Shown piece after piece: positions 1 to 64,000 of a DNA stretch of 64,000 nt. How positions within the stretch are numbered: the first letter of the stretch is position 1; the number at the start of each line of letters is the position of its first letter. The notes beneath the pieces are model-generated. The model saw nothing but the letters and a program-made list of their open reading frames with translations. It was not told the DNA's origin and searched no databases. Position numbers and translations under genes: made by a program. Source of the stretch: an uncultured beta proteobacterium (GTDB lineage Bacteria > Pseudomonadota > Gammaproteobacteria > Burkholderiales > SG8-41); the NCBI GenBank assembly GCA_963734595.1, contig CAVTHV010000037.1, positions 320,214 to 384,213 of the forward strand. The letters run 5' to 3'.

Positions 1-462
1 CTCAAGATCGATCCTGGCATTGTCGAGCAAGGCCCGGTCGCGGGCCATCTGGCCCTCGGCCTGCGTGAGCTGCACCTGGAACGGACGCGGGTCGATCTCC
101 GCAAGCAGATCGCCCGCCTTCACCATCCGGCCCTCGGTGAACAGCACGCTCATCAACTGGCCATCCACGCGGCTTTTCACGGTCACGGTCTTGAGCGGCG
201 TCACCGTTCCCAGCCCGGTAAGAAAAATATCGAGGTTCCCCGTCTTCGCCGGCGCCGCCACCACCGGAGTCACGCGTGCGGCGCCGGCCGCCTGCCGGCT
301 TTGGCGCTGCTGCTGGACACTGCTCCATTGCTTCACGCCAAACACCGTGCCGGCGATCAGCAGACAGAGCGCGAGCACGCCGAACCAGCGCCATCGCGAC
401 CAACCGGTTTTATTCAAGGGTGTCCCGCGGATTTGTTTTTCGTTTTCCGGCGTCTCGCTCAT
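1..462 (-). CDS. RND-type efflux membrane fusion (periplasmic adaptor) protein, MdtA/AcrA-like; N-terminal part only, the C-terminus runs off the window start
   Basis: Absent from the ORF track because it is open at the window edge. My translation of the reverse strand from ATG 462-460 gives [42 protein letters not shown] (membrane anchor), then [61 protein letters not shown]. That is a typical HlyD-family adaptor start. Confidence 0.75.
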
Positions 463-853
463 GTGCGTGCCTGTATGAATGAAATCACTCGTGACTGGAT
501 TCAAGCCTTGCCAAGAAATCTCGGAGCGGGATGCGTTGCCCGAACGTCGCGGCATTGCACATGCGTCCCGCGCTCGACACGATACCCCTGAACCATGAAA
601 TTAGACCAGATGCCGGTCAAGTTGGGACAAACTTTTTGTGTCAAAATGTTACCGCATAACGACGCCTCGATCGCAAGCATTCCAGGCCCTCCGGCAAAGA
701 CGCTCAAAAAGCAAGGATGCCAGTTCGGACAAGGCCGGAATTGACAGGGAAAAGTAGATACGCGGCATAGCGGTCGGCATCGTAACCGGATTCCGCAAGG
801 TCCGGTCAGGCGTCAGACGTTCCCGGAGCAGGAACCTGACGATGCGGTATCGT

Positions 854-1612
854 TCAACTCGTCTGACTGGAAGCTGGAACCTTGGCAGCATCGGCCGGGG
901 GACAGGCCACTGCCTTGATCTCGGTACCGGGGAACTCGCGCTGCAATTCGGCGAGTTTGGCGACCATCGGGTCGCCCGGATCGCGCACCAGATACACGAT
1001 CTGTTTCAGGAAATTCTCGCGCCGTTCGACGATTGCCGAGCGCACACCCTTCCCGCGTATGCCGGCAAGAAAATTCTTCGCCGCATCCTCGCTCTTGAAT
1101 ATGCCGAGCGAAATCGCATTGCGCCACGGGGTCTGGTCCTGCACGGCAAAAAAATCGGTCACGCCCAACCCCTTCAGCTCGCGGATTTTCTTGTCGACTT
1201 CGGCCTTGTTCTTCAGCGGCGGGATGTAGACCCAGTAGCCGCCGACATCGGCGACCACGCGCTGCACCAGGACTTGCGGCAGATCGAGCCGGGCGATCGC
1301 AGCGTCGGCGCGCGCCACATCCGGGCCCGCCAGCAGCCCCCATTCGAGACAGGCCGCGGGCACGGGGGACGCCGCCGGGCCGGCAGTCTTGGCCGGCACG
1401 GGGGACGCCGGCGGCGCGACGGTCTTGGCCGGCGCGGCGGGCCTGGGCTTTTGGGAAGGTGCGCTGCCCGTCGCCCTGACGATCCTGATCTTCTCCGGAT
1501 TGATCTGCAGCAGCGCAATGCGGCCGGCGGCGCCATCCTGCTGCCGCGCCACCAAGGCATAGGCATAGAACACGGCGTTGGCCAGCACCAGCACCAGAAA
1601 CAGCAGCCTCAT
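854..1612 (-). CDS. SPOR domain-containing membrane protein
   Basis: 252-aa ORF with an N-terminal hydrophobic helix (MRLLFLVLVLANAVFYAYALV), a Pro/Ala-rich linker and a C-terminal SPOR-like segment (ISLGIFKSEDAAKNFLAGIRGKG). It lies directly downstream of coaX. Confidence 0.7.
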   Translation of the reverse strand: MRLLFLVLVLANAVFYAYALVARQQDGAAGRIALLQINPEKIRIVRATGSAPSQKPRPAAPAKTVAPPASPVPAKTAGPAASPVPAACLEWGLLAGPDVARADAAIARLDLPQVLVQRVVADVGGYWVYIPPLKNKAEVDKKIRELKGLGVTDFFAVQDQTPWRNAISLGIFKSEDAAKNFLAGIRGKGVRSAIVERRENFLKQIVYLVRDPGDPMVAKLAELQREFPGTEIKAVACPPADAAKVPASSQTS

Positions 1613-1634
1613 CTTTTTTTCCCGTTCATCGTTT

Positions 1635-2363
1635 TCATTGGCCTAGCGCAATGCGCAGCAACCCTTCCAGCACCAGATTATCCACGACCTCGACCCGCGC
1701 GTTAAGCCGGGGCGCGAGCAGCGGCGCGGCGCCGCCCGACAGCACGACGATGGGCGCGGCCTGCCCGCTTTCCTCCATATAGCGCAGCATGCGCTCGACC
1801 GCGCCGGCGAGCGCATTGACGATGCCGCTCATGATGGCGTCCGCCGTGGAATCGGGAAAATAGGTGAAGCGCCCTTCCTGCAGTCCGAGCTGGGCGGTAT
1901 TGCGCGATAGCGACTCGCGCATCAGGTCCGCTCCCGGCACGATGAAACCGCCCACAAACACGCCTTCGTGCGACAGCGCGTCGACAGTCAGCGTGGTCCC
2001 GGCATTGACGACCACGCAGGGGCCGCGGAACAGGTGCCAGGCGCCGATCAGCGCCGCCCAGCGGTCGGAGCCCAGTTGCGACGGATCGTCGTAACTGCTG
2101 GTGACGCCGCATTGCCGCGCCTCGCTTTTGATCCAGCATGGGTTGGCGGGAAATGGCGCGAGCGCGGCGGAAATCGATTCCCGCACCGCGCCGCCGGCGA
2201 CGTTGGAGATCACGATTTTGTCGGGCGGCGGAACTACAGCGAGCGCGGCGCCGAGCTGGCCGGCCTGCGCGCTGGCAATCCAGGACTGACCGGCCCAGTG
2301 CTCGCCGTCGAACCAGCCCCATTTGATGCGGGTATTGCCGGCGTCGATCGCCAGAATGTTCAT
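1635..2363 (-). CDS. coaX: type III pantothenate kinase
   Basis: MNILAIDAGNTRIKWGWFDGEHW... is a CoaX N-terminus. ATG 2363-2361 overlaps the birA stop (ATGA). I reject the Arg/Ala-rich upstream extension of the 313-aa track ORF. Confidence 0.9.
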   Translation of the reverse strand: MNILAIDAGNTRIKWGWFDGEHWAGQSWIASAQAGQLGAALAVVPPPDKIVISNVAGGAVRESISAALAPFPANPCWIKSEARQCGVTSSYDDPSQLGSDRWAALIGAWHLFRGPCVVVNAGTTLTVDALSHEGVFVGGFIVPGADLMRESLSRNTAQLGLQEGRFTYFPDSTADAIMSGIVNALAGAVERMLRYMEESGQAAPIVVLSGGAAPLLAPRLNARVEVVDNLVLEGLLRIALGQ

Positions 2364-3380
2364 GCGCCCGCCTTGCGTCGCGGCGCGCGCGGCATGGCCC
2401 GCGCATCCGCCGGCCGCAGGCTGATTTCGCCGCTGTGATAGCGCCGGATGCCCGCCTGCGTCTCGATCAGCAGCGCGCCGTCTTCGGCCACCCCGCGCGC
2501 GCATCCCTGCTCGTGCCGCGCGTCCGGCAGGATCAGCGTCACGGTCTGGTCCTGGTGCGCGTGATACCGCTGCCATTCAGCGCGCAACGGCGCCAGCCCC
2601 TCGCGCCCGAACGCTTCGAGCACCCGGTACAGCTCCTTCAGCAGCAGCGCCAGCAGCTGGTTGCGCTCGAGCGCCCGGCCGCACGCCGTCTCGAGATCGG
2701 CTGCCGCCTGATCGATGCGGCCGCGCACCGTGTCCGACAACCGCAGGTTGACGCCGATGCCGATCACCGCTGCGCTCGGCCCCAGCATATCGCCCTGCAT
2801 TTCAATCAGGATGCCGGCGAGTTTGCCGCCGCGCCACACCACGTCGTTGGGCCATTTCAGTCCGGCCTCGTCGAGGCCCAGCGTCCTCAGCGCGCGTATC
2901 AGCGCAACGCCGACCGCCAGGCTCAGCCCCGAGAGAAACGCGGCGCCCTGCGTGAAGCGCCACAGCAGCGAGAACGTGAGCGCGCCGCCGACGCCGCTGT
3001 GCCACGCCCGCCCCATCCGGCCGCGCCCGGCTTCCTGCCACTCGGCTGCGATCACCAGGCCGCCGGGCGCGCCCTGCTGCGCGCGCTGCATCGCCAGCGT
3101 ATTGGTGGAACTCGCGCTGTCCAGAATCTCGATGTTGAAATGCGCCGCATCCGGCGCCGAGCTCGCGCAGCACCGCCTCCCGCTGCAGCAGCGACAGCGG
3201 CTGCGCCAGGCGGTAGCCGCGGCCGCGCACCCGGTAGACTTCGAGGCCGGCAGCGCCGATCTCGCGCACCGCCAGCCAGACGCTGGCACGCGACAGGCCG
3301 AGCGCGCGCGCCAGCACCTCGCCGGAATGGAAGTCGCCGTCGGCCAGCCGTCTCAGCACGTCACAGGTTATGGATTTCAT
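2360..3380 (-). pseudogene. birA: bifunctional biotin-[acetyl-CoA-carboxylase] ligase / biotin operon repressor BirA, one frameshift near 3152
   Basis: The N-terminal HTH part (MKSITCDVLRRLADGDFHSGEVLARALGLSRASVWLAVREI...LLQREAVLRELGA) is in the 2802..3380 frame. The ligase part (DAAHFNIEILDSASSTNTLAM...GRGRMGRAWHS...KWPNDV) is in the 2360..3289 frame. The junction reads ggcgccGGatgcg, and removing one G restores LGADAAHF. Confidence 0.85.
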
Positions 3381-3486
3381 GCGGGACTATAGAATAGCCG
3401 ATTGTGCCCCCGGGAAAAACCGGCAAGCGCGCAAGACTACAATCGCACGTTTCGAGCAGACGCTTTCACCGCCAGGGAGGCACCCC

Positions 3487-3810
3487 ATGCATGTCGTGAT
3501 CTTCGAAGTCCAGCCCAGGCCGGGCCGCGAGCAGGATTACCTCGCCATTGCGCAACAGCTGCGCACCGAACTCGAACAGATCGACGGTTTCATATCGGTC
3601 GAGCGCTTCGCCAGCCTCTACAACGAAGGCAAGATCCTGTCGCTCTCGTTCTGGCGCGACGAGGCCGCGGTCAAACGCTGGCGCGAGCACACCCGGCACC
3701 GCGAGGCGCAGCAGCGCGGGCGCGAGGACATTTTCGCCGACTACCGCATCCGCGTCGGCGCCGTCGTGCGCGACTACGGCATGACGCAACGCGCGCAGGC
3801 GCCCGAGTAA
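3487..3810 (+). CDS. antibiotic biosynthesis monooxygenase (ABM) family protein
   Basis: MHVVIFEVQPRPGREQDYLAIAQQLRTELEQIDGFISVERF...SFWRDEAAVKRWREHTRHREAQ is a ferredoxin-like ABM fold pattern. I chose ATG 3487 inside the longer track ORF. Confidence 0.7.
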   Translation: MHVVIFEVQPRPGREQDYLAIAQQLRTELEQIDGFISVERFASLYNEGKILSLSFWRDEAAVKRWREHTRHREAQQRGREDIFADYRIRVGAVVRDYGMTQRAQAPE

Positions 3811-3841
3811 CAGCTAAAATAGCGGTTTACCGGAAAACCCG

Positions 3842-5671
<1,830 letters not shown>

Positions 5672-5720
5672 GCGTATTTTGGCTTCGACATAACGTTGCG
5701 CTGACCGCAACATTAGTCTG

Positions 5721-5750
5721 CGCCGCAACAAGCCTTGCGGCGTGTTGTGT
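5721..5750 (+). terminator. putative rho-independent terminator of glnS
   Basis: Stem cgccgcaa / ttgcggcg (5721-5728 / 5735-5742) with a 6-nt loop, followed by tgttgtgt. A second hairpin, gttgcg-ctgac-cgcaac, lies at 5695-5711. Confidence 0.5.
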
Positions 5751-5838
5751 GGCCGACCAGCATGATTCCCGCGACGGTGCGCCCGTGTTCAACCGCGCCG
5801 TGACGCTGCGCGACTCCTGGGTCAAACACAACGCCTGA
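5749..5838 (+). pseudogene. relic of a second, diverged glnS 3' end (last ~29 codons only)
   Basis: Encodes VADQHDSRDGAPVFNRAVTLRDSWVKHNA*, compared with the intact glnS end VADLRDSRAGVPVFNRAVTLRDSWTKPAGQP*. There is no upstream coding continuation. Confidence 0.6.
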
Positions 5839-6251
5839 TCGCGTGCGCGGCGCCGCCGGCCGCACGCAGAACGCGGGCCTTTGGGAAACCACTCGGCTTG
5901 CACTTTGTGGCCTGGTATCGAAAATTCAAGTTGCGGGTCCAACGGTGTCTGCCCGGCCACCACGGCCATGTCGAGCTCGCACCCCATATATTGGACAGGC
6001 CTGCGCGTCTGATGCAAATCCACCCTCGGGTGGTTTTGGTTGTGGCATTATGTACCTGGCGTCCTGACCCGATAGCCCACACCCGCAACGACGCAGCCGT
6101 GCGTCGACGCGAACATGAGAGAACGGCCTCCGGCGACAGCCGGCCGTACCGCAGCTCCGGGCATTTGCAGGCGCAATCCCACAACCGGGAGAAATTCTGA
6201 TGCCGCCACTTCTGATGCCACCTTTAGGTCGTCGTCGACCTGCTGCGCAAT

Positions 6252-7100
6252 GTGGTGGATATCCTGCCGGTCGGCGTCTGGATCCTGGACGAGACCGGAA
6301 AAATCCTCTATGGCAATTCCGCCGGCCATCGCATCTGGGCCGGTGCGCGCTACGTCGGCGTCGAACAATACGGGGAGTACAAAGGCTGGTGGGTCGCCAC
6401 CGGCAAGCGCATCGAGCCGGAAGAGTGGGCCGCGGCGCGCGCCATCAGGACCGGGGAAACCTCGATCGACGAAGAAGTGGAAATCGAGTGCTTCGACGGC
6501 ACGCGCAAGATCATTCTCAACTCCGCGATGCCGATCCGCGACGAGGACGACAACATCGTCGGCGCGGTCATCGTCAACCACGACATCACCGAGCGCAAAC
6601 GCTTCGAGGAACGGTTGCGGGAAATGACCGAGCGGGATCCTCTCACCAACACCTACAACCGGCGGCACCTCTACGCCATCCTGGAGAGAGAGAGCGAGCG
6701 GGCGCGCCGTTACGGCACCGCGCTGTCGGTCGTCATGTTCGACATCGACCATTTCAAGACGGTCAACGACACGCACGGCCACCTGGAAGGCGACCGCGTG
6801 CTGGTCCGGATCGCGGAGATCGTGCAGCAGGAACTGCGCAGCGTCGACCTGCTGGCCCGTTACGGCGGAGAGGAATTTCTGATCGTTGCGCCCGGCATCG
6901 ACCGCCCGCGTGCCGTCGTGCTGGCGGAACGCCTGAGAACCCTTATCGCCGAGGCGGACTTCGACCCCGTCCCGCAGATTACCTGCAGTTTCGGCGTGCA
7001 TCAGTTCGACGGCGAGGATACGGATTCCATTTTCCGTTACGTCGACGATCTGCTGTACAAGGCCAAGCAGCAGGGGCGCAATTGCGTCGTCACGGAATAG
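6252..7100 (+). CDS. PAS domain-containing diguanylate cyclase (GGDEF)
   Basis: N-terminal PAS-like region (VVDILPVGVWILDETGKILYGN...AVIVNHDITERKRFEE), then a GGDEF domain (DPLTNTYNRRHL...MFDIDHFKTVNDTHGH..GD...RYGGEEFLIV). The start is GTG. An in-frame TAG at 6226-6228 limits upstream extension. Confidence 0.85.
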   Translation: MVDILPVGVWILDETGKILYGNSAGHRIWAGARYVGVEQYGEYKGWWVATGKRIEPEEWAAARAIRTGETSIDEEVEIECFDGTRKIILNSAMPIRDEDDNIVGAVIVNHDITERKRFEERLREMTERDPLTNTYNRRHLYAILERESERARRYGTALSVVMFDIDHFKTVNDTHGHLEGDRVLVRIAEIVQQELRSVDLLARYGGEEFLIVAPGIDRPRAVVLAERLRTLIAEADFDPVPQITCSFGVHQFDGEDTDSIFRYVDDLLYKAKQQGRNCVVTE

Positions 7101-7112
7101 TCTTCCGCCGTA

Positions 7113-9783
7113 TCATCGCGTGCAACGCCGCACCCACCATTTGCGGCCTTCCTCCAGCACCAGCATGGCGGCGGCGAATGGCAGCATAAAGAGCCACACG
7201 TCCAGCGCGATCGGCGCTGTGCCGAACGCCGCGTTGCCGGGAGCCGTGTAGACGATCGCGAGGATCAGCGCGAGCTCCGCCAAAATTCCAAATAGAATCA
7301 ATGCATTATATTTCAGCGCCGCAGAGAATAGGCTTTCCCGCGGATCGCGGCACAGGACCACATTCACCACCTGCATCACGATGATGGCGGCCAGGCATGC
7401 CGTCGTCGCCTGCAGGTAAAGCGGATCGCCGCCTGCCAGCGCTTCGCCGTAGCGCCAGCCGCCATCGCCCAGCACGAAAAAGAATGCCGCCATCGCCGCC
7501 GCCGCTTCCAGCATGCCGAGCCACAGATAGGCGCGCGCCATCAGCGGCCAGTTCATCAGCCGCTCGTCGCGGCGGCGCGGCGGCTGCCGCATGATGTCCG
7601 GCGCCGGCTTTTCCGCGCCCAGCCCGAGCGCCGGCAGCATATCGGTGCCGAGATCGACGGCGAGGATCTGGATGATGGTCAGCGGCAGCGGAATGCGCAG
7701 CAGCACGAATGCCAGGTACGGCACGATCTCCGGGATGTTCGAGGTCAGGATGTAGGTGAGGAACTTGCGGATGTTCTGGAACACCGCCCGCCCCTCCTCG
7801 ATCGCGGCGACGATCGAGGCGAAATTGTCATCGAGCAGCACCATGTCGGCCGCGCCGCGCGCGACGTCGGTCCCCACCACGCCCATCGCGATGCCGATGT
7901 CGGCGCGCCGCAACGCCGGCGCGTCATTCACGCCGTCACCGGTGACGGCCACCACGTGGCCCTTGCGCTTCAACGCCTCGACGATGCGCATTTTCTGATC
8001 GGCGGTCACCCGCGCGAACAGGATTTCTTCGGCGTCGAGCGCAAGCTGCAGCTGCGTGACCGTGAGCCGCGACAGCGTCTCGCCGACGATCACCACGGGT
8101 GCCGTTGCGAGCCCGATGTCGCGCGCCACCGCGCGCGCGGTGTGCGGATGATCGCCGGTGACCATGATCACGCGGATGCCCGCGGCGCGGCAGGTCGCGA
8201 TGGCCTGCGGCACTTCCGGCCGCGGCGGATCGTGCAGCCCGACGAGCCCCGCGAGCGTGAGCGATGTCTCCCACTGTTCACGCGGCACGCCGGCATCGAG
8301 CGTGCGGTACGCGAGCGCGAGCACGCGCAGGCCGCGCTCGGCCATCTCCTCCTGCGCCGCGAGAAACTCCTGCATCAGCGCTTCGCTCATCGCAACGCTG
8401 CCGTTCTGCGCCGCGAGCACCTGCGCGCACAGCGGCAGCACCTGTTCGACCGCCCCCTTGCAGTACAGCACGCGGCCCGCCGGCCCTTCGTGCACGGTGG
8501 ACATGCGCTTGCGGTCGGCGTCGAACGGCAGCTCGTCGCAGGGCGGTACGGGCGCGCGCCCGCCGAGGCCGCGTTCGGCCATCCCGACCAGCGCGACTTC
8601 CATCGGATCACCGAGCAGCACCGGGACGCCGTTGCGCGCGACTTCGCGCAGGCTGTGGCAGTGGCGTGCAACTTCGAAGAACGGCGCATGGCCTGCCGCA
8701 TCCGCCGGCGTCGAGCGTCGCGAGTTCGCGCGTGGTGCCGGCAAAATGCACGCTCACCGCCTGCATGCGGTTCTCGGTGAGCGTGCCGGTCTTGTCGGTG
8801 ACGATGACGGTCGCCGCGCCCAGCGCCTCCGCCGCCGGCAGGTGCCGGATCAGCGCATTGCGTTTCGCCATGCGCTGCGTCGCCATCGCCAGCGCCAGCG
8901 TCACCGTCGGCAGCAGGCCCTCCGGCACGTTGGCGACGATGATGCCGATGGCGAACAGGAAGTTCGCCCAGAAACCGAGGCCGAGCATCTGCCCGATCGC
9001 GAAAAACACCACGCCCAGCACGGCGGCGAGCAGCGCGATCAGCCTTGAGAGCCGCACGATTTCCTGCTGCAACGGCGATGGCGGCGCGACGGCAGTCTGC
9101 GTCAGATGCGCAATTTTGCCGAACTCCGTGTGCATGCCGGTCGCGAACACCAGCGCCGTGGCCGCGCCCGACACCACCGACGTGCCCGCGAGCAGCACGT
9201 TGCGGCTCCTGAGCAGGTCGTCCTCTTCGACCGCATCGGCGATGCGCGCCTTCGGCAGCGACTCGCCGGTGACGGTCGCGATGTTGACGCGCACGCCGTG
9301 GCCTTCGACCAGCCGGCAATCGGCAGGCACGTCGTCGCCTTCCTGCAGCAGGATCACGTCTCCCGGGACGAGCATCCCGGTCTCGAGCTGCACGGCAACC
9401 CCGTCGCGGCGCGCCGTCACCGCGTGCGGCAGCAGCGCCTTCAGCGCCGCCACCGCGCGCTCGGCGCGGTACTCCTGCCAGAACGCGAACGCGCCGTTCA
9501 CCACCACCACGCCGATGATCGCCCAGCCCAGCGTGGCCATGCCCTGTCCGGGCCCGTACGCCTCGGCGATGAAAGCGAGCCCCGCCGCGACCAGCAGGAT
9601 CAGCGCGAAGAAATGCGTGAACTGCCGCGCGCCCTTGAGCCACAGCGGCTCGCGCGCGATCTCCTCCACGCGATTCGGTCCGTACTCGGCGAGCCGCCGC
9701 GCGGCCTCGGCGGCGGCAAGCCCCTCGCGCGCGCTGTGCAGGCTGGCGAAAGCTTGGTCGACTGAAAGACGGGTGATGCGCAT
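7113..9783 (-). pseudogene. cation-transporting P-type ATPase (P2/P3-like), one frameshift near 8703
   Basis: The N-terminal frame (8608..9783) carries TGES (VTGESLP) and the phosphorylation motif DKTGTLT. The C-terminal frame (7113..8744) carries VTGDHPHTA, GDGVNDAPAL and C-terminal TM helices. The junction reads gacgccggcGGatgcg, and removing one G gives LDAGDAAGH. Confidence 0.85.
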
Positions 9784-9843
9784 GACGATTTACGCTTCAC
9801 TGATTCACGGTTTTCAAGCATGCCCGTCTCCGTGCCGCGCGGG

Positions 9844-9857
9844 TTGACCTGGGTCAA
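9844..9857. promoter_or_regulatory. FNR/FixK-like palindrome TTGACCTGGGTCAA upstream of the P-type ATPase
   Basis: Perfect dyad TTGAC-N4-GTCAA centred 67 bp upstream of the ATPase ATG (9783, minus strand). I could not find a convincing -10 hexamer at class II distance. Confidence 0.3.
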
Positions 9858-10152
9858 AAATCGTTGCGGTGCCCGATGCATACGATCACAATTTGCACAA
9901 ATCTTCCGTTGCGTGAACGTACCAAGGTTGCGGCGCATGCGCGCTTCGGGCCAAATCTGCCGCCGCTCAAAGTCCGGGTGAAAGTGAAGGTAAAATCGCG
10001 AACCGGGGGCTGGGAATGGAAATTTTTAAACCGCACGCAACAGCGATTATTCAATAAAAACAACGGAGCACAACATCCAACCCGGCTGGCCGGCCCCGGC
10101 CGTGGTTTTTCATGGACACGGGGCACCCGCACTTCACAGAAAAGGCATTGCA

Positions 10153-11830
10153 ATGGATTCCAGCGAACACAAGAAGGTCAACACGACAACCGGCGCGCGC
10201 GCGCTGGTCGACGCTTTGCTGCGCGAAGGCATCGACCACGTCTTCGGCATTCCCGGCACGCAGAACCTCGCGATCCTCGACGCGCTGCGCGACACGCCGC
10301 AGATCCGCTTCATCCTGACGCGCCACGAGCAGGGCGCCGCGTTCATGGCGTACGGCTTTGCGCGCGCGTCCGGCAAGCCCTCCGTCGTTACCGCCACTGA
10401 AGGCCCGGGCGTGACCAACATCGTCACCGCCATCGGCGCCGCGTTTCGCGGCAACGTGCCGGTGATCAGCATCTGCGGCGTGCAGGAAAGCGTCATGCGC
10501 GAACGCGATGCGACGCAGGACATGGACCAGATCCCGTTCATGCGCCCGATCACCAAGTGGGCCTACAGCATTCCCAATGTCGAAAAGGTGCAGGAAGCGG
10601 TGCGCAAGGCCTTCCGCGTCGCGCTGACCGAGCCGCAGGGCCCGACGCACATCGAGGCCGCCGGTGAAGTGCTGCTCCGGCAAACGACGCCCGAACCCAT
10701 CGCACCCGCCGCGTATCGCAACACCGTACTGCCGGTATGCGACCCGGCGCAGCTCGACGCCGCATGGGCGCTGATCGCCAAAGCCGAGCGCCCGCTGTTC
10801 GTGATCGGCCGCGGCGTGATGAAGGAAAACGCCGTTGCCGCGATGGAAAAACTCGCCGCCGGCACCGGCATCCCGGTCGCCGTGCTGCAGTATTCGCCCG
10901 ACGCGTTCCCGTCCACGCATCCGCTGGCGCTGGGTCCGCTGGGCCGCAACGGTTTTACCAGCGCCAATCGCGCCGCGCCCCAGGCCGACGTCATCATCGC
11001 CATCGGCGCGCATTTCGATGTGTTCTCGACGATGTACAAGTACGGCATTTTCAGCGAACAGGCGAAGCTGATCCATCACAGCACGGCCCCCGGCCAGATC
11101 GGCATCGTGTTCCCGGTGACGATGGGCGTGACCGGCTCCTCGGCGAGCTTCATCCAGGGCCTTGCCGAGCGCGCCGCGGAAAGGTGCGGCGCGCCAGCCC
11201 TGGGTCGACGTCGCCAGGGCGCGCGCCGATTTCGACGCCGAGCTGCAGGCCGTGCTGAAGCCCGACGCCGAGCCGATCCAGCCGCAATTCGTCGCGCACA
11301 TGATCCGCAAGGTGCTGCCGAAGAACGGCATCCTCGTGGTGGACGCCGGCAACGGCGGCAAACACGTGCGCAGCTACTTCAAGAGCTACGAGCCGAACAC
11401 TTTCCTGTGCATCGACGACTGGGCGTCGGTCGGCGGCTCGCTGCCGATCGCGATGGGCGTCAAACTCGCGCGGCCCGACCGCCCGGTGCTGTGCGCGTCA
11501 GGCGACATGGGCGCGATGTGCAACATCGGCGAACTCGAAACCGCGGTGCGCGAGAACATCCCGGTGGTGTATGTCGTGTTCAACGATCAGGGTCTCGGCA
11601 ACGAGCGCGCGTTCCAGAACGAGCACTTCGGCGGGCGCTATTTCGCCGTCGATTACAAAAACCCGGACTTCGGCGCGCTGGCAAAAGTATTCGGCGCGCA
11701 CGGTGAGCACGTGACGCGTCCCGGCGATCTCGAGGGCGCGATCCAGCGCGCGTTCGCCAGCGGCAAGCCGGCCATCGTCGACGTGATGATCGATCAGAAC
11801 ACGCTGGCGCCGGTGGTATACAAACCATAG
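10153..11830 (+). pseudogene. thiamine pyrophosphate-dependent enzyme (acetolactate synthase large subunit-like), one frameshift near 11181
   Basis: N-terminal Pyr domain (GARALVDALLREGIDHVFGIPGTQNL...TRHEQGAAFMAYGFA) in frame 1. The C-terminal TPP-binding domain (GDMGAMCNIGELETAVRENIPVVYVVFND) is in the 11162..11830 frame. The junction is at gcggAAAggtgcg, and one fewer A restores AAEGAARQPW. Confidence 0.8.
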
Positions 11831-11914
11831 GCGATGCGCATCCCGGACGTGTGAATCGCGGCCTGCAACGTCGACTTTCTGCCGGCCGCCCTGCTGCGTT
11901 GCGCGCCGTCGTCC

Positions 11915-12893
11915 TTACTCGGGTTTAAGCCCGGCGCTTTGCGCCACGCGCCGCCACTTCTCGATCTCGGTCTTGATGAAGGCTGCGTGTTCGGCCGGCG
12001 TATTGCCCACCGGTTCGGCGCCGCGGTCGAGCAGCGTTTTGCGGATCGCGGGGTCGCGCAGGGTCTGCGCCAGCGCGGCGTTGAGCTTGTTCACGACGGG
12101 CTGCGGCATGCCGGCGGGTCCCAGGAAGCTGAAGCCGCTGGTCACCACGAAGCCGGGCACGCCCGCCTCGATCATGGTGGGCAGGTTCGGGAAACGTCGG
12201 AAAACGCGTGGCGCCGCACTGCGCGAGCATGCGCAGCCGGCCGCTCTGCACATGGCCGATGGCGGCAGGAATGCTGACGAACGAGAACTGCACCTGGCCC
12301 GCAACCAGATCGACGATGGCCGGCCCCGCACCCTTGTACGGAATGTGCACGAACTTGGCCCCCGTGATGCTGCTGAACAGTGCGCCCGAGAGGTGGCCCA
12401 CTGCGCCGATGCCCGAGCTGGAATAGTTCAGCTCTCCCGGACGCGCCTTGGCGAGCGCGATCAGATCCTTCACGCTTTTCACCGGCAGCGACGGATGCAC
12501 CAGCAGCGCCGCCGGGATGTTGACGATGAGGCCGAGCGGCGTGAAGTCGCGAACGGCGTCGAACGGCAGGTTCTTGATGAGCGAGGGATTGATCATGAAA
12601 CTCGCGGCCGCGATCAGCGTCGTATAGCCGTCGGGCGCGCTCTTGGCGGCGATCTCCGCGCCGATGTTGCCGCCCGCGCCGGGCCGGTAATCGACGACGA
12701 GCTGCTGGCCCAGGATCTCGCCCATCTTGGGCGAGAGCAGGCGGAACAGGATGTCGCTGTTGCCGCCGGGCTGGTTGGGATTGATCACGCGGATGATCTT
12801 GGTCGGATATTGCTGGGCGGCAAGGTCCGGTGACATGAAGCCCATGAATGCGGCAGCCAAAACAAGAACGGCATGCAACGTGCGGTAACGCAT
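11915..12893 (-). pseudogene. tripartite tricarboxylate transporter substrate-binding protein (TctC/Bug family), one frameshift near 12189
   Basis: MRYRTLHAVLVLAAAFMG signal peptide with a strong AAGGAGG RBS. Bug-family motifs follow (NPNQPGGNSDI, VDYRPGAGGNIGA, NYSSSGIGAVGHL). The C-terminal part (FPNLPTMIEAGVPGFVVTSGF...EIEKWRRVAQSAGLKPE) is in another frame. The shift is at a CCC run on the coding strand. Confidence 0.8.
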
Positions 12894-12974
12894 GTTCACT
12901 CCTCCTTTTCGTTGTTCCTGCGTCTTGTGCACCGGCCCGCGGATTGAATCGGCGTCTGCTGCGCTCCGGATTGC

Positions 12975-13002
12975 CGGCTGTGGTTCCAGGGAACCACAGC
13001 CG
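12975..13002. promoter_or_regulatory. 13-bp-arm perfect palindrome cggctgtggttcc-ag-ggaaccacagccg (candidate operator or leader hairpin)
   Basis: Read directly from the sequence. It lies 82-109 bp upstream of the tctC start at 12893, with no T-run on either side. Confidence 0.3.
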
Positions 13003-13252
13003 CTATCTTAACAGCGAATCTGCCGGGAAAGAATCCGTTCCGGCCTCACATTTCCACCGCTGCACTGGTAATCAACTCACCCCCGCGAAGGCGGAACTCC
13101 AGTACGATTCCGGGTAAAAGTAAACTCGGCCTGTTTTGCCCATTTTGCGTTCATGCGATGCCGTTCAACCTCATGGCCTTCCTTGACGGCAGCGCGGACG
13201 AAGCGGAAGCTTTCGCCATAGAAATGTTCTCCATCCTTTTTGAGTCCGGATC

Positions 13253-13996
13253 ATGAACACGCTGTCGCCGTTTGAGCTCGCGTACTGCAGTGCGGTGATA
13301 CTGCTGGCCTACGGGCTGCGCGGCAGCACCGGTTTCGGCGGCGCGGTCGGGATGCCGCTGCTCGCGCTGGTCATCCCCATAAAAACGCTGGTGCCGGTGT
13401 GGACGCTGCTCGGGTTCGCGTCTTCGGTCGCCATCCTCGGGCGCGACCGCCGGCACGTCGCCCGCCGCGATTTCATCGCTTTCGTCCCGTGGTGCCTGGT
13501 GGGCATCGCGGCCGGGCTCTACCTGTTCAAGACGCTCGACGCGCGCACGCTGGCGCGCAGCCTGGGCGTGCTGGTGCTGGGCTACGCGTGCTACTCGCTA
13601 TGGACCACGCTGCGCCCCCCGGCGGGATGGCACTGGCTGCCGCGCGTGCTCGGCCCCGTGGCAAGCGTGCTTTCCGGCGCGGTGGGCACGCTCTTCGGGA
13701 CCATGGGCACCGTGTTTTTCGCCATGTACCTCGAAGCGCGGGCGCTGGCGAAAGTCCAGTTCCGCGCCACCATGTCCGCGATGCTGCTCACGTTGAGCGC
13801 GGTGCGCGGCATCGGCTATTTCGCCGTGGGAGAGTTCACCCTGGAGGCGCTGCTGGTGTTCGCCGCAGCGTTGCCGTTGATGCTCATCGGGATCTACTTC
13901 GGCGACCGCATCCACGTCCGTCTCAGCGAAATGACGTTCAAGCGGCTCGTGTCCGCCACGCTGTTCGTGTGCGGCATTCCGCTGCTGCTGAGATAG
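13253..13996 (+). CDS. TauE/SafE family sulfite exporter-like membrane protein (DUF81)
   Basis: 247-aa polytopic membrane protein. Motifs GLRGSTGFGGAVGMPLLAL and the repeated half GAVGTLFGTMGTVFFAMYL are typical of the 4-TM x2 TauE family. Confidence 0.8.
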   Translation: MNTLSPFELAYCSAVILLAYGLRGSTGFGGAVGMPLLALVIPIKTLVPVWTLLGFASSVAILGRDRRHVARRDFIAFVPWCLVGIAAGLYLFKTLDARTLARSLGVLVLGYACYSLWTTLRPPAGWHWLPRVLGPVASVLSGAVGTLFGTMGTVFFAMYLEARALAKVQFRATMSAMLLTLSAVRGIGYFAVGEFTLEALLVFAAALPLMLIGIYFGDRIHVRLSEMTFKRLVSATLFVCGIPLLLR

Positions 13997-14137
13997 CGCG
14001 ACCTGGCCCGCGCGCGAGCACACAGCCGGAAGCGGTGCAGCCAGTGCGCTACAATTCATGCCCTCGGGCCGGCTTGCGGCGAATCACCGCCGGCAGCCGC
14101 GGACCGCAACCTCGGAACAAATCCGTGAGATTGAACC

Positions 14138-14300
14138 ATGAGATCGCACCACAAGATCGCCGTCGTCACCGATAAAGCGACAGCGCTTGCGTTGCTGAAG
14201 GATGGTTACCGTGCCCCACTCGCCGGCCGCCGGGCGCCGTCGGCGCAGGCCAGGCATTCAGGCCTCTCCAGCGAATCAAACCCGAAATCGCGCTGGGTGA
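14138..14300 (+). pseudogene. decayed relic of the 5' end of an SDR gene (paralogous to the intact gene at 15083)
   Basis: MRSHHKIAVVTDKATALALLKDGYRAPLAGRR compared with [38 protein letters not shown] at 15083. The relic lacks the glycine-rich dinucleotide-binding motif. The RBS context is also duplicated (gagattgaaccATG vs gagactaaaccATG). Confidence 0.55.
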
Positions 14301-15028
14301 ATGCTGCAGCAGCAGGACTGCTCGGATTCGCCGGCATGACTTGCGCTGATGCGGCGCAGGACCGCGAGCCGGTGGCAGAAGACGAACCGCTTACAAATTC
14401 ACTCCGACCGTTTACCGCACCACCGGCGAGCGGTCGGCGTACGATCTCAACCTGCGCGGCAACCGCGGTGCGCATACAGGGTGGGTCGGCTTTTACCGGC
14501 GCGCGGACGAATTCCAGCAACTGCGGCTCGGCTACGAGAACGCCGTGGAGCTGTCATTCGGCCGGGTAGTGCCGTCGCTGCAGTATGCAACGCGCGGGTT
14601 TCTCGGCGGCAGCTTGACCGCCGAGATCGGCGAGCGCTACTTCGGGGTGTTCGGCTGGGGGCGCACCAATCTCAAGGAATACTACAACCTCAATTTCGAT
14701 CCGAACGATGCGGTGACGATCGGCGCCGGAACGCGCGCGCTGCCGAAGACCATGCTTACCCTGTTCCAGGTCCGGGACGACCGGCTCGGCACCGGCCAGC
14801 GCGTGACTCACCTGGTGGCCCGGCAGCAAGCCCGACGACAGGACGCGCTGGACGGTGGATGCGTTCCACAAAGAGGGCCGCTCCGCGGACGACAACGAGT
14901 GGGTACGCGGCACCGGCATCGCGGTAGCTTACGATTTCGGCCGCTACTTTGCGCGCGTGACAAGCGATCCACACGTCAATTTCTCGAACAACCACATGGT
15001 GCGCGCCGCGCTCGGCTTTCGTTTTTGA
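14297..15028 (+). pseudogene. putative outer-membrane beta-barrel protein of unknown family, at least two frameshifts (near 14396 and 14827); start uncertain
   Basis: Stitched from three frames: VNAAAAGLLGFAGMTCADA (signal-like), then FTPTVYRTTGERSAYDLNLRGNRGAHTGWVGFYRR...LSFGRVVPSLQYATRGFLGGSLTAEIGERYFGVFGWGRTN...KPDDRTRWTVDAFHKEG...GIAVAYDFGRYFARVTSDPHVNFSNNHMVRAALGFRF*. The alternating hydrophobic pattern and terminal Phe are OMP hallmarks. Confidence 0.45.
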
Positions 15029-15082
15029 ACCGCGATGCGCCGCCGTTGCAATCGTAACAGGACGACCCAGGGAGACTAAACC

Positions 15083-15841
15083 ATGAACTCGCACCACAAG
15101 GTCGCCGTCGTCACCGGCGCCGGCACCGGCATCGGCAAGGCTTCGGCGCTCGCGCTGCTGAACGACGGCTATCGCGTCGCGCTTGCAGGTCGCCGCCAGG
15201 AATTGCTGGAGCAGACGGTCAGGGATGCGGGCGCGAACGGCAGGAACGCGCTGGCGGTTCCCACCGACGTCAGCAAGCCGGAATCGGTGAAGGCGCTTTT
15301 TGCGAAAGCGAAGGAAGCGTTCGGCCGCATCGACGTGCTGTTCAACAATGCCGGCCTCAACGCGCCGGGCATCCTGTTCGAGGACCTCACCTACGAGAAA
15401 TGGAAAGAGGTGGTGGACGTCAACCTGACCGGCATGTTCCTTTGCGCGCAGGAGGCATTCCGGCACATGAAAAGCCAGGAGCCGCGCGGCGGCCGCATCA
15501 TCAACAACGGCTCGATCTCGGCGCACGCGCCGCGGCCGGACTCCGCGCCCTACACCGCCACCAAGCACGGCGTGACCGGGCTGACCAAGGTGATCTCGCT
15601 CGACGGCCGCAAGTACGACATCGCCTGCAGCCAGATCGACATCGGCAATGCCGTTACCGAACTTGCGGCGCGCATGGCGAAGGGCGTCAAACAGGCCAAC
15701 GGCACGATCGCGCCGGAGCCGATGATGGACGTTGCCAAAGTCGGCGAGGCGGTGCGTTACATGGCGAGCCTGCCGCTCGACGTCAACGTGCAGTTCATGA
15801 CGATCATGGCGACGAAGATGCCGTTCGTGGGAAGGGGCTGA
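15083..15841 (+). CDS. SDR family oxidoreductase
   Basis: [10 protein letters not shown] Rossmann motif, NNAG, and the catalytic YTATK (YxxxK) motif. Intact 252-aa ORF. Confidence 0.9.
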
Positions 15842-15845
15842 CAGC

Positions 15846-16824
15846 ATGAAAATCTGCATATTCGGCGCGGGCGCGGTGGGCAGTCACGTCGCGGCACGGC
15901 TGGCCGCGGCCAAAAGCGGATACGATCACGGTCGTGGCGCGCGGCGCGCACTTGAAAGCGATCCGCGAACACGGCATCACGCTGCGCGCGAACGACGCTC
16001 CGCCAATCACCTCGCGACCCGACGTCGCGACCGACGACCCCTCCACGCTGCCGCCGCAGGACCTGCTGCTCGTCGCGCTCAAGGCGTGCGTGCTGCCCGG
16101 CGCGGCCGACACGCTGGCGCGGCTGCTCGCGCCGGAGGGCTGCGCCGTGTTCCTCAACAACGGCATTCCGTGGTGGTGGCCGTACGGACTGCCGGGCAAC
16201 CGCGGCCCGCTGCCGCTGCTCGATCCCGAAGGAGCGCTCTGGAACCGGCTGCGGCAACGCGCACTGGGCTGCGTCGTCAATTCGCCCAACGAAATCGTCG
16301 AACCGGGCGTTGTGCTGCACAGCGGCCGCTGCCGCTTCACCATCGGCGAGCCCGACGGCTCGATGAGCGAACGCCTCGACCGCACGGTCGCGGTGTTCAA
16401 CCGCAGCGGCATGGAATGCGCGGCCGCGACCGACCTGCGCCGCGAGATCTGGGGCAAACTCGTGCTCAATGCGTCGGCCAACCCGTTGTCGGCACTGACC
16501 CGCCTCTCTCCGATCGAACTCGGTGCCGATCCGGAAATGCGCCGGCTCATGGCAAGCCTCATGCGCGAAACGCTGGAAGTTGCCGCGGCGCTGGGCTGGG
16601 ATTTGCGCGCGGAAATCGATGTCGAGCAGCTCTCCGCGCGCAAGGACCGCAAGCCGGGCCCGCGGCTGTCGATGCTGCAGGACGTGCTGCTGAATCGGCC
16701 GCTGGAAGTGGAAGCGATTCTCGGACAAACCCAGGCCTTCGCGCGCGAGACGGGCGTCGCCGTGCCGACGATCGACGTCATCCTGCCGCTGCTGCGCGGA
16801 CTCGACCGTTCAATCCGGAGCTGA
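15846..16824 (+). pseudogene. 2-dehydropantoate 2-reductase (PanE/ApbA family), one frameshift near 15911-15914
   Basis: MKICIFGAGAVGSHVAARLAAAK in frame 1, then ADTITVVARGAHLKAIREHGITL...EIWGKLVLNASANPLSALT...SMLQDV in the 15934..16824 frame. The shift is at an AAAA run, and one fewer A restores the frame. Confidence 0.8.
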
Positions 16825-16937
16825 CGAGACCGGAGAAACCCGTCGTGCGGCGTGACGCACTGCGCCACAAGCAGAATCGTGCACGTCCGTTTGCGGCATT
16901 ACCCATGACAAGCACATGGTCGAACGCGTATCACCGC

Positions 16938-16951
16938 TTGATCGAAATCAA
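16938..16951 (+). promoter_or_regulatory. consensus FNR/Dnr/NnrR box TTGATCGAAATCAA with -10 GATAAT at 16974-16979 (class II promoter of nnrS)
   Basis: Perfect TTGAT-N4-ATCAA. The box centre is at 16944.5, which predicts a -10 hexamer at 16974-16979, where GATAAT is found. The nnrS ATG is at 17021. Confidence 0.7.
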
Positions 16952-17020
16952 GCGCGCGAGAAAAAGATTCGGGGATAATGGGTTCCCTTCGCTGCTGCAC
17001 CCACAAGGTAAAAAAATCCC

Positions 17021-18211
17021 ATGACTTCCGCCGCCCCTGCTGAAAATCTCACTGGAAAACATGCACCCGGGTTCGCGCTGTTCGCCCTCGGCTTCCGCCC
17101 GTTCTACTTGCTGGCGGGCGCATTCGGCGCGTTAAGCATACTGCTGTGGGCGGCGCAGTACGCGGGATGGCTGGGCTCCGCCGTCATCCTGCACGGGCCG
17201 CAATGGCATGCTCACGAGATGCTGTTCGGCTATACCTTCGCGGTGATCGTGGGGTTCCTGTTCACCGCGGTACGCAACTGGACGCAACAGCCGACACCGG
17301 CAGGCGCGCCGCTCGCCGCACTCGCCGTGCTCTGGCTCGCTGGCCGCGTTCTGGCCGTGACGCCATGGTCAGCGTGGGCCGCGCTGACCGATACCGTGTT
17401 CACGCTCGGCGTCGCGCTCGGCATCGCGCGCCCGCTCGTTGCCAGCCGCAACCGGCGCAATTATTTTTTCGTTGCGGTCGTGCTGGCGCTGGGCGCGATC
17501 AATCTCGCGTTTTACGCCGCGCTGCAGGACGTCGCGCCGTTTTCGGCCGACACCGCAGTCGCCATCGGCCTCGACGTCGTGCTGTTCATCATGGCGGTCA
17601 TGGCCGGGCGCGTGGTGCCGATGTTCACCAACAACGCAGTGCCGGGCGCCGGCGCGCGCCGCGTCTCTGCAATCGAATATGCTGCGCTCGGCAGCATACT
17701 GATTTTGCTCGCCGCGGATCTCGCCGGACAAACAGGGTTCGCCGCCGTGATCGCGGCAGCCGCCGCGGTTGTCCACGGCATCCGTCTCGCGCTGTGGGCG
17801 CCGCTGAAAACGCGCCGTCAGCCGCTGCTGTGGATCCTGCACGCGTCCTACGCGTGGATCATCGTTCACCTCGCGCTGCGCGCCGCGGCCGGGCTCGGCT
17901 GGATCGTGCCGAACCTGGCAACGCACGCGCTCACCATCGGCGCCATCGGCGGGCTCACCCTCGGCATGATGACGCGCTCGGCGCTCGGGCATAGCGGGCG
18001 GCTGCTGGTCGCCGGCCGTGCCGAGGTTGCATCCTACGTGCTGATTCAGCTGTCTGCCGCCGCGCGCGTGCTGCTGCCGATCGCGGTGCCCGCGGCCTAC
18101 GTCACGGGCGCGGCACTGTCCGGCCTGCTGTGGTCGGTGGCGTTCGCCATTTTCACCGTCGCCTACTGGCCGGTGCTCACGCAACCGCGCATCGACGGCA
18201 AGCCCGGTTGA
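17021..18211 (+). CDS. nnrS: NnrS family membrane protein (NO-response heme/copper protein)
   Basis: 396-aa, about 12-TM protein with a typical NnrS N-terminus (FALFALGFRPFYLLAGAFGALSILLWAAQYAGW...HAHEMLFGY). Confidence 0.9.
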   Translation: MTSAAPAENLTGKHAPGFALFALGFRPFYLLAGAFGALSILLWAAQYAGWLGSAVILHGPQWHAHEMLFGYTFAVIVGFLFTAVRNWTQQPTPAGAPLAALAVLWLAGRVLAVTPWSAWAALTDTVFTLGVALGIARPLVASRNRRNYFFVAVVLALGAINLAFYAALQDVAPFSADTAVAIGLDVVLFIMAVMAGRVVPMFTNNAVPGAGARRVSAIEYAALGSILILLAADLAGQTGFAAVIAAAAAVVHGIRLALWAPLKTRRQPLLWILHASYAWIIVHLALRAAAGLGWIVPNLATHALTIGAIGGLTLGMMTRSALGHSGRLLVAGRAEVASYVLIQLSAAARVLLPIAVPAAYVTGAALSGLLWSVAFAIFTVAYWPVLTQPRIDGKPG

Positions 18212-18250
18212 ACCGCGAACGCGTTCTTCCATATTCGAGGAGAATCCCTG

Positions 18251-19143
18251 ATGGCCGAAGCGACGTTTCACGGTGTTTTTCCCTATCTGGTTTCGCCGCT
18301 GAGCGATTCGGGCGAAGTCAAAGCCGACGTCCTCGCACGACTCTGCGATGATCTCATTAAGCCGCCGGCGTGCACGGACTGACGCCGCTCGGCTCGACGG
18401 GCGAGTTCGCCTACCTCAACTGGCCGCAGCGACGGCGGATCGTCGAAGTGGTCGTGGCGGCGGCGAAGGGCCGCGTGCCCGTGGTGGCGGGTGTGGCGGC
18501 CACCACGATTGCCGATGGCGTGTTCCAGGCGCGCGAAATGGAACGGCTCGGCTGCGACGGCATCCTGGCGATCCTCGAGGCGTACTTTCCGGTAACGGAT
18601 GAAGGCGTATTCACCTACTTCAAGGCGGTTGCCGAGGCCGTCGCACTGCCGGTGGTGCTGTACACCAATCCGAACTTCCAGCGCTCCGACCTGAGCCTGC
18701 CCGTCATCGACCGCCTGAGCCGCATTCCGAACGTCCGTTACATCAAGGACGCTTCGTACAATACCGGGCGCCTGCTGTCGATCATCAACCGCGTGGAGGG
18801 CCGGATGCAGGTGTTCTCGGCATCGGCGCACATTCCGGCCTGTGTCATGCTCATCGGCGGCGTCGGCTGGATGGCGGGCCCGGCCTGTCTCGTGCCCCGC
18901 CGCAGCGTCGAACTCTACGACCTTTGCCGCCGTGGCGACTGGCAGCAGGCGATGCAGCTGCAGCGCAGTTTATGGGCCATCAACCAGGTGTTTGCCAAAC
19001 ACAATCTGGCGGCCTGCATCAAAGGCGGCCTGCAGCTTCAGGGTTATGACGTCGGGAACCCGCTGCCGCCGCAGGCGCCGTTGTCGCAGGAGGGGGTCGA
19101 GGAAGTGCGGCGGGTACTGGTCGAGGCAGGTGCTTTGAAATAA
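18251..19143 (+). pseudogene. dihydrodipicolinate synthase / N-acetylneuraminate lyase family aldolase, one frameshift near 18361
   Basis: [37 protein letters not shown] (ATG 18251) stops prematurely. The 18370..19143 frame continues with [27 protein letters not shown]...VRYIKDAS. The junction attaaGccgccggc is restored by one extra G. Confidence 0.8.
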
Positions 19144-19154
19144 AGTCAGGCCGG

Positions 19155-19967
19155 CTAACGCACCACGATCAGCGGGCAGCGGATCGCTTCGAGCAAGGCC
19201 TCGATTTCAGACGCAAATTCCTGCACGCCATCGCCGGGCCAGAACAGGACGGCCGGGTCTTCACTGGCGACAATTTCCGCGAGGTGCTCGGGCGTCGAGT
19301 CAAGCAACGGCGCGATGCGCGCGGTGGCGCCGTGCTCGCCGAGCCAGGCATCCACCCGCGCCAGCAATTCCGCACCTTCTGCGCCGCGTTCGGTAAGGAA
19401 CAACACCAGCTCGGTGGCATTTTCCCGCGCCAGCCGGTGCGCCGCCGCGAGCGCACGCAACGCGCCGTGTCCCGGCCGCAGCGCCACGGCCACCGGTCGC
19501 GCCCGCCGCAGCTTCGCGCCAGCCAATATGGCGTTCAGTGTCGTGCGCAGGGCGCTGGCCAGCTCGGTATGCGCGAGCGTCCGCACCGCGCTGCTGGCAA
19601 ACACCACGAGATCGCCCTCGGCGGAGGCCTCCAGCAGCACGCGCACCGGCCGCCCGCGCACCGTCTCGAATGTCCACTCGAGCTGCGCGCCATGCACGGC
19701 CTCGGCCAGCGCGCGCCGCAATTCGCCGGCCTGACGCTTGAGTGCATGCTCGACCTCGGAGGCGACGACCCGGCGCATGGTGGCGGAGGCCGCCCCGATT
19801 TCGAGCGCAAACGGCAGTTCGGCAAGACGCAGCAGATTGATGTCCTCGACGAACAGCGCTGCGAGTTCCGCCCCGGCGGCCCGCGCGAGCTGCGCCGCCG
19901 CGATCAGCGCCGGGGAATCCGGCGCAGCCGGACCGATCGCAACGATCACGCGCGCGCGCGCGCTCAT
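19155..19967 (-). CDS. hypothetical protein with two USP-like (adenine nucleotide alpha-hydrolase-like) halves
   Basis: 270-aa ORF. Its start ATG overlaps the stop of the Lon-like gene (ATGA at 19964-19967). The repeated architecture VIVAIG...LVVFAS and VAVALRPG...LIVVR resembles tandem universal stress domains. I could not identify an ATP-binding G-2x-G-9x-G(S/T) motif. Confidence 0.5.
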   Translation of the reverse strand: MSARARVIVAIGPAAPDSPALIAAAQLARAAGAELAALFVEDINLLRLAELPFALEIGAASATMRRVVASEVEHALKRQAGELRRALAEAVHGAQLEWTFETVRGRPVRVLLEASAEGDLVVFASSAVRTLAHTELASALRTTLNAILAGAKLRRARPVAVALRPGHGALRALAAAHRLARENATELVLFLTERGAEGAELLARVDAWLGEHGATARIAPLLDSTPEHLAEIVASEDPAVLFWPGDGVQEFASEIEALLEAIRCPLIVVR

Positions 19968-22432
19968 TGCTTATCCTTCGCGGCCGCAGGACGACGTTTC
20001 CGCTTCCCGCCTGTGGCGTAGGCCAAACGCGACTGCGAGAACTGACGCAGCCGGCGCGCGACGCGTCCGTTGATGCTGTCCGGCGGCCAGTTGCCTCCCG
20101 CATCGGCTGCGCCGGCGGCAACGCCGGTCAGCAGTTCGACGACCTGATCGACCGTCTCGACCGCGTAGACATGGAATTTCCCGTCGGCCACCGCCTGCAC
20201 GACGTCGCCGCGCAGCATCAGGTGCTCGACGTTCGCCAACGGGATCAACACCCCATGCTCGCCGCCGAGCCCGCGCGCCTTGCAGACGTCGAAAAAGCCC
20301 TCGATTTTTTCGTTGACGCCGCCGATCGCCTGGATCTGCCCGAGCTGGTTCACCGAGCCGGTCACCGCGAGCGATTGCCTGATCGGCGCCTCGGCGAGCG
20401 ATGACATGAGTGCGGCCAGCTCGGCCGCGGACGCGCTGTCGCCCTCGACCGTGCCGTAGGTCTGTTCGAACACCAGGCTCGCCGACAGCGAGTGCGGCCG
20501 GTTGGTGGAAAAGCGCGTGGCCAGAAAGCTGGAGAGGATCAGCACCCCCTTGGAATGAATGGCCCCGCCCAGCTCGACCTCGCGCTGCACGTCGATCACA
20601 TTGCCCTCGCCGAGCCGGGTGGCCGCCGTGATCCGGGTCGGCATGCCGAAAGCGAAGTTGCCGACTTCGAATACCGACAGGCCGTTCACCTGCCCGACCT
20701 TCGCCCCGGCGGTATCGATCAGGATGGTGCCGCGCAGAATCGCCTCGTTCAACCGTTCGCGCACCCGGTCGGCGCGCGCAAACTGCGCGTCGATCGCCTG
20801 CTGCACGTGCCCGGCAGCAACCTGCGCCGCCGCCTGCGCGGCGCGCATGGAAATCCGCCTCGCCCAGGAGGTCGTTGAATTCCCGGACGTTGGTCGACAC
20901 CTTCGCCGCATCGCCGACGCGGCGCGCGCCCTGCTCGATCACGCGGCTCACGGCACCGCGCTCGAACGGCAGCATCCCGCCGCGGCGCGCCATCGTGGCG
21001 ATCAGGCGCGCGTAGAGGTCGTGCGCTTCGGCGCTGCGCGGAATCTCCTCCTCGAAGTCGGCCATGACCTTGAACAGTTCGCGGAAGTCGGGATCCCACG
21101 CATACAGCAGGTAGTACCACATGCGTTCGCCGAACAGCACCACCTTCAGGTCGAGCGGTATCGGCTCGGGCTCGAGCGACTCGGTCGAAACCAGGCTGTA
21201 CATCTGGCCGATCGACTCGATGCGGATCTCGCGCGTCGACAGCGCGCGCTTCAGGGCATCCCAGGCGAACGGCTGCATCAGCAGCTTGTGGACATCGAGC
21301 AGCAGGTAGCCGCCGTTGGCGCGATGCAGGGCCCCCGCCTTGATCATGCGAAAAGTCGGTCGTCAGCATCCCGAACTGCGCGATATGCTCGACCCGCCCC
21401 AGCAGATTCGCATAGGTCGGATTGTCCTCGAACACGGCCAGGGAACCATCGGGCTCGCCGCGGTCGACGACGATGTTGACCGACGTAGCGCCGGAAGGAC
21501 GGCGGCTCGGTCACCGGCAAACCGAACGGTCCCGGCGCGCCTTCCTCCTTGTGGCGGAAATCGTCGGCGTTCTCGATCACGTCCTGCTGCACGGCCTCGA
21601 GGTATTTCGACACCTTCTCCAGGTCGGCGTAACGCTCCTTGAGTTCCTCCATGAGATTGCCGACGGCAAACAGCGTCACTTCCCGGTTGAGCTGCCGGAC
21701 CTTGTCGCGGTGCTCGCGCCGCCATTGCCGCATCTGGCGGAAGAGGCGCTCGAGCTTGGTCCGCAATTCGGCCAGCACGCGATCGAGCTGCTGCTGTTCG
21801 GCCTCCGGCAGGTTCGCGAAATCCTCCGCGCTGATGACTTCGCCGTCCTTCAGCGGCGCGAGCGAAAATCCGGTCGGGGTGCGCAGCAGGCCGATGTTGT
21901 GGCCCGCGGCTTCCTTGCCCAGTTCGGTAAGCGCGGTTTCCTGCCGCGCGCCGAATTCGGCATCGATCTGCTCGATGCGCGTGCGGTATTCGTCGCTCTC
22001 GAATGCGGCCGGAATCGCGGAACCGAGTTCCTCGACCAGCTGCCGCATGTCCTGGCGCAGTTGCCGGCCGCGGCCGGCGGGCAGAGACACGGCCAGCGGC
22101 TTGTGCGGCTGCGCGAAGTTGTTGACGTAGACCCAGTCGAGCAGCTGCGCCTGCCGATGCGCCTCCTGCTCGAGGCTGTTGCGCACCAGCGTGCGTTTGC
22201 CCGAACCGGCGGGGCCCATCACGAAAAGGTTGTAGCCCTGGCGCGCGATGCCCAGGCCAAAGTCGACGGCATTGCGCGCGCGCTCCTGGCCGATCGCGGC
22301 GTCGAAATCGGGCAGCTCCGCGGTCGTTGCGAATTTGAATTGCGCCGGGTCACAGTGGCGGTACAACACCGCTGGCGCCAGTTTTAGCGGGCTACCCATT
22401 TTTCGTCCCCGATCCTTTCGAAGCCAAGGCAT
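19964..22432 (-). pseudogene. Lon-like AAA+ protease (AAA ATPase N-domain plus S16 Lon protease C-domain), three frameshifts (near 21480, 21352, 20865)
   Basis: Stitched from four track ORFs. Includes Walker A GPAGSGKRT; VNIVVDRGEPDGSLAVFEDNPTYANLLGRVEH; [17 protein letters not shown]; and the Lon protease domain NGLSVFEVG...[12 protein letters not shown]...[16 protein letters not shown]...[24 protein letters not shown]. Confidence 0.8.
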
Positions 22433-22600
22433 GTGGCATATGACGCTCGAATTGCCGGCCCGGTGCAGCGCGCGGCCCCGCAGCGTCCGTGTAAATGCAT
22501 GCCGTTGTTTTTAAACGGTAATATCAGGTCTGTCGGATGGCACATGCGACACCGGCAGCAGCGACCGTTTAAAGCCTAGCCGATTCGGTACGCGGGTATA

Positions 22601-22614
22601 TTGATCCCAGTCAA
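22601..22614 (+). promoter_or_regulatory. FNR-type box TTGATCCCAGTCAA with -10 TAGATT at 22637-22642 ahead of the groEL paralog
   Basis: One mismatch to TTGAT-N4-ATCAA. The centre at 22607.5 predicts a -10 at 22637-22642, where TAGATT is found. The groEL-like ATG is at 22675. Confidence 0.55.
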
Positions 22615-22674
22615 ACTAGCCAACTGCCCCAGGGGTTAGATTTTTCGAGTTGCGATCACTTCGGGACGCGAAAC

Positions 22675-24298
22675 ATGGCCGCCAAACAGCTGCTCTTCCA
22701 CAACGAAGCCCACGCCAAGATCCTGGCCGGCATCGACACCCTGGCGCAGGCGGTGCGGGTGACGCTGGGGCCGAAGGCGCGCACGGTCGTGCTGGAACGT
22801 CCCTTTGGCGCGCCCGCCATCATCAACTCCGGCGTCGTGGTCGCCCGCGAGCTCGAACTCCGGGACCCGTTTGAAAACATGGGCGTGCAAATGGTCAGGG
22901 AGGTGGCCAGCAAGACCTCCGATGTTGCCGGTGACGGCACCACCACTGCCATGGTACTGGCGCACGGCATCGTGACCGAAGGCATGAAGTACGTCGCGTC
23001 CGGGATGAATCCGATGGACCTGAAGCGCGGCATCGACCAGGCGGTCATCGCGCTGGTCGCGGAACTGCAGCGCCTGGCACGGCCCTGCAGCAGCCGCACC
23101 GAAATTGCCCAGGTGGCGACGATCTCCGCCAATTCGGATCGCTCGATCGGGGAGCTCATCGCCAACGCCATGGAAAAGGTCGGCAAGGAAGGCGTGATCA
23201 CGGTCGAGGAAGGCATCGGGACTGGCGAGCGAGCTGGAAATCGTCGAGGGCATGCAGTTCAACCGCGGTTTTCTGTCGCCTTATTTCATCACCAACCCGG
23301 AAAAGCAGCGCGTGGTGCTGGAAGACGCGCACGTATTGATCATCGACAAGAAGATCGCGTCGATCAACGATCTGCTGCCGGTGCTCGAGCACATGGCCAA
23401 AGCCGGGAAACCCCTGCTGGTGATCGCCGAGGAAGTCGAAGGCGAAGCGCTCGCAACACTGGTCGTCAATACGCTGCGCGGCGTGGTCAAAAGCTGCGCG
23501 GTGAAGGCCCCCGAGTTCGGCGACCGCCGCAAGGCGGTGCTCGGTGACATTGCCGTTCTCACCGGCGGACGCGTCATTGCCGAGGAGGTCGGCCTGACCC
23601 TGGAGCGCGCCGGACTCGCCGAGCTCGGACGGGCCAAGCGCATCGAGATCGACAAGGACAATACCACCATCGTCGGCGGCGGCGGCGACCCGGCGGCGAT
23701 CGCGGCGCGCGTGGCCGAGATCCGGCAGCAGATCAAGGACGCCACCAGCGACTACGATCGCGACAAACTGCAGGAGCGGGCGGCCAAGCTCGCCGGCGGC
23801 GTCGCGGTCATCAAGGTCGGCGCGGCCACCGAAACCGAAATGAAGGAAAAAAAATCGCGGGTCGAGGATGCCATGCATGCCACCCACGCCGCCGTCGAAG
23901 AGGGCGTCCTGCCGGGAGGCGGCGTGGCGCTGCTGCGCGCGCGGGCGCGGCTCACCGGCCTGCACGGCGATAACGTCGACCAGGACGCCGGCATCAAAAT
24001 CGTGCTGCGAGCACTTGAAGATCCGCTGCGCCAGATCGTGTCCAATGCCGGCGAGGAGCCGTCGGTGGTCCTCAACCGGGTGCTCGAAGGCGAGGGCAAT
24101 TTCGGCTTCAATGCGCTGACCAACGAATATGGCGACATGGTGGAAATGGGCATCCTCGATCCGTGCAAGGTCACGCGCTCGGCGCTGCAGAACGCCGCCT
24201 CGATCGCGGGACTGATCCTGACGACGGATTGCATGATCGCCCGGCTGTCCGAAAATCCGCGTCTTCCCGGTGCGGATTTCAGCGACGAAGCCGTTTAA
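22675..24298 (+). pseudogene. groEL: chaperonin GroEL paralog (no adjacent groES, no C-terminal GGM tail), one frameshift near 23220
   Basis: [40 protein letters not shown]...[14 protein letters not shown]...[10 protein letters not shown] in frame 1, then [26 protein letters not shown]...[13 protein letters not shown]...[13 protein letters not shown]...[21 protein letters not shown] in the 23252..24298 frame. Confidence 0.9.
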
Positions 24299-24451
24299 CA
24301 CCTTCGGGCGGTGTCTGCATTGTGCCCGCATTCGCGCAGCGGGATGCGCTCCCGGCATGTTCGACTATCCGCGGAGCGGCTCTGGTAATATTGTTCAAAG
24401 ATATGCGGGAGCAGTTCGTCCGCAGCGCAGATTCCGACACGAAGGAGGATC

Positions 24452-25612
24452 ATGGATAACACACTCGAAGCCCGCACGGCGCCGCCAGTCAGTCGCGAAA
24501 CGAAGCCACTCCGGATCGTGCGCGTAGAGGCGATTCCCGTCGCGCTGCCGCTCAAGAAAGCCGTGGTGATGGCCGGCGAGCGCATCGAGCGGGCCTACAA
24601 CCTGCTGGTGCGGGTGGAAGCCGAAAACGGTCTCGTCGGCTGGGGGGAGGCTGCCTCCGCGCCGCTGATGACGGGAGATGTGCTTGCCGGAATGGTCGCC
24701 GCCGTGAACAATCATCTGGCGCCGCTCGTGACCGGACAGGATGCGCTGTGCCGCGCCGAACTCGTGCAGCGCTGCGCCCGTGCGCTGCTGCACAACACCG
24801 GCGCCAAGTGCGCAGTGGACATGGCGATCAACGATCTTGTCGGACACCACCTCGGCGTCTCCATGGCGGATCTGTTCGGGGGCGCCGCGCGCGAGGTGCT
24901 GCAGCCCATGTACCTGCTCGGCAACCCGAAGGTCGAAGACGACGTCGCGGAGGCCAAACACAAGCTCGGCGAGGGATGGTCGTTCTTCAAGCTCAAGATC
25001 GGCATCAAGGATCCGCGCGAAGAAGCGCGTGCCGCGATCGAAATCCGGCGCCATCTCGGCGACGCCGTGGCGCTGTGCGCCGACGCCAACATGGGCATGA
25101 CGTTCGCCAGCGCGCGCCTGTTCGCCGAGCAGGCGCGGGACGCGAACCTGCTGTTCATGGAACAGCCGCTGCACAGCGACGACATCGACGGCATGGCAGC
25201 GCTCGCCCGCGTCAGCCCGATTCCGTTGAACGGCGATGAATCGATCGACAGCGTCCCGAGCCTGCTGACGCTGCACCGTCTCGGCGCGATCCAGGGCGCC
25301 AATATCAAGACCATCAAGATGGGCGGAATCGGGCCCACCGTGCATGCGATGGCGGTGTGCGGCGCGCTCGGTCTCAGCATCAACCTCGCGGGCAAGGTCG
25401 CCGAATCGAGCATCGCCGCCGCCGCGATCGTGCAGCTCGGCTGCGTGGCGCCCAATCTCGACTGGGGCCTCAATATCACCAACCACTATCTCGCCGAGGA
25501 CGTCACCGACGCGCCGCTCATGATCGAGCGCGGGACGGTGCGCCGGCCGCGCGGGCCGGGCCTCGGCATCGCAGTCAGTGAAGCGAAGGTAAGCCGTCTG
25601 CGCGTGAAATAG
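24452..25612 (+). CDS. mandelate racemase / muconate lactonizing enzyme family protein (enolase superfamily)
   Basis: 386-aa intact ORF with an AAGGAGG RBS. Capping-domain start (LVRVEAENGLVGWGEA) and barrel segments (FKLKIG, ADANMGMT, MEQPL, DESI) are typical of the MR/MLE subgroup. Substrate is not inferable. Confidence 0.8.
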   Translation: MDNTLEARTAPPVSRETKPLRIVRVEAIPVALPLKKAVVMAGERIERAYNLLVRVEAENGLVGWGEAASAPLMTGDVLAGMVAAVNNHLAPLVTGQDALCRAELVQRCARALLHNTGAKCAVDMAINDLVGHHLGVSMADLFGGAAREVLQPMYLLGNPKVEDDVAEAKHKLGEGWSFFKLKIGIKDPREEARAAIEIRRHLGDAVALCADANMGMTFASARLFAEQARDANLLFMEQPLHSDDIDGMAALARVSPIPLNGDESIDSVPSLLTLHRLGAIQGANIKTIKMGGIGPTVHAMAVCGALGLSINLAGKVAESSIAAAAIVQLGCVAPNLDWGLNITNHYLAEDVTDAPLMIERGTVRRPRGPGLGIAVSEAKVSRLRVK

Positions 25613-25624
25613 CCGCAGCGGTGT

Positions 25625-26512
25625 TCAGGAAATGCGGCGCCGCTGAATCGCTTCCGCGATGGCGGCGTTGTCCCACTCGCCTTCTCCGTTGCGCACGCAG
25701 TCTTCGAGCATCTGCGCGTAGACGCTTGCAAACGGCAGTTCCTGCCCCTTGGCACGCGCCTGCTCGATCATCAGGTGAAAATCCTTGAGGCTCTGGTCGA
25801 CGCGGCTGATCGGATTGCGGAATTCGCGCCGCGCCATCAGCGGCCCCTTGATGTCCATCACCTGGGAATAGGCGGCCGAGCCGCGCGCAACGTCGAGGAA
25901 CGCTTCGCGGTCGAGCCCGAGGCGCTCGGCGAAAACCAGGCCCTCCGCGATCGCGGCGCGGTTGAGTCCGAGAATCAGATTCACCGCCAGCTTGGCGCGC
26001 GAGCCGTTGCCCACGCCGCCCAGATAGTAGCGGCGCGGACAAATCGCATCGAGCACCGCAGCCGCCTGTTCCATCACGGCGCGGTCGCCGCCGACGAGCC
26101 CCACGCCGTCGCCGTCGGCGACCTGGCGGCTCGTCCCGGAAACCGGGACTTCGAGGAATTGCGCGCCGCGCGGCGCAATACGAGCGGCCAGTGCGGCAAG
26201 CCGGTCCGGATCGCAGGTGCTGGTGCAGATGATGGTGCGCGGCTGCGGTTCATTGCCGATCGCATCGAGCACGCCGCCTTTGCCCTCGATCACCTGTTCG
26301 ACCTGGTCGGTATTGAAGACGCAGAGCACCAGCGTCGCGCACTGCCGGGCGGTTTCGGCCACCGATCCGGCGGCGCGCGCGCCCAATTTTGCGATCGCGG
26401 CACGCTTCGCTTCGTCGACGTCGTAGGCCACGACGTCGATGCCGGCCTGAATCAGCCGCCGCGCACAGGCCGTGCCCATCAACCCCGCACCGATCACGCC
26501 TGCCGCTGCCAT
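25625..26512 (-). CDS. NAD(P)-dependent oxidoreductase, 3-hydroxyisobutyrate dehydrogenase / 6-phosphogluconate dehydrogenase-like
   Basis: N-terminal Rossmann motif (GVIGAGLMGTACARRL) and the central PVSG...G motif of the HIBADH family. Intact 295 aa. Confidence 0.85.
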   Translation of the reverse strand: MAAAGVIGAGLMGTACARRLIQAGIDVVAYDVDEAKRAAIAKLGARAAGSVAETARQCATLVLCVFNTDQVEQVIEGKGGVLDAIGNEPQPRTIICTSTCDPDRLAALAARIAPRGAQFLEVPVSGTSRQVADGDGVGLVGGDRAVMEQAAAVLDAICPRRYYLGGVGNGSRAKLAVNLILGLNRAAIAEGLVFAERLGLDREAFLDVARGSAAYSQVMDIKGPLMARREFRNPISRVDQSLKDFHLMIEQARAKGQELPFASVYAQMLEDCVRNGEGEWDNAAIAEAIQRRRIS

Positions 26513-26573
26513 GCCGCTCCCCTGATTCCCGCAACCAATTTCGTTTGTCGAACCCGTGCTTGTGCCGCCGTTA

Positions 26574-27562
26574 TCACTCCACCTTGATGTTGGCGTCCTT
26601 GACGATCTTTGCCCAGCGCGCCGAATCGTCGCGCAGGAACTTCACGAACTCCGCGCGCGATGCGGAACCGACGGGCTCGATGCCGGCGGCGTTCTGACGT
26701 TTCTTGACCTCCGCGTTTTTGATCGCCTTGTTGAACTCGACGAACAGGCGGTCCGCGATAGCGCCGCGGCGTCTTGGCCGGCACGAACATGCCGTTCCAG
26801 TTGCTGATGTCGAATCCGGGCACCGTTTCCGCCACTGCCGGCAGGTCGGGCAGAAGCGGCTGGCGCTTGGCGGTCGTCACCGCCAGCGCGCGCAGCCTGC
26901 CGCTCTTCACGTGCGGCAAGCGCCACGACATAAGTGGAAAACATCACCTGGATATCGCCCGAGATCAGATCCACGAGCGCGGGGCCGCCGCCTTTATACG
27001 GCACATGGACCATGTCGATGCCGGCGAGGCGCTCGAAAAAAACACCGGCCAGATGATCGGGCTGCCCGGCGCCCGAGCTGCCGAAGCGCACGTTGCCGTT
27101 GCGCTTCTTCGCCCAGTCGATGAAGTCCTTCACGCTCTTCGCCCCGGTCGAAGGATTGACCACCATGACGTTGAGGATCTCCCCCACCCTGGTGAGCGGG
27201 AGAAAATCCCGCTCCATGTTGTAGGGCAGGTTCTTGTACAACGCCGGGCTGATCGAAATCGCGCCCAGGGTTCCGACGAGCAGCGTGTAGCCGTCGGGCT
27301 CGGCCTTCGCCAGCATTTCTGCGGCGAGGCGCCCGCCGGCGCCGGGCCGGTTGTCGATCACGATCGGCTGGCCAAGCTGCGCCGAAAGCGGCTCGGCGAT
27401 CGTCCGCGCTATCGTGTCGGCCGCGCCGCCCGCCGGAAACGGAATCAGGAAGCGCAGCGGACGCACTGGATACTTGCCCTGCGCGTATCCCGCCGGCGAC
27501 CATCCGATACACAACGCCGCAATGCACGGCACAACACTGCTCAACAACCTCGCCCATTTCAT
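26574..27562 (-). pseudogene. TctC/Bug family substrate-binding protein, two frameshifts (near 26925 and 26770)
   Basis: MKWARLLSSVVPCIAALCIGW signal peptide, IPFPAGGAADT, DNRPGAGGRLAAE, GSSGAGQPDHL. This is followed by HVKSGRLRALAVTTAKRQPLLPDLPAVAETVPGFDISNWNGMFVPAKTP in a second frame. A third frame gives AAIADRLFVEFNKAIKNAEVKKRQNAAGIEPVGSASRAEFVKFLRDDSARWAKIVKDANIKVE*. Confidence 0.75.
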
Positions 27563-27694
27563 CGTTTCTCCTCCTTGATCGATCTGATTTTCGGTTTTAC
27601 ACGCCGCTTTACTTTCGGCAATTCAATTTTACCGGCCGGCCGCAAACGGTATCTGCATACAAGCAGACCGGCATGATGCACGAATATCGGCAGC

Positions 27695-28679
27695 TCATGA
27701 ACCGTATTCCGCCCGCAAGCCGAGCTTCTTGATGATCGCCGGCATACTTCCTGATGTCCTGCTCGAGATAAGCGGCGAAGGCATCAGGAGTGCCGCCCAC
27801 CGCTTGCAGGCCCTGCTCGGCCAGGCTTTTGCGCACCTCGGGCAGGTTCAGCACCCGGTTGATTTCGGCGTTGAGCCGCTGCACGACGGCCGGCGGGGTG
27901 TGCGCCGGGGCGAGCACGCCGTGCCAGGCGACCGTCTCGTAGCCGGGCACGGTTTCAGCGACCGTGGGCAGATCGGGCATCTCGGGCAGCCGTTTCGCGC
28001 TCGTCACCGCCAGCGCCCGGAGCCTCCCGCTTCTGATATGCGGCATCACCGGCAGCAGCGGCGAAAACGTCAGTTGCGTGTAGCCGGCGATCAGATCGAC
28101 GAGCGCGGGACCGACACCCTTGTAGGGCACGTGCACCAGATCGACGCCGGTCATGCTCTTGAACAGCTCGCCCGAGAGGTGTCCTCCGGAGCCGACGCCG
28201 CCCGAGCTGTAGTTGAGACTGCCCGGCCGCGACTTGGCGAGCCGGATCAGCGCGCCCACCGATTTCGCGGGCAACAACGGATGGACCGCGAGAATCTGCG
28301 GCCCGAGATCGAGCATGATCACCGGGACGAAGTCCCTGACGCTGTCGTACGGCAGCTTCGCGTAAAGACTGGCGTTGACGCTGTGGCTGGCGGGGACCAC
28401 CACGATGGTATAGCCGTCGGGATCGGCTTTGGCGGCAAGCGCGGTGCCGATGATGCCCGCGGCCCCGCCCCTGTTGTCGATCACCACCGGCTGGCCCAGG
28501 ACTTCACCGAGCTTGGGCTGGATGATGCGCGCGATGATGTCGCTCGCGCCTCCCGCTGCAAACGGCACGATGCAGCGGACCGGCTTCGCCGGATAGGCCT
28601 GGGCAAAGCACGGCTGCGCAAGCAAGGCGCAGAGCAGTGCAAGCGCGCCGTTCGCGCGCCATATCCTTTTATTGTTCAT
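27695..28679 (-). pseudogene. TctC/Bug family substrate-binding protein, one frameshift near 27735 close to the C-terminus
   Basis: MNNKRIWRANGALALLCALLAQPCFA signal peptide with Bug motifs throughout. The track ORF reads through to 27609 with a nonsense tail. Shifting frame after KYAG gives IIKKLGLRAEYGS* with a stop at 27695-27697. Confidence 0.8.
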
Positions 28680-28784
28680 TCTTCATCCTCCCGCACAGTG
28701 CGGTTGCCGGAATCGTGACCGATCCGCGGTGAATAGCGTTCGCAACCGCATCAGCCGTTTTCCGGAAAGCGCTGGCATGCATAC

Positions 28785-29822
28785 CTAAGCGCCCGCCTGC
28801 GGGTGCAGCACGATCTTGTGCGCCTCGACGTTGCGCGCTTCCAGCAGCTTCAGCGCATCTTCGGCCCGGCTCAGCGGAAAGCGATGGCTGATATAGAGAT
28901 CGGGGTCGATCTTGCCGCTGCCGACGAGTTCCAGGCACGGCGCGAAGGCCTGGAAATTCCCCCGCGAAAAATTGAGATCGATCTCGCGGTCCTTGATGTA
29001 GGCGATGGGGATCGTCGCCTTGTTTTCGGGGAACGTGCCGACGACGGTGATCTGCCCGCCGCGCTTCACCATGTTGACGGCATCCGTCACGGTGCGCTCC
29101 TGAAGGCCGCCGACGCATTCGACGACCTTGTCGAAACCGTGGCCCGCGGTAAGTTCCAGCGCGCGTTCGCGCAAGTCCCCTTGTTTGGCGTCGATGACGC
29201 TGCTGATGCCCAGCTTCTGCGCCATCGCGAGCCGGTAATCGAGGATATCCATGATGGTCACGTCCGCATCCATCAAGCGGGCGATCATGGCGGCGCCCAG
29301 GCCGATGGGGCCGGCGCCGATGACGGCGATTTTTTCGCCGGGCTGCGGCTTCACGCGGTGCGCGACTGCGTGGTAACTGATCCCCAGCACCTGCACTGCG
29401 GACGCCTGGTCGTAACTCACGCTGTCCGGCAGCGGATAGAGGTTGAAATCGGGAACCTGCGCGTATTCGGCGTAAGCGCCGTCCCGGTCGAAGCCCATCG
29501 TTCTCAGCTTCTCGCAGATGTTGGACCGCCCTGCACGGCACGGCCCGCACACGCCGCACGGAAAATCGATGTCGCAGCAAACCCGCTGGCCGACACGATA
29601 TTGCTTCACGCTTTTGCCCAGGGCCACGATCTCGCCGGAAAACTCATGTCCGAGTATCCGCGGGAACGTGAGCCGCGGGTGCTTGCCATGAAACGCGTGC
29701 ACGTCCGAGCCGCAAATCGAACACGCATGGACCTTGACCACCACCTCGCCCGGCCCCGGCGCCGGATCGGCTACGGTCTCGTAAGATAGCTCGCCGCCGC
29801 CGCGCAGGATCATCGCTTTCAT
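28785..29822 (-). CDS. zinc-dependent alcohol dehydrogenase family protein (threonine/sorbitol dehydrogenase-like)
   Basis: GHEFSGEIVALG catalytic-zinc signature, structural-zinc Cys cluster (CDIDFPCGVCGPCRAGRSNIC) and GAGPIGLG Rossmann motif. Intact 345 aa. Confidence 0.85.
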   Translation of the reverse strand: MKAMILRGGGELSYETVADPAPGPGEVVVKVHACSICGSDVHAFHGKHPRLTFPRILGHEFSGEIVALGKSVKQYRVGQRVCCDIDFPCGVCGPCRAGRSNICEKLRTMGFDRDGAYAEYAQVPDFNLYPLPDSVSYDQASAVQVLGISYHAVAHRVKPQPGEKIAVIGAGPIGLGAAMIARLMDADVTIMDILDYRLAMAQKLGISSVIDAKQGDLRERALELTAGHGFDKVVECVGGLQERTVTDAVNMVKRGGQITVVGTFPENKATIPIAYIKDREIDLNFSRGNFQAFAPCLELVGSGKIDPDLYISHRFPLSRAEDALKLLEARNVEAHKIVLHPQAGA

Positions 29823-29988
29823 GTTATATCTCGTTGTATTAAAACAGTTTTTGTTTTCTGGTATTGGACTGCACCGAACAGCACCGCGCGCTCCGCATCC
29901 GTCGGCGTGACGAGCAGGTCGCGCGGGCCGGGCATGCCGTAGCGCGTGCTCGTGCAGCCGCCCGCACTACGACGCCGTTCCCGATTCG

Positions 29989-31002
29989 CTACTTCGCGGC
30001 CTTGAGGTTCGCCGGCAACGCGATGCCGTGCTCTTCGTAATACTTCGCCGCACCCGGGTGCACCGCGACGTTCGCGTTGAGGATGTTCTTCGGGTCGATG
30101 CGCGAATAGGACTTGTGCGCGCCCGCCAGCGTGTCTTTCTTGTCGAAGGTCGCCTTCACCAGCGCATAGGCCAGGCTGTCCGGCATGTCCGCGCGCACGC
30201 TCAGCACGATGAAGCCCGCCACGGTCTTCACCGGCGCCGTCTGCCCCTTGTAGGTGCCGGCGGGAATGTCATACGGGCTCAGGAACGGAAACTTCTGCAA
30301 AAACTTCTGCCGCTCCGCGTCCGTCATCCCGAGCAGCACCATGTCGTGATTGGTCTCGAATTCCGACACCGCCGGGTGCGGCGGCGTGCCGGACACCGCG
30401 GCCACGTCGAGGCGGCCGTCGCCGAGCAGCGAGTTGGCGTCCGAGGGATTCACGTTGGTGATCCGCGCCGGTTTGATGCCCAGCGCGTCCATGATGTCGC
30501 GGAACACGAGGTCCGCGCCCGAGCGGCGGCGGCTCGGATTGGCGCTGTGGCCGCCGATATCGACGAGATTCTTGATGCCGGACTTGCGCGCGGTATAGAT
30601 ATGCAGCACGTTGGCGCCGAACACCATCAGCGTGCGCTGATTGTTCAGCTTTTTGTTCTTCGACCAGTCCGCGCCGTGCCAGCCCTGGTAGGTCAGGTCG
30701 GTGGTCGTCATCGCAATGTCCGCCTTGCCCTCGTCGACCATCTGCAGGCTGATCGAGAAGCCTCCGGTTGCCTCTACCGACACCGGCACGCCGACGTCCG
30801 TGCCGACGATCGAGGCCCATGGGCTGCCGGTGGTATGGCCGAATCCGCCCACCGGACCGGCGGCGAACGTGAGCCTTGCCGGCCACTTGCTTTTGTCCAC
30901 CTTACTCTGCGCGCTTGCCGCACTGCCATATGCCGCCAGGAGCAGACACGACAATGCCATCCACCACCAGCCCGATCCCGCTTTTCTCATCGCTCGATAC
31001 AT
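29989..31002 (-). CDS. TAXI family TRAP transporter solute-binding subunit
   Basis: Signal peptide (WWMALSCLLLAAYGSAASA). TAXI-type motifs LTFAAGPVGGFGHTTGSPWA and VHPGAAKYYEEHG near the C-terminus. Adjacent to the fused permease. Confidence 0.85.
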   Translation of the reverse strand: MYRAMRKAGSGWWWMALSCLLLAAYGSAASAQSKVDKSKWPARLTFAAGPVGGFGHTTGSPWASIVGTDVGVPVSVEATGGFSISLQMVDEGKADIAMTTTDLTYQGWHGADWSKNKKLNNQRTLMVFGANVLHIYTARKSGIKNLVDIGGHSANPSRRRSGADLVFRDIMDALGIKPARITNVNPSDANSLLGDGRLDVAAVSGTPPHPAVSEFETNHDMVLLGMTDAERQKFLQKFPFLSPYDIPAGTYKGQTAPVKTVAGFIVLSVRADMPDSLAYALVKATFDKKDTLAGAHKSYSRIDPKNILNANVAVHPGAAKYYEEHGIALPANLKAAK

Positions 31003-31052
31003 GGTTCCCTCCTCCTGTTATCCGACGCAAACAAAATGCAGCACCGTGCCAA

Positions 31053-32984
31053 TCACCGCTGTCTTTTGCCGATCAGCCGCGGCGTTCCGCGCAAGACCAG
31101 CACTGCCGCCACCAGCGCGACGCCCGCAATGTTCACCAGGATCACCGGCGCCAGCATCGCGACCGCCGCGCAGAACAGCAGAATCCGCGCCGGCGCGCCG
31201 TAATTGCTGTTGGTCGCTCCGGCAAACGCATAACCCGCGACCAGGCACATGACCAGCGCGCGCAGGATGTCGTACCAGGGCCCTGCCCACAATATCGCCG
31301 GATTGTAGATGAAGACGAACGGGACGATGTAGGCCGCCACGCTGAGTCTCGTCGCGATCCAGCTGGTTTTGTTGGGATCGGATCCCGCAATGCTCGCCGC
31401 AGTGAATGCCGCGAGCGCCACCGGCGGCGTGAGCGTGGAGACGCAGGCGTAATACATGATGAACATGTGGGCGGCCAGTTGCGGCACGCCGAGATGGACC
31501 AGGATCGGCGCGCCGACCGCGGCCGTGATGATGTAGGCGGCCACCGTCGGCAGCGGGAAGCCCAGCAGGATGGTCACCACCATGGTCATGATCAGCGCCA
31601 CGATGAGCTGGTTCTGTCCGTAGGCGAGCACGAGGTCCACAAAGCGGTTGCCGACCCCGGTCAGGCTGAACACCCCGACCAGGATGCCGGCGCAGGCGCA
31701 CGCCGCCACTGCCTCGATCGCTCCCACAGCCCCCTCCTGCAGGGACTTGAAGATTTCGCGCAGCGCCATGAAACGCCGCCGCCGGATGAAATCGGCGATC
31801 AGCGCGACCCCGATGCTGGCCAGCGCCGCCTGCACCACGCTGTGGTTGGCAACGACCACCATCCAGACCATCACGCCGATCGGCACGAGCAGCAGCCAGC
31901 CTTCGCGCAGCACGGTTCTGATCCGCGGCGTTTCCTCGCGCGTCGTCCCGCGCAGCCCCAGCTTGACCGCCTCGAAATCGATCACGAAATAGACGGTGGC
32001 GAAATAGCAGATCGCGGGAATCAGCGCCGCCAGCATCACATCGCGATAGGGCGTCATCGTCGCCTCGGCAAGCACGAACGCGACGGAACCCATGACCGGC
32101 GGCATCAGCTGGCCGCCGGTCGACGCCGCCGCTTCGACGGCGCCGGCAAATGCGGGGGCATAGCCGAGGCGTTTCATCAGCGGAATGGTGAGGGTTCCGA
32201 CCGTCGCCACGTTGCCCATCGAGCTGCCGGAGATGGTCCCGAACAGCGCGCTCGCAATCACTGCCACTTTGGCGGGCCCGCCACGCGCCCGGCCGGCAAT
32301 CGCCGTGGCAAGATCGATGAACACCGGGCCGACGCCGGTGGCGCGCAGGAACGCGCCGAAGGTCACGAACATCACGATGTAGGTGGCCGCGGCCGACATC
32401 GCGAAACCGAACAGCCCCTCGCTGCTGAACAGCGTGCTGATCGTGCGATCGAACTCGTAGCCGCGATGCCCCCAGATGCCGGGCAGCACGCCGCCGAACA
32501 GCGCGTAGGCAATGCATGCCGCCCCGATGATGGGGAAAAACCAGCCCAGCACCCGGCGCGACAGTTCCAGGGACAGCAGCACCGCCACGGTACCCCACAC
32601 GGTGTCCCAGGTCGTCGGGTTCAACCCGACGCGGTCGTACATCTGATCGTAGTTCAGCCCGAGGTAGACCATGAAACCGATGCTGGCCAGGCACAGGACG
32701 ATATCGAGGGGCTGCACGGATTTTCTTCCGGACGGGGTGGCCGGGAACAGCAGAAACCCGATGACGCAGAACAGCCCCATGCTCAAACCGAGGAACAGCC
32801 ACGGATCCATCGCAAATACGGTCAGCGCGAAGATGTGGAACAGCGTGATCAATACGGCCAGCGTGGCCACGACGTTTTTCCAGGCGCCCGTAAGGGTGCG
32901 GGCGGTGGAAACGCTTTCCTCAAGCACCTGGCTGGCCCCTGCCGTACCAACGTCACTCACTACGTATCCTCCTGAATCACGCAA
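31053..32984 (-). CDS. TRAP transporter fused permease subunit (TAXI-associated DctQM-like)
   Basis: 643-aa highly hydrophobic polytopic protein immediately upstream of the TAXI receptor on the same strand. Intact. Confidence 0.85.
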   Translation of the reverse strand: MRDSGGYVVSDVGTAGASQVLEESVSTARTLTGAWKNVVATLAVLITLFHIFALTVFAMDPWLFLGLSMGLFCVIGFLLFPATPSGRKSVQPLDIVLCLASIGFMVYLGLNYDQMYDRVGLNPTTWDTVWGTVAVLLSLELSRRVLGWFFPIIGAACIAYALFGGVLPGIWGHRGYEFDRTISTLFSSEGLFGFAMSAAATYIVMFVTFGAFLRATGVGPVFIDLATAIAGRARGGPAKVAVIASALFGTISGSSMGNVATVGTLTIPLMKRLGYAPAFAGAVEAAASTGGQLMPPVMGSVAFVLAEATMTPYRDVMLAALIPAICYFATVYFVIDFEAVKLGLRGTTREETPRIRTVLREGWLLLVPIGVMVWMVVVANHSVVQAALASIGVALIADFIRRRRFMALREIFKSLQEGAVGAIEAVAACACAGILVGVFSLTGVGNRFVDLVLAYGQNQLIVALIMTMVVTILLGFPLPTVAAYIITAAVGAPILVHLGVPQLAAHMFIMYYACVSTLTPPVALAAFTAASIAGSDPNKTSWIATRLSVAAYIVPFVFIYNPAILWAGPWYDILRALVMCLVAGYAFAGATNSNYGAPARILLFCAAVAMLAPVILVNIAGVALVAAVLVLRGTPRLIGKRQR

Positions 32985-33243
32985 ACGCCGCCGGGACTCG
33001 TCCGCTTCTGCGACATTTTCCGCTCCCCGGACTCTGCTCCATACCGGACAGCACTAGTCTTCAGCGCCCGCCATCACTGCGGCGCCGCTCACATTACATT
33101 GGCTGGAAAAGGCGCAGCGGCACCCTTCCGGGCCACGCCGCGGCAGAATGAAACCGTTACGGAACAGCTCCTCCTGGTGGATCTTTTTTTACGTTTATAA
33201 CCTTCGTCGTATGATAGATCAAATGCTTTATTTTTATTAGAAT

Positions 33244-33260
33244 TATAGACAACGTCTATA
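33244..33260. promoter_or_regulatory. LysR-type T-N11-A dyad TATAGAC-AAC-GTCTATA in an AT-rich divergent promoter region
   Basis: Perfect 7-bp inverted repeat enclosing T-N11-A. It ends 17 bp upstream of the lysR-family ATG (33277) and lies inside the AT-rich stretch 33180-33260. Confidence 0.5.
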
Positions 33261-33276
33261 TTTCGGCCCAGCGCAC

Positions 33277-34164
33277 ATGGAACTCCGCCATCTTCGCTAT
33301 TTTCTGGCCGTGGCCGACAGCCTGAGTTTCACGCGGGCCGCAGCGGAAATGCATCTGACCCAGCCGACGCTGTCGCACCAGATCAAGCAGCTCGAGCAGG
33401 ATGTGGGCACGGCGCTGTTCGACCGCGTCGGACGCAAAGTCCGGCTGACGGCGCCGGGCGCGATATTCAGGCAGCACGCCGAGCGGGCGCTGAAAGAGAT
33501 CAATTCCGCGACGGCCGCCCTCGCGGAACTCGAAGGACTGATGCACGGCGCGCTGACGATCGGCGTCTTCCAGTCGTTCAACAGCTCCCTGCTGCCGCCG
33601 ATCCTCACCGAGTATTCCGCCGCCTATCCCGCAGTCAATGTGACGGTCCGCCAGCTGCCGACGGGGGAAATGGAAGAACGCCTGGCCAAAGGCGAGCTCG
33701 ATCTCGGCATCGCCTACGCGCCGCCCAATTCAGACCGGATCACGGCCGAAAAACTGTTCGACGAACCGCTGATGCTCGTGGTTGGAAACCAGCATCCGTA
33801 TGCGCGGCGCCGGGAAATCCACATGAAGGAACTGCACGACCAACCGCTGATCATGCTCACCCCGGAGTTCCCGTCCCGCAAGTTGCTCGCGGATTGTTTT
33901 GCCTCGGTCGGCTACCGGCCGCAAATCAGGATCGAGATCAATTCCACCGACGCGATCCTGGCAACGGTACGATGCAGCCGGCTGGCGACGATCCAGACCG
34001 AGCGCATGGCTTCCGTGATCCCCGGGCTGCATTGCATCCGCCTCAAGCCGAAACTGACGCGCACGGCCGCGATCCTCTGGCGCCGCGAAGGCTATCGTTC
34101 GGCAGCGGCCCGCGCGGCCGCGGACATGATCAAGAAAGCCTACAGCCGGAGCCGGGCGCGTTAG
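33277..34164 (+). CDS. LysR family transcriptional regulator
   Basis: MELRHLRYFLAVADSLSFTRAAAEMHLTQPTLSHQIKQLE winged-HTH plus a LysR substrate-binding domain. Intact 295 aa. Confidence 0.9.
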   Translation: MELRHLRYFLAVADSLSFTRAAAEMHLTQPTLSHQIKQLEQDVGTALFDRVGRKVRLTAPGAIFRQHAERALKEINSATAALAELEGLMHGALTIGVFQSFNSSLLPPILTEYSAAYPAVNVTVRQLPTGEMEERLAKGELDLGIAYAPPNSDRITAEKLFDEPLMLVVGNQHPYARRREIHMKELHDQPLIMLTPEFPSRKLLADCFASVGYRPQIRIEINSTDAILATVRCSRLATIQTERMASVIPGLHCIRLKPKLTRTAAILWRREGYRSAAARAAADMIKKAYSRSRAR

Positions 34165-34189
34165 CGCGGCGGCCGGCGATTCGATGACG

Positions 34190-35274
34190 CTATAGTCCGA
34201 GCAGCCGCGCGGCGTTGTGCCCCAGGATCCGATCGCGGTCCTGCTCGCTTAACGCGGCCAGCTGCTCGACGACTTCCACCGGCCGCTCGTAACCCATGTC
34301 GAAGCAGTAGTCGCTGCCGAGCACGACGCGGTCCGCCCCGACCATGCGCACCAGATTCAGCATGATCTCATCGTTGTGGCCGATGGTGTCGTAGCTGAAG
34401 CGCCTCAGGTAGCTGCTCGGCAGCTGTTTCATGTGTTTCAGCTCCGGCCGGACCCGCGTTCCGTGATCGAGGCGCCCGATGAGCGCGGGGAAAGTGCCGC
34501 CTGCGTGCGGCAGCATCACCTCGAGCTTCGGAAAGGCGTCGAGCACGCCGCCGAACACCAGCGACGACGCCGCCACGCCGGTCTCGTAAGGATTGCCGAG
34601 GAAATTGATCAGGTAGAACCGGCTCAGGCGTTCCGGCGCCAGCGGGTTCATCGGATGCAAAAAGATCGGCCAGCCCAGCTCCTCGCATTTGGCATAGACC
34701 GGAAAATACGCTTTCTCGTCGAGATTGTTGCCGTTGATGTGCGTTGCGAGATAGAGCCCCCTCAGACCGGGCAGCTTCGCCGCGCGCTCGAGCTCGCGCA
34801 ACGCGAGATCCGGCGCCTGCATCGGCAACGTCGCCATGCCGACGAAGCGGTCGGGATACCGGCGATGCGCGGCGGACGCGGCGTCGTTGTAGATCCCGGC
34901 GAGCTTCAGGCCGAACGCCGGCGGCGCCCAGTACACCATCGGCGTGGTCAGCGACAACGCATGCACGTCCACTCCCGCCCGGTCCATCGCCGCAAGCCGC
35001 GCGTCCGAGGTCCACGAAATCGGTGGTGAACGACATGCGCGAACCCGCGAAGGAAAACGTGACGTTCCCGTCACGGCGCGCAATCTGCGCGCCGTGCGCG
35101 GCGCCTTCCTTTTCGATCGCGCTGATCCACTCCTCGGGATACCAGTGCGCGTGCGTGTCGACGACTTTGCCGGCAAAGCGGCGCGCGACATGGCCGCCGC
35201 CGGCATCCGCCACTGCGGGAGCAGCACGACAACGCCGGCCAGCCCTTCATGATCGAACTACAGCCAAATTTCAT
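34190..35274 (-). pseudogene. amidohydrolase 2 family protein (ACMSD / decarboxylase-hydrolase-like), frameshift near 35015 and probably another near 35225
   Basis: GKVVDTHAHWYPEEW (HxH metal site) lies in the 34368..35213 frame. The remainder, DARLAAMDRAGVDVHALSLTTP...LHPMNP...MLPHAGGTFP...VLGSDYCFDMG, lies in the 34190..35227 frame. An ATG at 35274 with an AAGGAGG RBS sits in a third frame. Confidence 0.7.
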
Positions 35275-35332
35275 TTTTCCCTCCTTACCCGATAACCCCG
35301 TCATGCGCCGCTTCCATCGCCGGCCGCCGGTT

Positions 35333-36991
<1,659 letters not shown>

Positions 36992-37180
36992 GAGTGTCTG
37001 CGAATGTGAAAACGCGCAATCATAGCGGAATGCGCGGGATCGCGCAGGAACATGCTGCGGGCGGCAGCAGCGTGGCTGGACGTCGCAGCGAATAGGAATT
37101 AGCTTTATAAATCAACGGGCTATGGTGATTTGGCCCAAGTGTCCCCTGTGCTTCGCCGGATTCCCCGCAAAGGGCCGCGT

Positions 37181-38215
37181 TCAGCCCATCATCAAGGCCG
37201 CGCGGCCGGTGATGACGCCCTGATCGAGGCGCTGGTGGACCACTTCGGCCTGCGCGAAAGGCACTTTCTCCGTCACCAGCGGCCATACTTCGCCGCGCGC
37301 CACCAGGTCGAGCGACTCGATCACTTCCTGGCGCGTCGCATAACGGCTGCCGATGAGCTCGAGCTCCTTGCGCAGCATCGCGCCGGCGGCCATTTTGAAC
37401 GGCTCGCCATGTCCGCCGAGCACCACGAGCCGCCCGCCCTTGCCGAGCGCGCCGGCCGCTGCTTCGAGCGTGCCGGCGTTGCACACGAAATCGATCGCCA
37501 CGTCGATGCCGCGGCCGTGGGTCAGTTCGAGCAGCTGCTCGGCGACCCGGCCTTGCGATGCATCCACCGTCGCATCGGCTCCCGACTTGAGGCAACTCTC
37601 GAATTTCGAGGCCATGACATCCACCGCGATGACCTGCCGCGCCCGCGCCCAGCGCGCGAGCATCAGCATGTGCATGCCGAGCCCCCCGCCCGCGCCGAAC
37701 ACGGCAACGGTGTCGAAAGGCGTCACGCGCGCGCGGCGGATCACCTTGACGGGCGTGGCGATCGCATCGCAGATCACGCCGATCTCGGCGGGGCTCCCGC
37801 GCCAGTCGAGACCGGACGGAAGTTTCATGAAATTCTGCGCCGGCAGCTTGATGTACTCGGCGTAACCGCCGTCGATCTCGCGCCCGACGTAGCCGCCGAA
37901 GTTGTCGCACAGCGTCTCGCGGTTGATGCGGCACCAGTAGCACTGGCCGCAGGTGAGATAAAAATAAGCGGTGACCGGATCGCCGGTCTTGAGCCCGGTG
38001 ACGCCCGCGCCGAGCGCGACGATCTCGCCGGTGATCTCGTGCCCGATGATGCGCGGATACTGGAGCGGCAGGCGCCCGGCGCGCGCGTGATGCACGGTAA
38101 GCCCCGCGCCGCAGGCGAGCACTTTCGCAACGGCTTCGCCGGGACCGGGAACGGGATCGGGAACGGTTTCAAGAGTCAGCGGCGTATTCGCGCCCTTGAG
38201 CAGCATGGCTTTCAT
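37181..38215 (-). CDS. zinc-dependent alcohol dehydrogenase family protein
   Basis: MKAMLLKGANTPL..., GHEITGEIVALG, structural zinc cluster CGQCYWCRINRETLC, GAGGGLG Rossmann motif. I chose ATG 38215 inside the longer track ORF. Confidence 0.85.
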   Translation of the reverse strand: MKAMLLKGANTPLTLETVPDPVPGPGEAVAKVLACGAGLTVHHARAGRLPLQYPRIIGHEITGEIVALGAGVTGLKTGDPVTAYFYLTCGQCYWCRINRETLCDNFGGYVGREIDGGYAEYIKLPAQNFMKLPSGLDWRGSPAEIGVICDAIATPVKVIRRARVTPFDTVAVFGAGGGLGMHMLMLARWARARQVIAVDVMASKFESCLKSGADATVDASQGRVAEQLLELTHGRGIDVAIDFVCNAGTLEAAAGALGKGGRLVVLGGHGEPFKMAAGAMLRKELELIGSRYATRQEVIESLDLVARGEVWPLVTEKVPFAQAEVVHQRLDQGVITGRAALMMG

Positions 38216-38351
38216 TAAAATTCCTTTGTCATGTTGCAGATCTCCCATCGGGGGCCGCGCCTTCTGCCGTCCTGCCCGGCCGGCTTGCAGCGCGCGAGGT
38301 AGGGGTAGAATACCGTTTTTCAGCGGTGCCGAACACGGAAAAAGACCGTTC

Positions 38352-39368
38352 ATGACACTGGTTTCCAGCCGGGCCACACGCCACGAAATAGCAGCCTGGA
38401 TACTCACGGGCATTGCGCTGTTGCTGGTGCTCAAGCTGCATCTTCTGCCGGCGTTGTTCGCCGGACTGCTGGTCTACGAACTGGTGCATCTCATCACACC
38501 GCGCCTGCAGCGCCGGCTCCCCGGCCAGCAGGCAAAAATAAGCGCCGTGGCGATATTGTCCAGCCTGGTGGTCGGGGTGATGACCGTCATCATCATCGGC
38601 ATCGCCGATTTTTCCCAGAGCGACTCGGGCAACCTGCCCGCGCTCCTCCAAAAAATGGCGGAAATCATAGAGAAAGCACGCACTTCGCTCCCGCAGCAGG
38701 TGGTGGAAATCCTGCCGGCCGATACCGAGGAACTCAAGGATGTGCTGGTGCTATGGTTGCGCGAAAACGCCGCCGAAGTACAGAGTTTCGGCCTGGATGC
38801 GGCAATCATGTTCGGGCAAATCCTGGTCGGCATGGTGATCGGCGCAATGGTCGCCTTGCGCGAGGCGCGGCAGGCGATCAACCACGGCCCGCTTGCGCGC
38901 GCGCTCGCCGAGCGCGCCGTGCGCCTGGGTTCCGCATTCCGCCATATCGCGTTTGCCCAAGTCAGCATTTCCGCCATCAATACCGTGTTTACCGCGGTCT
39001 ATCTTGCCGCGGTACTGCCGCTCGCGGGCGTCCGCCTGCCGTTTACCGAGATACTGATCGGGATCACCTTTGTCGCCGGACTGCTGCCGGTGATCGGCAA
39101 CCTGATTTCGAACAGCATGATTGTCATCGTGAGCTTTTCACACTCGCCGCAGATCGCCGTCGCCTCGCTGGCATTCCTGGCGGCAGTCCATCAAGTCGAG
39201 TATTTCCTCAATGCGCGCATCATCGGTTCCCGTATCGCAGCACGCTCCTGGGAACTGCTGCTGTCGATGCTGGTAATGGAAGCGGCATTCGGGTTGGCCG
39301 GCATGATCGCGGCGCCGGTTTATTACGCGTGCCTCAAGGACGAACTGGCAAGCCGCCATCTGATCTGA
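38352..39368 (+). CDS. AI-2E family transporter (PerM-like permease)
   Basis: Polytopic membrane protein with the family-typical C-terminal half (FVAGLLPVIGNLISNSMIVIVS...LLSMLVMEAAFGLAGMIAAPVYYA). I chose ATG 38352 (MTLVSS...). Confidence 0.75.
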   Translation: MTLVSSRATRHEIAAWILTGIALLLVLKLHLLPALFAGLLVYELVHLITPRLQRRLPGQQAKISAVAILSSLVVGVMTVIIIGIADFSQSDSGNLPALLQKMAEIIEKARTSLPQQVVEILPADTEELKDVLVLWLRENAAEVQSFGLDAAIMFGQILVGMVIGAMVALREARQAINHGPLARALAERAVRLGSAFRHIAFAQVSISAINTVFTAVYLAAVLPLAGVRLPFTEILIGITFVAGLLPVIGNLISNSMIVIVSFSHSPQIAVASLAFLAAVHQVEYFLNARIIGSRIAARSWELLLSMLVMEAAFGLAGMIAAPVYYACLKDELASRHLI

Positions 39369-39385
39369 AAATGGCCGGCCTGCGG

Positions 39386-39787
39386 TCAGGCGCCGGGACT
39401 GAGCCCGGTTTCGCGCATGAACTCGGCGAGCATCGCGTCCATCGTCGCCGCATGGTGCGGAAACCATTCGGCGAGCGCCGCAGTCAGTGTGCGCGCGTAA
39501 TGCGCTTCTCCCGCCGCCACGCGCCGGCGCACTTCATGCATCACTTCCAGCACATTGTCGTGTTCTTCCTTGTGGCAGCCGAGTGGCGGGAACGCCGCCC
39601 GTTCCATCCACGCCTCTTCCTGCCCGAAGTGCTCTTCGGCATGGACGATGAATTCGTCGAGCCGCATCAGCGACTCGGCGTCGGCGGCGGCGTCCAGCCG
39701 GTTGAGGAAACCGACGAAATCGCGGTGCGTCTCGTCCATGACCGGCTGTCCCAGCTCGAGTGCGGCAGACCATTCAAGCAAAGGCAC
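39386..39787 (-). CDS. bacteriohemerythrin
   Basis: MPLLEWSAALELGQPVMDETHRDFV...HAEEHFGQEE...HKEEHDNVL...WFPHHAATMD shows the canonical hemerythrin His/Glu iron-ligand spacing. Confidence 0.85.
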   Translation of the reverse strand: MPLLEWSAALELGQPVMDETHRDFVGFLNRLDAAADAESLMRLDEFIVHAEEHFGQEEAWMERAAFPPLGCHKEEHDNVLEVMHEVRRRVAAGEAHYARTLTAALAEWFPHHAATMDAMLAEFMRETGLSPGA

Positions 39788-39845
39788 GAGGAATTCCCCT
39801 GTCGGTCGAAACCGGCCGTTTATTCCGGCGGATGCCGAAAAATGT

Positions 39846-39859
39846 TTGATCCATCACAA
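39846..39859. promoter_or_regulatory. FNR-like box TTGATCCATCACAA with -10 TAAAAT at 39881-39886, between hemerythrin and the COG2403/arcC operon
   Basis: The left half-site is perfect and the right half-site has 2 mismatches. The centre at 39852.5 predicts a plus-strand -10 at 39882-39887, and TAAAAT is found 1 nt off. On the minus strand an AATAAA-like hexamer lies at 39818-39824. Confidence 0.45.
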
Positions 39860-39924
39860 AACCCTACGCGTTGCTCCGGCTAAAATCATATACGATAACA
39901 GCGTCACTTCGTAACGGATTACCG

Positions 39925-41274
39925 ATGGTCGCAAAGAACCGTGCCGTGCGCGTCGTCATCCTCGGCGCCGCCGGCCGCGATTTTCACAACTTCAACGTCG
40001 TCTACCGCGATGATCCGGCGGTGGAAGTGGTGGCCTTTACCGCGGCGCAGATTCCGGGCATCGCCAACCGCCGCTATCCGGCCGCGCTTGCCGGCAAGCG
40101 CTACCCGCAGGGGATTCCGATCGTGGCGGAGGCGGATCTCGAAACGCTTTGCCACGACAAGGACGTGGAGCTGGTGGTGTTCGCCTACAGCGACGTGCCG
40201 CACACGCACGTGATGCATCTCGCCTCGCGCGCGCTCGCGGCCGGCGCGGATTTCACCCTGCTCGGTCCCGATCGCACCATGCTCAAAGCGGCAGTGCCCG
40301 TCATCGCGGTGTCTGCCGTGCGCACCGGCTGCGGCAAGTCGCAGACCGTGCGCTATCTTTCGCGCAAGCTGCGCAACATGCGGCTGCGCGCGGCGGTGAT
40401 CCGGCATCCGATGCCTTACGGCGATCTCGAGCAGCAGCGCGTCCAGCGGTTTGCCAAGCGTTCCGATCTCGACGCCGCCCATTGCACCATCGAGGAGCGC
40501 GAGGAGTACGAACCGCACCTCGCCGCCGGCAACGTGGTGTTCGCCGGCGTGGATTACGCGGACATCGTCGCCCAGGCCGCGCGCGAGGCCGATCTCATTC
40601 TGTGGGACGGCGGCAACAACGATTTCCCGCTGGTCCGCCCCGACCTGCACATCGTGCTGGTCGACCCGCTGCGTCCGGAGCACGTGACCACGCATCATCC
40701 GGGAGAGGCGGTGCTGCGGATGGCCGACATCGTCGTGATCGCGAAAGCCGATGCCGCGGCGCCCGCCGACGTCGTGCGCGTCGCGGAAGAGGCGCGCGCC
40801 GTCAATCCGCGCGCGGTGATCGTGCGCGCGGCGTCCCCGGTCACGCTCGATCACGCCGCCGCCGTGCGCGGCAAGCGCGTGCTCGCGGTCGAAGACGGGC
40901 CGACCATCACCCACGGCGGCATGCCGTACGGCGCGGCGCTGGTCGCCGCCGAGCAGGCGCATGCCGCGCGCATCGTGGACCCGCGCCCCTACGCCGCCCC
41001 CGGCATCGCCGAAGTCTACTCGCGCTATCCCCACATCGGCCCGGTGCTGCCGGCGATGGGCTACTCGCCCGAGCAGCTCGAAGCGCTGCGCCGGACGATC
41101 GACGCGGCCGAGGCTGACGTGGTGGTCGCTGGAACGCCGATCGATCTCGCGGCGCTGATCCACGTCAACAAACCGGTGTTTCGTGCGCGCTATGAGTTCG
41201 CCGAGCTTGAGACGCCGGGGCTGTGGACCGCGGTCGAGCGGCTGCTGGGAACGCTGCGCGGGCCCAGGACATGA
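39925..41274 (+). CDS. cyclic 2,3-diphosphoglycerate synthetase-like GTPase-fold protein (COG2403)
   Basis: VVILGAAGRDFHNFNVVYRDDP..VEVVAFTAAQIPG...VFAYSDVPHTHVMHLASRALAAGADF...VRTGCGKSQT...IRHPMPYGDL...CTIEEREEYEPH...LWDGGNNDFP matches the archaeal CPGS family pattern. Start chosen at ATG 39925. Confidence 0.8.
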   Translation: MVAKNRAVRVVILGAAGRDFHNFNVVYRDDPAVEVVAFTAAQIPGIANRRYPAALAGKRYPQGIPIVAEADLETLCHDKDVELVVFAYSDVPHTHVMHLASRALAAGADFTLLGPDRTMLKAAVPVIAVSAVRTGCGKSQTVRYLSRKLRNMRLRAAVIRHPMPYGDLEQQRVQRFAKRSDLDAAHCTIEEREEYEPHLAAGNVVFAGVDYADIVAQAAREADLILWDGGNNDFPLVRPDLHIVLVDPLRPEHVTTHHPGEAVLRMADIVVIAKADAAAPADVVRVAEEARAVNPRAVIVRAASPVTLDHAAAVRGKRVLAVEDGPTITHGGMPYGAALVAAEQAHAARIVDPRPYAAPGIAEVYSRYPHIGPVLPAMGYSPEQLEALRRTIDAAEADVVVAGTPIDLAALIHVNKPVFRARYEFAELETPGLWTAVERLLGTLRGPRT

Positions 41275-42179
41275 AAGTCGTCGTCGCTCTTGGCGGCAAT
41301 GCGCTGCTGAAGCGCGGCGAGCCGCTCGAGGCCGAGGTGCAGCGGCGGAACGTCGCGCGCGCCGCCACGTCAATCGCGTCGATCGCGCACACTCACAAGG
41401 TCGTCGTCACCCACGGCAACGGCCCGCAGGTGGGACTGCTCGCGTTGCAGGCGGCGTCCTATTCGCAGGTGTCGCCGTACCCGCTCGACATGCTGGGCGC
41501 CGAGACCGAAGGCATGATCGGCTACATGATCGAGCGGGAGCTCAGAAGCCTTTTGCCCCAGCATCAGATCGTGACGCTGCTCACCCAGATCGAAGTGAAC
41601 ATGAACGACCCGGCGTTCAAGCATCCCACCAAACCGATCGGCCCGTTGTTCGACCGCGCGCAGGCGCAGCGTCTCGAAAAAGAGCGCGGCTGGACCATGG
41701 CGGCGGATGGGCCGGGATGGCGGCGCGTGGTGTCATCCCCCGAGCCGATCCGCATTCTGGAACTCAATACCATCCGCCTGCTCGTCGCCGCCGGAGCGCT
41801 GGTGGTGTGTGCGGGAGGCGGCGGCATCCCGGTAACGGTCACTGCCGCCGGCGCCGTGCATGGCGTAGAGGCGGTGATCGACAAGGATCTCGCGGCGGCG
41901 CTGCTCGCGCATCAACTCGGTGCCGATGTACTGCTGCTGCTCACCGATGTGGATGCGGTGTACCTGGGATGGGGCACGGACAAGCAGCGCGCGCTGCGCG
42001 AGGTCTCGCCCGAGGAATTGCGAAAGCACGCTTTCGCGCCGGGGTCGATGAAGCCCAAGGTCGACGCCGTCTGCCGCTTCGTGGAATCGGGCGGCGGCTT
42101 CGCCGGCATCGGCCGGCTGGAAGATGCCGTGTCGATCCTCCTCGGCCATGCGGGACGATCGTGCGCGCGCCGGCGATGA
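41271..42179 (+). CDS. arcC: carbamate kinase
   Basis: MKVVVALGGNALLKRGE...VVTHGNGPQVGLLALQ...GAETEGMIGY...VCAGGGGIP...VIDKDLAAALLA...LLLLTDVDAVY. The ATG overlaps the upstream stop (ATGA 41271-41274). The last ~10 codons may be affected by an indel, because the alternative frame reads AGTIV, which is more typical of the family. Confidence 0.85.
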   Translation: MKVVVALGGNALLKRGEPLEAEVQRRNVARAATSIASIAHTHKVVVTHGNGPQVGLLALQAASYSQVSPYPLDMLGAETEGMIGYMIERELRSLLPQHQIVTLLTQIEVNMNDPAFKHPTKPIGPLFDRAQAQRLEKERGWTMAADGPGWRRVVSSPEPIRILELNTIRLLVAAGALVVCAGGGGIPVTVTAAGAVHGVEAVIDKDLAAALLAHQLGADVLLLLTDVDAVYLGWGTDKQRALREVSPEELRKHAFAPGSMKPKVDAVCRFVESGGGFAGIGRLEDAVSILLGHAGRSCARRR

Positions 42180-45100
42180 CGCTCGATTTCGTCCGCCGCG
42201 CCGGCCTGCCGCCGCGCTAGCCATTTTCGCGACCCGACCAGAGCCCAAGACCCAGGGCGGCGCCATCGTCATCCGCGGCGCGCGCCAGAACAATCTCAAG
42301 AACCTGACGCTGGAACTGCCGCACAACGCACTCACCGTGGTGACGGGCGTGTCCGGCAGCGGCAAGTCGTCGCTGGTGTTCGACACGCTCTACGCGGAGG
42401 GCCAGCGCCGCTACGTCGAGACCTTCTCGCCGTACGCGCGCCAGTTCCTCGACCGCCAGGACCGGCCGCAGGTGGACAGCATCGACGGCATCCCGCCGGC
42501 GATCGCCATCGACCAGACCAATCCGGTGCGCACCTCACGTTCGACGGTCGGCACCATGACCGAGCTCAACGATCACCTGAAGCTGTTGTATGCGCGCGCG
42601 ACGCAACTGTATTGCCGCAGTTGTGGTGCGCCGGTGCGGCGCGACACGCCGCAAAGCATCGTGGACGACGTGGTGCGGCGCGCGCGCGACGCCGGCGATC
42701 CGCGCCTCGTCATCGCTTTCCCCGTCGAGGTCCCGAAAAATTTCGGCCTCGCGGAAATCAAGCAACTGCTCGCAGCACAGGGCTACACGCGCTTTCACAG
42801 CGAATCGCCGCAGCGCTGCGAAGTCATCCAGGACCGGTTGCGCGCCGGCAGCGCCGAACGCGCGCGCCTGTCGGAAGCCGTGGAAGCGGCGCTCAAGGTC
42901 GGACAAGGACGCATCAACGTGTATCCGCAAGCCGAAGGCGCGGAACCTCATCCCTCATCCCTCATCCCTCATCCCTCGCCGTGGAAATACTCCACGGCGC
43001 TGCACTGCGCCGACTGCGACATCCATTACCAGGACCCGCTGCCCAGCCTGTTCTCCTTCAACTCGCCGATGGGCGCGTGCGACACCTGCCGCGGCTTCGG
43101 CCGCGTGATCGGCGTCGATTTCGGGCTGGTGGTGCCCGATGCGTCTCTGACGCTGCGCGGCGGCGCGGTGCGGCCGTGGCAGACGCCGAGCTTCAGGGAG
43201 TGCCAGGACGACCTGGTGAAATACGCGAAGAAGCGCGGCATGCCGCTGGACACGCCTTGGCGCGAGCTGAGCGAGGCGCAGCGGCGCTGGGTGCTGGAAG
43301 GCGAACCCGAGTGGGTGAACTGGAAGCAGTCCTGGCCCGGCATCTGGTACGGCGTGCGGCGCTTTTTCAAGTGGCTGGAGACCAAGGCCTACAAGATGCA
43401 CATCCGCGTGCTGCTGTCGAAGTACCGCGCCTATACCGCGTGCACCGACTGCAACGGCGCGCGGCTCAAACCCGCCGCACTGCTGTGGCGGCTGGGGACG
43501 CTGGACAATGCGCGTAATGCGCTGGGGTCGCGCCCGCGCTTCCGGCCGCAGGGCGTGACGGTTTCCGATGCGGTGCTGGCGCAACTGCCGGGACTCAATC
43601 TGCACGAGCTGATGCTGCTGCCGCTCACCGACGTGCGGCGTTTGTTCGACGAGCTGCAACTGCCGCGACCGCTCGACGAAGCGACCGAACTGCTGGTGGG
43701 CGAAATCCGCACCCGGCTCGCCTATCTCGACCAGGTCGGCCTCGGTTATCTCAACCTCGACCGCCAGTCGCGCACGCTCTCCGGCGGCGAAGTGCAGCGC
43801 ATCAACCTCACCACCGCGCTCGGCACGTCGCTGGTCAACACGCTGTTCGTGCTCGACGAGCCGTCGATCGGGCTGCATCCGCGCGACATGGGACGCGTGA
43901 TCGAAGTGATGCAGCGGCTGCGCGACGCCGGCAACACGCTGGTGGTGGTGGAACACGATCCGCAGATCATGCTCGCCGCCGACCGCATCCTCGACATGGG
44001 ACCGGGGCCGGGCGAACATGGCGGCGAAGTCGTGTTTTTCGGCTCGCCAAAATCAATAATAAAAACAAGGGGTTCCATCACTGGCCGCTACCTGGGCGGG
44101 GAACTGCATGCGGATCGCGGCGTCGCGCCCGTCACGCCCGCGAAGAACGCGCCGTGCCTGCATCTGTCCGGCGCAACGGAACACAATCTCAAGAACATCA
44201 GCGTGCGTTTTCCGCTGCGCCACATGATCTGCGTCACCGGCGTATCGGGCTCGGGCAAATCGACGCTGGTGCAGGACGTGCTGCACGCAGCGCTGTTGCA
44301 GGCCAAAGGCAAACCCACCGAGACGCCGGGCCGCCATCGCGCGCTCGCCGGGCACGAGCACATCACCGACGTGGTGCTGGTCGACCAGACGCCGATCGGG
44401 CGCACCACGCGTTCCAATCCCGCGAGCTACGTCGGCGCTTACGACGCGATCCGCAACCTGTATGCACGCACGCCGCTCGCGCGCGAGCGCGGCTACACCA
44501 CCGGCACCTTCAGCTTCAATTCCGGCAACGGCCGCTGTCCGGCCTGCGGCGGCAACGGCTTCGAGCATGTCGAGATGCAGTTCCTGTCCGACGTCTACCT
44601 GCGCTGCCCCGATTGCGACGGCCGGCGCTACCGCGCGGAAATTCTCGAAGTCACGCTGCGCGGAAAATCCATCGCCGACGTGCTCGACCTCACGGTGTCC
44701 GAAGCCTGCCGCTTCTTCGCCGATGAACCGGGTGTGCTCGCCACACTCGCCCCGCTGTCCGACGTCGGTCTCGATTACCTGAAGCTCGGCCAGCCGGTGC
44801 CCACGCTGTCGGGCGGAGAAGCGCAGCGTCTGAAACTTGGCGGGTCATTTGGCAGAACATGCTGCGACCCAGCGTCCGCGCAAGGGCAATGCGGCATCCG
44901 CCGCGCACACGCTGTTCCTGTTCGACGAGCCCACCACCGGCCTGCATTTCGAAGACGTGGCGCGGCTGCTGCAGGCCTTCCGCCGCCTGATCGCCGCCGG
45001 CCATTCGCTGGTGATCATCGAACACAACCTCGACGTGATCCGCGCCAGCGACTGGATCATCGACCTCGGGCCCGAAGGCGGCGACGCCGGCGGCGAGATC

Positions 45101-47938
45101 GTCTGCGAGGGCTCGGTGCAGGACGTGATGGCGCATACCACCTCGCACACCGGGCGCGCGCTGCGCGAATACGCCAAGGCGCTGAAGCCGGGTGCAGCCG
45201 AGGCGACTTTGCACGCATCGGCGATGCCTGCGGTGGTGCGCCACGACGCGATCCGCGTGCACCATGCGCGCGAGCACAATCTGCGCAACATCGATGTTGA
45301 TATTCCGCATGGCCGTTTCACCGTGATCACCGGCGTGTCGGGCAGCGGCAAGTCCACGCTTGCCTTCGACATTCTGTTCGCCGAGGGCCAGCGCCGTTAT
45401 CTCGAATCCCTCAACGCCTACGCGCGCCAGTTCGTGCAATCGGCAGCACGTCCCGACGTGGACGCCATCTACGGCATTCCGCCCACCGTCGCCATCGAGC
45501 AGCGCACGAGCCGCGGCGGGCGCAAGAGCACGGTGGCCACGCTCACCGAGATCTACCACTTTCTGCGCCTGCTCTACGTCAAGCTCGGCACTCAGTATTG
45601 CCCGGACTGCGATGTGGCGATCGCACCGCAGAGCCTGGACAGCATCGCGGCGCGCATCCTGCGCGAGCATCGCGGGCACCGCATCGGCGTGCTCGCCCCG
45701 CTCGTGGTCAACCGCAAGGGTTATTACACCGACCTCGCCAAATGGGCGGCGGCGCGCGGCCATACCCATCTGATGGTGGACGACGCATTCATCGAAACGG
45801 CGCGCTGGCCGCGGCTGTCGCGCTTCCAGGAACACAATATCGAGCTGCCTGTGGCCGACATCACGGTGAGCCCGGACAACGAAGCTGCGCTGCGCGCCGC
45901 GCTTGCTGCCGCCATCGAGCACGGCAAGGGCGTGGTGCACGTGCTGGGCAACCTGGGCGCGCTCGCGCAGGCCGTGCAGCGCAAGAGCACGGCACCAGTC
46001 CAGCTCACGCGCAGCGTGTTCTCTGTAAAGCGCGCCTGCCCATCCTGCAGCCTGAGCTTCCCGGAACTGGATCCGCGGCTGTTCTCCTTCAACTCGCGCC
46101 ACGGCTGGTGCCCGGCCTGCTTTGGCACCGGGCTCAAGCTCGACGCCGTGGGCTGGGACGAGTCGCGCGAGAAAACCGGCACCGAAGATCACGTGCTCGA
46201 TTCCTGGCTGCAATGGCTGGAAATCGACGAGCCCTGCCCCGCCTGTCACGGCCAGCGTCTCAACAAACAGGCGTTGGCGGTGCGGCTGGCCGGCGCGTCC
46301 ATTTCGGAGCTGACTGCGCGCCCCGTGAACCGGATCGCTGAATTCTTCCGCGGCTTCAAGCCCGGCGCGCGCGAAGCCGCGATTGCGCGCGACGTGCTGG
46401 CCGAACTGCGCAGCCGGCTCGGTTTCCTGCAGCAGGTGGGACTGGATTATCTGGCGCTGGACCGCGCCGCGCCCACGCTCTCGGGCGGCGAGGCGCAACG
46501 CATACGGCTCGCGGCACAGCTCGGCTCCAACCTGCAGGGCGTGTGCTACATCCTCGACGAGCCCACCATCGGCCTGCATCCGCGCGACAACCGCATCCTG
46601 CTCGACACCCTGCAGCAGCTTGAATCCCGCGGCAACACGCTGGTGGTGGTGGAACACGACGAAGACACCATACGGCGCGCCGCGCACGTCATCGACCTGG
46701 GGCCGGGCGCAGGCAAGCAGGGCGGGCAGGTGATCGCCAGCGGCACTGCGGCGGAACTGATGCGCCAGCCGCAATCCGTGACGGGCCGCTTTCTGGCGCA
46801 CCCCTTGCTGCATCCGCTGCATCCGCCGCGCGCAGTGGACAGGCACACGCCGCGGCTGATCATCGAGGATGCCCGGCTGCACAACCTGAAGCATCTCGAT
46901 GTGCGCCTGCCGCTGCAGCGCCTGGTCGTGATCACCGGCGTTTCCGGCTCCGGCAAATCGACGCTTGCACGGGATGTGCTCTACGCCAACCTGGCGCAGC
47001 AAATCGCGGCGCGGCGCACGAAAAAACAGCGGCCGCTCGCCGGGTGTGCGGCGCTGCATGGCGGAGACGACATTGGGCGCGTGCTCGAAGTCGATCAGAC
47101 GCCGATCGGCAAAACGCCGCGCTCCTGCCCGGCGACCTATGTCGGGTTCTGGGATGCGATCCGCCGCCTGTTTGCAGCGACGACCGAAGCCCGCATGCGC
47201 GGGTTCACTGCAAGCCGGTTCTCGTTCAATACCAAGGGCGGGCGGTGCGACGCATGCGAAGGCCAGGGTATACGCAAAATAGAAATGAGTTTCCTGCCCG
47301 ATGTCAGGGTGGCCTGCGAGGTGTGCGCAGGCGCGCGTTTCAACAATGAAACGCTGGCAGTACGATTCAAGGACAAATCCATTGGCGATATTCTCGCGAT
47401 GGATATCGACGAAGCGGCCGGTTTCTTCAGTGCGCATCCGCCGATACACCATGCGCTCACGCTGCTGCAAGATGTCGGCCTCGGTTATCTCACGCTCGGC
47501 CAGCAGAGCCCGACGCTCTCCGGCGGCGAGGCGCAGCGCATCAAGCTCGTCACCGAATTGTCCAAGGTGCGCGCCGATGGCGCCGACGCGGGCAACCGGC
47601 CGCGGCGGGCCGGCGCCGACCGCAGTACGCTTTACGTCCTCGACGAGCCCACCGTGGGCCTGCACATGGCGGATGTCGAGAAACTGATCCGCGTATTGCA
47701 CCGCCTGGTCGATGCCGGCAACTCGGTGGTGGTGATCGAGCACAACCTCGACATCATCGCCGATGCCGACTGGATCATCGATCTCGGCCCTGAAGGCGGC
47801 GATGCCGGGGGACGGATCGTCGCGCAGGGCGCACCGCAGGACATCGCAAAACACCCGGACCGCTCTCACACGGCGCGCGTGCTTGCCGGATTCCTTGCCG
47901 GACACGGACAACCGGATGCTGGAGACAGCGCGAAGTAA
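42176..47938 (+). pseudogene. uvrA: tandem-duplicated UvrA-like ABC ATPase (class III UvrA, four nucleotide-binding domains in one ~1900-aa polypeptide); frameshift near 44839, start region unresolved
   Basis: Half 1: [12 protein letters not shown]...[25 protein letters not shown]...LSGGEVQRI...[14 protein letters not shown]...LSGGEAQRLKL. Half 2: [10 protein letters not shown]...[25 protein letters not shown]...LSGGEAQRI...[14 protein letters not shown]...LSGGEAQRIKL. The two track ORFs (42124..45300 and 44837..47938) join at cttGGcgggtcat. ATG 42176 overlaps the arcC stop (ATGA) but lies in a different frame from the conserved body, which is in frame with ATG 42148. Confidence 0.8.
42946..42977 (+). 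repeat. heptanucleotide tandem repeat (CCTCATC) x4.6 inside the uvrA-like coding sequence
   Basis: cctcatc cctcatc cctcatc cctcatc cctc, read directly from the sequence. It encodes PHPSSLIPHPS. Confidence 0.9.
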
Positions 47939-48022
47939 ACATGGATCGTGACAACTCCAGCCGGTCTCATGCGTTATAGGTGTCGTTGCTTGCACCAAAC
48001 GCTTCGACTAAGGGAGGAAAAA

Positions 48023-48172
48023 ATGCAGGATCTGCCCGGTCCCGGCCGTTGTCTTGCCATGCCCGTCATTCTCAGCGGCGCGCTGTTTGGCCGTATTGCG
48101 GGTGTCGGGGATAATCGGCGTGACAACAGGGAAGCGCAGTCCAACCCGGGGCGGATTTATTCCTCCGCCTGA
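48023..48172 (+). CDS. possible small hydrophobic protein (49 aa)
   Basis: ATG 48023 is preceded by a strong AAGGGAGG SD (48010-48017). Product: MQDLPGPGRCLAMPVILSGALFGRIAGVGDNRRDNREAQSNPGRIYSSA. I recognise no homology. Confidence 0.25.
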   Translation: MQDLPGPGRCLAMPVILSGALFGRIAGVGDNRRDNREAQSNPGRIYSSA

Positions 48173-48192
48173 CCATTGAGCCATTTGCAGAA

Positions 48193-49437
48193 TTGAAGCC
48201 TATTTCGAGCAGCGCAGTCCGCCGGGCAATTTTCGGCCTCGCCATGCCAGCTGTGGTGTTGATCGCAGCCTACTTTCTCGTCCCCCGCGTTTCCCATCTG
48301 CCGGCTTCGCTCGCGGGGCTCAAGGTTTACGGGGCTTACATCGCCCTCGCGCTGGGCGGCCTGGTCAGCCTGGCCTTCAACCGCGGACGCGTGCTGCTGG
48401 CGCTGTTGTCGCTCGCGATCGCCTATGTGGGCTACCGCTCGGCACTCCTGCATGGCCTGGCAGGCTTCCCGGCACGCACGGTATTCGCGGCGCTGTGCAT
48501 TTTCGTGCCGCTCAACCTGGGAATCCTGGGCGCTCTTCAGGAACGCGGCACCTTCAATATGCGCGGCCTGCAAAGGTTGGCCGTAATTCTGCTCGAAATT
48601 GCCTTTACCGCCTGGCTCATTCTCTCGAGGAAGACCGCAACCGTCGCCTGGGTCTACGCGCCGCTTTCCGATATGGTGCCGGTGGCCGTTTCGCCGATTC
48701 CGCAACTGGGGCTGGCCATGATCGTCGCAAGCCTGGTGCTCAGCTTTACGGTGTGGTTTATCAGCCGTTCGGCGATCGATCTGGGGTTCGCGGGCGCCGT
48801 GGTGGCGTTCACGGTCGCCGCAAACGGCATCGCCTCGCCGAATATGTTTGCCATTTTCGTCGCCGCCGCCGCGCTGATCCTCACGATCGCGGTGTTGCAG
48901 GATACGTTCCGCATGGCGTTCCGGGACGAACTGACCGGGCTGCCCAGCCGCCGCGCGCTGGGCGAAAGCCTGGCCGGGCTCGGCCGGCATTATTCGATCG
49001 CCATGCTGGATGTCGACCACTTCAAAAGTTTCAACGATTCCTATGGCCACGACATCGGCGACCAGGTGCTGAAGATGGTCGCAAGCAGGCTCGCCCATGT
49101 GGGCGGAGGCGGGAAAGCGTACCGCTACGGCGGCGAGGAATTCACCATCGTCTTCTCCGGCAAAAGCGTCGATAGGGTGATCCCGCATCTCGAAGCGCTG
49201 CGCCGGAATATCGCAGACTACACGCTCGCGCTGCGCGCCGGCGACCGGCCGGCGCAGTCCGAGTCCGGCAAAAAACAGCGCGGCAAGCGCCGGGCGGAAA
49301 AAGCCGTGTCGGTGACCATCAGCATCGGCGTCGCGGAAAGGAATGACCGGCTTACCCTGCCTGATGAGGTCATCCAGGCCGCCGACAAGGCGCTCTACCG
49401 CGCCAAAAACCGGGGCCGCAACCGGGTCAGCCGCTGA
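48193..49437 (+). CDS. membrane-anchored diguanylate cyclase (GGDEF)
   Basis: N-terminal region of about 7 TM helices, then DELTGLPSRRAL...MLDVDHFKSFNDSYGHDIGDQVL...RYGGEEFTIVF...ADKALYRAKNRGRNRV. The track start is TTG. ATG 48244 is an alternative. Confidence 0.8.
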   Translation: MKPISSSAVRRAIFGLAMPAVVLIAAYFLVPRVSHLPASLAGLKVYGAYIALALGGLVSLAFNRGRVLLALLSLAIAYVGYRSALLHGLAGFPARTVFAALCIFVPLNLGILGALQERGTFNMRGLQRLAVILLEIAFTAWLILSRKTATVAWVYAPLSDMVPVAVSPIPQLGLAMIVASLVLSFTVWFISRSAIDLGFAGAVVAFTVAANGIASPNMFAIFVAAAALILTIAVLQDTFRMAFRDELTGLPSRRALGESLAGLGRHYSIAMLDVDHFKSFNDSYGHDIGDQVLKMVASRLAHVGGGGKAYRYGGEEFTIVFSGKSVDRVIPHLEALRRNIADYTLALRAGDRPAQSESGKKQRGKRRAEKAVSVTISIGVAERNDRLTLPDEVIQAADKALYRAKNRGRNRVSR

Positions 49438-49480
49438 ACGCGCGCCCGGAACCCCGGTAGCCGGTTCAACTGCATACGGA

Positions 49481-49494
49481 TTTGATTGAGATCA
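49481..49494 (+). promoter_or_regulatory. consensus FNR/Anr box TTGATTGAGATCAA with -10 GAGAAT at 49517-49522 (class II promoter of uspA)
   Basis: Perfect TTGAT-N4-ATCAA. The centre at 49487.5 predicts a -10 at 49517-49522, where GAGAAT is found. An AAGGAGG RBS precedes ATG 49578. Confidence 0.7.
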
Positions 49495-49577
49495 AAGTGT
49501 CCTGCCATTTCCGAAGGGAGAATGGATACTGATTTTTCCGTGACAGACCAGAATTTACGCTCCCAAGGAGGTGCCCC

Positions 49578-50012
49578 ATGCACCGAGTGCTGATACCGAT
49601 CGACGGCTCCGAGACCTCGCTGCGCGCAGTGCGCCGCTTCGCCGCGCTGGCGCCCCATCTGCAGCAGACTGAAGTGCTGCTGCTGAACGTCCAACATCCG
49701 GCGGCTATGAGTGAGCGGATCGCCAGTGGCCGCCCTTCGGAACTGCAATCCCTCGAAGCGCCGCTGCGGGAAGCCGGCAAAAAGGTGTTGGCACCGGTTC
49801 AGGCTGAGCTCGACCGCGCCGGGATTCCCCACGCCGGGCATGTCGAGTTCGGCGACCCGGCCGCGACCATCGCGGAGTTCGCAGGCAAACATCATTGCGA
49901 ACAGATCATCATGGGCACGCACGGCCTGGGCGCCATCGCCAGCGTGGTGATGGGCTCCGTTGCCACCAAGGTGCTTCATTTCACCGGCATGCCCGTCATG
50001 CTGGTGAAATAG
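49578..50012 (+). CDS. uspA: universal stress protein
   Basis: MHRVLIPIDGSETSLRAV...IIMGTHGLGAIASVVMGSVATKVLHFTGMPVMLVK, with the USP ATP-binding G-2x-G-9x-G(S/T) motif present. Confidence 0.85.
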   Translation: MHRVLIPIDGSETSLRAVRRFAALAPHLQQTEVLLLNVQHPAAMSERIASGRPSELQSLEAPLREAGKKVLAPVQAELDRAGIPHAGHVEFGDPAATIAEFAGKHHCEQIIMGTHGLGAIASVVMGSVATKVLHFTGMPVMLVK

Positions 50013-50031
50013 AAACGCCGCCGGGCGTATG

Positions 50032-50062
50032 GCGCCGGTGGACCACGGCGCTGTTGTTTTTC
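50032..50062 (+). terminator. putative rho-independent terminator of uspA
   Basis: Stem gcgccg / cggcgc (50032-50037 / 50046-50051) followed by tgttgttttt. Confidence 0.5.
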
Positions 50063-50231
50063 TGGTCGGGCACGTGAACCGGTCCACTCCCGGAAAGACG
50101 TTGTCTGAACGAATGCCGCGCTTTCGGTCTTCAGACTGACTGCATCGTTTTCATCTTTCCGGCGACCCCGCTCCGGTTTCGGGCTCGCGCACCTGGCGTT
50201 AGAATAGCGGCTGCCCACACCCGACCCGCCC

Positions 50232-50873
50232 ATGAAAAACAATATTGCCGACCTGCGCCAGGAGTACATGCGCGAAAGCCTCGACGAAAAGGATGTCGCG
50301 CGCGACCCGATTGCGCAGTTCATCCGGTGGTTTGACGAGGCGATCACGGCCCAGATGCCGATGGTGAACGCCATGACGCTCGCGACCGCGTCGGCTGCGG
50401 GCCGGCCGTCGGCGCGCATAGTCTTGCTGAAGGATGTCGATCGGGCCGGTTTCGTGTTCTATACCAACTATGAAAGCCGCAAGGGCGAGGAACTCGCAGC
50501 GAGGCCGGAGGCTTCCCTGCTGTTCTACTGGATCGAACTCGAGCGCGAGGTGCGCATCGAAGGCCGCGTCGAAAAAGTGTCGCCTGAGGAATCAGATCAA
50601 TATTTTTCGAGCCGCCCGCTCGGCAGCCGTCACGCTGCGATCGCGTCTCCGCAAAGCCGGGTGGTGCGTGATCGCGCGGCGCTCGAAGCGCGTTTTGCGG
50701 AAATCGCCAAACACCATGGCGACTATCCGCAACGTCCGGCATGCTGGGGTGGCTATCGCGTCATCCCCGACACTGTCGAATTCTGGCAGGGTCGCTCCGA
50801 CCGCCTGCACGACCGGGTGCTGTATCGCCGGCTGCCCGATGACGGCTGGAAAATAGAACGGCTTGCGCCTTAG
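50232..50873 (+). CDS. pdxH: pyridoxamine 5'-phosphate oxidase
   Basis: [15 protein letters not shown]...[22 protein letters not shown]...[10 protein letters not shown]...IEGRVEKV...YFSSRPLGS...WGGYRV.P..VEFWQGR.DRLHDR shows canonical PdxH motifs. Confidence 0.92.
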
Positions 50874-50899
50874 CAGGAAAGCCGCGGTACCTGCCCGGC

Positions 50900-51892
50900 T
50901 CAAAAGAAATGCTGCCCGAACCACCAGGCGACCGCGGCAACGAAGGCCGAGCAGGGGATTGTGAAAAGCCACGCCCACACAATGTTGCCGGCCACCCCCC
51001 AGCGCACGGCGGAAAATTTGTGCGCCGAGCCGACGCCCACAATCGCTCCGGTGATGGTGTGGGTAGTAGAAACCGGGATACCGAAGCTGGTTGCCATAAA
51101 CAGCGTGATGGCTCCGCCGGTTTCAGCGGCAAAACCACCTACTGGCTTCAGCTTGGTTATCCTCTGGCCCATTGTTTTGACGATCCGCCAGCCCCCAAAT
51201 AATGTGCCGAGGGCAATGGTCGTGTAACAGGCAATGACCACCCACATCGGCACCTGCCCCTCGGGACTGGACATCCCGGCCGCGATCAACAGCATCCATA
51301 TCAGCCCCGCAGTCTTCTGGGCGTCGTTTCCGCCATGACCCAGGCTGTACATTCCGGCTGACAGCAATTGCAGCCGGCGGAACCAGCCGTCTACCCGTCG
51401 CGGTGATGTTCGAACGCATATCCATGAAACGGCAAGCATCAGCAGGGCACCGAGCAGAAAACCTAATAGCGGGGACAGCACGATAAATGCGATGGTTTTG
51501 ATCAAGCCGCTGGCTACCAGCGAGCTGGTTCCGGATTTCGCCACCGCTGCTCCCACCAACCCCCCGATCAATGCGTGCGAAGAGCTCGATGGAATGCCAT
51601 AAATCCACGTAATGAAATTCCATACGATGGCGCCGATCAGCGCGCCGAATACCACATAATGATCAACGATGGTCGGGTCGATGATGCCTTTGCCGATAGT
51701 AGTCGCAACCTTCGTCTGAAAAATGAAGAGTGCCGTGAAATTGAAAAAAGCCGCCCAGCCTACAGCCCACAGCGGCTTGAGCACGCCCGTTGATACGACA
51801 GTCGCGATGGAGTTGGCGGCATCATGAAAGCCATTCATGAAATCGAACACGAGAGCCAGCAGGATCAGAAATACGAGCGCTTCTAAAGTCAT
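50900..51892 (-). CDS. inorganic phosphate transporter, PiT family
   Basis: MTLEALVFLILLALVFDFMNGFHDAANSIATVV and a second GNDAQKT repeat motif (SLGHGGNDAQKTAG). Intact 330 aa. Confidence 0.9.
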   Translation of the reverse strand: MTLEALVFLILLALVFDFMNGFHDAANSIATVVSTGVLKPLWAVGWAAFFNFTALFIFQTKVATTIGKGIIDPTIVDHYVVFGALIGAIVWNFITWIYGIPSSSSHALIGGLVGAAVAKSGTSSLVASGLIKTIAFIVLSPLLGFLLGALLMLAVSWICVRTSPRRVDGWFRRLQLLSAGMYSLGHGGNDAQKTAGLIWMLLIAAGMSSPEGQVPMWVVIACYTTIALGTLFGGWRIVKTMGQRITKLKPVGGFAAETGGAITLFMATSFGIPVSTTHTITGAIVGVGSAHKFSAVRWGVAGNIVWAWLFTIPCSAFVAAVAWWFGQHFF

Positions 51893-51940
51893 GGCAATTC
51901 TTGGTGTTGGTTATGGCGCGCAGGCGGCGCGTGCCGCGAC

Positions 51941-52567
51941 TCACGAATTCTGGAGCAAGATTCCCTCGATGATGTTGGCAACGTCTTCGCATTTATCGGT
52001 CACCGCTTCCATCGTCTGATAGACCGCGCGCAGTTTGATCAACTGGCGCACATCCGGTTCGTCGCGGAACAGCTTGGCCATCGCCGCCCGCATGACATGG
52101 TCGGCCTCGGACTCGAGCCGGTCGATATCATCGCAGATCCGCATGATGGTTGAGGCGTTTTTCATGTTCGACAACAGCTTCACCGCTGTCTGGATCTTCT
52201 CTCCACAGTCGACACAAATGTCGGCAAGTCTCTTTTCCTCGGCCGTAACGACTTGAAGATCATAAATGAAGATCAGCTGCGCTGCATCCTCGAGCAGATC
52301 CAGGATGTCGTCCATCTTGGTGATCAGCCGGTGGATGTCGTCGCGGTCAATCGGGGTAATGAAAGTCTTGTGCAGCAACGCGATCGTGGTCTGGGTGATC
52401 TTGTCAGCGCGTTTCTCAATCGATTCGATGTTGTAGGCATAGCGCTCGGGATCCTCGGCGCTCGATATCATCGCCGCGAGTTCGCGGCTGCCCAGCACTA
52501 TCTGTTCGGCATGTTCATTAAACAAATCGAAAAAACGGCCCTCACGCGGCATCAAACGGCCAAACAT
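51941..52567 (-). CDS. DUF47 / PhoU-like phosphate transport regulator (Pit accessory protein)
   Basis: MFGRLMPREGRFFDLFNEHAE... matches the TIGR00153-type family. It lies directly upstream of the PiT gene in the same orientation. Confidence 0.85.
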   Translation of the reverse strand: MFGRLMPREGRFFDLFNEHAEQIVLGSRELAAMISSAEDPERYAYNIESIEKRADKITQTTIALLHKTFITPIDRDDIHRLITKMDDILDLLEDAAQLIFIYDLQVVTAEEKRLADICVDCGEKIQTAVKLLSNMKNASTIMRICDDIDRLESEADHVMRAAMAKLFRDEPDVRQLIKLRAVYQTMEAVTDKCEDVANIIEGILLQNS

Positions 52568-52749
52568 GTTGCCCTCCCTCCCGGAAATGGGGCGGCTGGA
52601 TCGTCCGTGACGGACGCCAGGCCGGCGCCCGCATGATCTTCACCCGCGACCTCCCCTGTCAGCCAGGCGCAAGTTTAGCCGGTTTGGCCCGGGGCACATA
52701 ATAGCCGCCCGCGGTATACTCACGCTCTTTTTCCGCAGCCGCGTTTAGC

Positions 52750-53640
52750 GTGCCTCCAAGATTGTCCGGACACCGCTGGTATGACTCCGTTCTGGCGTGG
52801 TATTTCGTCAGCGTCTGGGGGTCGGGCTTTCTCGCCACCAAAATCGGCCTGCTGCACGCGGCGCCCTTCACGTTTCTCACGCTCCGGTTCGCCTTCGGCA
52901 TCCTGTGCCTGATTCCGATCGTGCTGATCACCCGGCCGCGCTGGCCGGCATCGTTCTCCGAACTCGGCCACGTGATAGTCGCCGGCCTGTTGATGCACAC
53001 GGTGCATCTGGGCGGCAGCCATTACACGCAGTATCTCGGCATGTCCGCCGGCATCACGGCACTTCTGCTTTCGGCCCAGCCGCTGCTGACGGCGCTGATC
53101 GCCGCGCGCTGGATGGGAGAAGCGCTGAAGCTGCGCCAGTGGCTGGGTATCCTGGTTGGCCTGGCGGGCGTGACCCTGGTGGTATGGCACAAGGTGAACG
53201 TTCACGAGGCCACCGCCGGCAGCCTGATTGCGGTGACGGTGTCGCTGGCGGGCGTGACCGCCGGCACCCTGTATCAGCGCGTATTCTGTCCCCTGGTGGA
53301 CCTGCGTTCATCGTCGCTGATACAGTTCATCGCCGCCATCGCGACGCTGGCGCCGCTTGCCTACGTGGTCGAGGGCATGAAGGTCGACTGGTCATGGACG
53401 CTTGCCGGATCCATCGCGTTCCTGGTGATCGGCGCATCGATCCTCGCCGTGAATGCGCTGCATACGCTGATGCGCCGCGGTCAGGCGACACGCGTAACCA
53501 GCCTGATCTATCTCACACCGATTTTCGCCGTCGTGCTGGAGCTGGCGCTGTTCGGCGTGGCGCCGACCGGCCTCAGCATCGCCGGCATACTGATCACCTG
53601 CTTTGGCGTCGCGATGGTCTCGTGGCGCGCGTCGGCATAA
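52750..53640 (+). CDS. EamA/DMT family transporter
   Basis: 10-TM profile with two EamA halves (WGSGFLATKIGL... and ...LIYLTPIFAVVLELALFG). GTG start; the start is uncertain. Confidence 0.8.
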   Translation: MPPRLSGHRWYDSVLAWYFVSVWGSGFLATKIGLLHAAPFTFLTLRFAFGILCLIPIVLITRPRWPASFSELGHVIVAGLLMHTVHLGGSHYTQYLGMSAGITALLLSAQPLLTALIAARWMGEALKLRQWLGILVGLAGVTLVVWHKVNVHEATAGSLIAVTVSLAGVTAGTLYQRVFCPLVDLRSSSLIQFIAAIATLAPLAYVVEGMKVDWSWTLAGSIAFLVIGASILAVNALHTLMRRGQATRVTSLIYLTPIFAVVLELALFGVAPTGLSIAGILITCFGVAMVSWRASA

Positions 53641-53648
53641 AACAAAAA

Positions 53649-53683
53649 CGGCCGGCCGCCGCACGGGATGCGGCGCCAGCCGT
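53649..53683. terminator. imperfect GC-rich hairpin between convergent EamA and SWIB genes (possible bidirectional terminator)
   Basis: aaaaacggccggccgccgca-cggga-tgcggcgccagccgttta, with an A-run before and a T-rich stretch after. The stem contains mismatches. Confidence 0.4.
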
Positions 53684-53702
53684 TTAATATAAGCAGAAAA
53701 CT

Positions 53703-54014
53703 TTACTTGAGGTGTTTGCTGACCAGTTTGGTCATCTCGAACATCGAGACCTGTTTCTTGCCGCCGAATACTTCCTTGAGCTTGTCGTCGGCATTGATCA
53801 TGCGCCGGTTCTTGCTGTCCTGCAGGCCGTTTCGCTTGATGTAGGCCCAGATTTTTTTGGTGACTTCGGTGCGCGGCATCGCGCTGCCGCCGATCACCGC
53901 ACCGAGCGACGCGCTCGGCTGCATGGGCTTCATGAATGCGGCATTGGGTTTGCGTTTTGCGGCGGGTTTCTTTTTCGCGACGGTCTTTTTGCTGGATTTT
54001 TTCTTTGCAGCCAT
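53703..54014 (-). CDS. SWIB/MDM2 domain-containing protein with a lysine-rich N-terminal tail
   Basis: MAAKKKSSKKTVAKKKPAAKRKPNAAFMKPMQPSASLGAVIG...MPRTEVTKKIWAYIKRNGLQD...INADDKLKEVFG...VSMFEMTKLVSKHL. I chose ATG 54014 inside the longer track ORF. Confidence 0.8.
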   Translation of the reverse strand: MAAKKKSSKKTVAKKKPAAKRKPNAAFMKPMQPSASLGAVIGGSAMPRTEVTKKIWAYIKRNGLQDSKNRRMINADDKLKEVFGGKKQVSMFEMTKLVSKHLK

Positions 54015-54309
54015 TGAGTATCTCCCGTTAGTGGTGTAATGACGGTGAATGGTCGGTTTGCCTTGCCACATCGGATGGCACGGTGAGGAGAGAATGCCGA
54101 GGAGAAACACTCTTGTCAATCTCTTTTAGCATCCGTGCATCCGGAATAAATGCGGTGTTTTCCCCTCTGTACGCGCAAGCCTGCGGTCCGGCTGCCCAAA
54201 CATCCGCCCGGAGTTTGATCCGACGGCGCAACTTAATTCACGCTCTGCCGCAAGCCGGCGCGAACGCTCGATGCAACTGGCGCCACAAGAGCGACAACAA
54301 ATCAATGAG

Positions 54310-54882
54310 CTAGTCCGTTTTCTTGAGCTTTTTCAGGAATTGCTTGCGGAATTTGGCCACTTTGGGCGCCACCACGGCCCGGCAATATGGCTGGAACGGA
54401 TTGAGTGCAAAGTATTCCTGGTGGTAATCCTCGGCGATATAGAACGTCGAAGCCGCCGCAATCTCGGTCACGATCGGATCCTTCCACAGCTTCGCGGCAT
54501 TCAAATTCGCAATCACCTGCTCCGCCAGCGCTTTTTGCCCGGGCGAATGGTAAAAAATGACGGAGCGATACTGGGTGCCGACATCGTTACCCTGGAAATT
54601 AAGCTGTGTTGGATCATGAATCACGAAAAAAACTTCCAGGATCTCCCGGAAAGTGACCACTTCCGGGTCGAACGTGACTTGCACGACTTCGGCATGTCCG
54701 GTTCCGCCGCCGCACACTTCCGCATAGGAAGGGTTGGGCTTCTGTCCGCCCATGTAGCCGGATTCGACTGTCTCGACGCCTCGCAAGTCATCGAATACGG
54801 CTTCGAGACACCAAAAACATCCGCCGCCGAGCGTCGCGATCTCCCTGCCCGCCTTTTCACCGGGTTGCTGCATATCAACCAT
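54310..54882 (-). CDS. msrA: peptide-methionine (S)-S-oxide reductase MsrA (cytoplasmic type)
   Basis: ATLGGGCFWCLEAVF active site, GHAEVVQVTFDP, YHQEYF. The start may instead be the second ATG at 54873, which has better SD spacing. Confidence 0.9.
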   Translation of the reverse strand: MVDMQQPGEKAGREIATLGGGCFWCLEAVFDDLRGVETVESGYMGGQKPNPSYAEVCGGGTGHAEVVQVTFDPEVVTFREILEVFFVIHDPTQLNFQGNDVGTQYRSVIFYHSPGQKALAEQVIANLNAAKLWKDPIVTEIAAASTFYIAEDYHQEYFALNPFQPYCRAVVAPKVAKFRKQFLKKLKKTD

Positions 54883-54966
54883 CCTTGTCTTTGAAAAAGA
54901 TCAACCCGGCTGATTGGCCTGTCAGACGGGACATTCCTGGCAGGTGCCGGCGGTACTCCCGCGCGG

Positions 54967-55965
54967 TCAATTCGTGGAGTGATACTCCGTCACGCGCCGG
55001 ACTTCATTTTTCGAGCCGAGAATCACGCCGACGCGCTGGTGCAGGGCCTCGGGCCGGATATCGAGGATGCGCTGGTGGCCGTTGGTCGCCGCCCCGCCCG
55101 CCTGCTCGACGATGAACGACATCGGGTTGGCTTCATACATCAGGCGCAGCCTGCCGTCCTTGTGCCGCGCATCGCGCGGATACATGAATATGCCGCCGCG
55201 TGACAGTATGCGATAAACGTCGGCGACCATGGACGCCACCCAGCGCATATTGAAGTCCTTGCCGCGCGGGCCGTTCTTGCCCGCCAGACATTCATCGATG
55301 TAGCGCTTGACCGGCGGTTCCCAGTTGCGCATGTTCGACACGTTGATCGCAAACTCCCCGGTGTCCTCGGGGATCTCGATTTTCGGCTGCGTCAACACCC
55401 AGCTGCCCAGTTCGCGGTCCAGCGTGAAGCCGGCCACGCCATTGCCGACGGTCAGCACGAGGAGGGTCGACGGGCCGTAAACGGCAAAGCCGGCCGCGAC
55501 CTGGCTGGTTCCGGGCTGCAGGAAGGCTTTCTCGTCCGGCTCCTCGACTCCCTCCGGGCAGCGCAGCACCGAGAAGATGGTGCCGATCGACACATTGACA
55601 TCGATATTGGAAGAGCCGTCGAGCGGATCGAACAGCAGCAGAAAGCCGCCGCGCGGATAAGCGCGGGGTATCTGGTGCGGCTTCTCCATCTCTTCCGACG
55701 CCATCGCCGCGAGATGTCCGCCCCATTCGTTCGCCTCCAGCAGCACTTCGTTGGAAATCACGTCGAGTTTTTTCTGCGTCTCGCCCTGCACGTTCTCGGT
55801 CCCGGCGCTGCCCAGCACGTTGGCCAGCGCACCTTTGCTCACTGCGTGGCCGATCGCCTTGCAGGCGCGGGCGACGACTTCGATCAACAGGCGCAATTCC
55901 GCTGATACTTTATTGTGGTTGCGCTGCTGTTCGACGAGATATTGGGTGAGCGTGACGCGACGCAT
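54967..55965 (-). CDS. fbp: class 1 fructose-1,6-bisphosphatase
   Basis: [14 protein letters not shown]..., [45 protein letters not shown]. Intact 332 aa. Confidence 0.92.
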
Positions 55966-56130
55966 GGTTCCTCCACTGGGTTCGATGATCTTTTGGACCG
56001 CAATTATCCGCTATACTGAAAGCCAGCTCAACGACCGACGGCCAAGCGTTGCGCCCGCAACCGGAAGGATGCGAGGCGCACGGCGCGGTCATATCGCGGT
56101 TCATCGCGTCTTCCGGAGGGGCCATCCCGT

Positions 56131-56765
56131 ATGAAGACTCCGCAAAATCGATGGCTTGCGCTGCTTGCGCTGCTGGGATGCTTTGTCGCGCCCTCGAGCG
56201 CCCAGGCCCAGATCCAGAAAACGCCGCCGCCGGTGTATGCCAAGGCGACTTTCGCCGGCGGCTGTTTCTGGTGCATGGAGCCGCCGTTCGACAAGCTGCC
56301 CGGCGTCATCTCGACCACCGCCGGCTACACGGGCGGACACACCAGAAACCCGACCTATGAGCAGGTGTCGAGCGGACAAACCGGACACGCCGAAGCCGTA
56401 GAGGTCGAGTATGACCCGAAACGGATAAGCTACGAGAAACTGCTGGACGTATTCTGGCACAACATCGATCCGACACAGCGCGATGGCCAGTTCTGCGATC
56501 ACGGCTCGCAGTACCGCACTGCGATCTTCTATCACGATGACGAGCAGAAACGACTCGCCGAGGCGTCGAAAGCCGCGCTCGTCAAGAACCAAACCGTTCA
56601 AGGGCAGAAATCGTGACCGAGATTACGCGCGCGACCGAGTTTTATCGCGCCGAGGATTACCACCAGGATTTTTACCGGAAGAATCCGATCCGCTACAAGT
56701 TCTACCGGACCGGTTGCGGCCGCGACGCCCGCCTCAAGGAACTGTGGGGCAAGAGCGCGGAGTAG
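56131..56765 (+). pseudogene. msrA: periplasmic-type peptide-methionine (S)-S-oxide reductase MsrA with signal peptide, two closely spaced frameshifts (about 56588 and 56607)
   Basis: [26 protein letters not shown] signal peptide, [27 protein letters not shown] in frame 1. KPFKG is in frame 2, and [52 protein letters not shown] is in frame 3. Confidence 0.8.
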
Positions 56766-56913
56766 GCATTGCGTTGCGCCGGGATTCACGCCGGACTCGT
56801 CGCAAGAAACTCTCTTTAAAAACAATGCATTATATTTCACACCGAGACTGTCCGAGGTCGGCCCTCGCACGGAACCATCGCGGCCAGGGATGCCGGTCAT
56901 CCCTGATTGACCG

Positions 56914-58037
56914 GTGAAGCAGTTGTTGTTGCTCGGCGGCGGGCACAGCCAGGTCGAAGTGATTCGCCGGCTCGGGCTGCAGCCGCTGCACGACGTCAGG
57001 ACCACGCTGGTCAGCCCGGACCGCTACACGCCCTATTCCGGCATGCTGCCGGGATTCGTCGCCGGACACTACGGATTTCACGATTGCCATATCGATCTCG
57101 AACGCCTGTGCGACGCCTCAGGTGTCGAGTTCCGCCGCTCCACGGCGATCGGCATCGACCCCGCTGCAAATCGTGTGAACTGCGAAGACGGCAGCGTGCT
57201 CGATTACGACGCACTGTCGATCGATATCGGCTCGACACCCGAGACCGATTCCGTTCCCGGCGCGCTCGACCATGCGATCCGCGTCAAGCCGGTCGCCGGC
57301 TTCATCGGCATCTGGGACCGCATCATCGATACTGCAGCCGGCGGCAGCCGCTGCGCATTGCGGTGGTGGGCGGCGGCGCAGGCGGCGTGGAACTGGCGCT
57401 GGCGATGCACTACCGGTTGTGCGCGCAGAACGGAACCGCCGAATTTCATTTGCTCGCGGATACCGCGACGATATTGCCCGGCTTCCCGGCCCGGGTGGGG
57501 CGCATATTCGAACGCGTGCTTAACGAACGCGGTATCGCGATCCATATCCACAGCAGGGTCATCCGGCTTGGGCATGGCGTGTTGTATCGCGATACCGGCG
57601 GTCCATTGCATGCCGATCACATCATCTGGGCGACAGCAGCGGGCGCGCCACGCTGGCTTGCCGCGAGCGGCATCAAGACCGATGCGCGCGGTTTTATCGC
57701 GGTGAACGATGCGCTGCAGTCGGTATCGCATCCCCGCATATTTGCAGCCGGCGACATCGCCAGCATGGTCAGCCATGCGCGCCCGAAATCCGGCGTCTAT
57801 GCAGTACGCCAGGGACCGCCGCTCTCGGAAAATCTGCGGCGAGCGCTCGGCAGCCGACCACTCGCCGGCTACTCGCCACAAAAAAAGGCCCTTGCCTTGA
57901 TCAGCACCGGCGACAAATATGCGGTTGCTGCGTACGGCACGTTTGCGCTCGAAGGCAAATGGGTCTGGCAATGGAAAGACCACATCGACCGCAGGTTCAT
58001 GACGAAATACAACAGCCCGCCGCGCAATTCGACATAG
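56914..58037 (+). pseudogene. FAD-dependent pyridine nucleotide-disulfide oxidoreductase (NDH-2-like), one frameshift near 57345
   Basis: VKQLLLLGGGHSQVEV (FAD GxGxxG motif) in the 56914 frame. PLRIAVVGGGAGGVELALAM...IFAAGDIAS...GVYAVRQGP lies in the 56907..58037 frame. Confidence 0.75.
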
Positions 58038-58050
58038 ATTTTGCGTATTC

Positions 58051-58107
58051 GTAAGACTCACGTAAGTCGCGAGTAAGTCTTGTGAAAGCTACGTAAATCT
58101 GCGTAAA
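58051..58107 (+). repeat. six helically phased direct repeats GTAA(G/A) (one degenerate) upstream of the repeat-protein gene
   Basis: GTAAG at 58051, 58062 and 58073. Degenerate GTGAAA at 58082. GTAAA at 58093 and 58103. Spacing is 10-11 bp. The array ends 85 bp before ATG 58192. Confidence 0.45.
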
Positions 58108-58191
58108 AGCCATCGCCGCTCATTCCTGTTGTCCGTATGCTCTCCATCACTGATGCCGGTAACCGCCGCATCATTTATCAAGGAGAACGAC

Positions 58192-58575
58192 ATGATCCGC
58201 AAAACCATACTCGCAATTGCGCTCGGTACCGTATTCGCGGCCCCGATGTACAACGTCTACGCCGAAGGTGAAGACGAGAAGAAAGCCGACCTGATCGTCG
58301 CCGAAGGTGAAGACGAGAAGAAAGCCGACCTGATCGTTGCCGAAGGTGAAGACGAGAAGAAAGCCGACCTGATCGTTGCCGAAGGTGAAGATGAGAAGAA
58401 AGCCGACCTGATCGTTGCCGAAGGCGAAGACGAGAAGAAAGCCGACCTGATCGTTGCCGAAGGTGAAGACGAGAAGAAAGCCGACCTGATCGTTGCCGAA
58501 GGCGAAGACGAGAAGAAGGCCGACCTGATCGTTGCCGAAGGTGAAGACGAGAAGAAGGCCGACCTGATCAGCTGA
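58192..58575 (+). CDS. secreted repeat protein: signal peptide plus eight tandem 13-aa units AEGEDEKKADLIV
   Basis: AAGGAGA SD at 58180-58186, 5 nt before the ATG. MIRKTILAIALGTVFAAPMYNVYA is a signal peptide. Eight in-frame repeats differ only by synonymous third-position changes. A strong terminator follows. Confidence 0.7.
   Translation: MIRKTILAIALGTVFAAPMYNVYAEGEDEKKADLIVAEGEDEKKADLIVAEGEDEKKADLIVAEGEDEKKADLIVAEGEDEKKADLIVAEGEDEKKADLIVAEGEDEKKADLIVAEGEDEKKADLIS
58261..58572 (+). repeat. 39-bp tandem repeat x8 (coding)
   Basis: gccgaaggtgaagacgagaagaaagccgacctgatcgtt repeated head-to-tail with no spacers. Variants are ggt/ggc, gac/gat, aaa/aag and gtc/gtt. Confidence 0.95.
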
Positions 58576-58620
58576 TCACCGGCAAAAAAGCCGACATCAA
58601 GCGAACAATCTTGGTGGGAC

Positions 58621-58660
58621 GGGCGCACCGGGTCGAATGACCGGTGCGCCCGTGTTTTTA
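58621..58660 (+). terminator. rho-independent terminator of the repeat-protein gene
   Basis: 11-bp stem gggcgcaccgg / ccggtgcgccc (58621-58631 / 58641-58651) followed by gtgttttta. Confidence 0.7.
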
Positions 58661-58679
58661 TAGGTACCGGAAAGCGGGG

Positions 58680-59879
58680 TCAGCTGATGATCACGCGTGC
58701 ATACCTGCGCTTGCCAACCTGCAGCACAGCAGAGTCTCCCTTGCCCAGCCTGAATTCGCGGTCACTGACTTTTTCGCCGTTGAGCTTCACTCCGCCCTGT
58801 TCGATCATGCGCAGCGCTTCGGATGTGCTCGCGGTCAAGCCGGCCTGCTTGAGCACCTGCGCGATGACGAGACCGTCAACGCCGGACGTCAAATTCACTT
58901 CGGGAATGGTTTCGGGCAGTTCACCCTGCCTGAAGCGCGCCTCGAAATCGGCAAGCGCCTCCTGCGCGGCCGCCTTGCTGTGGAAACGCGCAACGATTTC
59001 CTGGGCAAACGCAACCTTGATGTCGCGGGGATTGCGCCCTTGCCCGGTCTCCTGTTTCCATTTGCGAATGGTTTCAAGCGGCTCGAACGACAACAGCTCG
59101 ATGTAGCGCCACATCAATTCGTCCGAAACCGACATCAGCTTGCCGAAGATCTCCTTCGGGCTTTCGTTGATGCCGACATAATTGCCGAGCGACTTCGACA
59201 TCTTGTTGACGCCGTCCAGCCCGATCAGAAGCGGCATCGTTAGAATGCACTGCGGCGGCTGGCCGAAATGCTTCTGCAGTTCGCGCCCCATCAGCAGGTT
59301 GAATTTCTGATCGGTGCCGCCGAGCTCGACGTCGCATTTGAGCACCACCGAATCATAGCCCTGCACCAGCGGATAAAGAAACTCGTGGATCGCGATCGGC
59401 TGGTTGCCCTTGTAGCGTTTGCTGAAGTCGTCGCGCTCGAGCATGCGCGCCACGGTGTGGGTCGCGGCGAGCCGGATCATGTCGGCGGCGTTCATCTTGG
59501 CCATCCACGATGAATTGAACACGACCTCGGTTTTGTCACGGTCGAGAATCTTGAACACCTGGTCGGTGTACGTGCGGGCATTTTGCGCAACCTCTTCGCC
59601 TGACAACGGCGGGCGCGTCGTATTTTTCCCGGTGGGGTCGCCGATCATGCCGGTGAAATCGCCGACCAGGAACAGGATGTGATGGCCGAGATCCTGAAAC
59701 TGCCTCAACTTGTTGAGCAGCACCGTGTGCCCGAGATGCAGATCGGGTGCGGTGGGATCGAAGCCGGCCTTGACGCGCAACGTCCGTCCCGCTTTGAGCC
59801 GGTTCTTGAGCTCGTCTTCGATCAGCAGTTCGTCGCAACCGCGTTTGATGATTTCAAGTTGTGTGTCTAGCGCTACCAT
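58680..59879 (-). CDS. tyrS: tyrosine--tRNA ligase (type 2, TyrZ-like)
   Basis: [14 protein letters not shown]..., HIGH region ([10 protein letters not shown]), KMSKS ([10 protein letters not shown]) and a C-terminal S4 domain. I chose ATG 59879, which is preceded by AGGAGA, inside the longer track ORF. Confidence 0.9.
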
Positions 59880-59970
59880 GATCTCCTGCATTTCACGATG
59901 CGAAATATTGGGTTTGCCATCGGGGAGGATTCTGCTAAGCTTGCCGCTTTGAGAAAAACCTAGGGAAATC

Positions 59971-61288
59971 ATGCAGCAAGCCCAAAGCGTGATTCTAGCG
60001 CAAAACCTGCTGCGGCTGGCTTCCGGCAGCAAACTCGGCCGGCTGATCGCCGCCGCAGTGCTGCCCTTTTTAGGGGTGGTCGCCGCCTTCGGTATCGCCC
60101 CCGATACCGTGGTCGACCAACCGGTCGTCACCCAGGTCATCGAGCAAGTCGCGCTGCCGGATTTTGCGGCAATCGATAATTCCGACCAGACTTTCTGGCA
60201 TGAAGAGCGCATTCAGCGCGGCGACACCGTCGCCAGCCTGCTCGCGCGGCTGCAAGTGGCCGATCCGGCGGCCGTCAATACCTTGCGCAGCGACGCGCGA
60301 GGCGCAGGCGCTCCGCCAGTTGACACCGGGCCGCACCATCCGCGCGAGGACCACTGAAGACGGCAAGCTCGTCGCGCTGCGTTATCTCAGCGGGAGCAGC
60401 CTGTTTTCCGCCGACCGCAGTGCCAGCGGTTTCACCATCAGCGAGCAGCCGGCGCAGCTCGAGCAGCGCGTCCTGATGAAATCGGCGGAAATCCGAAGCT
60501 CGCTCTTCGCCGCCACCGATGCAGCCAATCTCCCCGACGCGGTCGCCACCCAGATCGCGGACATCTTTTCCACTGACATCGACTTTCACAAGGATCTGCG
60601 CAAGGGCGATCATTTCACCGTCGTCTACGAGACCTTCTATCACCTGGGTGAAGCGGTCAGGACGGGACGCGTGCTGGCCGCGGAATTCATCAACCAGGGC
60701 AAAACCTTTCAGGCCGTCTATTTCCAGAATGCCGACGGCCAGGGCGGTTACTACACGCTCGACGGCAGGAACATCCGCAAGGCATTCCTGAAGTCGCCCC
60801 TCGAGTTTTCGCGCATCAGTTCCGGCTTCACCAATGCCCGCTATCACCCGATTCTCAAGGAATGGCGCGCGCACAAAGGCGTCGATTTCGCCGCGCCCAT
60901 CGGCACCCGGGTCAAGGCCACCGCGGACGGCGTGGTCGAGTTTGCCGGCCGCCGCGGCGGTTACGGCAATCTCGTGGTGCTGCGTCACCAGTCGAAATTT
61001 TCGACCTGGTACGGACACCTCTCGCGCATTGCCAGCGGCCTGCACAAGGGCAGCCGCGTCGCCCAGGGCGACGTCATCGGCAACGTTGGCATGACCGGGC
61101 TCGCGACCGGCCCGCATTTGCACTATGAATTCCGCGTCAACGACGTGCAGCAGAACCCGCTGCGTGTGGCGATGCCTGCCGCGCCGCCGATCACGCCGAA
61201 ATACCGGGCCGCGTTCGAAGTGGCTGCGCAGCAGATGGCGCAGCGGCTTGCCCTGTTGCGCGGAACCAATCTCGCCAGCCTCGAGTAG
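59971..61288 (+). pseudogene. M23 family metallopeptidase with N-terminal membrane anchor and OapA/LysM-like segment, one frameshift near 60295
   Basis: [14 protein letters not shown]...[28 protein letters not shown] in frame 1. EAQALRQLTPGRTIRA...HKGVDFAAPIGTRVKATADGVV...GNVGMTGLATGPHLHYEF (HxxxD and HxH M23 motifs) lies in the 60164..61288 frame. Confidence 0.8.
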
Positions 61289-61308
61289 GCTGCTCCCGTC
61301 TTCAGCCG

Positions 61309-62400
61309 ATGCCGGAACTTTATGTCGGGCTGATGTCCGGCACCAGTCTGGACGGCATAGACGCCGCAGTTGCTGATTTCAGCGGCGCCGGCATCCGGCT
61401 GCTGCACAAGCACTATCAGCCGTTCCAGCCGAAATTGCGCGCGAGCCTGCTGGAACTGCACGATGAAGGGCGCGATGAGCTGCATCGCGCCGCCGTCGCC
61501 GCCAATCAGCTTTCCCACGCCTATGCCGCGGCAGTCAGGACATTGCTGGCGCAAGCCGGGATCGACCCGGCGCAGGTTGCCGCCATCGGGTGCCATGGGC
61601 AAACCGTACGCCACCGGCCCGACGCCGGCTATACCCTGCAACTGGTCAATGGCGCACTGCTGACCGAACTCACCGGGATCACCGTCGTGTGCGATTTCCG
61701 CAGCCGCGACATTGCCGCCGGCGGCCAGGGCGCGCCGCTGGTTCCCGCTTTCCACCACGAGCTTTTTCACGACGCAAGCCGCCATCGCGTCATCGTCAAC
61801 ATCGGCGGCATCGCCAACCTGACCGATTTGCCGCCCGGCGGCATCGTGACCGGATTCGACTGCGGGCCCGGCAACCTGCTGCTGGATGCCTGGATCATGG
61901 ACAATATGGGAAAGTCCTACGACCAGAACGGCATGTGGGCGGCGCAGGGCAAGGTACTGCCCGCGCTGCTCGAGGCGCTTCTGGCCCACGACTTCTTCCG
62001 GCTCCCGCCGCCCAAAAGTACCGGGCGGGAAACGTTCAATCTCGCGTGGCTCAGGCGCACCCGCGCCGGCACTGAAGACGCCGTCGACGTTCAGGCGACG
62101 CTGCTGGAGCTGACCGCTGCCAGCATCGCGCAGGCCATCAGCGATCATTGCCATGGCGCAACCGAGATTTTTGTGTGTGGCGGCGGGGCGCGCAATCAGG
62201 CGCTGGTCAGCCGCCTGGGTCAACTGTTACCGGGCATGAAGCTTGATGTCACCGATGCGCTGGGCGTCGATGCGGAATGGCTGGAAGCGCTGGCGTTTGC
62301 CTGGCTCGGGCGCCAGGCGTTGACCGGCAAACCCGGTAATCTGCCGGGCGTGACCGGCGCCAGAGGCCCGCGCGTCTTGGGTGCGATCTACCCGGCGTAA
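61309..62400 (+). CDS. anmK: anhydro-N-acetylmuramic acid kinase
   Basis: MPELYVGLMSGTSLDGIDAAV...GCHGQTVRH...DFRSRDIAAGGQGAPLVPAFH...GGGARN. Intact 363 aa. Confidence 0.92.
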   Translation: MPELYVGLMSGTSLDGIDAAVADFSGAGIRLLHKHYQPFQPKLRASLLELHDEGRDELHRAAVAANQLSHAYAAAVRTLLAQAGIDPAQVAAIGCHGQTVRHRPDAGYTLQLVNGALLTELTGITVVCDFRSRDIAAGGQGAPLVPAFHHELFHDASRHRVIVNIGGIANLTDLPPGGIVTGFDCGPGNLLLDAWIMDNMGKSYDQNGMWAAQGKVLPALLEALLAHDFFRLPPPKSTGRETFNLAWLRRTRAGTEDAVDVQATLLELTAASIAQAISDHCHGATEIFVCGGGARNQALVSRLGQLLPGMKLDVTDALGVDAEWLEALAFAWLGRQALTGKPGNLPGVTGARGPRVLGAIYPA

Positions 62401-62404
62401 GCCC

Positions 62405-62434
62405 AAAAAAAACGGGAGCCTGCGCTCCCGTTTT
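62405..62434. terminator. bidirectional rho-independent terminator between anmK and erpA
   Basis: aaaaaaaa-cgggagc-ctgc-gctcccg-tttt: an A-run, a 7-bp GC stem and a T-run. Confidence 0.7.
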
Positions 62435-62451
62435 GCCAGACTGATTCTTGG

Positions 62452-62802
62452 TTACGCGGAGAACGACGAGCCGCAGCCGCAGGTGGAAGTCGCATTCGGA
62501 TTCTTGATCACGAACTGCGCGCCTTCAATGCCTTCCTGGTAGTCGATTTCCGCACCCGTCAGATATTGCAGGCTCATCGGGTCGATCAGCAGCGTGACGC
62601 CGCTCTTCTCGAGCGAGGTGTCGTCCTCGTTGATCGTCTCGTCGAAAGTAAAACCATACTGAAAACCGGAGCAACCTCCGCCGCTCACGAACACGCGCAG
62701 CTTGAGATCGGGGTTGCCCTCTTCGCTGATCAACTGTTTCACCTTGTTCGCCGCGCTGTCGCTAAACACCAGAGGACTCGGCATTTCGGTCACTGCATTC
62801 AT
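62452..62802 (-). CDS. erpA: iron-sulfur cluster insertion protein ErpA (A-type carrier)
   Basis: [23 protein letters not shown] and a C-terminal CGCGSSF cluster-ligand motif. Confidence 0.92.
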
Positions 62803-62882
62803 TTCTTGCTCCTGACAAATTTCCTGAAAATATTATGCTGGGTGTAACACCGGGGGTCAACCGCAAGCCCGCGACCGGCGCG

Positions 62883-63290
62883 CTATTCCACCGAAGCCGG
62901 TTTCAGCTGCACGATCTTGTCCGACTTTGCATGGTCCTGGTAGACCAGCCGGCCCTGGATCACCGCCCCGAGCTGCATTTCGAGCGTCTTGTAGTATACA
63001 TCCCCTGTGACATTGGCTTTGGATTGCAGTTCAACATACTCGGCCGCATGCACCGGGCCCACCACCGTACCGTTGATAACCACGTGGGAAACACGGACTT
63101 CCCCCTCGATCCGCGCCTGCTCGGAGAGCACCAGGGTTCCGGGTTTCTCGTCGACGGCCATCACGTTGCCGCGCACGTGCCCGTCAACGCGCAAACCGCC
63201 TGCGAACGTGATGTTGCCCTCGATTACGGTGCCGGCGCCGATCAGACAGTCGATGCGGTTCTGCGGCTTGCCGCTCTTGTTGCCGAACAT
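62883..63290 (-). CDS. bactofilin family cytoskeletal protein
   Basis: Beta-helical repeat pattern IGAGTVIEGNITFAGGLRVDGHVRGNV...ARIEGEVRVSHVVINGTVVGPV...ANVTGDVYYKTLEMQLGAVIQG. Confidence 0.85.
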   Translation of the reverse strand: MFGNKSGKPQNRIDCLIGAGTVIEGNITFAGGLRVDGHVRGNVMAVDEKPGTLVLSEQARIEGEVRVSHVVINGTVVGPVHAAEYVELQSKANVTGDVYYKTLEMQLGAVIQGRLVYQDHAKSDKIVQLKPASVE

Positions 63291-63301
63291 GGTGAGCCTC
63301 C

Positions 63302-63991
63302 TCAGGAAACGTTCAAGGTCTGCGTTAGTTTAGGCGCATTGCCGCCGTTTTCAAAGACCCTCACCTGCATGCTCTTCACGACGGCATCGGGCGGGATTCT
63401 GAAGGTGCCCTCTATACGCTGGAAAAACTTGAAACTGAGCTGGTATTCCTTGACATTTTTGTCCTGCTGCGACGGCAGCGTCAGCACCAGTTTACGGCCG
63501 CCCTGTTGCACGCTCAGCACAAACTCCAGGCGGCCCCGATACTCGTTCACGCGCAGCCCGGTCTGCACCAGCAGCAGGCGGTAGCGATACTCGCCGGGCA
63601 GCGTCTCGGGCTCCAGCCGGAAACGGTTTATGGTGAGTGCGCCGTCCCTGCCGCCCACCGGCATCAATGACTGGAAAAACGCAAGGTCTTCCTTGAGCGT
63701 CGCGTTTTCCCCGGACAGCGATTTCACCTGCTTTTCCATGTCGCTATAAGTCGCGTGCTCGATCTGCAGCTGGCGCTCCGCCTGCGCCACCTTGGCACGC
63801 AATTCAGAAAGCTCCCGCTGCTGGCTTTCGATCGTATCCGTGAGTTTTTCCAGCGCGCGATCGGCTTCACCCCGGCGAAACCCGGCAAACTCCATGCCGA
63901 AATCGTAAACCGCCAAACCGGCGCCGTATACCAAACCCCCGACTGCAACAATTCCGAGCCAGCGCAGATACCACGGCATATGGGTGCGCAC
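63302..63991 (-). CDS. conserved hypothetical membrane-anchored coiled-coil protein, partner of the bactofilin gene
   Basis: TM helix (WYLRWLGIVAVGGLVYGAGLAVY) and a coiled-coil segment (LEKLTDTIESQQRELSELRAKVAQAERQLQIEHATYSDMEKQVKSL), followed by a beta-rich C-terminal domain. The 11-nt gap to the bactofilin gene suggests an operon. Confidence 0.6.
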   Translation of the reverse strand: MRTHMPWYLRWLGIVAVGGLVYGAGLAVYDFGMEFAGFRRGEADRALEKLTDTIESQQRELSELRAKVAQAERQLQIEHATYSDMEKQVKSLSGENATLKEDLAFFQSLMPVGGRDGALTINRFRLEPETLPGEYRYRLLLVQTGLRVNEYRGRLEFVLSVQQGGRKLVLTLPSQQDKNVKEYQLSFKFFQRIEGTFRIPPDAVVKSMQVRVFENGGNAPKLTQTLNVS

Positions 63992-64000
63992 TGCAACGCG

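What the first reader, a model, noticed from the sequence alone, without database searches (positions are those of the whole stretch)
58192..58575. Small secreted protein made of eight perfect 13-aa repeats (AEGEDEKKADLIV) with only synonymous variation between units
The gene has a strong SD, a typical Sec signal peptide (cleavage predicted after VYA) and a strong terminator. The whole mature region is eight head-to-tail copies of a highly charged 13-mer. Every nucleotide difference among the 39-nt units (ggt/ggc, gac/gat, aaa/aag, gtc/gtt) is a silent third-position change, apart from the final codon of unit 8. That argues that the peptide sequence itself is under selection and that the frame is real. 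I do not recognise the repeat. Possibilities include a periplasmic cation-binding or buffering protein, a polyprotein-like precursor releasing multiple identical peptides, or a surface or matrix component. The region also looks less GC-rich than its surroundings.
Basis: partly seen in the sequence, partly recalled or inferred. Interest (0 to 1): 0.65.

Follow-up and report, generated by a model that had tools for sequence, protein, structure and literature searches.

The report
Sensor-linked secreted acidic repeat protein
This is a real gene for a small, exported, structureless protein made of eight identical 13-residue units; it belongs to an undescribed family from uncultured soil and groundwater Betaproteobacteria that usually sits next to its own two-component sensor, which points to an inducible role in the cell envelope, most plausibly cation buffering.

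Summary
ORF 58192-58575 (+) encodes a Sec signal peptide followed by 8 copies of AEGEDEKKADLIV, and every difference between units is silent. A relative with about 97% nucleotide identity (L018) encodes the identical 127-aa, 8-unit protein despite 17 substitutions in the gene. All 17 are silent in the sense frame only.

The protein matches no Pfam, NCBIfam or PDB entry and no paper. It does belong to a family of at least 202 clusters, all from metagenomes or Burkholderiales/Betaproteobacteria MAGs. Members share one design: a signal peptide, then 2-9 whole units of acidic head, polar spacer and L-I/V-A tail, ending at a unit boundary. Cys, His and Met are essentially absent. AlphaFold predicts disorder.

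In 12 loci the gene lies directly downstream of an OmpR-type regulator and HAMP kinase closest to the CzcRS/CopRS/CusRS subfamily. It has its own promoter with GTAAG-N6-GTAAG boxes, the geometry of published CzcR/CopR sites. The window's lineage lacks the sensor at this site but keeps an invariant six-half-site array (58051-58107).

Best reading: an inducible periplasmic disordered multivalent protein, the output of that sensor and analogous to SilE/PcoE, but with carboxylate chemistry suited to hard cations. The biochemical function is inferred, not shown.

The parts
58051..58107 (+). Array of six direct half-sites: GTAAG at 58051, 58062 and 58073; GAAAG at 58084; GTAAA at 58093 and 58103. 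Spacing is 9-11 bp. This is the putative binding array for an OmpR-family (CzcR/CopR-like) response regulator.
   Evidence: GTAAR-N6-GTAAR occurs only here in 64 kb (2 hits against 0.03 expected). The half-sites are invariant and the spacers variable across window, L012, L009, L005 and L001. The same box lies upstream of family genes in nearly all loci. Published CzcR and CopR sites share the 5-mer-N6-GTAAT geometry (PMC11195947, PMC13209446).
58136..58141 (+). Putative -10 hexamer TATGCT. It would place the transcription start near 58148 and the proximal half-site near -43.
   Evidence: CGTATGCT is invariant in five orthologous upstream regions. No -35 match was found and the sigma-70 consensus scan found nothing, as expected for an activator-dependent promoter. 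This is inference only.
58151..58173 (+). 5'-leader stem-loop: UGAUGCCGG-uaa-CCGCCGCAUCA.
   Evidence: Leader folds have z -3.4 (window) and -3.55 (L001). L005 keeps the pairing through a U-A to U-G change. Relatives carry a different hairpin (GUUGGC...GCCAAC) at the same place. RNAalifold found no consensus structure.
58180..58186 (+). Shine-Dalgarno sequence AAGGAGA.
   Evidence: Read directly from the sequence. It is invariant in the orthologues.
58192..58575 (+). Coding sequence, 127 aa plus stop codon.
   Evidence: The identical protein is encoded by the diverged contig L018, where 17 substitutions are all silent.
58192..58263 (+). Sec-type signal peptide of 24 aa, with the predicted cut after V-Y-A.
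   Evidence: Read directly from the sequence. The family-wide signal peptide ends in [AV][YF]A in most of 146 members. Across signal peptide plus first head, pN/pS is 0-0.29.
58264..58572 (+). Mature region: eight units of EGEDEKKADLIVA, the last ending LIS. Net charge is about -3 per unit and the fraction of charged residues is 0.54. It is predicted to be disordered.
   Evidence: AlphaFold gives mean pLDDT 46 with no secondary structure. A distant member with a 26-sequence alignment gives pLDDT 53 with none either.
58619..58661 (+). Intrinsic terminator: a 15-16 bp GC-rich stem, GAAU loop and T run. It lies between this gene and the convergent tyrS.
   Evidence: dG -44.7 kcal/mol, z -3.95; coordinates.

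Best explanation
The gene encodes an exported, intrinsically disordered protein made only of tandem modules. Each module has an acidic head (E-G-E/D-D/E-E-K-K), a short polar spacer and a three-residue hydrophobic tail (L-I/V-A). The explanation has three layers with separate confidences.

(a) Real, selected, secreted modular protein: about 0.95, shown.

(b) Regulated output of an OmpR-family two-component system of the CzcRS/CopRS/CusRS branch: about 0.75, inferred from linkage and conserved boxes. The regulator would bind the GTAAG-N6-GTAAG array and switch on a monocistronic gene that looks built for high expression, with a strong ribosome-binding site, a leader hairpin at the 5' end and a strong terminator. 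In the window's lineage the sensor genes are no longer adjacent, but the boxes are conserved, so a cognate regulator should be encoded elsewhere in the genome.

(c) What it does in the periplasm: about 0.35, inferred. The carboxylate-rich heads would act as a multivalent, low-affinity, high-capacity binder or buffer for hard cations (Ca, Mg, Mn, Fe, Al or lanthanide type). Capacity would scale with unit number, and the hydrophobic tails would drive collapse or association once charge is neutralised. This is the logic of the SilE/PcoE 'molecular sponge' with different ligand chemistry.
For: Layer (a):
- The ORF, ribosome-binding site, signal peptide and terminator are present.
- The window and L018 differ by 17 substitutions in the gene, all silent in the sense frame only. 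Both have 8 units.
- The window and L009 show pS 0.19 and pN 0.
- Variation pooled over arrays from 12 loci is silent-biased, 32 against 16 where 21% of sites are synonymous, P about 1e-11.
- The family has at least 202 clusters with one architecture.

Layer (b):
- An orthologous kinase (74-100% identical to the reference, L004 itself included) lies immediately upstream in 12 loci, in at least three different flanking contexts.
- The regulator scores 265 bits on the heavy-metal regulator model TIGR01387 against a cut-off of 279.
- Boxes lie upstream of the repeat gene, of a second paralogue (L021), of a co-located disordered lipoprotein gene (L011, L013) and of the regulator gene itself.
- The box is unique in the window and its half-sites are invariant.
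- The 374 nt from 57940 to 58313 are identical between window and L018, where about 10 differences would be expected at the regional rate.
- The box geometry matches published CzcR/CopR sites.

Layer (c):
- No efflux pump, oxidase or other effector gene accompanies the sensor, so the disordered proteins are the only visible local outputs.
- Function scaling with copy number fits the 2-9 unit range.
- SilE is a periplasmic disordered protein with repeated ligand motifs and its own promoter. Its gene sits next to silRS: the operon is written sil-PGABFCRSE (PMC5008109).
- Both AlphaFold runs predict disorder.
Against: - No experiment or expression data were available.
- The lysines are as conserved as the acidic residues. 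The family median net charge is only about -2 per unit and K makes up 14% of mature residues. A pure cation sponge would not need this.
- The invariant G, KK and L-I-A look like a recognised linear motif rather than bulk charge.
- The kinase sensor domain has no conserved His or Cys, and both the kinase and the regulator score below the heavy-metal family cut-offs. The signal therefore need not be a metal.
- The window itself has no adjacent sensor genes.
- The regulator-box assignment is by analogy. A second PmrA/QseB-like system in L003 also has such boxes nearby.
Confidence: 0.4

Rival explanations
1. Stress protectant or holdase. The protein would be a disordered polyampholyte whose hydrophobic tails bind exposed hydrophobic patches of damaged envelope proteins or membranes, while the charged heads keep them soluble. 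It would play a Spy/CpxP/ZraP-like or LEA/dehydrin-like role and be induced by the sensor system.
For: Both K and E/D are conserved, the fraction of charged residues is about 0.47, and short hydrophobic anchors recur regularly. Disorder is predicted. The gene is inducible and linked to a sensor, like cpxP, spy and zraP (established knowledge). Periplasmic msrA genes are neighbours in most loci.
Against: There is no sequence or fold similarity to Spy or CpxP (PDB E-values of 0.5 or worse; no Pfam hit). The hydrophobic patch is only 2-3 residues long. The msrA genes carry no regulator box.
Confidence: 0.2
2. Periplasmic accessory regulator of the adjacent kinase. The protein would bind the arginine-rich sensor domain and feed back on signalling, in the manner of CpxP-CpxA, ZraP-ZraS or FeuN-FeuQ.
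For: The gene sits immediately next to the kinase in 12 loci and appears to be induced by the cognate regulator. The sensor domain has 10 invariant Arg and no metal-type ligands. The head and tail motifs are conserved, as expected for a recognised ligand.
Against: Variable copy number (2-9) and rapid spacer turnover are unusual for a 1:1 regulator. No other local output is visible, so such a system would regulate only its own regulator. The window's lineage keeps the gene without the adjacent kinase. Sensor-domain divergence (62-94% identity) broadly tracks overall kinase divergence, being slightly higher than in the cytoplasmic part, and shows no pherotype-like diversification alongside the repeat spacers.
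Confidence: 0.13
3. Polyprotein precursor. The protein would be cut at every L-I-(V)-A|E-G junction, or after KK, releasing many identical 13-19-residue peptides.
For: The mature protein is a whole number of units that starts right after the signal-peptidase site and ends at a unit boundary. Of 146 members, 132 end in A, S or G, mostly within the L-[IVAT]-[ASG] tail. Junctions obey the -3/-1 rule, like V-Y-A|E. Units are homogenised and copy number varies, as in the yeast alpha-factor precursor and fungal Kex2-processed repeat proteins (established knowledge).
Against: No dedicated protease, modifying enzyme or exporter is conserved nearby; the M23 peptidase belongs to the unrelated tyrS-M23-anmK synteny. 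Internal junctions lack the long hydrophobic core that signal peptidase I needs. Highly charged peptides of about 1.4 kDa would not readily cross the outer membrane (established knowledge). The variable part looks like a low-complexity linker.
Confidence: 0.07
4. Periplasmic polyanion or osmolyte. The protein would be a proteinaceous counterpart of osmoregulated periplasmic glucans, setting the Donnan potential or the osmotic strength of the periplasm.
For: The window protein carries a net charge of about -24. It is disordered, soluble, exported and inducible.
Against: Most family members are only weakly anionic, with a median of -8 per protein, and lysines are conserved. Specific motif conservation would not be needed for this role.
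Confidence: 0.07
5. Not a protein-coding feature of the + strand. The region would be a non-coding tandem repeat or a product of the antisense ORF 58257-58628.
For: The antisense ORF is open across the array and its translation is also perfectly repetitive. Within-array silent changes are mostly silent in that frame too.
Against: Between window and L018, 17 of 17 substitutions are silent in the sense frame, while 2 change the antisense product and 15-17 change the products of the other four frames. The ribosome-binding site, conserved signal peptide, promoter boxes and terminator all serve the + strand. The antisense start lies inside the terminator stem. The openness of the shadow frame follows from the codon composition.
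Confidence: 0.01

Closest known systems
SilE / PcoE (periplasmic 'molecular sponge' of the sil and pco metal-resistance determinants)
   Same: Both are small Sec-exported proteins that are disordered on their own and built from repeated ligand motifs. Each is transcribed from its own promoter. The gene lies next to a CusRS-branch two-component system: the operon is written sil-PGABFCRSE, placing silE beside silRS (PMC5008109). Here the order is regulator, kinase, repeat gene.
   Different: There is no sequence similarity. SilE and PcoE bind Ag/Cu through conserved His and Met; this family has His 0.2%, Met 0.4% and Cys 0%. The units here are exact tandem repeats with variable copy number. No efflux pump or oxidase genes accompany the module. 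No helix is predicted.
CzcRS / CopRS / CusRS / HprRS two-component systems (NCBIfam TIGR01387 and TIGR01386)
   Same: These are the best-scoring families for the linked regulator and kinase. The regulator boxes share the 5-mer-N6-GTAA(T/G) geometry. A box upstream of the regulator gene suggests autoregulation.
   Different: Both proteins score below the curated cut-offs (265 against 279 and 197 against 292). The sensor domain lacks conserved His, Cys and Met-type ligands. The half-site is GTAAG rather than GTAAT, often arranged as arrays of 4-6 direct repeats.
CpxP / Spy / ZraP and FeuN (small periplasmic proteins induced by, and acting on, their own envelope-stress two-component system)
   Same: They are small exported proteins whose genes sit beside the sensor genes and are among their strongest targets (established knowledge).
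   Different: Those proteins are folded helical proteins of the LTXXQ family. There is no Pfam or PDB similarity here, and this family is repetitive and predicted to be disordered.
Repeat-peptide precursors (yeast alpha-factor prepro-protein, fungal Kex2-processed repeat proteins)
   Same: Both have a signal peptide followed by head-to-tail identical units, variable copy number, and conserved unit junctions.
   Different: Those precursors are eukaryotic and are cut at dibasic sites by a known protease. No processing enzyme or evidence of cleavage is seen here.

Membership tests
SilE/PcoE family | Detectable sequence homology to SilE or PcoE | tested here: not met
   No Pfam, NCBIfam or PDB match for the window protein.
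SilE/PcoE family | Conserved His/Met metal-binding motifs (MxxHxxxxxHxxM and HxxMxxxHxxM) | tested here: not met
   Mature regions of 146 members contain His 0.2%, Met 0.4% and Cys 0%. Motif definitions are from PMC5008109.
SilE/PcoE family | Periplasmic location, and disorder in the free form | tested here: met
   The signal peptide is read directly from the sequence. AlphaFold gives pLDDT 46 and 53 with no secondary structure. This is prediction only.
SilE/PcoE family | Own promoter, next to a CusRS-branch two-component system, and metal-induced | tested here: inconclusive
   Adjacency and a separate promoter are met in 12 related loci but not in the window. Induction cannot be tested here.
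Heavy-metal two-component systems (TIGR01387 regulator, TIGR01386 kinase) | Score at or above the curated family cut-off | tested here: not met
   The regulator scores 265.3 against 279.2 and the kinase 197.5 against 292.55. These are nevertheless the top hits.
Heavy-metal two-component systems (TIGR01387 regulator, TIGR01386 kinase) | Regulator box of the type GAAAC-N6-GTAAT or CTGACA-N5-GTAAT | tested here: inconclusive
   Boxes here are GTAAG-N6-GTAAG direct repeats and TTAC-N7-GTAAG inverted repeats. The geometry is the same and the half-site differs by one base. Binding was not tested.
Heavy-metal two-component systems (TIGR01387 regulator, TIGR01386 kinase) | Periplasmic sensor domain with conserved soft-metal ligands (His, Met or Cys) | tested here: not met
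   Seven aligned kinases show no invariant His or Cys in residues 41-165, one invariant Met, and 10 invariant Arg.
Sec-exported proteins (signal peptidase I substrates) | Basic n-region, hydrophobic h-region of 10 or more residues, small residues at -3 and -1 | tested here: met
   The sequence reads MIRK / TILAIALGTVFAA / PMYNVYA|E. Most of the 146 family members end the signal peptide in [AV][YF]A. No predictor was run.
CpxP/Spy/ZraP (LTXXQ) family | LTXXQ-motif helical fold or a Pfam match | tested here: not met
   No Pfam hit. Spy chains appear only at E-values of 0.5 or worse. No helices are predicted.
Multi-core peptide precursors (RiPP-like or polyprotein) | A conserved neighbouring maturation enzyme, protease or exporter | tested here: not met
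   Only the regulator, the kinase, a second paralogue or a small lipoprotein are consistently adjacent.
Multi-core peptide precursors (RiPP-like or polyprotein) | Identical cores separated by conserved junctions, with release of the peptides | tested here: inconclusive
   Whole-unit architecture and conserved junctions are present. Cleavage cannot be tested with these tools.

The most novel reading that the evidence does not exclude
The regulator, kinase and repeat gene form a self-contained peptide-signalling loop in a Gram-negative bacterium. The exported precursor would be cut at each L-I-A|E-G junction into many identical 13-19-residue peptides, or would present them multivalently. These would be sensed by the arginine-rich periplasmic domain of the adjacent kinase, and the regulator would in turn induce the precursor gene through the GTAAG boxes. 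That would be a Sec-dependent, multi-copy analogue of the Gram-positive comCDE and agr autoinduction circuits.
Probability: 0.07. Interest if true: 0.9.

Novelty: new variant of a known kind. Interest (0 to 1): 0.6.

Why it matters
The finding defines a protein family with no annotation anywhere. It has at least 202 clusters and is confined so far to uncultured Burkholderiales/Betaproteobacteria. It also defines the family's regulatory module: a sensor kinase, a regulator, a recognisable DNA box, and one or two disordered exported proteins that appear to be the main local output.

If the cation-buffer reading is right, the 'disordered periplasmic sponge' principle known from silver and copper resistance (SilE/PcoE) would extend to carboxylate chemistry and hard cations in environmental bacteria. 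The perfectly modular units would make binding capacity tunable by copy number.

If the motif instead turns out to be a ligand or a released peptide, it would be a new kind of envelope signalling.

In either case the system is compact enough (three genes and one promoter) to test directly by synthesis. The pair of strains with identical protein and 17 silent changes is an unusually clean demonstration of selection on a repeat peptide.

Tried and rejected
- Known families. Pfam and NCBIfam scans of the protein and a relative returned nothing. The PDB sequence search found nothing better than E = 0.2. Full-text searches for the unit and six family motifs returned 0 papers, as did a keyword search for acidic disordered periplasmic repeats linked to two-component systems.
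- Known RNA element. Rfam at gathering thresholds over the whole window found nothing, and the permissive scan of 57950-58700 gave only sub-threshold noise. RNAalifold on the leaders of 13 loci gave no consensus structure.
- Amphipathic helix or any fold. Two AlphaFold runs predicted none, so no fold search was attempted.
- CpxR idea. The proximal GTAAA-N5-GTAAA is an exact CpxR-type box (from memory). However, CpxR is not among the 25 listed NCBIfam hits for the linked regulator, and the kinase scores only 112 bits on the CpxA model (cut-off 486). The idea was dropped in favour of the CzcR/CopR branch.
- Horizontal transfer as the cause of low GC. Rejected, because the drop is in GC2 and comes from the charged residues.
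- Antisense ORF as the real gene. Rejected.
- Functional link to the neighbouring M23 peptidase, anmK or tyrS. Rejected. That synteny persists in loci regardless of the module, and the module also occurs away from it.
- SD-sequestering helix (CUCUCC 58140-58145 pairing with GGAGA). Probably irrelevant, because it overlaps the putative -10 hexamer and would lie upstream of the transcript.
- Pherotype-like co-diversification of sensor domain and repeat spacer. Not seen.
- An early note equating the window with ENA contig_81779 was wrong and was corrected.
- The species-genome scan used one peptide pattern ([LI][IV]AEG[ED][DE]EK). Its count of 2 genomes is therefore a lower bound that misses members with QSD-type heads.
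Full report
**1.

The + strand ORF 58192-58575 encodes 127 aa. AAGGAGA lies at 58180-58186, followed by five bases and then the ATG. The N-terminus MIRK/TILAIALGTVFAA/PMYNVYA|E has the three regions of a Sec signal peptide. This is a direct reading; no predictor was available.

From 58261 to 58572 there are eight 39-nt units. TRF reports period 39, 7.9 copies, 97% matches and score 576, by far the strongest repeat in the window. Units 1-7 translate to AEGEDEKKADLIV and unit 8 ends LIS. The six internal differences fall at four distinct sites, all third-position and silent. Only 8.3 of 39 sites are synonymous, so four of four silent has P about 0.002.

The terminator at 58619-58661 is real: a 15-16 bp stem, a T run, dG -44.7 kcal/mol and z -3.95.

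The local GC dip (0.55 against 0.64) is mainly a consequence of the charged amino acids. GC2 is 0.27, and GC3 is 0.68 against about 0.80 in long ORFs. It is not evidence of foreign origin.

**2. Which strand, and is the peptide selected?**

The antisense ORF 58257-58628 is in the frame whose third codon positions coincide with the sense frame. Its translation (SAFFSSSPSATIR repeats) is equally invariant. Pooled over arrays from 15 loci, most between-unit changes are silent in both frames: 43 in both, 9 in the sense frame only, 4 in the antisense frame only, 10 in neither.

An independent comparison closes the gap. The only public contig read that carries the identical protein (L018, an 813-kb ENA contig) is not the window. 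It is a relative with about 97% nucleotide identity. It also has eight units. Within the gene the two sequences differ at 17 positions: 15 third positions and two CTG/TTG first positions. All 17 are silent in the sense frame. Two change the antisense product, and 15-17 change the products of the other four frames. For random placement P is about 5e-12.

The same few silent variants (GGT/GGC, AAA/AAG, GTT/GTC, GAC/GAT, CTG/TTG) are distributed differently over the units in the two strains. This indicates exchange within the array on top of purifying selection.

Further support comes from other orthologues:
- The window and L009 show pS 0.19 and pN 0.
- The window against L005 and L001 gives pN/pS 0.23-0.29.
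- Within-array variation pooled over the arrays of 12 loci is 32 silent against 16, with 21% of sites synonymous, P about 1e-11.

L009 has only three units. It is a 1.2-kb short-read contig, so collapse during assembly cannot be excluded.

**3. It belongs to an undescribed family**

No Pfam, NCBIfam or PDB match exists, and no paper contains the motifs.

Sequence searches nevertheless find relatives:
- 12 with the single sequence.
- 65 representatives at 50% identity with a first profile.
- At least 202 clusters at 90% identity with a second profile.

None has a Pfam domain or a meaningful name. The few from NCBI are 'MAG: Betaproteobacteria bacterium' or 'Burkholderiales bacterium'. A pattern-limited scan of 185,579 species genomes found two, both groundwater Betaproteobacteria MAGs. 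This is a lower bound. The window's TyrRS also has only such MAGs among its named best hits, at 76% identity or more.

All members share one design:
- A signal peptide ending in [AV][YF]A.
- Then 2-9 whole units (mode 3) of 12-24 residues (mode 14-15).
- Each unit has a head [E/Q/D][G/S][D/E][E/D][K/E][K/E], a polar and often Pro-rich spacer, and a tail K-P-[E/Q]-L-[I/V]-[A/S].
- The protein almost always stops exactly at a unit boundary. The last residue is A, S or G in 132 of 146 members.

Mature regions contain E 18%, K 14%, D 11% and P 9%, with Cys 0%, His 0.2% and Met 0.4%. The median net charge is -8 per protein. The window protein is the extreme of the family, with the shortest unit (13 residues, no Pro), nearly the most copies (8), and the most negative charge.

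The relatives therefore conserve the head and tail motifs rather than this particular 13-mer. The drift, however, is confined to the spacer.

Two AlphaFold runs gave pLDDT 46 and 53 with no secondary structure beyond the signal peptide. One used the window protein with 12 sequences, the other a distant member with 26 sequences. The mature protein is predicted to be disordered, and an amphipathic helix is not supported.

**4. Context and regulation**

In the window the gene stands alone between a pyridine-nucleotide-disulfide oxidoreductase gene and the convergent tyrS. An M23 peptidase gene and anmK lie beyond tyrS.

Related loci fall into three arrangements that share one feature:
- In L019, L020, L021 and L023 the order is msrA..., regulator, kinase, repeat gene, convergent tyrS, M23, anmK.
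- In L003, L004, L011, L013, L015 and L016 the same regulator, kinase and repeat gene sit in other neighbourhoods.
- In L010 and L022 the kinase again lies directly upstream.

Altogether 12 loci carry an orthologous kinase immediately upstream, 74-100% identical to the reference (L004 itself included). The lineage of the window (window, L018, L001, L005, L002/L014, L008) has other genes there instead.

The regulator is OmpR-type, and its best family is the heavy-metal regulator TIGR01387 (265 bits, cut-off 279). CusR and HprR are the next best. The kinase is HAMP-HisKA-HATPase, with best family TIGR01386 (197 bits, cut-off 292).

Upstream of the window gene lie six direct half-sites at 58051-58107: GTAAG three times, GAAAG once, GTAAA twice, at 9-11 bp spacing.
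- GTAAR-N6-GTAAR occurs nowhere else in the 64 kb (2 hits against 0.03 expected).
- The half-sites are invariant and the spacers variable in five orthologous regions whose coding pS reaches 0.48.
- Between window and L018 the entire stretch 57940-58313 is identical, where about 10 differences would be expected at the regional rate (my arithmetic).

In the kinase-linked loci the promoter has three parts in order: a distal GTAAG-N6-GTAAG; three TTAC half-sites 11 bp apart running into an inverted GTAAG (ATTACATGTTGGTAAG); and a conserved TATC(C/T)T.

The same boxes precede other genes:
- The regulator gene itself (L021, L023).
- A second family paralogue just upstream of the regulator in L021, with a four-box array.
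- An 82-aa disordered lipoprotein gene between the kinase and the repeat gene in L011 and L013.

Published sites for this regulator branch have the same geometry and nearly the same half-site: CzcR GAAAC-N6-GTAAT, CopR CTGACA-N5-GTAAT, with GTAAT as the shared half-site (PMC11195947 and PMC13209446).

I infer that the repeat gene is a direct, strongly activated target of this sensor system. I also infer that the window's lineage keeps a cognate regulator elsewhere, since the boxes would otherwise have decayed. Binding has not been tested. A PmrA/QseB-like system in L003 with similar boxes nearby is an alternative binder.

A putative -10 (TATGCT, 58136-58141) would place the proximal half-site near -43. 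It would also put a conserved stem-loop (58151-58173) at the very 5' end of the mRNA. That would suit a stabilising hairpin, but this is inference.

**5. How it most likely works**

The shown facts are these. The protein is exported, disordered and perfectly modular, and is under strong purifying selection. Copy number and spacer evolve quickly. The gene is linked to, and apparently induced by, a sensor system whose only visible local outputs are such disordered proteins. No efflux pump, oxidase or enzyme gene travels with the module.

A function that scales with the number of units fits best. The closest precedent is SilE/PcoE. SilE is a periplasmic disordered 'sponge' with repeated ligand motifs and its own promoter, and its gene lies beside silRS (PMC5008109).

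The ligand chemistry here is entirely different: carboxylates, with no His, Met or Cys. If the protein binds metal ions, they would be hard cations (Ca, Mg, Mn, Fe, Al or lanthanide type).

I put about 0.35 on this cation-buffer mechanism. Three things count against it:
- The lysines are as conserved as the acidic residues.
- Most members are only mildly anionic.
- The sensor domain has no metal-type ligands (ten invariant Arg, no invariant His or Cys).

The rivals are:
- A polyampholyte protectant or holdase (0.2).
- A feedback ligand of the kinase (0.13).
- A precursor cut into identical peptides (0.07).
- A periplasmic polyanion or osmolyte (0.07).

The whole-unit architecture, and junctions that mimic the signal-peptidase site (V-Y-A|E-G against L-I-A|E-G), keep the precursor idea alive. 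However, no protease or exporter is linked. The sensor domain also does not co-diversify with the spacer.

**6. Comparison, novelty and caveats**

The module works like SilE/PcoE with silRS in gene organisation and in the physical nature of the protein. It fails every sequence-level membership test for that family.

The sensor system is nearest to, but below the cut-offs of, the heavy-metal two-component families.

I rate the finding a new variant of a known kind, namely a sensor-controlled periplasmic disordered protein. It is carried by a protein family that is itself undescribed.

Caveats:
- All relatives come from metagenomes.
- Unit counts in short-read contigs are unreliable.
- The window and L018 carry different small indels in flanking genes. 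This suggests long-read assembly errors, but the repeat gene is intact and identical at protein level in both.
- No expression or biochemical data exist.

Noticed in passing
window 56131-56765 and 56914-58037: Two flanking genes are frameshifted in the window. The periplasmic msrA is split into ORFs 56131-56616 and 56613-56765 (extra C at 56589 and 56605 relative to L018). The Pyr_redox_2 gene changes frame at about 57336-57351 (extra AG at 57336-57337). L018 has these genes intact but has several 1-nt indels in tyrS. This looks like long-read indel error in both assemblies, or real pseudogenes.
   Followed up: partly
window 58257-58628 (- strand): A 123-aa antisense 'shadow' ORF runs through the array, in the frame whose third codon positions coincide with the sense frame. 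Its repeats (SAFFSSSPSATIR) are also perfect. It is a composition by-product, and the comparison with L018 rejects it as the coding frame.
   Followed up: yes
L021 4002-4435: A second paralogue of the repeat family (MKRKLVLALAVMSALGVASSGAFA|QSDESKEEKK...ELIG) lies just upstream of the regulator gene. It is preceded by four GTAAG half-sites at 11-bp spacing, so the sensor genes are flanked by family members on both sides.
   Followed up: partly
L011 1884-2132; L013 2558-2806: An 82-aa lipoprotein lies between the kinase and the repeat gene. It has a ...GLAAC|S lipobox and is rich in P, A, Q and E, so it is probably disordered. It has its own copy of the TTACATGTTGGTAAG box and is probably another member of the regulon.
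   Followed up: partly
L003 7446-7475 and 7820-7840; L017 2910-2925: Further GTAAG-N6-GTAAG boxes occur away from the repeat gene. In L003 they lie beside a second, PmrA/TctD/QseB-like two-component system (5253-7345, - strand) and upstream of short unannotated ORFs. It is unclear which regulator binds these.
   Followed up: partly
window 58151-58173; L003 about 1764-1785; L023 about 6941-6972: A stem-loop lies at the same place in the 5' leader but with different sequence in different lineages: GAUGCCGG...CCGCCGCAUC in the window group, and CCAACG / CGUUGGC / GCCAACG (three mutually complementary segments) in the kinase-linked group. It could be an mRNA-stabilising hairpin or a palindromic protein site. 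Fold statistics are significant only in the window group (z about -3.4 to -3.55).
   Followed up: partly
window 57940-58313 compared with L018: There are no differences over 374 nt (end of the upstream gene, the promoter, the leader, the signal peptide and unit 1) between two strains that differ by about 2.6% on average. This is followed by 17 silent differences within 245 nt of the array. The array therefore accumulates or reshuffles silent variation faster than its surroundings.
   Followed up: partly
window 1359-1437 and 42946-42977: There are two other small tandem repeats: a 36-nt unit in 2.2 copies, and CCTCATC in 4.6 copies. They were not examined.
   Followed up: no
window 54967-56616 and related loci: Two msrA (PMSR) genes, at least one with a signal peptide, together with an HTH_26 regulator, TPM-phosphatase genes or FBPase, recur beside the module in most loci. 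They carry no GTAAG box. A possible envelope oxidative-stress neighbourhood was not tested.
   Followed up: no
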